A stretch of DNA of 64,000 bases from Octopus vulgaris (lineage: Eukaryota): contig OX597827.1 in NCBI GenBank assembly GCA_951406725.2, positions 80,786,001 through 80,850,000 on the forward strand, in the 5' to 3' direction. A model generated the notes under the pieces. It ran no database searches. It saw nothing but the letters and a program-made list of their open reading frames with translations, and was not told where the DNA came from. Positions 1-64,000 of this stretch are shown here, one piece after another (position 1 is the stretch's first letter; the number at the start of each line of letters is the position of its first letter). The position numbers and the translations under genes were made by a program.

Positions 1-25
1 CATGTACACATGTGTATATATACAT

Positions 26-75
<50 letters not shown>

Positions 76-189
76 ATGCATATATGATAAACATGCATAT
101 ATGTGTATGTATGTTTATATATATATATATATACTTACATATATGTGTGTGTATATATATATATATATAGGCGCATGTGTGTGTGTATA

Positions 190-255
<66 letters not shown>

Positions 256-578
256 AGTTATATATACACACACACTTGTACATAGGCAGAGGAAAGCAAA
301 TTTTGCAACCAGGATTCACTTAAAATCACAATCACACACACACACACACATACGTATACACAGGTCCATGCAGGCATACACCAGCATAAACACACATACA
401 GAGATAGCCAAATACAAACATATACAGTTATGTACACACAAATACAAACACACACTTCCACCCATCCATAGACCATGCAAATTCAATAATTAGGAACAGT
501 GTGTGTGTGTGTGTGTAGAAATATATATGTACTCTGTTATAGACACTGACCTACATACATACATACATGCATATATAT

Positions 579-625
<47 letters not shown>

Positions 626-1202
626 TATATATATAAAAATATATATATATATCTATTATGTGTGTGTGTGTATGTATGTTTACATATGTATATGTATATA
701 TATATATGTGTGTGTATAAAGTGATATACACTCACACATGACTACACTCAACCTAGCCATGTCCGAATGCACATTATACACACTCACATGTGTACAAACA
801 TATACACACACACATACACCCACACATTTATAGCCCTCCCTCCCCCCACCGACCCGTACACCCACCCATACAAACACATACAAAAACACATAAATAACAT
901 TTGATATGCATTGACCTATAAGGGAAATCATAAACACACACACACACACGTGTGCATGTATTTATATCCGTATACTCTTACACATACATACACCCATATA
1001 TTCACACATGCACGCACACACACACACACACACATACAATTTCACACACACACATCGATTCTAGTAGCCAATGACCTATAAAATAGCCACACACTCACAC
1101 ACACACACACACTCGCATACACACACTCACACATGCAAATATACACATACATGCATATACATATACATACATGCATGAGTATAAAACTAAAACTATGCAG
1201 CA

Positions 1203-1237
<35 letters not shown>

Positions 1238-1756
1238 ATATACATACATACGCATACAGGCACACATATACACACAGATCTATTGGCTCATACATATATT
1301 TCTATAAACTTATACATAATCATACACACACACACATATAAATACTGAGCATATACATGCACATACACATGCATACGCATACACATACACACACACACAC
1401 ACATAGACATGTGTGCATATATGCGTATATACAAACACACGCGTACACACATGTACATATACGCAAACACAGATTCTAATAAACGATGACCTATAAAACA
1501 AACAAACACACGCACACACACACACACACAGAAATATACACGCACACACAGAAATATACACATACACATACATGTACACAGGGATGCAACATAAAATAAA
1601 TTCTATGCTGCAATATACAGACATTACCGACACCATCCACACACATACACACACACATATATATATATACATATACATACATACATATATATATACATAT
1701 ACATACATACATATATATACATATACATACATACATATATATATATATACATACAT

Positions 1757-1847
<91 letters not shown>

Positions 1848-2390
1848 AATGTGCATATATGTTTTATATATATTAATATATGTGTGTGTGGCTGGTTGGC
1901 TGGCTGTATTCATGTGTGTATATACGTATGTATGTATGTATGGCTGTGTGTGTGTTTATGTACACAGTCAGTGTCTTCTAAGCGTGATCATTAATCATGG
2001 TCTGATATTCTCATGTGATATCGTACAATGTATAAATATAGATTATTGTTTGATATATGGACATAGCTGTTTATATATTCCTCACTAATACAGACACCAG
2101 CAGAGGATCTACCCTCACACACACACACACACACACACAGCGACCAGCTTTATAGCTGCACTGCATACATACATGCAAATGTGTGTGTGTGTGTGTGTGT
2201 GAGACTGTTTGTCTAGTTTTGTGCTGACACATACTGAAATACAGACGTGTGTGTGTGTGTGTGTGTGAAAGTGTGTGTTGAATGAAAAGAGAAATAAAAT
2301 GCACATGGGCTCATACAAAGTAAACTGATGTATAATACATGGGTTTTATATTAGCGTAAATATTTACACCAGGACAAAAATGAAGATATT

Positions 2391-2426
<36 letters not shown>

Positions 2427-2538
2427 TGTGTGTGTGTGAGTGTGTGTGTGTATATATGTATATATATGTACATAAATGTATATGCATAGTTCTATATTTT
2501 ATATTGCATGTATACACATTGATATGTATTTATGTATA

Positions 2539-2589
<51 letters not shown>

Positions 2590-3077
2590 ATATGTATGTA
2601 TGTATGCATGTATGCATGATTTAAAGATTTTCTCAGCTAGCCACTCCATTCTGGAACATTGTGCACAAGGCTATATATAGCAACTATTTTGGTGCAACTA
2701 TCTACATATTCATAAATGTCTACATATTCATAGCATATATATGCATGCTTACACACTCACACACATATATATCCGCACTTCACACTCTCTGCTATATAAT
2801 GATCATCACCAATGCATAACAAACCTCAACACACACCGCAACTTATAAGATTCTGCATGTATGTATAAATATGATACAGATATCTCATCCATATTTATGG
2901 GAATCTATCACAAAGATGTATGCACAACCTACATTGTACATATGCACACATACACATACGTATCAAATATGTGCATATATACCCTTGCACACATATACAG
3001 GTGCACATCTATCTTACACCTGCATACCCATGTATGCATCTATAAGTGCAATAATATTCTTTCTCATACATACATGC

Positions 3078-3108
<31 letters not shown>
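1..3108. repeat. Compound microsatellite field ((TA)n, (CA)n/(TG)n, (TACA)n, ending in an (AAT)n tract)
   Basis: Directly visible di-/tetranucleotide arrays with short unique spacers; (AAT)n at ~3078-3108. Similar fields recur at ~9800-10990, 11510-17330, 30510-33600 and 43170-56135. Confidence 0.95.
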
Positions 3109-3520
3109 TTTTCAGAAGCCATTCTGCATTGCTATTGTGCTTCACTTCTTGACTCCAAAATGCCTCTCCAGAATTCTTTTGTCTTCTCCTTTTCGGGTGG
3201 TATGTACACCATAGCATCTCCATTCAATTTCTTGTGGAATCTGCTTTGCCTTGTTTCAAACATTTCATTTCGTTTAAACCATTTTATTGTTGTTTCTCTT
3301 GATTTTGGTTCCTTTTGATGTTATCCTTTCTTTTAATTATTCCATTTCTCTCTTTTATCCTTTGGATTGCTTCATGGAATATAATCTTTATCTGACCACC
3401 CCTGCTGCAAAGAATCCCTAGCCACACAAAGACTTTTCGTAACAAGTCTACCTGTCTTTGCAATCACCTTTTCCCCCCCAAGATTCTCTTTCTGTCTTTT
3501 GAGCCTGTGATATCTTCACT
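3109..3520 (-). mobile_element. Inverted 5' segment of a decayed R4/Dong-clade (RLE) non-LTR retrotransposon
   Basis: Minus-strand translation ends ...FWSQEVKHNSNAEWL, resembling the pre-RT region of R4/Dong ORFs. It joins logically to the plus-strand segment starting ~3530. Confidence 0.7.
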
Positions 3521-3524
3521 CCAA

Positions 3525-5689
3525 GTTTAAAAAAAAGAAGATAAAAGCAAATATTTCAAATTTACCAAAAGAAAGAAACTTAGAGATCACAAGAGAAAAG
3601 CTGGAAAATGCCTTAAAGGGGATGCGGAACTGAACATCTCCTGGACGTGGATCTTGGTTAAAAAGTTTCACTGCACTTCATGATTGAATGAACGCACAAC
3701 TAAATAGTTGTACTGAAACAAATGTCCCTGAATGGATGAGGAAAAGCAGGATGGTGTTGAGAGCAAAATATCAAAAGAAAGGAAATATAACAAGTAAATA
3801 CCAACCAATACCATATCTTCCACTGATGTGGGAGTTGTTGACAGACATTATGGCAAAGTACCTCAAGGAGGGGGGAGGGGAGGGGCGATTGACTGCCAGA
3901 AAAATAGAAAATGCATAGAAAGGGTTCTTGAGAGACAAATGACCTTTTATATATATATAGATCAACATGTCCCTTGAGAAGTCAAAAGCAGAAAGAAAAG
4001 CTTAGCAACTGCATGGATTGCTTACCAAAAGTCGTATTAAAGCATTCCACAGTCATGGATCCAAGAATGCCTCAATGTATTTGGGAGAACTGAGAATGTT
4101 ATCCGGTTCTTAAAGTACCAAAATAAAGAACTGCACTAACATCATATCAAGATAAGTTAGGCAAAGTTAGCATAGGAAAGGGCCATATTCCCAGTTGGTT
4201 CATACTTGCCATTGCTCTTCCAGATTGTTCTTATTCCTGTTTCAGAGAGGTTAAATCATGCTTCGTATTTAACAGTGATGAGGAAATGAACTCCCTCCTG
4301 TTCATGGATGACATGAAATTATTTGTCAAAAGTGAAAAATCTTTAGATTTATTGGTCCAGATTGTTAGAGTCATGAGTGATAACACTGGTCTGAAGTTTG
4401 GAATAGAGCAGTGTGTGGTGCTAGAAATAAAGGGATGATAAATATTTATGGCAGAAAGGATTAAACTCCCAAAACAATAAAGGAAAGTGAAAGTTACAAG
4501 ATTCTGGGTTTATTGGAGAAAGATGGAATTCTTTATGAAGAAATGAAGAATAAGGTGAGAAATGAATATTTTAGGAGAAATATTCAAAACTGAATGGCAG
4601 TAAAAGCATCTCCGTGCATGGGCAGTGTGACCTAGTAAGAGAGTCTGCTTTCCTGAACTGGACAAGGGAAGAATTAAGAGACGTAGACTGTAAAACCAGA
4701 AAGATAATGTCCATGTTTAGGTCATTGCATTGTAGAGAGACAGTGTTGAAAGGTTATACCTACCATGGAAGGAAGGAGGGAGAGAACTAAGTGATGATAG
4801 AGATGGCAGAACATGATATACAAAAGTGTGTGAGAAGCAACCTAGAAAGACTGATTTTTGAGCTGCGAGAAGAGAGGAGAAAGAATCAGTGGAGAAGGTG
4901 AAAGAATAGACGAAGCCAAGAGGAGCGAGAAAGAAACACCTGGGGAAGAGAGCTTTGTGGTTTGCATCTCAGACAAATTCAGGATGCTGCAACAGATGAA
5001 TATTGGTTATGGTTGAAGAACAGAGAACTCAGCAATGAAATGGAAGGATCAAAGCCAGACATTATGAAAGAATGCCATTAGGGCAAGACTATACTGAACA
5101 GGGGAAAGTGCTGAAAGTGAAAGGAGAAAGAAGAGTCCATTGTGCACATGATGAGCTCTTGTGGTCCTTTGGCACAGAGGGAATATAGGGGTAGCCAAAG
5201 CATTACACTGGGACATACTAAAACAAAGAGGGTTTGAAGGAAGAAGAAAACGGTACCAACCTCAACCAGAGAGTGTGACAGGGAATGCTCAGTTTAAGGT
5301 CTTATGGGACATTGCTGTACAGACTGACCATGAGATCCAACTAAGACAACCAGATACTGTCATTCTGGGCAAGATGTCAAGAGAGCGAATCATCATAGAT
5401 GTGGCTGTGCATCAGATGATAGGAATCTGGTGATCAATGAAGATCGAGAAATAGGAAAATACCAGGACTTTGCTTGGGAAATGCAAAGACTGTGGAGGGC
5501 AAAAGTAATCCCAGTAATTATTGACTGGGTAATGGCACCATTACCAACAGACTTGGTAGTTAGCTTATTGAGATTGGAGTAGCAAGAAGAATTGCATCAT
5601 TCAAACAGAAATCAGTTCTGTTAAGAACAGCAAGGATCATTTGAAAGGTCCTTGATATCGAAGGAAACTGGAACCAAGGACATTGATTA
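3525..5689 (+). mobile_element. Decayed R4/Dong-clade non-LTR retrotransposon (RT + restriction-like endonuclease), many stops and frameshifts
   Basis: EITREKLENALKGMRN*TSPG..WLKSFTALH; VPEWM...KGNITSKYQPIPYLPLMWELLT; RT catalytic LFMDDMKLF at ~4298-4324; RLE motif LWDIAVQTDHEIQLRQPDTVI...IIIDVAV and KYQDFAWEMQRLW. The 3' UTR resumes after an insertion and ends in (AAT)n at ~6376. Confidence 0.88.
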
Positions 5690-5747
5690 TAAATGTAACA
5701 CATTATTTACATTATTTACATTTGACGGATATTTGTCCTCATTTGTT

Positions 5748-5793
5748 AACACAACGTTTCGGCTGATATACTCTCCAGCCTTTATCAGGTGTC
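5748..5793 (-). ncRNA. Minimal type I hammerhead ribozyme-like motif (core G-to-A variant)
   Basis: GACAC CUGAUAA A GGCUG-GAGAGUAUAU-CAGCC GAAA CG UU GUGUU. Stem I is GACAC/GUGUU, stem II has 5 bp and stem III is palindromic (AACGUU). The core is CUGAUAA instead of CUGAUGA. Confidence 0.7.
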
Positions 5794-5842
5794 TTGCAGA
5801 AATTTCGAACATGGATTCTCATTCCTAAGGTATTTTTCGATG

Positions 5843-5880
<38 letters not shown>

Positions 5881-6092
5881 TTTGCACAGCTTCTAATACT
5901 GGAGATGTACATCAGTGTCAGCTGTTCACTATCAGTGAACTAAGGTAACACCTTATTCAGGTCACTGCCCGGAATTGAACTCGGAATCTTGGGGTTAGTA
6001 GCCCACGCTCTTAACCACTATGCTATATACCCACGGGCATATGGCAAGTTCGATTCCAGGCAGTGACCTGAATAATAATAATGATAATAATA

Positions 6093-6151
<59 letters not shown>

Positions 6152-6208
6152 GACAACAACATCGAAAAATACTTTAGGAATGAGAACCCAGGTTCGAAAT
6201 TTCTGCAA

Positions 6209-6255
6209 GACACCTGATGAAGGCTGGAGGGTATATCAGCAAGAAACATTGTGTT
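6209..6255 (+). ncRNA. Minimal type I hammerhead ribozyme-like motif (intact CUGAUGA, damaged stems II/III)
   Basis: GACAC CUGAUGA A GGCUG-GAGGGUAUAU-CAGCAA GAAA CA UU GUGUU. Confidence 0.7.
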
Positions 6256-6539
6256 AACAACAAACAAGATGAGGACAAATATCTGTCAAATGTAAATAAT
6301 GTAAATAATGTACATAATTCCTCATCTCTTAAATATAGAACTGTAAATGTAACACGTTTATGCATAACATCAGACAATAATAATAAAGAATAAGCAAAGC
6401 AAATTAGACTGGACACAAGCAGTGACAAACTTGCAAATGTCTGCAGAAATATAAACCAGGAACGATTGATTAAGACTGAAAATGACCAAATAAAAGACTA
6501 AGATTTGAGAAACAACTCAGTGAATACAAGTGAAAAATG

Positions 6540-8070
6540 ACCAGTCAGAAATTATGATGTCAGAGTGAAGAAAAGTTTCACAGGAAGAAACAAAGAATAT
6601 GACATACAATAATAAACAACTTCAATAGATTCCCTGGAGGTGAAACCATTGTAGAAAAACACGTTGATGAAATTATCATCAATCTAGCAAAAATAGATAA
6701 TGTTGATATTGGGACAGAAGATCTGACAGAATTTGAAGTGTAAATAATTACGGAATGGCTCAGAGTCCAAAATATGAACATGATGGAACAGAGTGACCTT
6801 TCTAAGATCTACAATAGTAACAAACATAATAAAACAATCTGTCAGGTGGGTGAAGATGGCCCTTAAGTCCATTCTAAACCAAAATGAACTGGATGTGGTA
6901 TCCTTGAGTGAGTTACTCTATGCTGCCACTATTGTTTGCAGGAAAATGATGGCCAAGGCTTGCCACGCATGGCCATCAGCTTCAAGATATTGTCATCAGC
7001 TGATGACAATGCATTCTATGCCTCACCCAAAAGCAGACAGAGACCAAATGAATCTTTTGAGAAAAGCAGGGGTTGATACAGTCTCAGTTTGCATTGAAGG
7101 ACTTTCAACCACAGGACTTTCTGTCAATCTACAGGAATCGAATGACTGGAATGGTAAAGCTGGTTCTGAAGCCTGAAGATGCTAGAAAGTTGCACTCAGT
7201 GATGAAAAGTGCAATTATAAACCTGTGGGAAATGCAGCCAGATGAACCAGAATCCAATGAAAATGTGTCCTCAACTGAGATGGCAAAACAAAATATAGCC
7301 AAACAAACCAGTCTCCAATATACTAAGGAGAAATGGGTGCAAAACCCATGCATGGCAAATAGCTGGGCAGAGCGAGGACCTCTGATGTAAATCTTAGCCA
7401 TTGGTGGTTTGCCTGCTCTGGTCTTAAACTGGAAACTGAGGGTTATGTTATTGCTGCTTTGGATCAGTGCCCTCTCACTAAGGGTCACTAGTATAATGTT
7501 CTGAAAGATGAAAGCAGGCCATTCTGTCATGTATGCAGGGAAGACTCAGAGACAATCAAGCACATAATCTCTGGATGCAGCAGACTGGCACCAACAGAAT
7601 AGTTGCAAACACATGATGGGGCAGTTCAGTATGACCACTGGTCAATATGCCGTACATGCCTCCATCATCACAAAGAGAGAATTGATAGGAACATAAACCA
7701 CCACAAGTTGTCCAGAATTCAGAAGTTACCATCCTTTGGAATGACAGTGTTCAAACTGATTGGGAAATACAGATTAACTGATCAGGGAGAATTATGGGGA
7801 ATAATGGTGGAAGAAAGAGATGTCTTTGAATGGACGTTGCGGCCCCAGCTCACAAAAGCACATCTCTGTAAACACTTGAGAAATTGAGTAAATATAAGGG
7901 CTTGGAGATAGAAACTGGAAGAATATGGCATCTCAAAGCAACAACATTGCTCATTGTTAATGGGGCCCTTGGAATGGTATCAAAAGGAGCAAACAAACAT
8001 GTTGGCTAAATTCCTGGCAATCTTAAAGCAAAGTGAATTGCAAAAGCTGATGCTTATGGATAAATAATGC
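6540..8070 (+). mobile_element. Second, internally deleted R4/Dong-clade non-LTR retrotransposon remnant
   Basis: LMTMHSMPHPKADRDQMNLLRKAG; CCHC knuckle CHVCREDSETIKHIISGC at ~7524-7580; RLE C-terminus EKLSKYKGLEIETGRIWHLK...GALG. The 5' boundary is approximate. Confidence 0.8.
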
Positions 8071-8084
8071 AACCATCTCCATAC

Positions 8085-8235
8085 AGTAAAGATTATTTGC
8101 CAACATAACATGGCAGTCCTGGTTTAGGATGAATGTTACTGTAATTTAACCCCAGGAGACATCGTCTCCAGCTGGCTTTATGACATTCATATTAAACCAG
8201 GACCACCATGTTATGTTGGCAAATAAATCTTTACT
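8085..8235. mobile_element. ~150-bp foldback/MITE-like element with ~52-bp inverted arms
   Basis: AGTAAAGATTATTTGCCAACATAACATGG..GTCCTGGTTTA..ATGAATGT pairs with ACATTCAT..TAAACCAGGAC..CCATGTTATGTTGGCAAATAAATCTTTACT. Confidence 0.7.
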
Positions 8236-8429
8236 CCAAAGTACTGTTGCTGAATATCTCTTGTTGTGAGATTTACAAATAGTAATTTCCATCCTGAACC
8301 ACCACCAAGGAATCCCACTGTTCTGGGATCCCACTGCTAACCAACAGCACAAGTCATTGATCAGTTGTTGTTCTCCAGGCTACATTCACCCTAACCATTT
8401 TTGTAAGTCTCTCAACTTTTGGCAAATTC

Positions 8430-8488
<59 letters not shown>

Positions 8489-9159
8489 GAGAGAGAGAGA
8501 GAGTAAGAGTCAATAAAGGCTTGGCCAAAACGGTGTTTGTTCTCAATCACTTCAGCCTTGTCCATCACACAAAACCTCTTTCACCTCAACCACCAAACAC
8601 AACACTGCCTGCCTTGTTAGACCAATGACTTCTGGAAGTCATCTGTCATAGTTTCTAGTCCAAAATTCTTTTCAACCAGACCAGTTAATCTGTCCTTGTT
8701 AGTGCCTAGATTTATACATGATGCCCCAACCACTATGACAAAAGGTCTCACCATCTTTTTGTAAAGTGAAGTTCTGAGTGTTTGCTGCCACTGGATTTTG
8801 ATTATAACAAGGGAGAAGGGTTGCATTGGTTGATCTACCGTATTCTTTTGAAGCTGAATTCTTGAATGAGCGGCAATGTTGGATGAGATGTCTGGAAGTA
8901 AAGACAAGGATGTAGTGAAATAACCAGAGGAAACTATGTTCCGTATTGCTCTCAACAATGTATCCCACAATGCCTTTGCTGGATGTCCTGTTTGTGTTGG
9001 TTGACAATTGTTGACTGTACAATTTCTTCCATACAGTTTTTCAGGACGTTATGCCAGAAATCAAATATTTGCAAATGTTAGGGGACAAACCCTTGATGAG
9101 TTCAAGTCTCATCAGCTACACTGTAGATTTACAGATTCAGTAACTTATGAACCTTGGAT

Positions 9160-9400
9160 CTTACAGACCCAGCAGCCTACAGATCCAGGGACATAGAGAT
9201 TCAGGGACTTAGAAATCCAGGAACTTACAGATTTGGGGACTTACAGATCTGGGGACTTATAGATCTGGGGACTTATAGATCTGGGGTTTCACAATTCTAG
9301 TGACCTATAGAGCTAATGATCTACTGACCCTAGTGGCCAATAGCTCTACTGACCTACAGATTTAGTGAACTAATAGCCTACTAAGCCACACACTCATAGT
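9160..9400. repeat. 16-bp minisatellite (GACTTACAGATCTGGG), degenerate at both ends
   Basis: About four near-identical units at ~9225-9286, with diverged units on either side. Confidence 0.85.
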
Positions 9401-9919
9401 TCCAATGAGCTGCAGCAATAAATAATGGCTTATAAATCTTGGCTTGAAAAACCTTTTTGGATGCAAAATGTGGAAGGCTGTTTGTGATGTGCTTCGAGAA
9501 CCATTATTCCCCTCACCCCCATAAAAGATATTCCATATTCTCTCAAAAGTTTATAAAATTCTTATGACACCAATTACACACACACACACACACACATAAA
9601 TGAAGACACTGACATGGCATTGTTTGAGTGGTATGCAACTGAACCACTGCACCACTAAGAGAGAAAGCCCCACCCCTCCAGACCTCCATTGGCCTCCAGA
9701 CACCACTGCAGTAGAAAACAAGCAAAAATCAAATCAACAATTGCCTTATCTTGTTACACAGTTCTACATGTAATCCATATTATGTCTATATTTATATCTC
9801 AGAACTGTCTCTGCACACACATGTGAGTGTGTGTATACACACACGCACACATACACACACATGTATACGTATATGTACATATATGTACGCATGTACACAC
9901 ATACACATGTATACACGTT

Positions 9920-9950
<31 letters not shown>

Positions 9951-10038
9951 CCACCCACCACATGCATTCATTTACTTTCACTGCTCTTTTGACCATTTGT
10001 CTATCACAGTCAGGCTGTATATATGTGTGCGTATATTC

Positions 10039-10071
<33 letters not shown>

Positions 10072-10340
10072 CATATATATATATGTATGTTTCTCTCTAT
10101 ATATATACATATAGACATATGTATATATGTATATATATGCATTTATATGTATATAATACATACAAACATATGTATATACACACACACATATATATAATAC
10201 ATGTATAAATACATATATATATATAATACATGTATATATATGCATTTATATGTATATAATACATACAAACATATGTATATACACACACACATATATATAA
10301 TACATGTATAAATACATATATATATATAATACATGTATAT

Positions 10341-10427
<87 letters not shown>

Positions 10428-10534
10428 CATATATATGTATATATATATACATTATATATGCATACATACATATATATATATATGTATATATATATATACA
10501 CATACATCTTTGTATGTATGTATGTGTGTATATA

Positions 10535-10568
<34 letters not shown>

Positions 10569-10947
10569 TGTATGAGATTGATTACATCTTAGGAAGATGC
10601 TTCTCTTTCAATCACATCTCTGCTGCCTCCTTTTTCTTGACACACATTCTCTCTCTCTCTCTCTCTCTTCCTCTCACGTTTTCTTTTCCTCCTCCTCCTC
10701 CTCTCTCTCTCTCCCACTCTGTGCATTACTCTTTTACACACACACACACACACACAGACCATTTATTTATCGGTCTTTCTGCTTTTCTTTCCTCCTCTCT
10801 TGCACACACTCTCTATCTAGCCACATATATCACCACCACCACCACCACCACCACCATCATAATCATCATCATCAACAACATCATCATCATTTAACGTCTG
10901 TTTTCCATGCTGGCATGGGTTCATGATTATCCATATGTATATTATGC

Positions 10948-10996
<49 letters not shown>

Positions 10997-11000
10997 GTCA

Positions 11001-11210
11001 TTACTCTTTTACTTGCTTCAGTCATTTGGCTGTGGCCATGCTGGAGCACCGCCTTTAGTCGAGCAAATCGACCCCGGGACTTATTCTTTGTAAGCCCTGT
11101 ATTTATTCTATCGGTCTCTTTTGCCGAACCGCTAAGTGACAGGGACGTAAACACACCAGCATCGGTTGTCAAGCAATGCTAGGGGGACAAACACAGACAC
11201 ACAAACACAT
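11001..11210 (-). mobile_element. tRNA-derived SINE family A, 3' half
   Basis: Matches the full copies at 21598-22003, 34988-35365 and 47551-47920 (…GGTGCTCCAGCATGGCCGCAGTCAAATGACTGAAACAAGTAAAAGA tail). Confidence 0.9.
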
Positions 11211-11211
11211 A

Positions 11212-11510
11212 TGCCTTGTGAGTGGATTTGGTAGATGGAAACTGAAAGAAGCCTGTCGTATATATGTATATATGTGTATATGTGTGTGCGTGTATATGTT
11301 TGTGTGTCTGTGTTTGTCCCCCTCGCATTGCTTGACAACCGATGCTGGTGTGTTTACGTCCCCGTTACTTAGCGGTTCGGCAAAAGAGGCCGATAGAATA
11401 AGTACTGGGCTTACAAAGAATAAGTCCCGGGGTCGATTTGCTCGACTAAAAGGCGGTGCTCCAGCATGGCCGCAGTCAAATGACTGAAACAAGTAAAAGA
11501 AAAGAAAGAA
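11212..11510 (+). mobile_element. SINE family A, 5'-truncated, inverted relative to the adjacent copy
   Basis: GCCTTGTGAGTGGATTTGGTAGATGGAAACTGAAAGAAGCC…GACTGAAACAAGTAAAAGA. Confidence 0.9.
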
Positions 11511-11543
11511 AGATATATATGCACATATATATATATATATAAA

Positions 11544-11670
<127 letters not shown>

Positions 11671-12228
11671 TATATATATGCATATATATATACATATACA
11701 TACATACACTCACATACAGTCAGTTATATATGTATATACATTTATGTAGAGTCAGCTTTACAAAACAGATATTTTTGCTGTTATATTAGTCTCTGAGTGA
11801 TTTTATAGGCAAACACTCGTACATAGACACATGCATTAGAACTCACCCACACACACATATATACACACACATACATACACACATGCACACCATGCATTCG
11901 TACACACACTCATACACGTATATATATATATGCACACTTGTTTATAGATTATAAAATATGCAAAAGGTATATTTATAGGTACACACACACACACACACAC
12001 ATATACCCACCAGCCCACACACTGATATGCATGCACGCACACACACACACATCAATTTTTTTTAAATGCTTTTGAGTACTCTGTATTACTCCATTATTAA
12101 TGAGAGGCTGTACATATATGCCTGTTGTGTGCGTATGTGTGTATATATATACATATATATATATATACACACACACACACATATATATGCACATACACAC
12201 TCATAGAAGCATAATATATATATATACA

Positions 12229-12280
<52 letters not shown>

Positions 12281-12930
12281 CATATATATATGCACATTCA
12301 CACACACACACACATATATATATGCATATACATAATATATATATATATATATATATACTCTTTTACTCTCTCTTTTACTTGTTTCAGTCATTTGACTGCG
12401 GCCATGCTGGAGCATTACGAAAAGAAAATATAAATATATATATATATATATGGGTAGATAGATAGATATACATACATATACACACACATACATAAGTATA
12501 CTCACATACATAAATAAATTCCCCATTCCATTCTATTTCCTTGCTATGCTAGAAATAGCAGCCAAAGTTTTCCTCAGTTGGTGCATCATCATTGGAGAGA
12601 ATGAAGACAGAAGCTATTTTAGTTCTTGATGTGCTATGCTGAAAAGTGGTTGTGGTGGTCATGGATGGAATATACTGGACTAACTTGATTAAAGACAGAA
12701 TATACTAGACTAACTTGATTAAAGACTCTAAGCAACAACAATAGCAACAACAATAACAACGATAATAACAACATTGACACACACACACTGCACTTAGACA
12801 CCTTTACACATGCATATATACAGATGTGAATATATACACACGCACACACAACCCATCCACTACACACTATACATATGATACGTGGGTGTGCATGTATGTG
12901 TGTGTGTGTGTGTGTATATATATGTGTGTG

Positions 12931-12996
<66 letters not shown>

Positions 12997-13006
12997 TGTA
13001 TATAGG

Positions 13007-13218
<212 letters not shown>

Positions 13219-13281
13219 ATATGTATATAGATATATGTATATATATACATACATACATACATATATACATACATACATACA

Positions 13282-13317
<36 letters not shown>

Positions 13318-13678
13318 TAATACCTATATAGCTCCATAAATGCTCTGCCATACACATGCACTTCATGCCCTGTTATACACCTACATCCAGGTTTACTGCT
13401 ACACATACACACACACTCTCAGACAGTCACACATACACACAGCTACACAGCTATACAAAATGCACACTCACACATATATGTACAAACACACACACGCACA
13501 CACACACACATACACACACACTGCACAGCACACAGAACTTCACTTCACATTACCAGTCACACATACACACACAGACACACACATGTAAAATTGTACCAGA
13601 TGAAAGGGTCACAGTGAAAGAGAGAGGGGGAGGGGGAGAGAGAAAGAGAGAGAAGAGAGAGAGAGAGTGGAGCGAGAT

Positions 13679-13714
<36 letters not shown>

Positions 13715-13805
13715 AAACTCTGAGATGAACAATAACAGACAGATATATATGTATATATATACGTGTATGTATATGCATATAGTATATATGAATATACATT
13801 AATAA

Positions 13806-13904
<99 letters not shown>

Positions 13905-13959
13905 TACACACAGATATACATATATCTTCATGCATACATATATATAAATGTATGTATAT

Positions 13960-14024
<65 letters not shown>

Positions 14025-14044
14025 AATACATATCTATCTATCTA

Positions 14045-14156
<112 letters not shown>

Positions 14157-14339
14157 TATATATATATATGTGTGTGCATATATATATATGTGAGCCGAGA
14201 GTGGTTTGTCATCCATAAATACAGCTGAGCTTTGCATGGTGGAAGTGGAAGGAGGAGGAGGTGGGGGGGACATTGATAGACTTTAATCAATTATTAATAA
14301 CTTTAACTGGTCTCACATGCTTTCCTATTGCTGCTTCCA

Positions 14340-14371
<32 letters not shown>

Positions 14372-14547
14372 GCAGTGGTAGTAGTAGCAGTGGTAGCTGA
14401 TGTTGTTGTTAGTGTTGTTGTTGTTGTTGTTGTTGTATGGTGCTCTGTGCTTCTTCTTCTTATTGACTTTTGCTATCATTGCACATGTAAACACACACAC
14501 ACACACACATACATACATATATTCATATATATATATATATAGGCAGG

Positions 14548-14591
<44 letters not shown>

Positions 14592-14751
14592 GACAGACAC
14601 ACATACACACACAGACACATCCATGCACAAACACATGCCCACGCGCACACAGACACAAACACACACACATATAAACAGGCAGATACACTCATAAATAGAT
14701 AGATGCACACACACCCATTTATATATAGACACACACACCTACATACATATA

Positions 14752-14794
<43 letters not shown>

Positions 14795-15768
14795 TGCTGC
14801 AATTGTATATATATATACATATATATAGATAGGCACAAATATATATACAGACAGACACACATACACACACAGACACATCTATATACACACACACACACAC
14901 ACATGCCCACGCGCACACAGACACACACACACATCTGCAGAGCACAGATCTGAAAAGAAGACAGACGTTTACATGCTGGGTGTCTGTGAGAGGAGAAGAA
15001 GTGGACTAATATTGCTGACAGACATTCACCGGAGATTTACTGGTGCACCACTGACTGAGTACAGAGTACAGAGTGCAGTGTAGTGCAGCGCTGAGTACGA
15101 CGGTAGAGTACAGAGTAGAGTGGAAAGAGGGGAGGGGAAGGCAGTGGTGATGGAGGCATGGTGGGGTTGTATGTACCGGTAGAGTGCAGTGGGGGAAGAG
15201 AAAAAAGACAGAGAGAAAGAAGGAGAGAAGGAAGAGAGAGAGATACGTGTATATATGTATATATGTATATGAATATATATAAATGTATGTATAAAGTAAG
15301 AAGGTGCAAGGAAGAGAGAGAAGACAGCAAGATGCAAGATGAGACCAAATTGCTGAAGTAAACTCCAGGTAAGTTAGTACATTACATTTGTTATTGCAGT
15401 TGTAGTTGTTGTTGGGGGTGGGGTGGGGGATGGAAGAGGGGTGGGAGGTGGTGGTTGTTGTTGCTGTTGTTGTTGTCGCTTCTTTCTTGTGTCTTTGCTT
15501 ACTCAGTAACGACAAGAAATGTGTTCACCTAATCTTTATATTTCCAATGCACTTTGACACATAAACACACATGTGTGTGTCTATGCGTGTGTGGGTCTCT
15601 CTCTATACATACATACATACATATATATATACACACATATATATATGCATAAAATATATACATATTTTCATTACTATTTAGTAGAAGCAACAGAGATACT
15701 TAAGGACCTAGAGTTTCATGTTAGCACTTATCAAATATATATACACACACACACACATATATATATAG

Positions 15769-15854
<86 letters not shown>

Positions 15855-16217
15855 GTACATATATATAACTAGATATATATGTGTGTTTGTATATTTATGT
15901 ACATATACATATATATGTGTGTATATATGTGTACACACTTATGTTCTTACATGCATACATAATACATACATTCATACACACGTGCACATATATATATATA
16001 TATATACATACATACATATACGCACACACATATATATATACATATATGTATGTGTGTGTATACATATATATACATGTACATACAGATATACATGCTTACT
16101 TAGAATTCACACATACAAGCAAACCCGTACGCACACACACACACACATATATGTATACACATACATACAAGTATATGCAAACAGACAGACACACAGATAC
16201 ATAAATCCATATATATG

Positions 16218-16250
<33 letters not shown>

Positions 16251-16570
16251 ATGTGTATAAGTAAATATATATATATATGTATGTATATGTATATACACAT
16301 ACACACACGCTTAAACGCATGCATTCACTCACACACATGCATACATTGAAGCATAACTACATTCACACATGCATCCCTAAACAAATACACATGCATACGC
16401 ATTGACACACATACATCTCATCCTATTGGGCAAAGTCGTTAAGGCTGTGCCCTACAATTCTCAGCTGATCCAACGGACCAGCTGACGGCATTGGATGCAA
16501 AGGATTTCCACGGCCTGCTTGCTGTGCTAAATAAAGAATATTCAGTCACTTGTAACATAGCATAAAGCAT

Positions 16571-16630
<60 letters not shown>

Positions 16631-16839
16631 TCTTTTATTCTTTTTTTGGGTTCAGCCATTTGACTGTGGCCATGGTGGAGCACAGCCTTTAGTCAAACAA
16701 ATTGACTCCAGGACTTATTCTTTGTAAACCTAGAACTTATTCTGTCAGTCTCTTTTGCTGAACCATTAAGTTACGGGGGATGTAAACATACCAGCATCTG
16801 TTGTTAAGGGATAGTGGGGGATAACACAGACACACAAAC

Positions 16840-16880
<41 letters not shown>

Positions 16881-16905
16881 CGTATGATGATGATGATGAT
16901 GATGA

Positions 16906-16936
<31 letters not shown>

Positions 16937-16941
16937 GTATG

Positions 16942-16984
<43 letters not shown>

Positions 16985-16985
16985 G

Positions 16986-17043
<58 letters not shown>

Positions 17044-17051
17044 TGTATATG

Positions 17052-17093
<42 letters not shown>

Positions 17094-17183
17094 TATCTGA
17101 CAGGCTTCTTTCAGTTTCCATCTACCATATCCCTTCACAAGGCTTTGGCTGGCCCAAGGATACAACAGAAGACACTTGCCCAA
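16631..17183 (-). mobile_element. SINE family A with an expanded internal microsatellite
   Basis: Family A tail and middle blocks separated by a ~250-bp TA/GAT tract. Another 3' fragment lies at ~17360-17520 (-). Confidence 0.85.
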
Positions 17184-17188
17184 ACACA

Positions 17189-17312
<124 letters not shown>

Positions 17313-17683
17313 TGCCCAGGTTTGGTGATGTCAACAGGAAAAACCGAATCCAAAACATGTTTATTCTTTTATTCTTTTACTTGTTTCAGTCATTTGACTG
17401 CGGCCATGCTGGGGCACCGCCTTTTTAGTGGAGCGAATCGACCCCAGGACTTATTCTTTGTAAGCCTAGTACTTATTCTATCGGTCTTTTTTTGCCGAAC
17501 TACTAAGTTACACACCAGCACACACACACACATACATACATAACCCCCATATACATATAATATACATATATATGTATTTATTTATATTTGTGTGTGTGTG
17601 TGTGCATGTAATATGTATATATATATATATTAATATATATTTACATGTATATATGCATGCATTCACATATTTCAGTGTGTGTA

Positions 17684-17885
17684 TGGCAGAATCGTCAGCA
17701 CGCTGGGCGAAATGCTTAGCAGTATTTTGTCTGCTGTTAAGTTTTGAGTTCGAATTCCGCTGCGGTCGACTTTGCCTTTCATCCTTTTGGGGTCGATAAA
17801 ATTAGTACCAGTTACATACTGGGGTCGATGTAATTGACTTAATTCATTCCCCTAAAATTTGAGGCCTTGTGCTACCAGTAGAAAG
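17684..17885 (+). mobile_element. tRNA-derived SINE family B (central block resembles the Nin/Deu-type SINE domain)
   Basis: TGGCAGAATCGTCAGC…GAGTTCGAATTCC (B box)…GTCGACTTTGCCTTTCATCCTTTTGGGGTCGATAAAATTAGTACCAG. Matches copies at 37553-37788, 58502-58697 and 63248-63478. Confidence 0.85.
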
Positions 17886-18409
17886 GGTTTATTAAAGTTG
17901 GAAAAGTGTGACACACTCACATTCACATTTATTATATTAGGTATGTTTAATTTTGGGGAAACTTTATTTCAATTAAAGTATATTTTATATATGTGTGTGT
18001 GTGTGCGTGTATGTATTAAAAAATCAAAAAAATAATACAAAAATGACAGTGTTCAGTATGTTGGCAACAGGAATTTGTGTCAAAGAGACATGGTTAAACA
18101 AAGTCATACATCAATCACTCTCTTTCCCACTCATACCCCTCTTTCTCTCCTATTATTACTCCCACTGCCACCATCAACACTACAACTTTTAATAAAACAT
18201 CATCAACTCTCTCTAAATTTCTTTGTCTCTCTTTCTCTCCCTCTCTTTTTCTTTCTCTCTGTCTGTCTTTGCCACTGCCCTCACCGTCTCTATGCCTACT
18301 ATTACTCTGACTCCATCACGAGGAATAGTAGAAGTGTCATTGAATAGCGAGAGGGGGAGGGTCTAAGTATGACACACTGATACACAGAAATTAGTTTTTT
18401 TACATTTAT

Positions 18410-18555
18410 TGGTTGGCGTTAGGAAGGGCATCCAGCTGTAGAAACATTGCCAGATCAGACTGGGCCTGGTGCAGCCTTCTGGCTTCCCAGACCCCAGTTG
18501 AACCGTCCAACCCATGCTAGCATGGATAGCAGATGCTAAACGATGATGATAATGA
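18410..18555 (+). mobile_element. Short (GAT)n-tailed repeat sharing its 3' end with the RTE LINE
   Basis: GGTTGGCGTTAGGAAGGGCATCCAGCTGTAGAAAC…CCAACCCATGCTAGCATGG…AAACGATGATGAT. Related copies lie at ~29878-30170 (-), 30380-30505 (-), 35552-36097 (+), 43748-44000 (-) and 48280-48650 (+). Confidence 0.8.
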
Positions 18556-18752
18556 TATATATATATATATATATATATGGTTTCAAAGCAATGAAAATAT
18601 TTTGACAAATATAATTTAAATGTTGAAGTAAATCTAATGGGTTTTTTTTGTATGATTTTAAATGGCTTATAAACACCTTCCAGGCTGCCATTAATTTTGT
18701 TTCAGTACACAATCTCAGATTAAGTCACTTGCTATGCAAGTACATCTCCATA

Positions 18753-18827
<75 letters not shown>

Positions 18828-18830
<3 letters not shown>

Positions 18831-21065
18831 TCATCATCGTCGCCATCATTTAACATCCATTTTCCATGCTACCATGGGTTGGACAGTTCGACTGTGGTCT
18901 GGGAAACCAGGAGGCTGCAGCAGGCTCCAGTCTGATCTGGCAGTGTTTCTACAGCTGGATGGCATTGGCCATGTTTGGATGTGCTTTTTACGTGCCACCA
19001 GCATGGGTATCACAACTACAATTTCCATTTGATTTTCATTTTGATGTTGATATTGATGTACTTGACTCAATAGGCCTCCTCAAGCACACCAGGTCACCCT
19101 ACAATCCAAGGTACTTTGAATGGGCTGAGGCTGGTTATACAAAACTGGTGTAGGATACAACCGTGAACTCACTTTATTTGCCAGGTCTTCGCAGTCACAG
19201 TATAAACTTTGCCCAGACTATTCTTATTCTAGTGGTAACACTCTCTGAGTATCCACCCCCACTTTTTTGTATGATAACAATTTTTATAATCAAAAGGCTA
19301 ACTCCATGAGTAAACTTGGTCACCTAGGTAGCAGAAGCTATCAACTATTTCTAGTTTCTCCCCCTGGAGTGTGATGGAATCTGTTTTCTGAGTATCTGTG
19401 GTGTCTATTGCCCCTGTGCATCTGCCACACACGAAAGCTATCTTCTCAGTTAATTTTCCTTTGATGTTGCTGCACCTCTTATGTGTCCATAGCTTACACT
19501 GGGTACATCTTATGGAGTTTCTACCTACACCTTTTCTACAGATCAAGCAGGGCCACCTACCTGAGGGTGGGTGTGATGTGTTTACCTTCCTACTTACTAG
19601 AACTTTGGTCTTTGCTAAATTGACTCTAAGGTCTTTTGATTCTAAACCTAGCTTCCACACCCGAAATTTCTTTTCTAGTTCTGGTAGTGATTCTGCTATG
19701 AAGGCCAGGTCATCAGCATAGAGGAGCTCCCAGGGGCAACCCATCTTGAATTCCTCTGTTATTGCCTGGAGGACTATGATGAATAAAAGGGGGCTGAGGG
19801 CTGAACCTTGGTGGACCCCTACTTCTACCTGGAATTCTTCACTATACTCATTGTCAATCCTAACCTTACTGACAGCCTCTCTGTAAAGGGCCTGTACAGC
19901 CTTTATTAACCATTTGTCAATCCCCAGTTTCCACATCACCCACCAGATAAAGGATTGGGGGACCCTGTCAAAGGTTTTCTCCAAGTCCCCCAAAACTATA
20001 TATACTTTAGCTAGGTTTTCTCCTGCATTTGTCGAATCAGGAATATGGCATCAGTGGTGCTTCTACCCAGCATAAAACCAATCTGCATCTCATCTAATCA
20101 GACTCTTTCCCTAATGACCTTCTCCATGACCTTCATCACCTGATCCAGCAGTTTGATACCCTGTAGTTATCTATATCTAGAACATCACCTTTACCCTTGT
20201 AGCAGTTGACCATGATGATGCTACACCAGTCGTTGGGTATGACTCCATCATGAACTACCTGGTTTACAATGCGGGTGACTAGGCCATAGCCCACACCACC
20301 AGATGTTTTAAGCATCTCAACAGTGATTCCTGATGGGCCGGGAGCTTTTCCTGGCTTCATACCCTTAAATTGCTTTATCTATTAGGTAGCTGTCTATTCA
20401 GATAGCTGGTCCCTCTACTGGGTCAATATTTGGCAGGCTCTGCTCCTCCCATTCATTCTCCACATCCAGCAGTCTTTCATAATGGCTTCTCCAAGCCTAT
20501 TTCTTTTCACAATCATTAAAAGCAAGTGCACCATCATCCATGCAGACACATTTCTCTCCTGTGACATCACAATTTTCTCTCACACACTGTCTTGCAATCC
20601 GAAATACCTCAGTTCTTTGGTCTTCACGTCTCTGGACATTGGTAAATTTCTTCTTTTCTGCTTCGCCCTTGGCTATGTATACCTGCTGCCCAGCCTCCCT
20701 TTTGGCTACCTGGTACAGTTCCCTGCTACCCCCATCCTTCCAGGCTTTCCAGGCCTGTTTCTTTGCTCTAATGGCTTTGTCTACCATACTATTTCCCCAC
20801 CATGTAACTCTAGGTCTGGAAGGGACTTTGCACCATCCAGAGACTTGGTCTGTGGCACTCAGCAAGCAGTCCCGTAGGAATTTCCAGGTACCTTCTATAT
20901 CTGCTGTCTGTAGCTCCTCCTCCCTCTCATCAAATTTCTTGATGAGGATGTCCCTAAATCTCTGAACATGTGAAGGGTTCTTTAACTACCAAATCCTTCT
21001 TTTTTGGATTGGTTGCTTCTTGGTATCCTTCTGGCCTCAAGCCTAAATGACTAGCCTATGCTGGG
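18828..21065 (-). mobile_element. Decayed, 5'-truncated RTE-clade LINE (RT with a Cys/His finger in its C-terminal part)
   Basis: MKPGKAPGPSGITVEMLK; DLEKTFDRVP; GVHQGSALSPLLFIIVL; catalytic LLYADDL (ORF 19298-19993); CLICRKGVGRNSIRCTQCKLWTHKRCS…FVCGRC; 3' tail ends in (GAT)n at ~18828-18850. Confidence 0.92.
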
Positions 21066-21076
21066 GTGGTGGTAGT

Positions 21077-21122
<46 letters not shown>

Positions 21123-21288
21123 CACACATATATATATATGTATGTATACACATGTATGTATAAATGTGCTTGTATGTCTGTGTGTGTATGCATTTGTGTG
21201 TGTCTTTGTTTGACATGACATGATGATCGTAAATGAGATTCCCTGTCATAGAAGTGATGGTGTGTGCGATTAGACTCAGAAAGTTTGT

Positions 21289-21407
21289 GAGGAATTAAAT
21301 TGATTATTTTGAATTGTTAAAGAGATTCAAAGCCAGTGGACAGCAATGACGATACCGGTCTGATTTTGAATCTCTTTAACAATTCAAAATAATCAATTTA
21401 ATTCCTC
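21289..21407. repeat. Perfect 43-bp inverted repeat with a 33-nt spacer
   Basis: 21289-21331 GAGGAATTAAATTGATTATTTTGAATTGTTAAAGAGATTCAAA is the exact reverse complement of 21365-21407. Confidence 0.95.
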
Positions 21408-21597
21408 TTAATTACCTCAGTTCATCTAATTGCATTTATTTATCACTACTTTTCATTAAAAAAAGCCTTTATTGTTTTGATATCCAATGGGCAGTTTTGC
21501 TTTTTTTCTTCTTACTTTCCCCCTATCTTTTCCATGGGTAGTTTCTGTTTTCTTTTTGAAACATGTTTCTATTATATATATATATATATATATATAT

Positions 21598-22001
21598 ACT
21601 CTTTACTCTTTTACTCTTTTACTTGTTTCAGTCATTTGACTGCGGCCATGCTGGAGCACCGCCTTTAGTCGAACGAATCGACCCCGGGACTTATTCTTTG
21701 TAAGCCCAGTACCTATTCTATCGGTCTCTTTTGCCGAACCGCTAAGTTACGGGGACGTAAACACACCAGCATCAATTATCAAGCAATGCTAGGGGGACAA
21801 ACACAGACACACAAACACACACATATATATATATACATATATACGACAGGCTTCTTTCAGTTTCCGTCTACCAAATCCACTCACAAGGCATTGGTCGGCC
21901 CGGGGCTATAGCAGAAGACACTTGCCCAAGATGCCACGCAGTGGGACTGAACCTGGAACCATGTGGTTGGTTAGCAAGCTACTTACCGCACAGTCACTCC
22001 T

Positions 22002-22003
<2 letters not shown>
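21598..22003 (-). mobile_element. Full-length SINE family A
   Basis: tRNA-like head (GGAGTGACTGTGCGGTAAGTAGC…GGTTCAGTCCC), CORE-like GGCATCTTGGGCAAGTGTCTT block, internal microsatellite and family tail. Confidence 0.92.
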
Positions 22004-22047
<44 letters not shown>

Positions 22048-22049
<2 letters not shown>

Positions 22050-22262
22050 GTGCGTGTGTATATGTTTGTATGTCTGTATTTGTCTCCCCACAACATCGCT
22101 TGACAACTGATGCTGGTGCGTTTACTTAACGGTTCAGCAAAAGAGATCGATAGAATAAGTACCAGGCTTACAAAGAATAAGTCCTGGGGTTGAATTGTTC
22201 GACTAAAGGCGGTGCTCCAGCATGGCTGCAGTCAAATGACTGAAACAAGTAAAAGAATGAAA
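22048..22262 (+). mobile_element. SINE family A 3' half, inverted relative to 21598-22003
   Basis: Same tail sequence on the opposite strand. Confidence 0.88.
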
Positions 22263-22746
22263 GAATATGTGTTTATGTATGTATAAGTATATAGTCCTTA
22301 TGCGTGTATTTTCATATGTGTGTGTAGGAGTTGCTTATATAAAAAGAAGCCCGTTACTGCTTTTATCAATATCCATGAGCTTTCCCAAAGCCATGGCTTA
22401 ATTTTTTTAAAACAGACTTTACATTTATATTAATTAATTACTTATTTACCTTTAATTAATTTACTCTGGACATGCACGATTTGTTATTAACCTAAAGATT
22501 TCTTTTTGATTGAATGTTTTTTTTTTTTGATTTTATACATGATATTTATGCCTTTTTATTTTAATTGTATTTTTTAATTTTATTCTTTATTTTCTATTTA
22601 CATTTACTGTCCTAGCTTCAAAGCGTTTGGAAAAAACCGTTAGTTGAAACGACCAATCAAATTCAAATCTGTATTTGTCAATGTGCATTACACCATAATA
22701 TAGATTATGCGTATAACCTAAATCCTTGTTCCATTCTGGATCACAA

Positions 22747-22784
22747 CTGCCTGATGAATGGGAAGAGGAAACTCTGAGTAGCAG
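22747..22784 (+). ncRNA. Hammerhead ribozyme-like motif
   Basis: CUGC CUGAUGA auggga agag GAAA CUC-U-GAG UA GCAG. Stem I is CUGC/GCAG, stem III is palindromic and the GUA cleavage triplet is present; stem II is eroded. Confidence 0.55.
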
Positions 22785-22854
22785 ATTATTGCTATAGTTT
22801 TTGCAACTTTAATAATAAAGTGGGCTACAGAATCAAGGGACAAGTCTCTAGGAT

Positions 22855-22857
22855 AGA

Positions 22858-22934
<77 letters not shown>

Positions 22935-23160
22935 TGGAGGAGAGGGAGATGGTGGGAAAGAAAGATGGTGAAAAGAGCAGAGGATGGGAGAGAGGCAGAA
23001 ATGGGGGGAAGGGGAGGGAAGGTAGGAAAGAGGGAAGGTTGGAGGATGGGAGAGAGGGTAGGAGATAGGGAAAAGGGGAGGGAGGGTGAGAAAGAGGGAG
23101 GGTATGAGAGAGGGTGAGGGAGAGATAGGGAGGGAGAGAAAGAGAGGGAGGGTGGGAGTG
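22855..23160. repeat. Polypurine (GA)n/GGA-rich tract
   Basis: Near-pure purine strand. Similar tracts at ~28735-29065, 41575-41700 and 62700-62960. Confidence 0.9.
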
Positions 23161-23739
23161 AGTGTTATTAATGGCTAGTGTATTGATTGAAGAAGGGTTA
23201 AAGGTTGTGAGACCACATGCTTAAATCCAGAGAGGTTTGTGTGGTACATTTCAATAATGGAAACTTATCCAGTTGCTTACATTTAGTGAAAATTTCAGAT
23301 ATAGATTTTAGTAGGTGAACTCATCTGTAAAACCAATCTGCCAGAGGAATTATCTTTATGTAAAATAAAAAATTAAACTAAATCATATGTATCTAATGGA
23401 TAATTCCTAAGAGTAAGTCAATTAGTGAGCAAGATAAGGAAGTTCTGAGGTGTAGAGGGACACGAACCAGAAGCAGTCATCAAAGGCATAATGACTTCTG
23501 TCTCGGGAGCATAAAAGTATATGAGTGTGAGAGACTTGTAGACTAAACATTATATTTCAGTCATTAGGTAATTCTATGTATTAATGGAATGGTAGAATGC
23601 AATCAAATGTATTATGCATTACAAAAGGGAAATACAAGTTATAAATTATATAAATTGAGTGGCTTCAGACTGATCAGTTAATTTGTGGTTTGAGTATTCA
23701 TAGTGTATAGGTACAATTTATTTCTGAGATGCTGATATT

Positions 23740-24780
23740 CCATAATCAATATATCACATTGATTAATAATATTCAATTTTATTCTACTGATATGGAATGC
23801 TTTAGATACTCAAAGCCTGCACCATTTACCCCTACCCTTATATGGCTGTGTTTTGCGAACAATGACCCAATCAATTTATATTCAGTGTTATGAGCTGAGA
23901 GAGAATGCCCAAGTTTAGCCAAAGATCTACTACTAGTCATATTTTTATACCTATCTGTAGATTTGTGATTATTCAAGAGAAATATAAATATGGAAGAGGA
24001 TGCAGCTATGTAAAATGTTCTCTACCAGGTACAGTAATGGAACACTTATACACCAGGTTTTGCCTTAGGCATTGGTTGTTGATTTGACATAGTGATTTAT
24101 TTCAGCAGTTACACAAAACACATTATCATTTGTAATTCTATAATTAGAACCAGGTGAATCAGTCTGTTTATCAGTTGCATTATTTATGGTATTGTGGTTC
24201 TTTATAGAGTCCAGTGTAGTGTTATTACAAGGATGGGGTTGACAGTTACAGTGTTACTAGTTACACAGTTTAATTTTTCACGATTAAATCTCACTATGTA
24301 TTTGATGTTTTGGAGTGAGCCAGTTTAACTGTGTGTCTATTGAAAAGTTTATGGATGCATGGAAGTGTCAGTCAAAAGATTGGGAAAATTTACCAGCCAC
24401 ATTTGAAGCACCATTTAGATTGAAAGGGGGGGGGTTGAACTACAAAATACACTTATATAATCTATTACTTCAACCTTGTTTCTGCAAACTTTTGTAGGTC
24501 TCGTGTAACTTGGTTATTATTTGTACTCCCTGGTTTATTATGATAATAGCTGCCATTCTAAGTAATATCATTCTGTTTTCCCTTAATATTATTAGATACA
24601 GGTACTGAGTTATTGTTGTTATTGTTGCTGTTCTTCTTCTTAGCAGTAGAAGTAATACTTTCACTATTATTAATTTTAATTGTCAGTTCCCAGTTATTTT
24701 TGTTTCTATTTTAAATCTTATTCCTATTTACAATTATATTATACTTATGGCAGGGATCACTCATACCAACATTACTAACA
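23740..24780 (-). mobile_element. Penelope-like element remnant: linker and GIY-YIG endonuclease
   Basis: Minus-strand translation from ~24113 with frameshifts: CNC*NKSLCQINNQCLRQNLVYKCSIT…YIA…LNNHKS…SLAK…IDWVIVRKTQPYKGRGKWCRL*V. This matches the Cys-rich linker plus GIY-YIG pattern of Penelope-like elements. Confidence 0.8.
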
Positions 24781-24834
24781 TTATTATGACCACATAATCT
24801 ACAACTGTAATAATCATCATTATTTATCTTCTTA

Positions 24835-25245
24835 CCCATTGAAAAGCTAAGATATATTCACAGAGATTCCAACCAGCCGCCTGTCATTTAAAAAACCTAG
24901 TCTCCAATATAAGCCAAAGGATCTCCAGCTTATCTCCTTCTAAAGAGATGTATGATAAGGCAGTCCCTTACTATAATAAAGCACTTGAAGGTAGCAGATT
25001 TAAAGATAAAATTAAGCATATGCCTAATCCTAAACTACGGATAAAAAAGCAAAAACAGAAGTAGGGAAATTATCTGGGTCACATTTCCCTTCTCCCTAAA
25101 CCGTGAAGATTAACATTGGCAGAAACTCCTCAAACCTAACAGATAAGCATTAACTCCCTCAACATAAATATAGTAAGATATTCAGTAGGCATTCAGTGAA
25201 AATCAGCCATTCCTGCAGAAACCTCCATGAGGTCAAAGATCACCC
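24835..25245 (+). mobile_element. Penelope-like element remnant: RT thumb/C-terminal extension, inverted relative to the GIY-YIG part
   Basis: YIHRDSNQPPVI.KNLVSNISQRISSLS…AVPYYNKALEGSRF…REIIWVTFPFSLN.VKINIGR…DKH…HKYSKIFSRHSVKISHSC. Confidence 0.82.
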
Positions 25246-25851
25246 AGAAAGTCAAATCAAAAGGAAACCTGTCCCTTTTCTGCTTTCTCTCTGTCTTTTT
25301 TCCTCTCTCTGTCCCTTACTCTGATGCATTCTGCTTTCTCTTTCCCACTTTCTTCTCCTCTATCTCTGTCCCTTCTCCCCCTCTCTCCTTCTTCTCCCCT
25401 CCCACTACTCTTCTTTCGTTTTCTCCTTCTTCCCTCTCTCTCGCAGTTCCCATCACATGAACCAATCTCAGACAAATGTCTTCTGCCATTTAGTTTCAAT
25501 CCTTTACCTTTTAAGTTCAAATCCTTCCACAGTCAACTCGGTTTTCCATTGTCCCTTGATAAAATAAATTCCAGTCATATCCTTGGAACAGTTCTGTCAA
25601 TTGCTCCTGGAGTCTTTTAGATTTCTTCAGGCAAGGCACTATCTCTGAGGATCCTCCAAACAAACCTTGTCCACATTGCTTTGCTTTAAAGATGGACAGC
25701 AGTGTAAACCCTAATGCCTGAGTCATCCCTGATTTTAGGTTTGGGGGACATGGCTCCATGTTGCCCTAGTGAAAGAAAGCACACACTATGGTGTGGACTT
25801 GGTTCTAATTCTACAACTGATAAAATGGTTTGGGTGCCGGGACAAGGAGGC

Positions 25852-26295
25852 ACAGGCATGGCAGAGTGGTAAGAAGCTTGCTTCTCAGCCACATGGTTCT
25901 AGGTTCAGTTCCATTGTGTGGCACCTTGGACAAGTGTCTCCAAGTATAACTTCAGGTTGATCAGAATCCTGTGAGTGGATTTTGTACATGGAAACTGAAA
26001 GAAGCCCATCATATATATATGAATATATATATGCATGTGTGTGTGTTTTTGTGTCTGTGTTTGTTCCCCCACCATCAATGATTGACAACTAGAGTTGTCA
26101 AGCGGTGACAGGGGTGGGGACAAACACAGATAGAGTTGTCAACCTCGTGGTTCAGCAAAAAAGACTGATAGAATAAGTACTAGGCTTTAAAAAAAAACAA
26201 GTCTTGGGGGTCAATTTGTTTGAGTAAAACCTTTCAAGGGAGTGCTCCAGCATTGGCTGCATTCAAATAATTGAAACAAGTAAAAGAATAAAGTA
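25852..26295 (+). mobile_element. SINE family A, diverged
   Basis: Head GGCAGAGTGGTAAGAAGCTTGC…GGTTCAGTTCC, GGAAACTGAAAGAAGCCC block and tail GAAACAAGTAAAAGA. Confidence 0.85.
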
Positions 26296-28374
26296 AAATG
26301 TGGGATGGTCAATGATTGGTGGAGATTTGCATGGGGGGTGGGGAAGAGTCCAGTGCTTGGAAGGAGGAACCAAAGATAACGAATGAAGACAGATGTTAAA
26401 AGATTTTCAGCTGACATGTAGGGGTTATCACGTGGTACATCTCTTGATAATTTAAAGCAAGGCTATGGGGAAGGGGAACCCCACAGTCACAGAAAATAAT
26501 TCACCTGAACAAGTCTCTAAAACATCTCTCTAAGATCCTAAACTTAAATATACAATAAAGTAATTTAATAGAAGTTATATATTTATAGGTTTTTAACATT
26601 AGAGATCTATTTTATTTCTTTCAGCACAGATGTGGTGCAGTTGATTGACAGGACTGTTAGAACATTAAGATTAGAACATGTGGTGATTGTTTGGGCTTTT
26701 TGTATTCTGTGTCCCGTTCCTATTCATGAATAAAGTACCAGTCAATTACTAGGATATTGTTCTCTTTCTTAAAAATCTACTGCCATGTGAAAGGGTTATG
26801 AATACCACTCTTGGAATTTATTCCAACAAATAACGGAAGGTTGAACTATCAAGTAACAGAATCTGTCAAATGTGGTGGTCCTGGATGGTCTAACATGCTG
26901 TACAACACAGAACAGTAAAAACCAAAAAATCAGATACATCTACATCGTTTCTTCTATAGTTCCTTATGAAACAATAAAAGTCCCCTAAACTCATTTAAGG
27001 GGTTCTGTTGAGTGAAACTCAAGCCAAAGCAAACACATAACATAATGATTAATTGGTTAATGTCGAGTGTACCTCAAGGGAAAGATGAGGGAGCCCTGTT
27101 AGTAAGGTTTCATGTGGTTAATAAGCGTATTTATATCTTAGACTGAAACAGAATTATATTGGTCTGTCATGAACTCTCACAGAACTGCTTCAAAGGTCTG
27201 CCATTTATCTTTGATCTCTTTTAACTTCAAAGGAATCGACAAATTTATCTTAGATTTATGATGCATGATGGGAAGTGTGGTCTTTTAGAACAATTGTAGT
27301 TTGTTATGATGGTTTAACATCACAACGACGCATTGCTGCAATACTGCTGCTATAAAATTACCTGTTGCGAGTGAGTTTGGTGGTGTGTCTGGTGGAACAG
27401 CCTTAGGGTTGCGTAGCATCAAATGTTAGAAACTAACCAATCACAATAGAGAAAGAGAAAGAGAGAGAGAGAGAGAGTGGGCAGGAGGGAGGGAGGGAGA
27501 GATAAAAAAACTACAACTGTTGAACTTTAGCAGTTTCAATATTCTCTTGAAATAAATTTGTAATTCTTATTTCACATCAAAATAATGTGAGCAGATTTCG
27601 TAGACTGTGAGTCAAGCTCAGAATTTACAGGATGCTCAGTTCATGAGTAGCTCTTCACTGGAGTTTGTGAGTGGATCTCTTTGTGAGGAGTGAAAACTTG
27701 GGGGTGATACAAATAATTGTGAACTGATACTACAGTTCAGCCATAGTCATGTTGACCAATGATCAAAGCTATTATACTTGTTACAAACCCATCTATTAAA
27801 AGGTAAATATAAGACTAATACTGAATGGATTCTTTCCTAATTCAAATCAGTTGATACAAATACTACATAGGCTTGTCTAAGGGGAAATTTAAACAAAGAT
27901 ACTACAGTTATATTTTTTCTTTTAGACACATCAAAAAGGGAAATATGACTAAACTATACAGCTACATTGGGTGACCGTCAGACATCAAGTTATTCTGGTC
28001 ACAGGTTTACTGTTCCATCTTTCTACCCTTTCTCTTGCTACGATAATGACCTCTGTTTCTTGGATTTAAGCGGGCTCCAACCATCCCTTCCCTTTCAACA
28101 AGCCCTGCACTAACCATGGCAGCCAATCCTTTCTTCTCTAAAAGGTTGTCCCAAAAGAATTTCTTCTCTGTTCACATCTTTCCCACAGTTCCCACAACAG
28201 TTGAATGGCAACAGCTTAAGGGAAACATTGAAAGCATCAATCTTACCAGTAGTGAAGGGCCTACAAAGGTCAGGGCACTCACTTTTCTTGCAAACCCAGC
28301 AAGCATATACATACATACAAGCACACACAAACATACATGCCTTATATACATATTATATATACACATATATATCT

Positions 28375-28732
28375 TTTCTCTTTGACCTCTTACTTGTTTC
28401 ACTCACTTGACTGCGGCCATGCTGGGGCACCACCTTGAAGGATTTTAGTTGAACAAATCAATCCCAGAGCCTATTATTTTAGTACTTATTCTATTGGTAT
28501 CTTTAGCTGAACTGCTAAGTTACAGGGATGTAAACACATCAATACTGGTTGCCAATTGGTGGGAGGGGGCGACAAAAACAGATGCAAAAACAACACACAG
28601 AGACATACATACACATATATATATACGATGGGCTTCTTTCAGTTTCCATCTTCCAAATTCACTCACAAAGTTTTTGGTCGGCCCAAGGCTACAATAGAAG
28701 ACACTTACCCAAGGTGCCATACAGTGGGACTG
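28375..28732 (-). mobile_element. SINE family A, 5'-truncated
   Basis: Family A tail and middle blocks. Confidence 0.85.
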
Positions 28733-28858
28733 AGTAATGAGAGGGGGAGTAGAGGAGAATATGGAGAGAGAGAGGGGAGAGTAGAGGGGAAAGAGAGAGG
28801 GGAGGGGAGAGAGGAGGAGAGTAGGTGAAAGAGAGAGAAAGAGGAGAGAGAGGGAGGG

Positions 28859-28891
<33 letters not shown>

Positions 28892-28992
28892 AGGGAGTAA
28901 AGAGAGGGGAGAGTAGAGGGGAAAGAGAGAGAGGGAGAGAGAGTGGGAGAGAGAGTGGGAGAGAGAGAGTGAGAGACAGATAGAGAGAGAGA

Positions 28993-29064
<72 letters not shown>

Positions 29065-29221
29065 TGATTAGAAACGTGAGGTGTTCCGGATTTTAGGTCA
29101 GTGTAGAAGAGAGATTCAAGATCTGATCCAGGAGAGATGATTGTGATGATATTGAAAACAAAGGGGTACAAAAATGCTAGCAGCAGGGGTTACTGAATGA
29201 AGAGAATGTATTGTAGAGGGT

Positions 29222-29535
29222 GAAGGTGCAAGGCTTAGTAGTTAGGGCATCCGGCTCACAATCGTAAGGTCGTGAGTTCAATTCCCGGCAACATGTTGTG
29301 TCCTTGAGCAAGACACTTTATTTCACGTTGCTCCAGTCTCCTCAGCTGGCAAAAATGAGTAGTATCTGTATTTCAACGGGCCAGCCTTGTCACACTGTGT
29401 CATGCTGAATCTTCCTGAGAACTACGTTAAGGCTTACATGTGTCTGTGGAGTGCTCAGCCACTTGCACATTAATTTCACTGTTCCGTTGATCGTATCAGC
29501 TGGGACTCTCGTAATCATAACTGACAGAGTGCTCC
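29222..29535 (+). mobile_element. tRNA-derived SINE family C (CORE-like block)
   Basis: A/B boxes (GGCTTAGTAGTTAG…GAGTTCAATTCCC) and GTTGTGTCCTTGAGCAAGACACTT. Matches the minus-strand copy at ~56137-56457. Confidence 0.85.
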
Positions 29536-30379
29536 TTTAAAATTGGAGAGAGAAGGCCAACTGCCAGAAGACCAGACCAAATAACTAGCCACTGGTATTG
29601 GCCGTGTTTTTAAGGATACAAAAGTTGGGACATCAGGAATGGTCACTGGGGAATTTAAAATATATGGTGGAGTAGGCTATGGGCTGGTCACCATCTGAGT
29701 CATTCAGGCAGTACAAGAAAAGCTTGAATAATAACATTAGGATTATCTGTTACAAGAGATTAACTAGAGACAGATTGGGATGAATATAATATCTAAAGGA
29801 ATGTTTATACTATTTAGAGGGCTGAATATATAATATCTAAAGGGTGTATATAGTATCTAGAAGGAGAGATATATCTCATCATCATCATCATCATCATCGT
29901 TTAACGTCTGCCTTCCATGCCGGCATGGGTGGGACGGTTTGATAGGAGCCAGCCAGGTAGAAGCCTGCACCAGACTTCTGTAACTGTTTTGGCAGGACTT
30001 TTACAGCTGGATGCCCTTCCTAACACCAACCACTCAGCAGAGTGGACTTGGTGTTTTTTACGTGGCACAAGCACAGGTGAGGTCAGTTTTGACAAGGTTT
30101 TTACAGCTGGATGCCCTTATCAACACCAACCACTTTTCAGTGTGGACCAGGATGCTGACAACATTTGATGGTCAGTCTTAACATCCCAGCAGGCTGAATA
30201 ATGCTTTGCCTGTGGCCCCAAAATTTCAGCTTGCAAACTGGACAAATGCTTCGCTGAGATAGCAAGGGTGTCAGATAGAGTGGACACTGTAGCCATAGCC
30301 ATCCTTCAATGGTGAGGTGTGGAGTTCATGGTTGGAGTTGTCTAATATATAGATTAGATGCATGCACACACGTACATGT

Positions 30380-30423
<44 letters not shown>

Positions 30424-30609
30424 TGTTGATTAACATCCGCTTTCCATGCTGGCATGGGTTGGATGGTTTGACTGAGGACTGGTGAGCCAGAAGGCGACAC
30501 TAGGCTCATATGCATGTATTTATGTATGTATGTATGTATGTATGTATTATCTATCTATCTATATCTCTCTCTATATATATGTAAGTATGCATGTATGTAC
30601 GAATGTATG

Positions 30610-30686
<77 letters not shown>

Positions 30687-31426
30687 CTCTCTGTATGTAT
30701 GTATGTATGCATGTATACATTGTATGGATGTGTAAGTAGTCATAAAGTTGCAGATAAGTAGACTTTCATAACATGCTGTCAGCAAAATTGAAATGTTTTC
30801 ACATGTCCATGTAGCAGTGGATAATGATTATGCAGGCATACATGCATGTGTGTGTATACATATATATATATATATATATACGTCTATGTATATATATATA
30901 TATTTATATATATGTCTATGTATAGATGCATTTATGTATATATATATATTTATATATTTGTACATATGTATATGAGGTAGTATTAAAGAGTGGTATTGAT
31001 CAGTTGATTGGTTTTATTGATTATTGAATTGTACTGAGAGGCCTCTTCAACTCTAACTTTTCACTCTGCTCTTAAGTCTGCACTGTCAGCTTTTGTTTGC
31101 AGTGTTAATACGGCTTTGTGTTCTTACAGTTCATTTCACATCTCACACGCACACACAGGCACCAACACCCCCCCATCACACACACACACACAGATACACA
31201 CACACATATATATACACATACACACACACAGTTACCACTCTAGTACATACACAATAATGTACTACAAGACTCATATTTGTATACATACATTCACTAATAC
31301 ATACATACATACATACATACATAATACATACATACATATATATATACTTATAATTTATACATATATGCATATGTACATACACTTACAAAATATTATGCAC
31401 ACATATATACACCATGTATATATATA

Positions 31427-31580
<154 letters not shown>

Positions 31581-31780
31581 TACCATATATCTACATACAC
31601 TCCACACCCATTCACCATGTGTACTGCCACACCCATCTTGACCTCACTGCCAACACCAACAGATATATTCACGTGTTATGCAATGATATTACAGCATTAT
31701 GGCCACAACGCAGCATAACATTGTAAGATATTTCTTATCTACAATGATGATGATGGGGGTAGAGGAAGGGGTGGTGATGG

Positions 31781-31811
<31 letters not shown>

Positions 31812-32084
31812 TGATGATGGTTTATAGTCATCACCGTTTCCCATAGTAACCCTCCCACTTTCTCACACTGCTACTACAACAAAAACATCACGACGATGAC
31901 CACCACCACTGACTGCATTAGTTAACAGAGAAGACATGTTATGACAAATCTGCTGGTGATTGTTGTTGTTGTTGTCATTGTTGTTGTTGGACCCCAGACA
32001 TGCCCTGATCAAGATGGCATTTTAAGGGAGATTTAGCTGCTATCTCTGGAAAGTTGAGTTACTATGCAGAAGAACCTCCCACGT

Positions 32085-32350
32085 TGATGGTGGTGGTTGT
32101 GGTGATGGTGGAGGTAGTGGTGGTAGTGGTGGTGATGGTAGTGGTGGTGATGGTGGTGGTGGTGGAGGTAGTGGTGGTGATGGTAGTGGTGGTGATGGTA
32201 GTGGTGGTGATGGTGGTGATGGTGGAGGTAGTGGTGGTGATGGTGGTGGTGGTGGTGGAGGTAGTGGTGGTGGAGGTAGTGGTGGTGATGGTAGTGGTGG
32301 TGATGGTGGTGGTAGTGATAATGATTGTAGTGGTGGTGGTGGTGATAGTG
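32085..32350. repeat. Compound triplet repeat (GGT/GAT/AGT)
   Basis: GGTGATGGTAGTGGT-type units; these produce spurious poly-Val/Thr/Pro ORFs. Confidence 0.9.
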
Positions 32351-33015
32351 TTAGTGTTAGCCAGTGGTGGTATTGTTGATGGTGTTGGGGTTTGTGTGGT
32401 GGAGGTGCAGGCATTGACCTTGCATCGGAGACCCGTCCCTCCCTCTGCCCCCCTGGCTCCCCAACCGCGACCTCTCCCCCCATCCACCCCCAACTCCCTA
32501 ATCATGGTGTTACACTTGACTGAGTTTATGGTTTCGCAAGACAAACTGCCAGCATCTGGAGTGTTTATTGTTGTTCAATGGTGGCGATGGTGATGGTGTG
32601 AGAGGAGGGGGGTCTGGCAGGCAAGTACACCATCATAGGTATGTATATACATATGCATATACATACATATACATATATGTATGTATACATATACACATGC
32701 ATACACGCACACACACACACGTATGTATGTATGTATGCATTTATATATATATATATACACATATATAAATGCATATATATATATACACATATATAAATAA
32801 ATATATATATGTGTATATGTTTATCTATCTATCAATCAATCTATCTATCTATATATATATATATATGTATGCATGCATGTATGTATAAATACATATATAT
32901 GTATGTATGCATGTATGTATAAATATATATGTATATACATACATACACATAATATAGATGTATTTATATAAATATATATATATATATATACAAGCACACA
33001 CATATACTTATGTAT

Positions 33016-33053
<38 letters not shown>

Positions 33054-33469
33054 GTTTTATACATACATGAGTACGTGTGATTGTGAGTGTGTGTGAGAGA
33101 GAGAGAGAGAGTGTATATAGGAAATGCCTTCCAGAGATCACAGTCATACTTGTGTGAAGTAGAAAACTTCAAGTCATGTCCTGGTGAATCATTAACTGTT
33201 TAATTATAAACTACTTCACAGAATTAATAACTAGTGAATGGTCTTTTCTTTCATTTGAACACGGAAACAGGTGTGTGTGTATCTATGTGTGTATGTATGC
33301 TTGAATACATATGTAAATATGTATGTGTATATATATAAAACATATATACGTATATACACATACATGAAATATACATGTACTATAACACACACACACACAC
33401 ATACCTACATGTGTGTATATATCTATATATATATATACACACACACACACATATATATACATACATATA

Positions 33470-33510
<41 letters not shown>

Positions 33511-34168
33511 CATATATATTAGTATATACGTATATGTGTGTATGTACACACACACACACACACGCACACACACACACACAAACGCACACACATAATGAGC
33601 ACAAGGTGGCTGCACTATGCTCTATGTTGAGTTAATATCAGTAAGAAAAGTAAGAAAGTGATGTGGTGTGAACCTTGAATTATTTATTTGTTGCATTCAC
33701 CTTTGGTAAATCATGGTCAATCATTAATCAAGAGGACTGATTCACTCCAGTGGAAAACATGAACGATTATGCAGTGGGGGCCATGTTTGGACTTCAGTGT
33801 GTAGGTTCTTAGGTTCATTATGCCTGCTGCCCTGGACCAGATGTCCTTGTGATCATCATCATCATCATCATGATCGTCATTGTTTTACCATCCAAGGTTC
33901 CATGTTGGCATGGGTCACATGGTATTCATTGAGGCAGATTTTCTTTGGGAAGATGCTCTTCCTGTTGCTAACCCTCACCTTTTCCCAAGTAAGCTAATAT
34001 TTTCCTGTGGCCTGACATGTTTTCCTGGAAGACTGGAAACTAATAAGCATGTATTGTATGACAACAGCGCACACTTACTGCTATCATGCTAAGTCAAGAC
34101 AAGGAGTGACAAACACACACACACACGTATACATAGATACACACATAGGTATATATACATACATTAGT

Positions 34169-34450
34169 GGAGGCACATGGCCTAGTGGTTAGAGCAGTGG
34201 ACTCACGGTCGAGGGATCATGGGTTCAAATCTCAGACTGGGTGATGTGTGTGATTATGAGCGAAAACACCTAAGCCCCACACAGCTCTGGCAGAAGGTAA
34301 TGGCAAACTTCTGCTCACTCTTTCCTCCTGCATCTTGCAGCTCATCTGCGATGGACCAGCGTCCCGTCCAGGTTGGGAATCTATATGCCAATGAAATTAG
34401 GGAACCGGCCCTTATGAGCCAGGCATGGCTTGAGAAGGAACAAACAACAA
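34169..34450 (+). mobile_element. tRNA-derived SINE family D (V/Meta-like block)
   Basis: TGGCCTAGTGGTTAGAGC…GGGTTCAAATC head; CTGCGATGGACCAGCGTCCCGTCCAGG block; (AAC)n tail. Single copy in this window. Confidence 0.7.
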
Positions 34451-34987
34451 ATATATACATACATACATACATATATGTATACATAGATACATATATATAC
34501 ATACACACATACCTATATACACATACATACATATATCTACAAGATATGCGTGTGCACGTGTACAGGGCTTCATGCAGTTTCTGTCGACCTTGCTTAAGGC
34601 TTTGGTTGCCCAAGGTGCCACGGTGTGCGATTGAACCCAAATTCATGTGATTGCTATTCAAGCCTCATAGCCATATAATCATGCCATGAAATGAATGGTG
34701 CAGCAGAAAAAGGGTTCACATTTTCCATGGCCTTTGGTCTGGCACTGGTGAAGTTAAGAAGGGGACAATGGGGTCTTCATGTGGGGTCTAATGTTTTACT
34801 GAATCCCTTTTTGGGAATATCTCAAAGCACACACGTAAAGCTATCAATGATGTCCTGAAAGTGTAAGTTTCGAATTCTGACACAAGGCCAGCAATTTTGT
34901 AGAAGGGGCCAGTTGATTATATCGACCCCAAGACTCGACTGAGTATTTTGTCCAGGAAAGATTCTGTCAGCTTTGCTACCTGGCAGC

Positions 34988-35365
34988 ATTCTTTTCCTTT
35001 CGTTTGTTTCAGTCATTTGACTGCGGCCATGCTGGAGCATGACCTTTAGTTGAACAAATCGACCCCAGGATTTATTCTTTGTAAGCCTTGTACTTATTCT
35101 ATCAGTCTCTTTTGCCAAACCTCTAACTTATGGGGACATAAACACACTGACATTGGTTGTCAAGTGATGGTGAGGGGACACACACACACACACACACATA
35201 TAGATACGACGGGCTTCTTTCAGTTTCCGTCTACCAAATCCACTCACAAGGCTTTGGTTGGCCCGAGGCTATAGTAGAAGACACTTGCCCAAAGTGCCAT
35301 GCAGTTGGACTGAACCTGGAACCATGTGGTTGGTAAGCAAGCTACTTACCACACAGCCACTCCTG
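34988..35365 (-). mobile_element. Full-length SINE family A
   Basis: Collinear with 21598-22003. Confidence 0.92.
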
Positions 35366-35484
35366 TAAATATTGGGTTGAATAGCTGAAGGGACACGGGT
35401 TCAAGTCACACACGGAGCCTTTCACTTTTTCTAGTGGTTTTTAAACCCAATATTTATTAGTTTTTATTCTAGCTTTTTATGTAA

Positions 35485-36236
35485 AGTGGTCAGTTGGCAG
35501 AGGTGTTAGTGTGTTGGCCAAAATACTGAAGGGCATTTCTTCTTTACATTCTCCACTGGCACAAGTACCAATCAGGTGGTACTGTCATCAGCCAAATCAA
35601 ATCAAAATCACTGATGTGGCCGATGACAGTCCTGCCTGACTGGCACTTGTGCCAGTGGAATGTTAAAAGCACATCCGAGCATGATCATTACCAGGGCCAT
35701 AGATTGGCTCTCATGCCGGTGGCAGGTAAAAAGCACCATTTCAAGCGTGATCATTTCCAGCATCGCCTTACTGGCACATGTGCCGGTGGCACGGGAAAAA
35801 CAACATTCAAAAATGGTCATTGCCAGTGCTGCCAGACTGGCTCCCATGCAGGTGGCACATAAAAAAACTTTTTGACCGTGGTTGTTGCCAGAACCGCCTG
35901 ACTGGCCCTCATGCCGATGGCACATAAAAGCACCCACTACACTCTTGGAGTGGTTGGTGTTAGGAAGGGCATCCAGCTGTTGAAACTTTGCCAAATCAGA
36001 TTGAGCCTGTTGTAGCCTTCTGGCTCACCAGCCCTCAGTCAAACCATCCAACCCATGCCAGCATGGAAAACGGACATTAAAAGATGGTGATGATGATTTT
36101 GAGTTCAAATTAGGCTGAGGCTGACTTTACCTTTTGGACTTGATGGAAAAAGTACCAGTTGAACGGTGGGATTGATATAATCAATTTAGCTCCACCTCCT
36201 CAAAAACTGTTGCCATTTTGCCAAAATTTGAAACCA
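35485..36236 (+). mobile_element. SINE family B interrupted by a (GAT)n-tailed RTE-type repeat (~35552-36097) containing ~65-bp internal tandem units
   Basis: The family B head ends …TTTACATTCT at ~35551 and resumes GAGTTCAAAT at ~36101. Confidence 0.75.
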
Positions 36237-36835
36237 TTTTTTATAGTTTTATGTGCGTGCTTTGAGGTGTTCAAAAGAAGAAATGGTTCATGTTCTTATG
36301 ACGTCAATAATGGTTTATCCTACTTTTCGGTTCCCCTCATGTTTTGGCCTGGTGCACAACATATATTTGTGGTTTAAATGTCTGTCATTTTGCAAAATGT
36401 GGGAGGTGTAATTTTGACCACACCCTTTAAAACCAGAAAACTGACATTCTTCAAAATCTGGCTCTCATCATTGAATTTCCATTCCATACATTTTAATTTA
36501 TCTAAACAAATAATATGGTGAGTCTCTCTGATTCTCCAGCATCTAATATATACATATATATATATACACACACATATACATACATATACATATACATATA
36601 TATTCATATATATATATACACATACATACATATACATATATATTCATATATATATAAATACACATACATACATACACATATATATTCATATATATATATA
36701 TATATATATATCGAGAGAGAGAGAGAGAAATTAATAAATAGATATACATATTGCAGATATAATATTGAGACTGTAGATAAAATATAGATGTATTTATTTA
36801 ACAGTTTTATATTTTATTTTGTTTTCTGATACTAG

Positions 36836-36882
<47 letters not shown>

Positions 36883-37552
36883 AGTTGTTGATTTTAAATG
36901 ACAATATTCTGATATCATATACGTAGCAATAGTAAATAGAGAGGGGTTGAAAGACTTGTTTAAGCTTTCTATCCAATGAAATATTGACTCTGGAGTTATT
37001 TCTTTATTGATTTCTGCAACTCCAATGACCTTCTAAGATCACAATGGTTTCAGATCAGATCTCCATTAGCTGCTACAGTAAATGGTGGGGAGCCTCAGGG
37101 CAACGCTTCCTCCCTTCATCTTCTTCTGTTCTACTCTGGAAACTTTACTGAATAACATCAAACGTAACGGCAACAACGATGCTGCTGATGCTGATGCTGA
37201 TGGTGGTGGTGGTGGTGGTGGTGGTGGTGTAGCATCGACTAACTGAAGCCGCTGCTACCCACAAAGGTTAAGTGGGTGTGCTTAAGTCTGTGTAGCAGCA
37301 CCGTAACCACCAATGGTAGTGGTGTGGCTAGACAGACACCATGCTGTTACTTACCATCAATGCCAAGTGTGAGCTAAAGACACCATACCTTCATCATACC
37401 ATCAGTGTTAGTCTTGTAGTTGTCCACCATACCATGACCATACATTTCCCCATACACTTCACCATGCCATACCATCAGTTTCAGCTGCGTGGTTAGTCAC
37501 AATACCATCGCAATACCAGTAATACGAGACGTATGGTTGGGGTACAACACCA

Positions 37553-37788
37553 TACCTATTTCTTTACTACACACAAGGGGCTAAACACAGAGAGGACAAA
37601 CAAGGACAGACAAATGGATGAAGTCGATTATATCGACCCCAGTGCATAACTGGTACTTATGTAATCGACCCCGAAAGGATGAAAGGCAAAGTCGACCTCG
37701 GCGGAATTTGAACTCAGAACGTAGCGGCAGACGAAATACCACTAAGCATTTCGCCTGGCATGCTAACAACTCTGCCAGCTCACCGCCT
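37553..37788 (-). mobile_element. SINE family B, full-length
   Basis: Near-identical to 63248-63478. Confidence 0.92.
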
Positions 37789-38959
37789 TCATCACCATAC
37801 CTTCATTATACCACCAATGTTAGTTGCTTAGTAGTCTGCCGTACCATGGCCATACCATCCTCATGTATAGTCTCATCTCAGTTGGTTTATATCTCTATGA
37901 TGTGTCTCCCCCTACACCTCATTTAATGACTGATCTTACACTTACACTATGACTTGTCTTTTATAATATCATAAAGTTTATGATTTGTCTCATGTATCAG
38001 CTGCTTTATGACTAAGCTTTCATTTCAGTTGGTTTCTCATCTATTTGTGTTTGTATTGTTCACATTCAAAGTGTGGTATACCATTTAGGAGTGCCTGATA
38101 TCTGGTTTATGAGGCAATAATAAACGGTTTATGGAGGTGTGTGAAATAAGTTTATGCGTGTGTGATAAATGGATTACAAGGATGTGTGATAACGGGTTAT
38201 GAATATGGGATTTCCAGTTTATAAGCGTGTGATATGAAATGCTTATATGTGCAATAATGAAATTCTGAGTGTGTGTGTGATGTCCAGTTTATGAGGGCTG
38301 GTCTGAATTCAGATTTTACCTTTCATCCTTCTGTGGTCAAATAGAGTCCCAGCCATGAATGCAGGACAATGTAGAGGAGGACCCTACTCCCGTCTCGACT
38401 TTGTATCTTTCTTACAATTACCCTCCTCCTCCTCTGCCACTGCCGCCGCCGCCACCACCACCGTTATCATTGTAGTCATCATCATCATCATCATCATTGG
38501 AGACACTGAGCCGGTTTCAAGGCATGTGCTGAGTTCAAATCCACCGAGGGTCAACTTTGCCTCTGATTCCTCCATGGTCAATAAAATAAAGTTCTAATCA
38601 AGTACAGGTGTGTGCGTGTGTGTGTACAGGTGTGTGTGAGGGTTTCTTGATGATATCAACCAAGCCCCTGCCCTCAAAACTGTTAGCCATGGTATTACGT
38701 TTGCTTTGATTCTGGCAGAGTCGAGGGTGAGTTAATGTGGAGAAGTTTTAGTGCGTTAGTGTGGTGATGGAATTGTCCTGTTAATGTGGCAGTGTGTAGA
38801 TGTGTTGGTGAAGCTATGCATTCCTACATACACACACCTAATGACACACACACACACACACACGTGCTTAAACACATCCATATATATATATATATCCGTC
38901 CAACCCATGCTAGCACGGAAAACGGACGTTAAACGATGATGACGATGATGATGATAATG

Positions 38960-38993
<34 letters not shown>

Positions 38994-39243
38994 TTACAAT
39001 AGACATACATACTTACATACACAAATCTAAGCAAAAGAAATATTACATCTGTGAGTTCTATATTACATCTACAACCGTATGTACATGCAGACATATACAG
39101 ACATGTATATACACACATATACTCAAACATGTAGACATACACACACACACGATAAAATGTCATGACCTCTCTGTCAAAAACATACACAAGACCTTTACTG
39201 GGGGCTGTCTAAAAACAACACAAACAGACATACACAGAATCAA

Positions 39244-39275
<32 letters not shown>

Positions 39276-39869
39276 GTACATATATACACATACACACTCC
39301 ATATCATATATTTTTGCACTATATACATAACTAAATGCAATTTTATGTTCAAAGAGAATAGTAAGCATACCGCCGCTGCCACCACCACCACCACTACCAC
39401 CACCCATACTACAATACAAAGAGAACAAACCAAAGATGAGATAACTGAAATTGTTAAAACTCCAACCCGGGTCCCTTCCACAATAAGTACCTTAGCAAAT
39501 CTGTCATAAACAGGTCCTAACAGAAATATATTGTGGTTCAATGTCTTATATTGGCCAAACAGAAAACACTTTGCAAAACAGACTGTACCAATGCATAAAT
39601 CTTTCAAACACAACAGAGAAAATATTACATCACTCTCAAAGAATATCTGGAAAAAAAAATGGTGATGTCACTGATGTCACATGATTTATAGTTAAACGGA
39701 ATAATGGTTCCAAATGATGTAATATTTGTTCAACTGAAAAATAACAGGATAAACCAGCTCAAAAGTGATAATTATCTACAAGACAAGACGTTATTTCCTC
39801 TTAGGAGGCACAAGGCATTCTGGATGGGCAAACAGTGTGTCAGTGTAAATGAAAATGTAGTTGAGGAAA

Positions 39870-41480
39870 GGTGTGAGTATGGAATGGTAATGGTAAGATA
39901 TGTCTTTGGTGGTGCTGATACGAAATTTGGAAATGTTGATAGGAGAAATTGTTGCATGAAGTGCAGAGGGAAGAGGGGAGACTACTCCATGCTGATCCAA
40001 CAGCTTTGAATTTGAACAGAAAAGATTTGAAAATGTGATTAAGGATATGAAGTGAAGTAAATCAGTTGCAGAATCAGGTTTAGTCTGTGAGATATGGAAT
40101 ATATGCAGTAAAGAAGGACATCTATGAGGCCCTTACATCATAAAGTAAGGGTCATAGAGACAATGACTAACACTGCAGCATTATCGACTGTAAAAGAAAT
40201 GCTGGAGAAAGAAGCATCCAGAAGGAGAAACACTGAATGAATGGACAAAACTGTGAAGGTGAGAAAACGAGTTGGTCAGGGAGAAAATTAGGGGAGGTGA
40301 GACATAGATTGGACGTGGAATAGTGACGTGGGTGGGGTGGGACATAGATTGGACTGGGGGTGGGACATAGATTGGACGTGGGTGGGGGTGGGACATAGAT
40401 TGGACGTGGGTGGGGGTGGGACATAGATTGGACGTGGGTGGGGGTGGGACATAGATTGGACGTGGGTGGGGTGGGATACCAGCAATACGTTCTTGCTTGT
40501 CAGACAATTATAGGGACCAAGAGTTAGTCAAGACCAAGACGCTCTGTCTTGTATTTGTTGAGTTGGGGAAGATCTTTGACAGGGTAACACACTCCCTAAT
40601 TTAAGGGTCACTGATAAAGAAACTTGGTGTGGAGGAATGGCTTGTGAGAATCTATGGTGATACTATGAGGAATGTGAGAATTAGGATTGAGTTCAGAGAG
40701 GATCTTGGCATGGCAGCTGGAGCCAAGCAGGGCTCAGTTCCATTCTCTGTCCTGTGTATTACAGTTCTTCATTGACATAAATGTCTGTGAGGAACCTTAT
40801 GCTCCAATAATATAATTCTTTTAACTGAATCAGTCAATGAATGAGAGAAGAAATTCCAAACATGGAAGCAAAACCGAGAATTAAGAATCTTTAAAGTAAA
40901 CCAAGCAAAAATAAATGTTTTGGTTTACAGGAAAAAAGACAGGATTTTATTGAAATTTAGGAAATAAACATATGTGAGATGTTGACAAGGATTAAGCAGG
41001 AATCACCGACAGTGAACCCAATATGAACTAAGGGTGCATAGACGATGGAATGGGGTTTTAGGTTGACTGACAGATAAGATAGAATTCGTATTCAGGAGAA
41101 GCACAGGAATATCAACACAGCAATGAAATATATTCAGTGAAATGGCCAGGTTTCTCAGGAGTTGTTGATTGTTTCTGGAATTGAGGTGACCAAGGTGTCA
41201 GTGGAGGGAGCAGGGTTTCTAAAAGGAGAGGGGCCAAAGTAAGAATAAGGTAAGAATAGGTTAGGAAATTATGCCTCGACTGGCAATAAAGGTTCATCAC
41301 TCTTTCTCTGTCTGTCTGTCTGTCTGTCCCTGTCTCCAGGTGAAGCCCTTGGTTGTGTTATAACAAGTATACAGAAAGTGTGATGTAGTGAGGTCGTTAA
41401 GGAAGGGCAGTGAAAGTGAAACTGAGTGTGTATAGGATGCAAAGAACTGATGTAAACACACAACGGAGGATGCTTGATGT
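39870..41480 (+). mobile_element. Highly decayed RTE-clade LINE copy
   Basis: Remnant motifs VIKDMK..S..SG, FVELGKIFDRV, KLGVEEWLVR and QGSV, collinear with the 18828-21065 element. Boundaries are approximate. Confidence 0.7.
40301..40476. repeat. 28-bp G-rich minisatellite (GGGACATAGATTGGACGTGGGTGGGGGT), ~5-6 units
   Basis: Directly visible tandem units inside the RTE remnant. Confidence 0.93.
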
Positions 41481-41889
41481 CAGTGTGGCTGAAGGACCGA
41501 GTGGAATGGGCTGAGAGAGAAAACTAAGGTGGAAAGGGAGCAATGGTAGTGTGAAAATGAAAGGGGTGATTGGTGAGTGAGAGTGAGAGTGAGAGAGAGA
41601 AAGGGAGAGAGAGAAAGGGAGAGAGAGAAAGGGAGAGAGAGAGGGAGAGGAAGAGAGAGGGAGAGGAAGAGAGAGAGAGGGAGAGGAAGAGAGAGTATTG
41701 TATTTGTATGGTATGGGATGCATAGGGAAGGCATAAAAGAGTAGCTGGAGGGGATCCTTATGAGAAGAAAATTAAGGAAGAGATAAGGGAAGCTGGTCTC
41801 AGGTACTGGGTCTCACATAGGGGAGGAGCAGAGAGGGCAGGAAGGGATAAAGAGGGGAGAGGTACTGGAGAAGAATTGGTTAAAACCAG

Positions 41890-42570
41890 GCAAGCATGAG
41901 ATACGGTCAGAATGACGAAACCCTTCTGCACGCACTCGTGCAGTGTCTACATATTCCAGAGCTGTGGATCCATGTCAAACGGCTTTTGCTGGGTGTGGGA
42001 CGAATCCGTTTGTCATCCGAGTCTATTGTGAATATTGCCCTGCCACTTTCCTTTAACTGGGAAGGCAAGGCAGTTTCCATCGTATTGGTGGCAATGGCAA
42101 CAGAATGTGTTTGGTGGACTTGTTTGATAGGTTTAGAGACAAATAGTTTCCTCTCAGGCCAATCTCTCATCAACTTTTTCAAGTATCATTTGAAAAGGAA
42201 GGTAAGAGTAGAGAGGGAAGTTTTGTCTAATGAAAGATTTAATAAAAGTTGGGTGAATGTAGCAAAAATGGTATGCAAGAATGATGGAACCACTTTGAGC
42301 ATTAACCTGTAAAACAAAGAGAGAGAGGATAATTTGTTCTCATAGATTTTCCCTTTTTTTCTAGGTTTTTCTTTCCACGGATAACTCTAGACAGTGTTAT
42401 ATTTTCTCCGCATTTGGGGAATTCAAATTGTTTAAAAAATATCACCTTGATATCTATTTGCATATACGCCCCTAAAGATGTCTTTTTTCGATCCCTTTTG
42501 ATTGATTTCAAAAAAGAAAAATCCTACATTGTATTGTCCCCTCTCTGTTAAGCCCCGAATGGCTAAAGAT
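41890..42570 (+). mobile_element. 3' end of an L1/Tx1-type LINE (ORF2 C-terminal zinc knuckle plus 3' UTR)
   Basis: ORF 41896-42312: (C)MRYGQNDETLLHALVQC..IPELW, a CCHC-like motif, followed by the W-rich C-terminal helix region. Confidence 0.7.
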
Positions 42571-42571
42571 T

Positions 42572-42770
<199 letters not shown>

Positions 42771-42974
42771 TCTCACACAACTACACGTAGAATACTGAAC
42801 GACCACAATGAGCCATTATGCTTCTATCTTAAATAGCAGTAATGAGTTTGTCTCCCAGAAAACCTATTTATTGTCTCAGTCCACACAAAGAGCACATCGT
42901 CACCCCAACCCCCACCATTTCACACCATCTCTGCCAAACCCCATCATCATCATAAAATTCACACACACACACAC

Positions 42975-43005
<31 letters not shown>

Positions 43006-43187
43006 AGCAGACACATATGTACACACATGTGTAGGTGGATATACATATATAAATTGGTGAAAATGTGTCCATAGACATTTCCAATTTATGCCCCTCTTTC
43101 TCAATCGTCCTTCTCTCTCTCTATTGATGTATTGCATTCTCCATTTCCTACCTATCTATAAACATACACACATAATTACATACATAC

Positions 43188-43322
<135 letters not shown>

Positions 43323-43632
43323 ATATAATAATAATATTATATTATAATATTATATATATTATATAATATATATATAATAATATATATATATATATGTATG
43401 TATGTATGTAATTATGTGTGTATGTTTATAGATAGGTAGGAAATGTAGAATATATATATATATACACACATACACATATATAAATATATATATATAAATA
43501 TATATGTATATATATACTTACATGTATAAAATATATATACATACACACATATATATGTATATATACATATATATATGTGCATATATATATACACATATAC
43601 ACATACATATATATATACACATACATATATAT

Positions 43633-43708
<76 letters not shown>

Positions 43709-44022
43709 GCATACATATATATATATACATACACACGCACACACACATCATTTAATGTTTGTTGTCCATGCTGGCATGGGTTGGACAGTTTGCCCAGGGC
43801 TGGCAAGCTGGAAAGCTGTACCAGACTCCAGTCTGGTTTGGCATGGTTTCTATGGCTGGATGCCCTTCCTAATGCCAACCACTCTGAGAATGCAATCAGT
43901 GATTTTACATGCCACTGGCACAGGTGCCATTTGCGTGACACCGATATCTGCTATGACTCAGATTTTGGCTTGATGGCTCTTCTCCTCAAGCATGACATAA
44001 TGCCAACGGTCTCAGTCATTGC

Positions 44023-44073
<51 letters not shown>

Positions 44074-44428
44074 ATAACTTAGATATGCTTTGACCAAAAA
44101 TTGGTCCAGGCCATGTCTCACTTAACAGCACCACCTGATAGGATTATCTAAATCCTTTTCAAGTCAAGTTTTGTAGTATCATGGTCCATTCAAGTAGTGA
44201 GTTCTTTGTTGAGTGAGGTGTATCCAGGTATGGGGGGTGAGGGGGCTTATCTGGTATTCCTTGAAGATATATATATATACATATTGAAACTGTCATATTT
44301 ATTATTATATATTTCTATTTATATATATTTATATTTTTAATATAACAATTATTCTGCACACATATTCATCTTTCTGAAGAATTTTCTGATATTGATTTCC
44401 TGATATTATTAACAACATATTATATAGC

Positions 44429-44519
<91 letters not shown>

Positions 44520-44549
44520 CATACATTTATATCTAGATCTATATACAGA

Positions 44550-44590
<41 letters not shown>

Positions 44591-44696
44591 ACATACACAC
44601 ACATAAACACAAATACATACATACACATTTATACACATAGACACACATAGCCACAAATATGCATATACTTGATATAGATCTAAACATGTCTCAGAT

Positions 44697-44744
<48 letters not shown>

Positions 44745-45717
44745 CTTTGCATGTATTTAATTAGTGACCCATAATCACAAGTACGCATTTGTTACATAGC
44801 CGACATCCCCCTCCCCCCTAACACAAACGCATGCACACATGCACACACACACAGGCGTGCGCACACACACAGACACACGCACAAGTGTAGATGTATGTAG
44901 ATATGCAAATAGCCACAAGGGGATTTGAACACTGCACTTCATGCACAATGAAGTGTACACGTAACGAGTGCGCTACTGCACTAAATAACTGCATACAATC
45001 ACACACGCACACACACACGCACACACACACGCACACATGCACAGACACATATACACGCACAAATGTTATGAATAAGCAGTTCTCATTAAGTATATAAATA
45101 TAGATATGCGTGACGGTGTGTATGTATGTATGTACACACACACATGTAATATATATAACTATATCTATGTATGTATATATGTATATATATTTTTTATATA
45201 TATTCATAGATTCATATATATATATATATATATATATATGTACTCACTCACATACATACACACACACACATGTAATATATATTAGTATATGTATGTATGT
45301 AGTTATGTATGTATGTATGTATGTGTGTGTATATATATATATGTGTGTACACACATACATGTAATATATATATAACTATATCTATGTATGTATATATGTA
45401 TATATATATATTATATATACATATATTTTATATATATATATATTATATATATATATATGTACTCACACACACACAAACACATACACACACACATATGTAA
45501 TATATATTACTATATGTATGTATGTATGTATCTATACACACACACATGCACACACGCACACACACACACATTGGTACCTATATTCACAGATGCTCAGAGA
45601 GAAAGTAGATAGAGAGAGATAGAGTGAGATGGAGAAAAAGTGAGAAAGAAAGAGTGAGAGAGAGAGAGTGAGGGGGAACGTGAGTGTGTGAGAAGTTGTC
45701 ACTGAAGCAGTGCATGG

Positions 45718-45757
<40 letters not shown>

Positions 45758-46434
45758 ATGTTGACACGGCATCCAGCATTGTGTGGTTCGTGTTGGGGGA
45801 AACAGCTTCTCCCAGCCGAAGACAAACAGCTGCAGAAAGAGTCATCACTGCACAGCGCCGATGCAAGTAAGCAGCATCATTGTTTTAAGAGTGAGAGAGA
45901 TGGAGAGAGAAAGAGGGAGAGAGATGGAGAGAGGGAGAGAGGGAGAGAAAAAGAAAGGGTGAGAGAAAGGTGGGGGTGGTGGGGGGGTGGGGGTGGTGGG
46001 GGTGGTGGGGGTGGATTTGGTTCTCATTTTAAACTGAAAGAAAGTGTTTTTGTTTAATATATTTCCATCACTATACACAACTTTTAGCATGTGTGTCTGT
46101 GTGCATATATATATATATCTGTGTATACATACATACACGCACAAATATATATATACATATATCGATATAGATATACAAACAGGCATACATATTACTCACA
46201 CACACACACACAAATATATATATATATACACACATATATATATATACACAAACACATATATATATATATATACACACACACACAAATATATATATACATA
46301 TATCGATATATATATACAAACAGGCATACATATTACACACACACACACACACAAATATATATATATATACACATACACATATATATATATACACACACAC
46401 ATATATATATACACACACACATATATATATATAT

Positions 46435-46479
<45 letters not shown>

Positions 46480-46588
46480 TATATATATATACACACACAC
46501 AAACATATATGCTTGCATACAATCATCTATACATAGTCAGGTAGAAAAATGGATAGACAGATAGATATGTTTTATATGTATATGTGTG

Positions 46589-46632
<44 letters not shown>

Positions 46633-47017
46633 TATATATATATATATACATACACACACATATATTTATATATATACATAATACATATATATATATATAT
46701 ATATGTGTGTGTGTATGTATATATGTATGTATGCATGTATGTATAATAGGTGTGTACCGTGTGGTTGCATAGAGAAGTGTGTACGTTTGTATACTTTCTC
46801 ATTTATTTATTGTTGTTCATCTGCACTCAGTCAGCTCTGCTTTTAGAATATTCCCACATGGATATTCTTGGGGAATGTATATATATATACTTGTATGTCT
46901 ACATATAATGTGTGTACATGTCTTTTCTATATACATATATACATACACACACACACACATATATATATGTATACACAAACACACACACATATATATATGT
47001 ATACACAAACACACACA

Positions 47018-47073
<56 letters not shown>

Positions 47074-47195
47074 TATGAATGTATCTATGTATGTGTATGT
47101 ATGTGTGTGTATACATACATACGTATATGTTTGTGTATACTTATATATATATACATATATATATATGTACATGCATATATATTACTCACACACAC

Positions 47196-47238
<43 letters not shown>

Positions 47239-47550
47239 TGCATATATATTACACACACACACACCCATATATATATATATATATACAGTATGCCTGTATA
47301 TATATTACGCACACACACACACACATATATATACATAATGGAGAAATTTGTGTTGACCGAGGCAGTAAATTTCACTTAGCTTGTTCAGATGTTTTTGATG
47401 TATACTTGTATGTATGTATATGTATTTGTATATACCTATTTATGTATCAATATTTGTCTATGTATATACATATATATATTTGTGTGTGCATATGAGTCTA
47501 TACATGTTTGTGCATATATGTGTGTGTATATATATCTATATATATATATA

Positions 47551-47920
47551 TGCTGTGTAGTAAGTAGGTTGCTTCTCAATCACCTGGTTCCAGGTTCAGT
47601 CCCACTGTGTGTCACCTGGGGCAAGTGTCTTCTACTATAGCCTTGAGCTGACCAAAGCCTTGTGAGTGGATGTGGTAGACGGAAACTGAAAGAAGCCCAT
47701 CGTATATATATATGTGTGTGTGTGTGTCTGTGATTGTCCCCCCTAACAACGCTTAACAACCGATGCTGGTGTGTTTACATCCCCATAACCTAGTGGTTTG
47801 GCAAAAAGAGACCAATAGAAGAAGTACTAGGCTTACAAAGAATAAGCTCTGGGGTTGATTTGCTTGACTAAAGTGCTCCAGCATGGCCACAGTCAAGTAA
47901 CTGACATAAAAGAATAAAAT
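47551..47920 (+). mobile_element. SINE family A, near full-length
   Basis: Collinear with the other family A copies. Confidence 0.9.
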
Positions 47921-48834
47921 AATAATAATATATATATAAATAATAATATATATTTATTGGCTAAACTGGCAATATGACCATTCCGAAATATAACAATATA
48001 TATAGATGTATGTATATATATGTGTGCGTGTGTGTGTGTGTGTGTGTAATTATATATGTATCACCCCCCCACACACACATATTTATATCAATTTTTGTAT
48101 ATATAAATGCATATCTATAATCTCTTTCGACTCTCTGTCTGTCTGTCTGTCTCTGACTGGGTAACCATGTACCTCCTCTATTGCATGACATCTGCTTTTT
48201 GCCTCTCTATTTCTCTGTCTCCCTCTCTCCTTTCATCATCTGACCACAAGATCTTCTCTTCCAATACTCCAAACCCCTCTCAAAATTCCTTGTCTTGCAA
48301 GATGCTTGGTGACCCTGCTGGTGCTGGTGCCAAGCAGAAAAAGGCATCCAGTCCCCACTGTAAAGTGGTTAGCATTTAGAAGAGCATCAAGCTGTAAAAA
48401 CCATGCCCAAACTGACCTAGCCTCTGCTGGTGCCAATTAAAAATCACTCGACCCACTCTACGGTGTGGTTGGTGACAGGAAGGGCATCCAGCTGTACAAA
48501 CCATGTCAAAGCAGAGACCGTAGCCTGAGGTGGTCTTCTACCTTGTTGGCTCCTGTCAAACTGTCCAACCAATGCTTCAATGGAAGGCGGATGTTAAACA
48601 ATGATGATGATGATGATGATGATGTTGATGATGATGATGATGAGGATGAGGATGTGTGTGTGTGTGTGTATTTCAGCTATATGTGACAAAGTTTTGAGGA
48701 CACATAGACTGGACCCACCCCAGCAGATATCAGTACACACCCAAAGGTCAAACAGAGCTGATACACACACACACATATATATACACACACATATATCTAT
48801 GTATAGGTACATACGTACACATAGTTATATATAT

Positions 48835-48881
<47 letters not shown>

Positions 48882-49012
48882 ATATATATATATCTATATG
48901 CATATATGTATATATACACACACATATAGTTATATATATATGTGTGTGTATATATATATACACACATACATGTATATATATATATGTGCATATATATGTA
49001 TATATGTATATA

Positions 49013-49050
<38 letters not shown>

Positions 49051-50370
49051 CACACACACATACACACACAGTTATATGTATATGTGTGTGCGTATGCTAC
49101 CAATTTCAACAGCATCTCTTACCACTATAACTATCCCTACATATCATCCCTACCCCCTACCAAACCACCCAGCCTTCATTCTTACTCCCTATCCATATTA
49201 TTGTATCTTGAACGTATGCACTGATCCTTTATTTCCACCCCTTTCCCTCCCTTTCCTGCTGGGGTACCCATTTATACCCTCTACAGCAGGTCACCTGTTC
49301 CTCTCCCTTTCCCCAGCCTCTCCACACGAGGCACAGAGCCATCTTATCCCCAGGCAGTAGGGAGTTCTTGTCATGCAAGTTACTTGGTCACCCCACTAGT
49401 GCTGGCGCTATGACAAAAGCAGCCAGGGTGTTCTGAAAAGTGAGTGACAACTAGGAAGGGCATACCGCTGCAGAAACCCTGCTGGAGCTGACACCAGAGA
49501 CGAAAACAACCCTGCCATTTGTTGAATCATGTCCAAGTGTCCATGCGTGTATAGCAAACTGCCCATAAATGACCATTTTGATGTTGATGCTGTGTTTGAA
49601 TATTTGTGTGTGTGTGTGTATGTGTGGGGATAATATATGCATATATATGTACATTCATAGATGTATGTACATATGTATGTATGTATATGTATACACACAC
49701 CTCACACATATGTATTGACAGGTATATGTATGTATACATGCATATATATATATAAGTGTGTGTGTGTGTGTGTGTGTATATATCTATGTATATATACATA
49801 GATATAGTTACAGATACATGTTTATATATAAATATATACATAATCATCATCATCATCATCATCATCCAATGTTTTAAACCCAGGTTTTGTCCCCATTAAG
49901 GGGTAGCTGGATCTACCTCAATGCCAAAGCAACCAAGGTGGGCAGGTGCAGCCAACCCCAACCTTTGGGCTGGTTGATGCCCATTCTCCTTTGCTATGAT
50001 GAGGCTTTTTGGGAGCTGGATTTTCTACAGGGAGCATGCCCTAGCTTACTCCCAGCTTCAGTTTCTAGACATGAGTGGTCCTGGGATGAAGGCCTCTACC
50101 ATGATTTTTAAGGAATGTGGTGGGAAAGTAGCTCAGGAAGGCAGGGACATGCTACTCCCTGGAACCCCCTTTTGGAGTACCCCTACCTATATATACATAC
50201 ACACACACACACATATGTATATATATATATATCATCATCATCATCATCATCATCATTTAGCGTCCGTTTTCCATGCTAGCATATATATACATTTATATAT
50301 GTATATATATGTATATATATATACATATATACATATATATATATACATTTATATATGTATATATATATAC

Positions 50371-50462
<92 letters not shown>

Positions 50463-50567
50463 ACATATATGATATATATATATGTATAGATATATGTGTA
50501 TATATATATACACACACACACAATATATATATACACATATATATATATACATACACACATATGTAAG

Positions 50568-50606
<39 letters not shown>

Positions 50607-50633
50607 CACATATATACACACACACACATATAT

Positions 50634-50769
<136 letters not shown>

Positions 50770-51166
50770 GTAGATTAATTGACAGATAGATATGGAGATA
50801 TAAATTTTTAATCACCATACAGACATTGATAGACATTAAATACAATTTTGCTATCACTGAAGTATCGACAAGATGGCATGTTTTGCTGGTTTAGCACCAA
50901 ATTGGAACCAAGTGGTTGCTTCGGTAAGAATATTTTTGACTGGAAAGTTCTTGGAGGAGATGAAGAAGAAAGGTTATGATGGAGGCGGTGGTGGTGGTGG
51001 TGGAGTGCTTGTGTGTGGCAGACTGTGTTGGCACTGAAGTTTGACCTTATTTTATTGATTTAGTCGATAGGAGTAGAACTATCTGGTGCATACAGACACA
51101 CAGACACGGCTTCATGAAATGCACACATACATACACACAGGCACACGCATGCATGCACATGTACAG

Positions 51167-51274
<108 letters not shown>

Positions 51275-51567
51275 CTATGTATCTATCTACATATATATAC
51301 TATTAATATTTAGTAGAAGCAACAGAGTGGCTCAAAGGCCAACATTCACACATACATACATACATACATACATATATGTACACATACCTACATACACATA
51401 TACATACATACATATACACACATGCATACATATACACATACATACATACATACATACATACACACATATATATACACACACATACATACACACGTATATG
51501 CATACACATATACATGCATACATACATACACAGGCACATACATACACACAAACACATACATACACAC

Positions 51568-51613
<46 letters not shown>

Positions 51614-52159
51614 ACATCGTCTTATATGTACATAATTACTTCAATGTTAAAAAATGCATACACAAAGCACACACACGTTTATAGACATACACACACACAC
51701 ACAAACACACACACACAGATATTTGATGGTCCCCAAGCATGTTTCCTCCTTCTCCTTCCACTCTTACTCCCACTTCTAATTTTCTTCAAATTTACCAAAA
51801 TTCTTTGTGAATCTCTTTCAATGGTGTGGTGGAGAGAATGGTGATAGCAATAAAAACAAAGATACGTGTGTCTATACATATACAAAAACATGCACATACA
51901 CAGACATACACACATACATACACACACTTATATATATACGTATATATAGATACATACACACATATATATGTATATATATACATATATATATATACATATT
52001 ATATATGTATATATATATATACATATGTATACATATATGTATATATATATACATATATATATATACATATTATATGTATATATATATACATATATATGTA
52101 CATATGTATACATATATGTATATATATATATGTATACATATACACACATATATATATAT

Positions 52160-52312
<153 letters not shown>

Positions 52313-52416
52313 CATACATATATATATATATATATATACACATACATAAATACATACATATATATATATATAAATACATACATATATATATATAAATATG
52401 TATATACATATGTATA

Positions 52417-52465
<49 letters not shown>

Positions 52466-52540
52466 GTAGTACTCCAGCATGGCCTCAGTCAAGTAACTGA
52501 AACAAGTAAAAGGATAAGAAGGATATCTATACATACATAC

Positions 52541-52586
<46 letters not shown>

Positions 52587-53319
52587 ATATGTGCGTATAT
52601 ATACATATTACTGTATATACATACAGATATATATGTATACATGTCCATATGCATCTAACTATCTATTATATACATACATATGTACATACGTGTGTGTATA
52701 TATATGTATATATATATATATGTACATTTATGTATATTATATATATATATGTGTGTGTGTATATGCATACATATATGTGTATATATGCATATATATATAT
52801 GTATGTATGCATGTTTATATATATATGTATGTGTGTCTCTACTCTGAGTTTCTCATTCCTGGAGGGGTGTTACTCTCTTGCATATTTTTCTGTCCATGTG
52901 TGTGTGTGTGTGTGTGTGTATGTATATATGTATGTGTGTGTGTGTGTGTGTGTATATATACATGTGTGTGTGTGTGCTTATGCATGTGTATGTGTGTCAC
53001 ATCGTTTCTTTGTGGTATGAGGAGGGGTGGGGAGAGAACACAGTACAAAGGATCTTGTAGGAGAGGTGTGAGGAGAGAGATGGAGAGAGGGAGGGAGGAA
53101 TAAAGAAGGGCCATGCAGTGCAGGTTTACAAGATGTGTGCATCTCAGTGCTGCGTTTGAAATTTGTACTTTTTTAAACTCTGCTGCTGCTGCTGCCGTTT
53201 TTGTTGTTGTTGTTGTTGTTGTTGTTGTCACTGTACACGGTTCTCGTATTAAACATTTCTCCAGATTGTATTGAATAAAAAAAATTTCCTTCAGGCGTCA
53301 GTTATTATGGTGGTCACTG

Positions 53320-53725
53320 GTATCACCACCGCCACCGACACCACAACCACCACCACAACCACTACTGCCAATACCACTAACACCACCACCGAGACCACAA
53401 CGACCACTACTGTCAACACCACCACCATCACAATCACCACTATAACCACCACCAACACCACAACCACCACTACTGCCAACACCACAACGACCACCTACAC
53501 CACCACCATCACAACGACCACCAACTCCACCACCGCCAATACCACCACAATCACCACCAACACCACCATCAACACAATCACCACCTACACCACCACCATC
53601 ACAATCACCACCAACACCACCACAACCACAACCAACAGCCTCCTCCCCCCCTCATCATCACAATAACCACCTACACCACCACCACCACCAATACCACCAC
53701 AACCACAACCACCACCAACAGCCCC
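53320..53725. repeat. Degenerate (ACC/ACA) triplet repeat
   Basis: Produces a Thr-rich pseudo-ORF at 53271-53666. Confidence 0.88.
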
Positions 53726-54981
53726 CCCCCCCCTTCATCATACCTTGGTTACTCCCCCCACTAACATGTAGTGTTGGTGGTTGTGGTGAACATGGTTCAG
53801 AGTAGTAGTAGTAGTAGTAGTAAAGGTATTAGTAGTGGTAGTAGTAGTAGCCAGTGTATATGATGGTGTTGTTATTGTTGTCATTGTTCTGTGATATATC
53901 TTATATGGTGGTGTAGGAGATGGTGGAGGTGGTGGTGGAGGTGGTGGTGGTGGTGGTGGTTACAGTTGGGGTTGCAGTGGCAGTGATGTTGATGATGTAA
54001 TCATTTTCCGCTGGTTTCATGCTTACCAATAACATTATAGAAGTGTGTGGATATGTCAGCATATATTACACACACACATGCATGAGCACACACACACATA
54101 CATCTTTATGCACACATACACACACACACACACACATACGTATCTATGCACACATACACATACACACATATATATGCATACACATGCAGACATAGAGACA
54201 TGTATGTATTTATGTATGTATATATCTATATTGATCTATCAATCTATCTGTCTTTCTATTTATTTACACACACACACACACGCATATATATGTAAGTATA
54301 CACACATGCATCCATGCATACATACATGCATACACACATATATACATACATAAATACATACATACATACATACATACTCACAAGCATACATAAATACATG
54401 CATGCATACATGCATACATAAACAGTGTCCTGAGCATCCGGTATTGGGCTGGTCCCTGATTCGGGTGTTCCATGGTTTTGAGGAACATGAAACCACATCT
54501 TAGTGATTATTGTTCTTGGCTCTCCCCTGACCAGAGAAGCTGAACCTGTCAAGGTGTGCAGTAAGACCACTGGAAGACAGGGACCCCTAGTTGTTGTTGT
54601 AGCACCTGTCTCATAGAGGGATACTCTGATGTATAACCTGTGGTCATCTAGCTTTGGCCAATCACTGGGTATTAATCATGGAACCAGAGTGAGTTACACC
54701 TGTATTGTCTATAATCCTGTGATTAGACAGGTGTGCATTAATAGTATGACCCCATTTGTCATTCCCTCAGTGGCAAAAGATGCTGACCCAACTAGTTGGG
54801 AGTGAACAGTAAGTGACAACTTTCAACTGTCACCTATGCTTCAGACTATGCAGGACTGCAAAGGGACTGAATAGTCATCTGAGAGGTCATGGGTGGTAAG
54901 TCATAAATGTCATGACAAAGAAGCACAAGGGGGAGGCAACCTCCTGTGAAGGTGGGGCAATCATCATCATCTATCTATTTA

Positions 54982-55025
<44 letters not shown>

Positions 55026-55065
55026 TGTATGTATGTATATATATTTATGTATGCATGTATGTATG

Positions 55066-55096
<31 letters not shown>

Positions 55097-55133
55097 ATAT
55101 ATATATGTATGTATGTATATATATATATATATG

Positions 55134-55194
<61 letters not shown>

Positions 55195-55256
55195 ATATAT
55201 ATATGTGTGTATGTATGTATGTATGTGTATATATATATATACATACGTACATATAC

Positions 55257-55319
<63 letters not shown>

Positions 55320-55344
55320 AGAGAGTGAGTTTTACTGTGTTTCA

Positions 55345-55790
55345 CAATTACTATTCGTAAGAGATCTCAACTTGCGAGTAAATGGGATTCAAGAGGTTCG
55401 CTTCGTCGCCATGACTAGAGTTTTCGTTATCTGCCTATTTATATATGTGGATGGATGAATGCTTGTAGCTAGTTAGACACACACACACACACACACAGAC
55501 TACAAGGCAACAGTCTCTCGCAGGAAGAGGGTTAAAGCAGATCGACCGACCGCCGACAGTAATATGCCGAGCGGGTATAAGGGAGATAACTCTAAATACA
55601 GTTTTCACTGGAGGCAATTCAGCCGCCAGCCACGTATTATCTCTCTTTCACTTGCGTTGCGGGTGTCAACGGCGATGATGTAGCGGCTGTGATATTTTTT
55701 ATTGCTATCGTGGGCCTTGATACGGCTTTGAAAAACTCACTAAAACTCTTCAATACATTTTACAGACTTCTGCAGTGAAGGACTTTTTAA
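55345..55790. promoter_or_regulatory. CpG-enriched unique island, candidate promoter or 5' exon region for the protocadherin
   Basis: Visibly CpG-dense (GATCGACCGACCGCCGAC, GCCGAGCGGG, TTGCGTTGCGGG) and unrelated to repeats seen in the window; ~4.2-4.6 kb upstream of the coding exon. Confidence 0.3.
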
Positions 55791-55841
55791 ATGAATACTG
55801 TTTTAGAGAAAGAGATTAGTGACACACACACACACACACAC

Positions 55842-55886
<45 letters not shown>

Positions 55887-55998
55887 CACGTATATATTAT
55901 ATATATATATCATACATACATATATATTATATATATATATCATATATATATAATATATATATACATACGTATATATTATATATATATTAAATATATAA

Positions 55999-56049
<51 letters not shown>

Positions 56050-56059
56050 CATAATATAT

Positions 56060-56102
<43 letters not shown>

Positions 56103-56103
56103 C

Positions 56104-56136
<33 letters not shown>

Positions 56137-56457
56137 CCGTGGCACTCTGTCAGGTATGACGACGTGGGTCCCAGCTGATACAATCAATGGAACAGCCTGC
56201 TTGTGAAATTAACGTGTAAGTGGCTGAGCACTCCATAGACTCGTGTACCCTTAACGTAGTTCTCAGGGAGATTCAGCATGACACAAAGTGTGACAAGGCT
56301 GGCCCTTTGAAATACAAGTATTACTCATTTTCGCTAGCTGAGTGGACTGGGGCAACGTGAAATAAAGTATCTTGCTCAAGGACACAACGCATCGCTGGGA
56401 ATTGAACTCATGACCTTACAATCATGAGCCGAATGCCCTAACTACTATCCCACGTGC
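56137..56457 (-). mobile_element. SINE family C
   Basis: Reverse complement matches 29222-29535. Confidence 0.88.
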
Positions 56458-56458
56458 C

Positions 56459-56552
<94 letters not shown>

Positions 56553-56718
56553 GCACAATTTATTTGTGATCAGAAGTGCTTGAAAACCAAGGCACTCCTG
56601 TGTATGTACATATATATATATAGGGAGAATTCACACACAAAAAAACAAAACAATAGACGAAGACAGGTTGTATAGACAACAAACAGATGTATTAGTATAA
56701 TGCTCGGGAAGTGAAAAA

Positions 56719-56758
56719 TTCTTTAATGTTTCGAGCCTACACTCTTCCACAGAAAGAA
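56719..56758 (-). ncRNA. Hammerhead ribozyme-like motif (variant core)
   Basis: UUCUUU CUGUGGA A GAGU-GUAG-GCUC GAAA CA UU AAAGAA: 6-bp stem I, 4-bp stem II, core CUGUGGA. Confidence 0.5.
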
Positions 56759-57129
56759 ACACAGAAAGAAACAAGGAGGGAAAATAAATAAATACATATA
56801 TACGTACATACATACATGCATGTATGTATGTGTGTGTATATATATATATACACATAAATATGTACAGGCATGCATGCATGCATGTATGTACGTGCATACT
56901 AACTCAATTTTTGTTTAAATCAGTGCATTTTAATTTATTACTATTTATCCTCCTCCTCCTCCTTTTTTTCTTCTTTTTGAGTGAGAGAGCAGCGGATGCC
57001 ATCAAAGTTACACTGGGGTACAAATATACAAAGATCAATCTACCTACCATGACATCCCACCTGATAAGGGTTCACCAGGTACATGCATCACAACCATATG
57101 TGGCGACATGGCGATTTCATATCAAGATA

Positions 57130-57767
57130 CGTGGTGATATCAAAAGGTTCCGGACTAGTTATGTTTAATAAAAAAATTACTTATTACCTAAGTTTTTACA
57201 TCATCTTCGAAATAGTCACCTTGCACAACAATACACCGGACACAGAGTTCCTGCCACTTTTGGAATCCGCCCTGGAAATCGTTTTCCATAAGTGAGTCGA
57301 GAATCTTCTGTGATTTGCTCTGAATCTCGACCTTTGAGTTGCCTTTTCATCTTGGGAAAAAGATAGAAGTCTGCAAGTGTTAAATATGGCGAATAGGGTG
57401 AATGCGGAAGCGATACCATGTTGGATTTGGCAAGAAACTCACAAGTGGTGACAGGGTGTGTTGTCGTCTTGAAGAATCCAATTCTTTGTACTCCACAGAT
57501 GTGGTTACTTTCACCGAATTTCCTCCTTCAAACGCTTTAAAATGTTGCAGTAGAACTCGCGATTAATGGTCTGGCTCTAGGGAATGAATTCTCGATGCAC
57601 AATATCATAAAAACACAAATTTCACAACTTGCAAAGTAAACATAGCGATGTCACTCAACACACTGCCTCATAAAGGTCACTGCTAGCTCTGACTGCACGC
57701 ACAACCACGTGCTGCCATCTGTTGGTGTGCTACAGAACTAGCCTGGGAACTTTTTGATACCACTTCG
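57130..57767 (-). mobile_element. Internally deleted mariner (Tc1/mariner) DNA transposon
   Basis: TA flanks at 57128-29 and 57768-69; ~31-bp imperfect TIRs (CGTGGTGATATCAAAAGGTTCC / CGAAGTGGTATCAAAAAGTTCC); transposase remnant LPHSPYSPYLTLADFYLFPKMKRQLKG (YSPDL motif). Confidence 0.9.
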
Positions 57768-58175
57768 TAGATAGTGCATGACCTTGCAGGTGGGGTCCAG
57801 TTAGAATCTTCTTCAAGTTGAGTTGCCTATCCCGCTCAAAAGGTCCCCGAATAAGGGCTGTTTAAGGATGTTGAGTGAAACACCAATGTTTCCAAAAGTG
57901 AATTATTCAAAACCCCAAAGAATTCCTCTCAACACATGGCTATGATGCTCTCCCACTACTTCTGCTCGTGATCAGAGATGCACATATCATCAGCCACCAT
58001 GGGACATGCTCAACTGGTTACGGTCAAACAACTGACAAGCAAATCTGTGGTATTGAGCAGAATGTTTGTTGTAGTCCATCTTTTTATACCAAGACAAAAC
58101 AATGTACATGATAATACTTCCAATCAGTTAAGATCAGGAGCCATGAGAGCCACTGCCCTGCTACTGCATCAGGGC

Positions 58176-58177
<2 letters not shown>

Positions 58178-58209
<32 letters not shown>

Positions 58210-58226
58210 AATTATTATTATTATCA

Positions 58227-58257
<31 letters not shown>

Positions 58258-58279
58258 TATTATCATTATCATTATTATT

Positions 58280-58323
<44 letters not shown>

Positions 58324-58328
58324 TATTA

Positions 58329-58386
<58 letters not shown>

Positions 58387-58422
58387 CATTATCATCATCA
58401 TCATTATCATTATCATTATCAA

Positions 58423-58497
<75 letters not shown>
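58178..58497. repeat. (ATT)n/(ATC)n compound triplet repeat
   Basis: Directly visible. Confidence 0.95.
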
Positions 58498-58501
58498 GTA
58501 A

Positions 58502-58697
58502 GGTGGCAAGCTGGCAGAATGGTTAGCGTGCCAAAAAAATTGCTTAGCAATATTTCTTCCAATTTTACATTCTGAGTTTAAATGCTACTGGGGTCGACTT
58601 TGCCTTTCACATTTTCAAGATCAGTCAAACACCAGGGTGATGGAATCATCTCCTACCATCCCCCAAAATTGCTGGTGTTTACACCAAAATTTGAAAT
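58502..58697 (+). mobile_element. SINE family B, diverged
   Basis: GGCAAGCTGGCAGAATGGTTAGC…GTCGACTTTGCCTTTCA. Confidence 0.8.
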
Positions 58698-59245
58698 CAT
58701 CATCATCATCATTGTCCAAATTGATGCAAATGTCTACTGCATCACCTGCTGCACCTTCGTGTTGCTGGGATATGTGCAACACTGTGCATTCTCTTGTGTT
58801 GCTGGGAGTGTTCAAGCCCTTTAGCTTTACTTCTCTATGAAGAATTTTGGTCTGTTCGATGACACCATCATTATGCTCACTTCTGATACCTTTAAAAATT
58901 TCACGATTTATTAAACATTTCCGGTTTTTCATTTTCAACAATTTCTTCTTAAAATGTGCAAATGTTTGTTTCTTTAAATCATAACACATCAAACGATCTC
59001 ACCCCATAATACTCACATGTATTCTTTACCCGAGTCATTTTCTGGGGTTTTTTCCTAATAATTCCACTTTTCAAGCATTGATAATGTTTCATGTTTATAT
59101 TGTTTGGCACTTGCATCATCGTCATCTGTTTCTCTCGATCTCTTGGATGGCATCCTGTAGGATTGGGATTATGAAATACAAAACATTCAGCTACCGTGTA
59201 AACAAAGTTCAACCCCTTAGCGCTGCTAACAGCACAGCCCTTGTG

Positions 59246-59511
59246 CACTGGCTCGGGAATGAAATTTGCTTAGGGGGTGCAAACCCAGTTCCAAAAATAT
59301 TTACAAACAAGGTCGTTTCTTTTTGTAATTTATTTTCGTTTTGCTCTTTGAGACGGAACCTAACTTCGAGCTACTTTTTATGCATCACTTTTTATTTACC
59401 GTTTTCTAAACATGAGAAAAATAAGTAGGGCTGCAAATTTTGGTTCTGCACTCTGCAAAAATTCTAGGGGGTGCGTTTGCACCACCTGCACCCCCTGTTC
59501 CCGGGCCCATG
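59246..59511. mobile_element. hAT-type MITE (266 bp)
   Basis: 8-bp TSD CCCTTGTG at 59238-59245 and 59512-59519; 14-bp imperfect TIRs CACTGGCTCGGGAA / CATGGGCCCGGGAA; subterminal GGGGGTGC motifs. Confidence 0.8.
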
Positions 59512-59985
59512 CCCTTGTGGTGCTTCTACAAACTAACAGCGATAGACTTAAACTGTGTCGGGCCATGGAACTTGTTGAACCAGAGAGAGGAGCAGATTAA
59601 AAAAGTTGAATCTATAGCAGTGATTAAAGATTTTGAGAATTCTGTTTAGAAAATGACATATTTTTGCAGTCTTCTTACATTTGTGTGTGTGTGTGTGCGT
59701 GCGTACATATGTACTCATCTATTTCTTAGACACAATTCCCCAATGACTCTATTTTCCTGAAATAGTTCTTTATTAAGGCAACAGTATATGATTTGAGGTC
59801 AGATTTAGTTGTTCTTGTCATCAGGTTGGCTGAAACGAGGAGGTTTTTTTTTGCTTGGATCATAACAGTGTTGCTATTTTTGATGTTGTTGTTGTCGTGT
59901 AAGAAACTATTTTATCAAACTGAACGATATTTCACAAACAATTCTTTCTCTATTCCAGGTTTCTTTGATTCATCGTTAATTCGCC

Positions 59986-62385
59986 ATGAAGATGTATAAA
60001 GGTGTGTTGCAGTGGCTTGCGCTGTCCTTTTTCTACCATGAATGTCGGGCTGTCGACCTCATTTACCATGTAGAAGAAGAAAAAAGCCCTGATAGTTATG
60101 TCGGTAATATCGCTTCAGACTCCAAGTTGTTAGAGAGTATTCCAAGCGAAGAACACAATCTGGTGAGGTTCCACCAATTACACCAGAGACAGACAGGAAA
60201 TGATAATCTTTTTACTGTTTCTAAAACTGGAGAGCTCTACACTGCCCAGAAACTTGATGCTGAGTTACTTTGTACATCAAATACGGAATGTTTCCGGATA
60301 ATCAAAATATCAGTACGTAGGGCACAGACATTTATGAAAATCTTAAAAATCAAAGTAGTTATTGAAGATGTCAATGACAATTCCCCAGAATTCTTGAGAA
60401 AAAGTGTAAAACTAGATTTTTCAGAAGGAGATGCCATGGGCTTAACAAAATCAATTCCGAATGCTATTGATAAAGATGTTGGCGATCTAAATTCAAAGAT
60501 TATTTATGAACTTCAAAGAAAAATCAATGATCCATTTAAATTGTCAGTTACGAAAAGGATGACTGGTAGTTCAAAGTTGGGGTTAATCCTTACAGAAAGA
60601 CTTGATAGGGAGAGAAAAGCTAGTTACACACTTCAAGTTATTGCCAGAGATGGTGGCAATCCAATGCGACAGGGTATTCTTCGCATCCAAGTTTCAGTTA
60701 CAGATTTGAATGACAATTCTCCCCTCTTCACCCAAAATACATTCAACATTTCAATAAAGAACACACATCATAGAAATTCACCCATTTTAATTCTTTCAGC
60801 AAAGGATTTAGATTTTGGAAATAATGGAAAGATTTCCTACCATTTTAGTCCAGAAACATCAACTGCTGCCACACAACATTTCTACCTAAACGCTGAAACT
60901 GGTGGCATCTTTGTAGTGAAGAATTTTACTTCAAGACAAACACAAACGTACAAACTCTATGTTGAAGCTAAAGATGGTGGAAGCTCCCCGCTGACATCTA
61001 TTGCCATGATTTTGGTCAATGTTGTTGACCAGCAGAACCATCCTCCAGAGATAGATATTAACTTTGTCACTGAATTGACAAAGAATACAGCTTCAATATC
61101 TGAAGGAATCAAAGTCGGCAGTTTCATAGCTTATGTCAATGTTATTGACAATGATATTGGACTGAATGGTGAGGTGGAATGTAGCCTACACCACGATAAG
61201 TTCCTTCTTTTAGATTTAGGATCAAAAGAATATAAAATTACGTTAAAGAAACCTGTGGACAGAGAGAAACAAGATAGGTATGACATAACAATTTCTTGTG
61301 AAGACAAAGGATCCCCTCCTTTACAGACTCAGAGACAGTTCTCCATTGAAGTAATGGATGTCAACGATGTACAGCCACAATTTACAAGAGAGACATTCAA
61401 ATTTCTGACTTACGAAAATGAGAAACCCAATTTCCCAGTTGGTTTTATTGATGCAACTGACCCAGACATTGGCCTGGGAGGGACACTCGTCTATTCCTTG
61501 TTTAGTAACACAGGAAACAATTTGCCATTCATTATTGCTGACTATGGTTTCATCTCTACAAATAGACCGTTAGATCGTGAAAAACAGGAAGCATTTAGAT
61601 TCAAGGTTTTTGTCAGAGACAGTGGTGTCCCTTCCTTAAATAACACAGCAAATGTGATTGTCGAAGTCCTTGATGAAAACGATAATGCCCCTTACTTTAC
61701 ATTCCCTAGTGTTAACCCTTTTAGTCTTGATGTTCACTATTATCCTCAGAGCAAGAATGACATCACAGTTCTGAAGGCTTCTGATAGAGACAGTCGCGAA
61801 AATGCCTTCTTAAAATATGAAATACTTGACGGCAATACTAAACAACTATTTAAAGTAAACCCTTACACAGGAGTGATGTCCTTTTCACGGACAGTTTATC
61901 AAAACGATGCCGGGTCTTACAAACTTCTGTTGGCTGTGAAAGACAATGGTACACCAGTTTTGTCTTCAACAACCACACTTTCTTTGACACTAACTGTTAG
62001 TAATAAAACCTCAACAAAACTGAACTCTGCTCATCTCCCGTCGGACAATACCGTCGATGCCACCATGCTGATTATCATTGTAGTCGCAGCTGTGATAGTA
62101 TCTATAGTTGTGGTGGTATCTGTTACATTGTGTATTGTGAGATGCAACAATGGCCAAAGTAACCAGGCCAGACCCGGAGTGAGCACAGCCATCCCTTGTA
62201 ACCGCGAAAAAAGCCACTATACAACACAGACGAAAAAAACCATTCCTGCACCTCGGCATTCGGTGGAGATGCGCAACAGGAATATTCTGTTGATGGAATC
62301 CAACAATGAGTTTTATCCACAGTATGAGTCGCAAAATGACTGGATAATACCTTCCACAGAAAGGAAGTCTCCTTCAACATTATTG
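59986..62385 (+). CDS. Pcdh: Protocadherin, large coding exon (signal peptide, 6 EC repeats, TM, proximal cytoplasmic region); likely spliced to downstream exon(s)
   Basis: 802-aa ORF to 62394 with a GCCATG start and hydrophobic leader. EC1 has C-X5-C (CTSNTEC). Linkers are DVNDNSP, DLNDNSP, DQQNHPP, DVNDVQP and DENDNAP, with DRE and DxD motifs. TM is MLIIIVVAAVIVSIVVVVSVTLCIV. Acceptor TTCTTTCTCTATTCCAG ends at 59958; donor TTG|GTAAGT is at 62385/62386. Confidence 0.96.
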
Positions 62386-63247
62386 GTAAGTTAAATTCTT
62401 AATGAAAATATCTTTTATTCTTTGATGCTTCCTTCCTTGGTTCAGGGATGAAGCAAAAACTGGTAAAAACGAACAAAAACACTTCGGAATTTTTTTCCTG
62501 GATTTTATGTTAACCTTCTTTATCACTAAACAGGTAGAGTTGTGTGTCTTGTTGAAGGACTGAAGGTAAATGCAACCAGGAGATTGGACAGCTGGGAAGT
62601 GAACTCGCGTATTGACCCTTAGCTTTACTGAGTAGGAAACGAAGGTGGTGGGGGAAGACAACGGTTGGGATCTGTCCGGCTGTCTGTATGTTTATCGAGA
62701 GAGAGAGGGGGAGGGGGTGGAGGGAGATAAACAGAGAGGGAGAAATGAAAATATAAGAGAACGATATCAGAGAAATGAGTAAAGAGGAGGAGAGACAGAG
62801 GGGGAGTGAAAAAGCAATATGGTGGATAGAGGAAGAGAGGTGGAGGAGGAGCAATATAAGAAAATAAAAGAGAAAAGATAAAGGGGAGAGAGAGAGGAAG
62901 AGAGAGAAAGAAAGAACCAAAGAAATAATGGAAGAGTGGAGAGGATGAGAGATGACAATAATGAAAGGGAGACATCTGAGCGATTCAATTGCAATGTTGA
63001 TATAAATTTGAGAGTAGAGGACATTGAACGGACGTTTCCTTTTGTATCAGCTGTCACTGTTAGGTCACTCAAATTACTAGAAATAGAAGTAAACTCCTCT
63101 TCAAATAAGGTTCTACTGACTTATGAAGAAAAGGCATGAAATCTTATTTGAAAAAATAAATGGAAAGAAACAGGCTGGTCATGGGTGGTCATGGGTGGAT
63201 CATGTCTTACGAAAGGTCTGTCAGATGTGAGTGCAATGTCAAAATAT

Positions 63248-63478
63248 ACCTATTTCTTTATTACCCACAAGGGGCTAAACACAGAGGGGACAAACAAGGA
63301 CAGACATAGGTATTAAGTAGATTACATCGACCCCAGTGCGTAACTGGTACTTAATTTATCGACCCCGAAAGGATGAAAGGCAAAGTCGACCTCGGCGGAA
63401 TTTGAACTCACAACGTAACCCAGACGAAATACCGCTAAGCATTTCGCCCGGCATGCTAACGTTTCTGCCAGCTCGCCG
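63248..63478 (-). mobile_element. SINE family B, full-length
   Basis: Near-identical to 37553-37788. Confidence 0.92.
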
Positions 63479-63594
63479 ATGAGGTAGACAACGGCAAGCA
63501 ACGTTTAAGTCAGACCAACAACGAGAAGGGAAACATAAAACGATTGTTTTGAAATGGGACGACACAACAGAATCTCAGTTAGAATTATATATAA

Positions 63595-63973
63595 CTAGCA
63601 GTATCGACCAGCGTTGCTCGGGTTTGTAAGGGAAATAACTATATAAGCATTTTTAGAGAGTTATAGCCAAAAAATAGCAAAAAAATGATGGTAAATTTTT
63701 TTTTAAATCGTTGACTCATCGTAGACATTTTTAGAGAGTTACTTCCCTTATATAATAGCGAAAAAATGCATTAAAATGGAAAAAAATTATGGTAAATTTT
63801 TTTTTGAATCGTAGACTCATCGTAGACGCGCGCTAATACCCAGAAGGGCTCTATATGAATCACGACTATAAGATACCCGGTTTTGGTTAAACTGCACCGC
63901 AAAATGTGGGAGTAGTTAGGAATCTAAATCGTAGGAGACAGACAGCACACAACCTCTCTTTTATATATAAAGA
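63595..63973 (-). mobile_element. Non-autonomous Helitron (379 bp)
   Basis: The minus strand starts A|TCTTTATATATAAAA and ends …ACCCGAGCAACGCTGGTCGATACTGCTAG|T: 5' TC, 3' CTAG, degenerate subterminal hairpin, A/T insertion site, no TSD. Contains an internal ~80-110-bp duplication. Confidence 0.85.
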
Positions 63974-64000
63974 TGTAATGATGGTGGTGCTAGTGTTGGC

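What the first reader, a model, noticed from the sequence alone, without database searches (positions are those of the whole stretch)
5690..6355. TSD-flanked palindromic tRNA-headed SINE carrying Penelope-type hammerhead ribozymes: candidate Pol III ribozyme-SINE mobilised by Penelope-like elements
Seen in the sequence: one 642-bp unit between 12-bp direct repeats (TAAATGTAACAC, 5690-5701 and 6344-6355). It consists of two head-to-head copies of tRNA-like head + (AAT)n + ~150-bp body. Each body has a hammerhead fold: GACAC-CUGAU(G/A)A-A-GGCUG..CAGC(C)-GAAA-C(G/A)-UU-GUGUU. The two arms carry different lesions, so their consensus is an intact motif with a palindromic stem III (AACGUU). Only the right arm has a 33-nt 3' extension (6311-6343). 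Established knowledge: Penelope-like elements carry minimal, dimer-forming hammerheads in their pseudo-LTRs, often have inverted pLTRs and have short 3' extensions. Inference: this is a non-autonomous tRNA-promoter SINE that captured a PLE pLTR and hammerhead, and it inserted as one palindromic unit. Most described SINEs instead use LINE 3' tails, so this would be an unusual retroposition system.
Basis: partly seen in the sequence, partly recalled or inferred. Interest (0 to 1): 0.82.

Follow-up and report, generated by a model that had tools for sequence, protein, structure and literature searches.

The report
Octopus SINE with Penelope-type hammerhead tail
This is a decayed, mirror-image double copy of a very abundant octopus repeat that joins a tRNA-like start to a hammerhead-ribozyme-shaped end, and its insertion marks show it is likely copied by Penelope-like retroelements rather than by the LINEs that normally move such repeats.

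Summary
The anatomy is real: an exact 12-bp duplication, two head-to-head arms, a minimal type I hammerhead motif in each, and a 32-34-nt tail on the right arm only. Public reads show a high-copy family in two coded organisms; gene models tie it to Octopus bimaculoides and O. sinensis. In the family, the majority letter restores the hammerhead core, the tail is standard, the tail-less end recurs at the same base with mixed flanks, and other copies show head-to-head joins with 5'-truncated arms. These are the published insertion marks of Penelope-like elements (PLEs). The unit is a ~300-bp monomer; the palindrome is an insertion product, joined through a 12-nt self-complementary 5' end. Not shown: an autonomous partner, Pol III transcription, self-cleavage, covariation. 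Precedents exist (Schistosoma Sm-alpha, non-LTR retrozymes, MRC1), but ten paper searches found no tRNA-headed SINE with PLE tail and inversion marks. Verdict: new variant of a known kind, likely a PLE-mobilised SINE (0.7).

The parts
5690..5701 (+). Left target-site duplication (12 bp; last 2 bases also fit the arm end)
   Evidence: chance test
5700..5845 (-). Left body, ends without the tail at 5700
   Evidence: 296 (X1) and 294 (X8) contigs break at 5700 with mixed flanks
5748..5793 (-). Left minimal type I hammerhead motif; G8 changed here, restored in 90-93% of family depth or reads; predicted cut between 5753 and 5752 (GUU)
5846..5879 (-). (AAT)n linker, left
5876..5952 (-). Extra ~75-bp piece in the left arm only; itself high-copy; origin unresolved
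   Evidence: (depth 0.16-0.83 million in DNA bins 5891-5953)
5953..6039 (-). Left tRNA-like head: A box 6015-6025, B box 5971-5980
   Evidence: majority letters at 6024, 6021, 5976 move both boxes to the recalled Pol III consensus
6028..6039 (.). 12-nt near-palindrome centred on 6033/6034; natural 5' end of the monomer, present once and shared by both arms
   Evidence: loose end behind 6020 in 140 X1 contigs turns random after it
6040..6075 (+). Right head, about 39 nt missing at 6046/6047 (A box lost); B box 6048-6057
   Evidence: one X1 contig has 39 letters at this joint
6071..6150 (+). (AAT)n linker, right
6151..6311 (+). Right body
6209..6255 (+). Right minimal hammerhead motif; CUGAUGA intact, stem II closing pair and stem III palindrome damaged; predicted cut after 6250
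6268..6326 (+). Predicted 3' stem-loop (6268-6275 pairs with 6319-6326 in the tail); the tail-less end point 6311 lies in its loop
   Evidence: prediction only, z -0.08 for the region
6312..6343 (+). 32-34-nt tail, right arm only
   Evidence: same letters are the loose end before 5702 in all four runs; translated in the O. bimaculoides model P0003
6344..6355 (+). Right target-site duplication
3900..5689 (+). Host site: end of a decayed LINE (RT-like and endonuclease-like remnants; Dong/R4 likeness is recalled, not tested); more LINE remnants follow at 6386-8200
   Evidence: read by eye

Best explanation
This is a decayed head-to-head double copy of a high-copy octopus repeat, likely a tRNA-derived SINE that is copied and inserted by the reverse transcriptase-endonuclease of a Penelope-like element (PLE). 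Shown: the ~300-bp monomer is tRNA-like head, (AAT)n, a ~160-bp body with a minimal hammerhead motif, and a 32-34-nt tail; the family keeps the hammerhead core and has two 3' end points, with and without the tail. Inferred steps: (1) Pol III would transcribe the monomer from the A and B boxes (no run of four T in either arm). (2) The body is likely the captured pLTR-ORF junction of a PLE, the part that the anole PLE protein binds. (3) The PLE protein would nick both target strands 10-12 bp apart and start reverse transcription at either of two sites in the 3' stem-loop: one strand at the inner site (left arm, no tail), the other at the tail end (right arm). (4) The two cDNAs would meet at the self-complementary 12-nt 5' end, which explains why the centre holds one copy of it. 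(5) The hammerhead is probably carried along as part of the recognition region; cleavage would cut the promoter off the 3' end, needs a dimer or protein help, and both copies here are predicted dead.
For: Family size: 25,011 (X1) and 19,942 (X8) contig pieces and 7,613 and 6,068 RNA reads laid on 5450-6070. Core: majority letter at 5783 restores CUGAUGA in 91.7, 92.6, 93.4 and 90.5%. Architecture matches the published PLE minimal hammerhead: stem I 4-5 bp, long stem II, one extra base between positions 9 and 10.1, G10.1-C11.1, palindromic 15.2-16.2 (PMC4209133). Two 3' ends: tail as loose end before 5702 (204 and 178 contigs; 1,084 and 957 reads) and a break at 5700 with mixed flanks (296 and 294 contigs, agreement 0.44); the PLE tail is 30-40 bp, often at one end only, and equals the distance between two RT start sites in a stem-loop (PMC8557442; PMC11167929). 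Inversions: 6 of the 15 joints listed (84 in all) are head-to-head joins of 5'-truncated arms, for example 5810-6020 and 5788-6028; an inverted 5'-truncated copy at the 5' end is a PLE mark. Head-body linkage elsewhere: 5 of those 15 joints link head to body on one strand, (AAT)n follows the head in 199 and 184 contigs, and head to hammerhead depth is 1.4, 1.6, 1.1, 1.1. One event: both arms share the minority letters at 5797-5798, where 82-92% of the family differs, between exact 12-bp repeats. The anole PLE protein cleaves and extends both strands and prefers AT-rich targets. Partners exist: Penelope-like elements are 6.83% of O. vulgaris in 190 families.
Against: No autonomous PLE sharing this body was found: the window holds none, no genome is held, four protein searches gave only spurious or exonised translations and no RT domain. 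RNA reads lie equally on both strands, 85-87% run on into other sequence, and no place shows piled starts or ends (table 6), so neither Pol III starts nor ribozyme cuts are seen. tRNA likeness is below tool thresholds. Rfam gives no hammerhead hit. The joints rest on 1-4 contigs each with 22-51 letters on the short side, at 82% likeness, which the tool flags as error-prone. No listed piece spans head, (AAT)n and body, because the tool skipped the repeat at 5835-5885. Covariation and an empty site were not seen. The two arms differ by the ~75-bp piece, which one template alone does not explain.
Confidence: 0.7

Rival explanations
1. A non-autonomous PLE derivative (retrozyme- or MRC1-like) moved by PLE proteins, in which the tRNA-like head is a passenger or part of the parent PLE's own UTR, and transcription comes from host Pol II read-through.
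For: All PLE marks above. RNA is unstranded in depth, embedded in longer transcripts and without start piles. The head fails tRNA thresholds. Retrozymes are said to lack promoters (PMC7761336).
Against: The monomer's 5' end sits about 14 nt upstream of a near-consensus A box with a B box at tRNA spacing, both improved by the majority letters; no T4 run in either arm.
Confidence: 0.14
2. A compound: an ordinary tRNA-SINE ending in (AAT)n, into whose repeat PLE pLTR fragments insert again and again because PLE endonucleases favour ATT; the join was duplicated here by one inversion event.
For: The anole PLE cuts at ATT. Head depth exceeds hammerhead depth 1.4-1.6-fold in DNA. The left linker holds another piece. 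An earlier scan note (e1-7811937, another genome, unchecked) found such a join to be a one-off. No piece spanning head to body was listed.
Against: Head to body depth is 1.1 in both RNA runs; five listed joints tie head to body on one strand; head-to-head joints end at the head's 5' start (6020-6028), which needs head and body on one template.
Confidence: 0.09
3. A LINE-mobilised SINE (for example by Dong/R4 or RTE) whose inversion arose by twin priming or later recombination; the hammerhead is an inherited fossil.
For: The copy sits in LINE remnants; Dong-R4 and RTE are active in O. vulgaris; 10-12-bp duplications are common for LINEs (recalled).
Against: No poly(A) or simple-repeat 3' tail; both arms contain the same 3' end, whereas twin priming inverts without duplicating (recalled); two fixed 3' ends 32-34 nt apart are described as unique to PLEs.
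Confidence: 0.05

Closest known systems
Schistosoma Sm-alpha / Sj-alpha SINE-like elements (PMC6765202 passages; PMC2770079 passages)
   Same: tRNA-derived, SINE-like, high-copy, promoter followed by a type I hammerhead; Pol III transcription reported for Sm-alpha.
   Different: Those carry canonical hammerheads and occur in head-to-tail tandems; here the motif is the minimal PLE type and copies show the PLE tail and head-to-head inversions. The passages read name no PLE partner for Sm-alpha.
Metazoan non-LTR retrozymes (PMC7229834 passages; PMC7761336 passages; bioRxiv 10.64898/2026.07.22.740005 parts 1-3 of 5)
   Same: Non-coding, 170-400 nt, type I hammerhead, proposed pLTR origin and PLE mobilisation.
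   Different: Defined by tandem repeats and circular RNA, said to have no promoter; this element has a tRNA-like head, a fixed 5' end and a tail, and here lies inverted, not tandem.
Insertions of endonuclease-bearing PLEs (Penelope/Poseidon; PMC8557442, PMC11167929, PMC4209133, PMC2377424)
   Same: Minimal hammerhead, 30-40-nt tail on one end, inverted 5'-truncated partner, target-site duplication, AT-rich target.
   Different: No RT or GIY-YIG ORF; a tRNA-like head stands where the ORF would be; both arms here reach the 5' end.
Non-autonomous Chlamys elements such as MRC1 (PMC8557442 passage)
   Same: Short non-coding element with a PLE 3' end, moved in trans.
   Different: Green-algal clade, head-to-tail copies, no tRNA head mentioned in the passage read.
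tRNA-derived SINEs of cephalopods (OK, OR1, OR2; seen only as a citation, details recalled)
   Same: tRNA-like head, octopus, high copy.

Membership tests
tRNA-derived SINE | tRNA-like head with A and B boxes at the 5' end | tested here: inconclusive
   Both boxes present at tRNA spacing in the left head and improved by majority letters; Rfam 15.8 bits, E 8.2; ARAGORN only at threshold 70
tRNA-derived SINE | Short, non-coding, dispersed, high copy | tested here: met
   ~300-bp monomer; 25,011 and 19,942 contig pieces; only spurious translations
tRNA-derived SINE | Target-site duplication | tested here: met
   12 bp exact at this locus, 0 of 5000 by chance; other copies not examined
tRNA-derived SINE | Transcribed by Pol III | not testable with these tools
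   RNA-seq shows no start pile; such libraries would not show one
tRNA-derived SINE | LINE-type 3' end with poly(A) or simple repeat | tested here: not met
   3' end is a unique 32-34-nt tail; (AAT)n is internal
Non-autonomous PLE | Minimal type I hammerhead of PLE architecture | tested here: met
   against PMC4209133; by descriptor and majority letter, not by Rfam
Non-autonomous PLE | 30-40-nt tail on one end, two fixed 3' end points | tested here: met
Non-autonomous PLE | Inverted 5'-truncated partner at the 5' end | tested here: met
   this locus and 6 of 15 listed joints, each on few contigs or reads
Non-autonomous PLE | 3' end similar to an autonomous PLE of the same genome | tested here: inconclusive
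   no genome; protein searches blank for RT, weak evidence either way
Hammerhead ribozyme (active) | Self-cleavage, as a dimer | not testable with these tools
   left stem III motif can self-pair at -3.5 kcal/mol, right cannot; no read-end pile at the cut
Hammerhead ribozyme (active) | Covariation in stems I and II | not tested
   no individual copies could be fetched
Non-LTR retrozyme | Head-to-tail tandem units with two hammerheads on one strand | tested here: not met
   arms are inverted here; no backward joint among the 15 of 84 listed
Non-LTR retrozyme | Circular RNA | not testable with these tools
   only half the element was laid; table 5b not given

The most novel reading that the evidence does not exclude
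An undescribed class of SINE that uses Penelope-like rather than LINE proteins: a Pol III tRNA head fused to the minimal PLE recognition region, whose self-complementary 5' end lets two cDNAs primed on opposite target strands join, so that insertions become long palindromes. The window's dominant SINE shows the same head-to-head pairing, so a sizeable share of octopus SINEs may ride PLEs and seed the double-stranded RNA behind octopus hyper-editing.
Probability: 0.4. Interest if true: 0.8.

Novelty: new variant of a known kind. Interest (0 to 1): 0.6.

Why it matters
SINEs are known as parasites of LINEs (recalled); a high-copy SINE with PLE insertion marks would add a second engine. Its 160-190-nt body would be a natural minimal template for a PLE protein, and thousands of copies with one fixed 5' end make two open questions countable: how PLE inverted structures form and how the tail arises (called undefined in PMC8557442). 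Read-through of a palindromic copy is predicted to fold into a hairpin of about 190 bp (-331 kcal/mol); octopus has unusually many such structures and very high hyper-editing (PMC5625713 passages). This one copy is decayed and has no evident function.

Tried and rejected
No genome held. Two DNA patterns found 0 matches in genome, metagenome and viral contigs, so no single copies could be aligned. Rfam: 5 weak matches at E up to 10 in 5000-7100, none a hammerhead; 0 at gathering score in the window. ARAGORN 0 genes. Fold z-scores of five pieces were -1.6 to +0.3, none significant. Protein look-ups with body translations: 0 hits; 5 hits, of which P0006 is an unrelated repeat protein and P0002-P0005 are translations of this or a related repeat; 2 exonised gene models; only itself. 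Rejected: that the element is by nature a palindrome (depth drop); that the two arms are independent insertions (shared minority letters, one duplication); that the body codes a real protein (all hits uncharacterised or exonised, no domain); that the arms form a cis dimer ribozyme (opposite strands). Lunse et al. 2017 and Albertin et al. 2015 are not held. Earlier-finding look-ups by sequence, place and words gave nothing in 5 of 6 calls.

Full report
Setting. The window is a microsatellite-rich animal sequence (GC 36%) with an 804-codon protocadherin-like frame at 59980-62394. Translations of the element's body match gene models named Octopus bimaculoides (P0003, P0008) and O. sinensis (P0007), so the host is very likely an octopus. 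No genome is held and the window has no other copy. The element sits at the end of decayed LINE sequence.

Observation. All named features are present. The 12-bp duplication is beyond chance (0 of 5000), and so is the hammerhead-shaped motif (0 of 3000 shuffles), although Rfam and folding energy do not detect it. Two things were missed: a ~75-bp extra piece in the left arm and the loss of about 39 nt with the A box from the right head. Each hammerhead has its own lesion, so both are predicted inactive at this locus.

The family. A run search on 5600-6450 listed 24 runs; 20 hold part of the stretch, from four coded organisms and one small-share metagenome, 12 studies. I laid 4 of the 24 on 5450-6070 at 82% likeness: DNA contigs of organisms A (X1) and D (X8) and RNA reads of D (X23, X24). 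Laid: 25,011, 19,942, 7,613 and 6,068 records; these are not copy numbers. One X1 contig matches 5450-5726 without a difference, but it may come from the window's own sample. Table 3 shows 40 of 118 differences, table 5 15 of 84 joints, table 7 24 of 938 loose ends.

What the family shows. (a) The core: 90-93% restore G8 at 5783. (b) The head: majority letters at 6024 (94-95%), 6021 (52-66%) and 5976 (68-78%) bring the A and B boxes to the recalled Pol III consensus. (c) The tail is standard: it is the loose end before 5702 in all four runs. (d) A second end point: 296 and 294 contigs leave the element at 5700, exactly where the left arm stops, into mixed flanks (median 255 letters, agreement 0.44). 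In RNA the loose end at 5700 is mostly tail (0.63). (e) The 5' end: depth falls 35- and 47-fold in DNA and about 4-fold in RNA past 6037, and the loose end behind 6020 (140 contigs) turns random after the 12-nt near-palindrome. So the unit is a monomer and most copies are not long palindromes. (f) Head-to-head joins recur: 5742-6020, 5788-6028, 5810-6020, 5723-5742 and 5733-5742 on opposite strands and 5739-6047; one contig carries an unshortened right head at 6046/6047 and one other copy spans 5953-6070 with 17 differences and no gap. (g) Head and body travel together: five same-strand joints, (AAT)n after the head, depth ratios 1.1-1.6. The tool warns that joints at this likeness with short sides are error-prone, and it skipped 5835-5885, so no piece spans the linker.

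One event. Both arms carry the same minority letters at 5797-5798, where 82-92% of the family differs, and P0003 and P0007 translate the majority form. With one duplication around both arms this argues for a single insertion from one source lineage. The ~75-bp piece was then gained on the left or lost on the right; it is high-copy itself and stays unexplained.

Mechanism. PLE insertions are described with an inverted 5'-truncated copy at the 5' end and a 30-40-bp tail often at one end only (PMC8557442, passages). The purified anole PLE protein nicks and extends both strands, prefers AT-rich DNA, starts at two sites in a stem-loop whose distance is the tail, binds a region just downstream of the hammerhead, and does not need hammerhead cleavage; its hammerhead cleaves only with protein, and no RNA-seq ends were found at the cut (PMC11167929, parts 1-2 of 4). 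The octopus body has the same order: hammerhead, then about 60 nt on a predicted stem-loop whose 3' strand lies in the tail and whose loop holds the tail-less end. I infer both-strand priming on two RNAs, one from each start site, with the cDNAs joined through the self-complementary 5' end. Two-base overlaps between target and element at the left junction, and possibly the right, fit priming with minimal homology. None of these steps was tested. RNA reads give no sign of Pol III starts or ribozyme cuts, which fragmented RNA-seq would hardly show.

Comparison. It works like a non-autonomous PLE and passes the three structural tests I could run; similarity to an autonomous partner is open. It is SINE-like by head, size, copy number and duplication, but fails the LINE-type 3' end. 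It is not a non-LTR retrozyme as defined (no tandem here; those are said to lack promoters). The nearest precedent is Sm-alpha/Sj-alpha: tRNA-derived, Pol III, canonical hammerhead, tandem. A 2026 preprint argues that retrozymes derive from pLTRs, in vertebrates mainly, and the three parts read mention no tRNA head (supplements closed). The O. vulgaris repeat paper leaves 893 of 900 recently active SINE families unclassified; its supplement has 0 occurrences of 'hammerhead' and the two parts read do not discuss one (parts 1-2 of 3 and supplement search).

Novelty. Ten searches listed no paper that describes a tRNA-headed SINE with PLE tail and inversions, or a hammerhead SINE in octopus; I read listings for most and text for 13 papers. 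The library lacks most subscription journals, and Repbase, Dfam and the Zenodo library could not be searched; so abundant a repeat is surely in some library, perhaps as Penelope or unclassified SINE. Other papers seen: PMC4209133 parts 1-2 of 4; passages of PMC7229834, PMC10886601 (38, references only), PMC5625713, PMC2377424, PMC7761336, PMC6962438. Ferbeyre 1998, Lunse 2017 and Ohshima and Okada 1994 were seen only as citations.

Verdict. Observation confirmed with two omissions; interpretation partly supported. Best explanation: PLE-mobilised tRNA-headed SINE, 0.7. New variant of a known kind. Interest 0.6: the parts have precedents and the partner is not found, but the SINE-PLE pairing was not found in print and the family makes PLE inversion and tail formation testable at scale.

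Noticed in passing
window 11001-11500 and 21600-22267: The window's dominant tRNA-headed SINE (14 BLAST pieces to the 21600-22003 copy, itself included) also lies in head-to-head pairs in which both arms hold the 3' end: 11001-11209 (minus) directly abuts 11211-11500 (plus); the second pair is split by a (TA)n run and may be two insertions. It sits in (TA)n and my hammerhead descriptor does not hit it. This looks like the PLE inversion mark in a second SINE; Naiad PLEs lack canonical hammerheads and favour microsatellites.
   Followed up: partly
window 5802, 6027, 5746: A>G at 5802 and 6027 is 0.2-1% of DNA contig depth but 17-32% of RNA reads; T>C at 5746 is 1.3-1.5% against 7-18%. A hint of A-to-I editing; DNA and RNA are not from one animal and expressed loci may differ, and C>T/G>A places also rise in RNA.
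   Followed up: partly
window 5876-5952: Extra piece in the left arm, high-copy in both organisms, with its own majority letters; either a subfamily segment or a later insertion into the (AAT)n run.
   Followed up: partly
protein P0002 (unnamed assembly contig, 59.7 kb): A 145-residue translation with a 48-residue tandem repeat that resembles the hammerhead region and the sequence after it: a related unit in head-to-tail array, retrozyme-like.
   Followed up: no
proteins P0007, P0008: Gene models of O. sinensis and O. bimaculoides (dystrobrevin beta isoform) begin with a translation of the element's body: exonisation or annotation artefact.
   Followed up: no
window 59980-62394: Open 804-codon frame with five or more cadherin domains and a membrane segment, protocadherin-like.
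   Followed up: partly
window 19298-20985: Decayed LINE on the minus strand with RVT_1 (E 2.7e-17) and a PHD-like finger.
   Followed up: no
window 6046 and 5709 (loose ends in RNA): Hundreds of reads share one flank behind 6046 (331 and 239 reads, agreement 0.97) and one before 5709 (499 reads): probably single highly expressed host transcripts carrying a copy, the first with a short inverted arm.
   Followed up: no
window 35900-36097 and 13 other pieces: A third dispersed repeat ending in (GAT)n-like runs.
   Followed up: no
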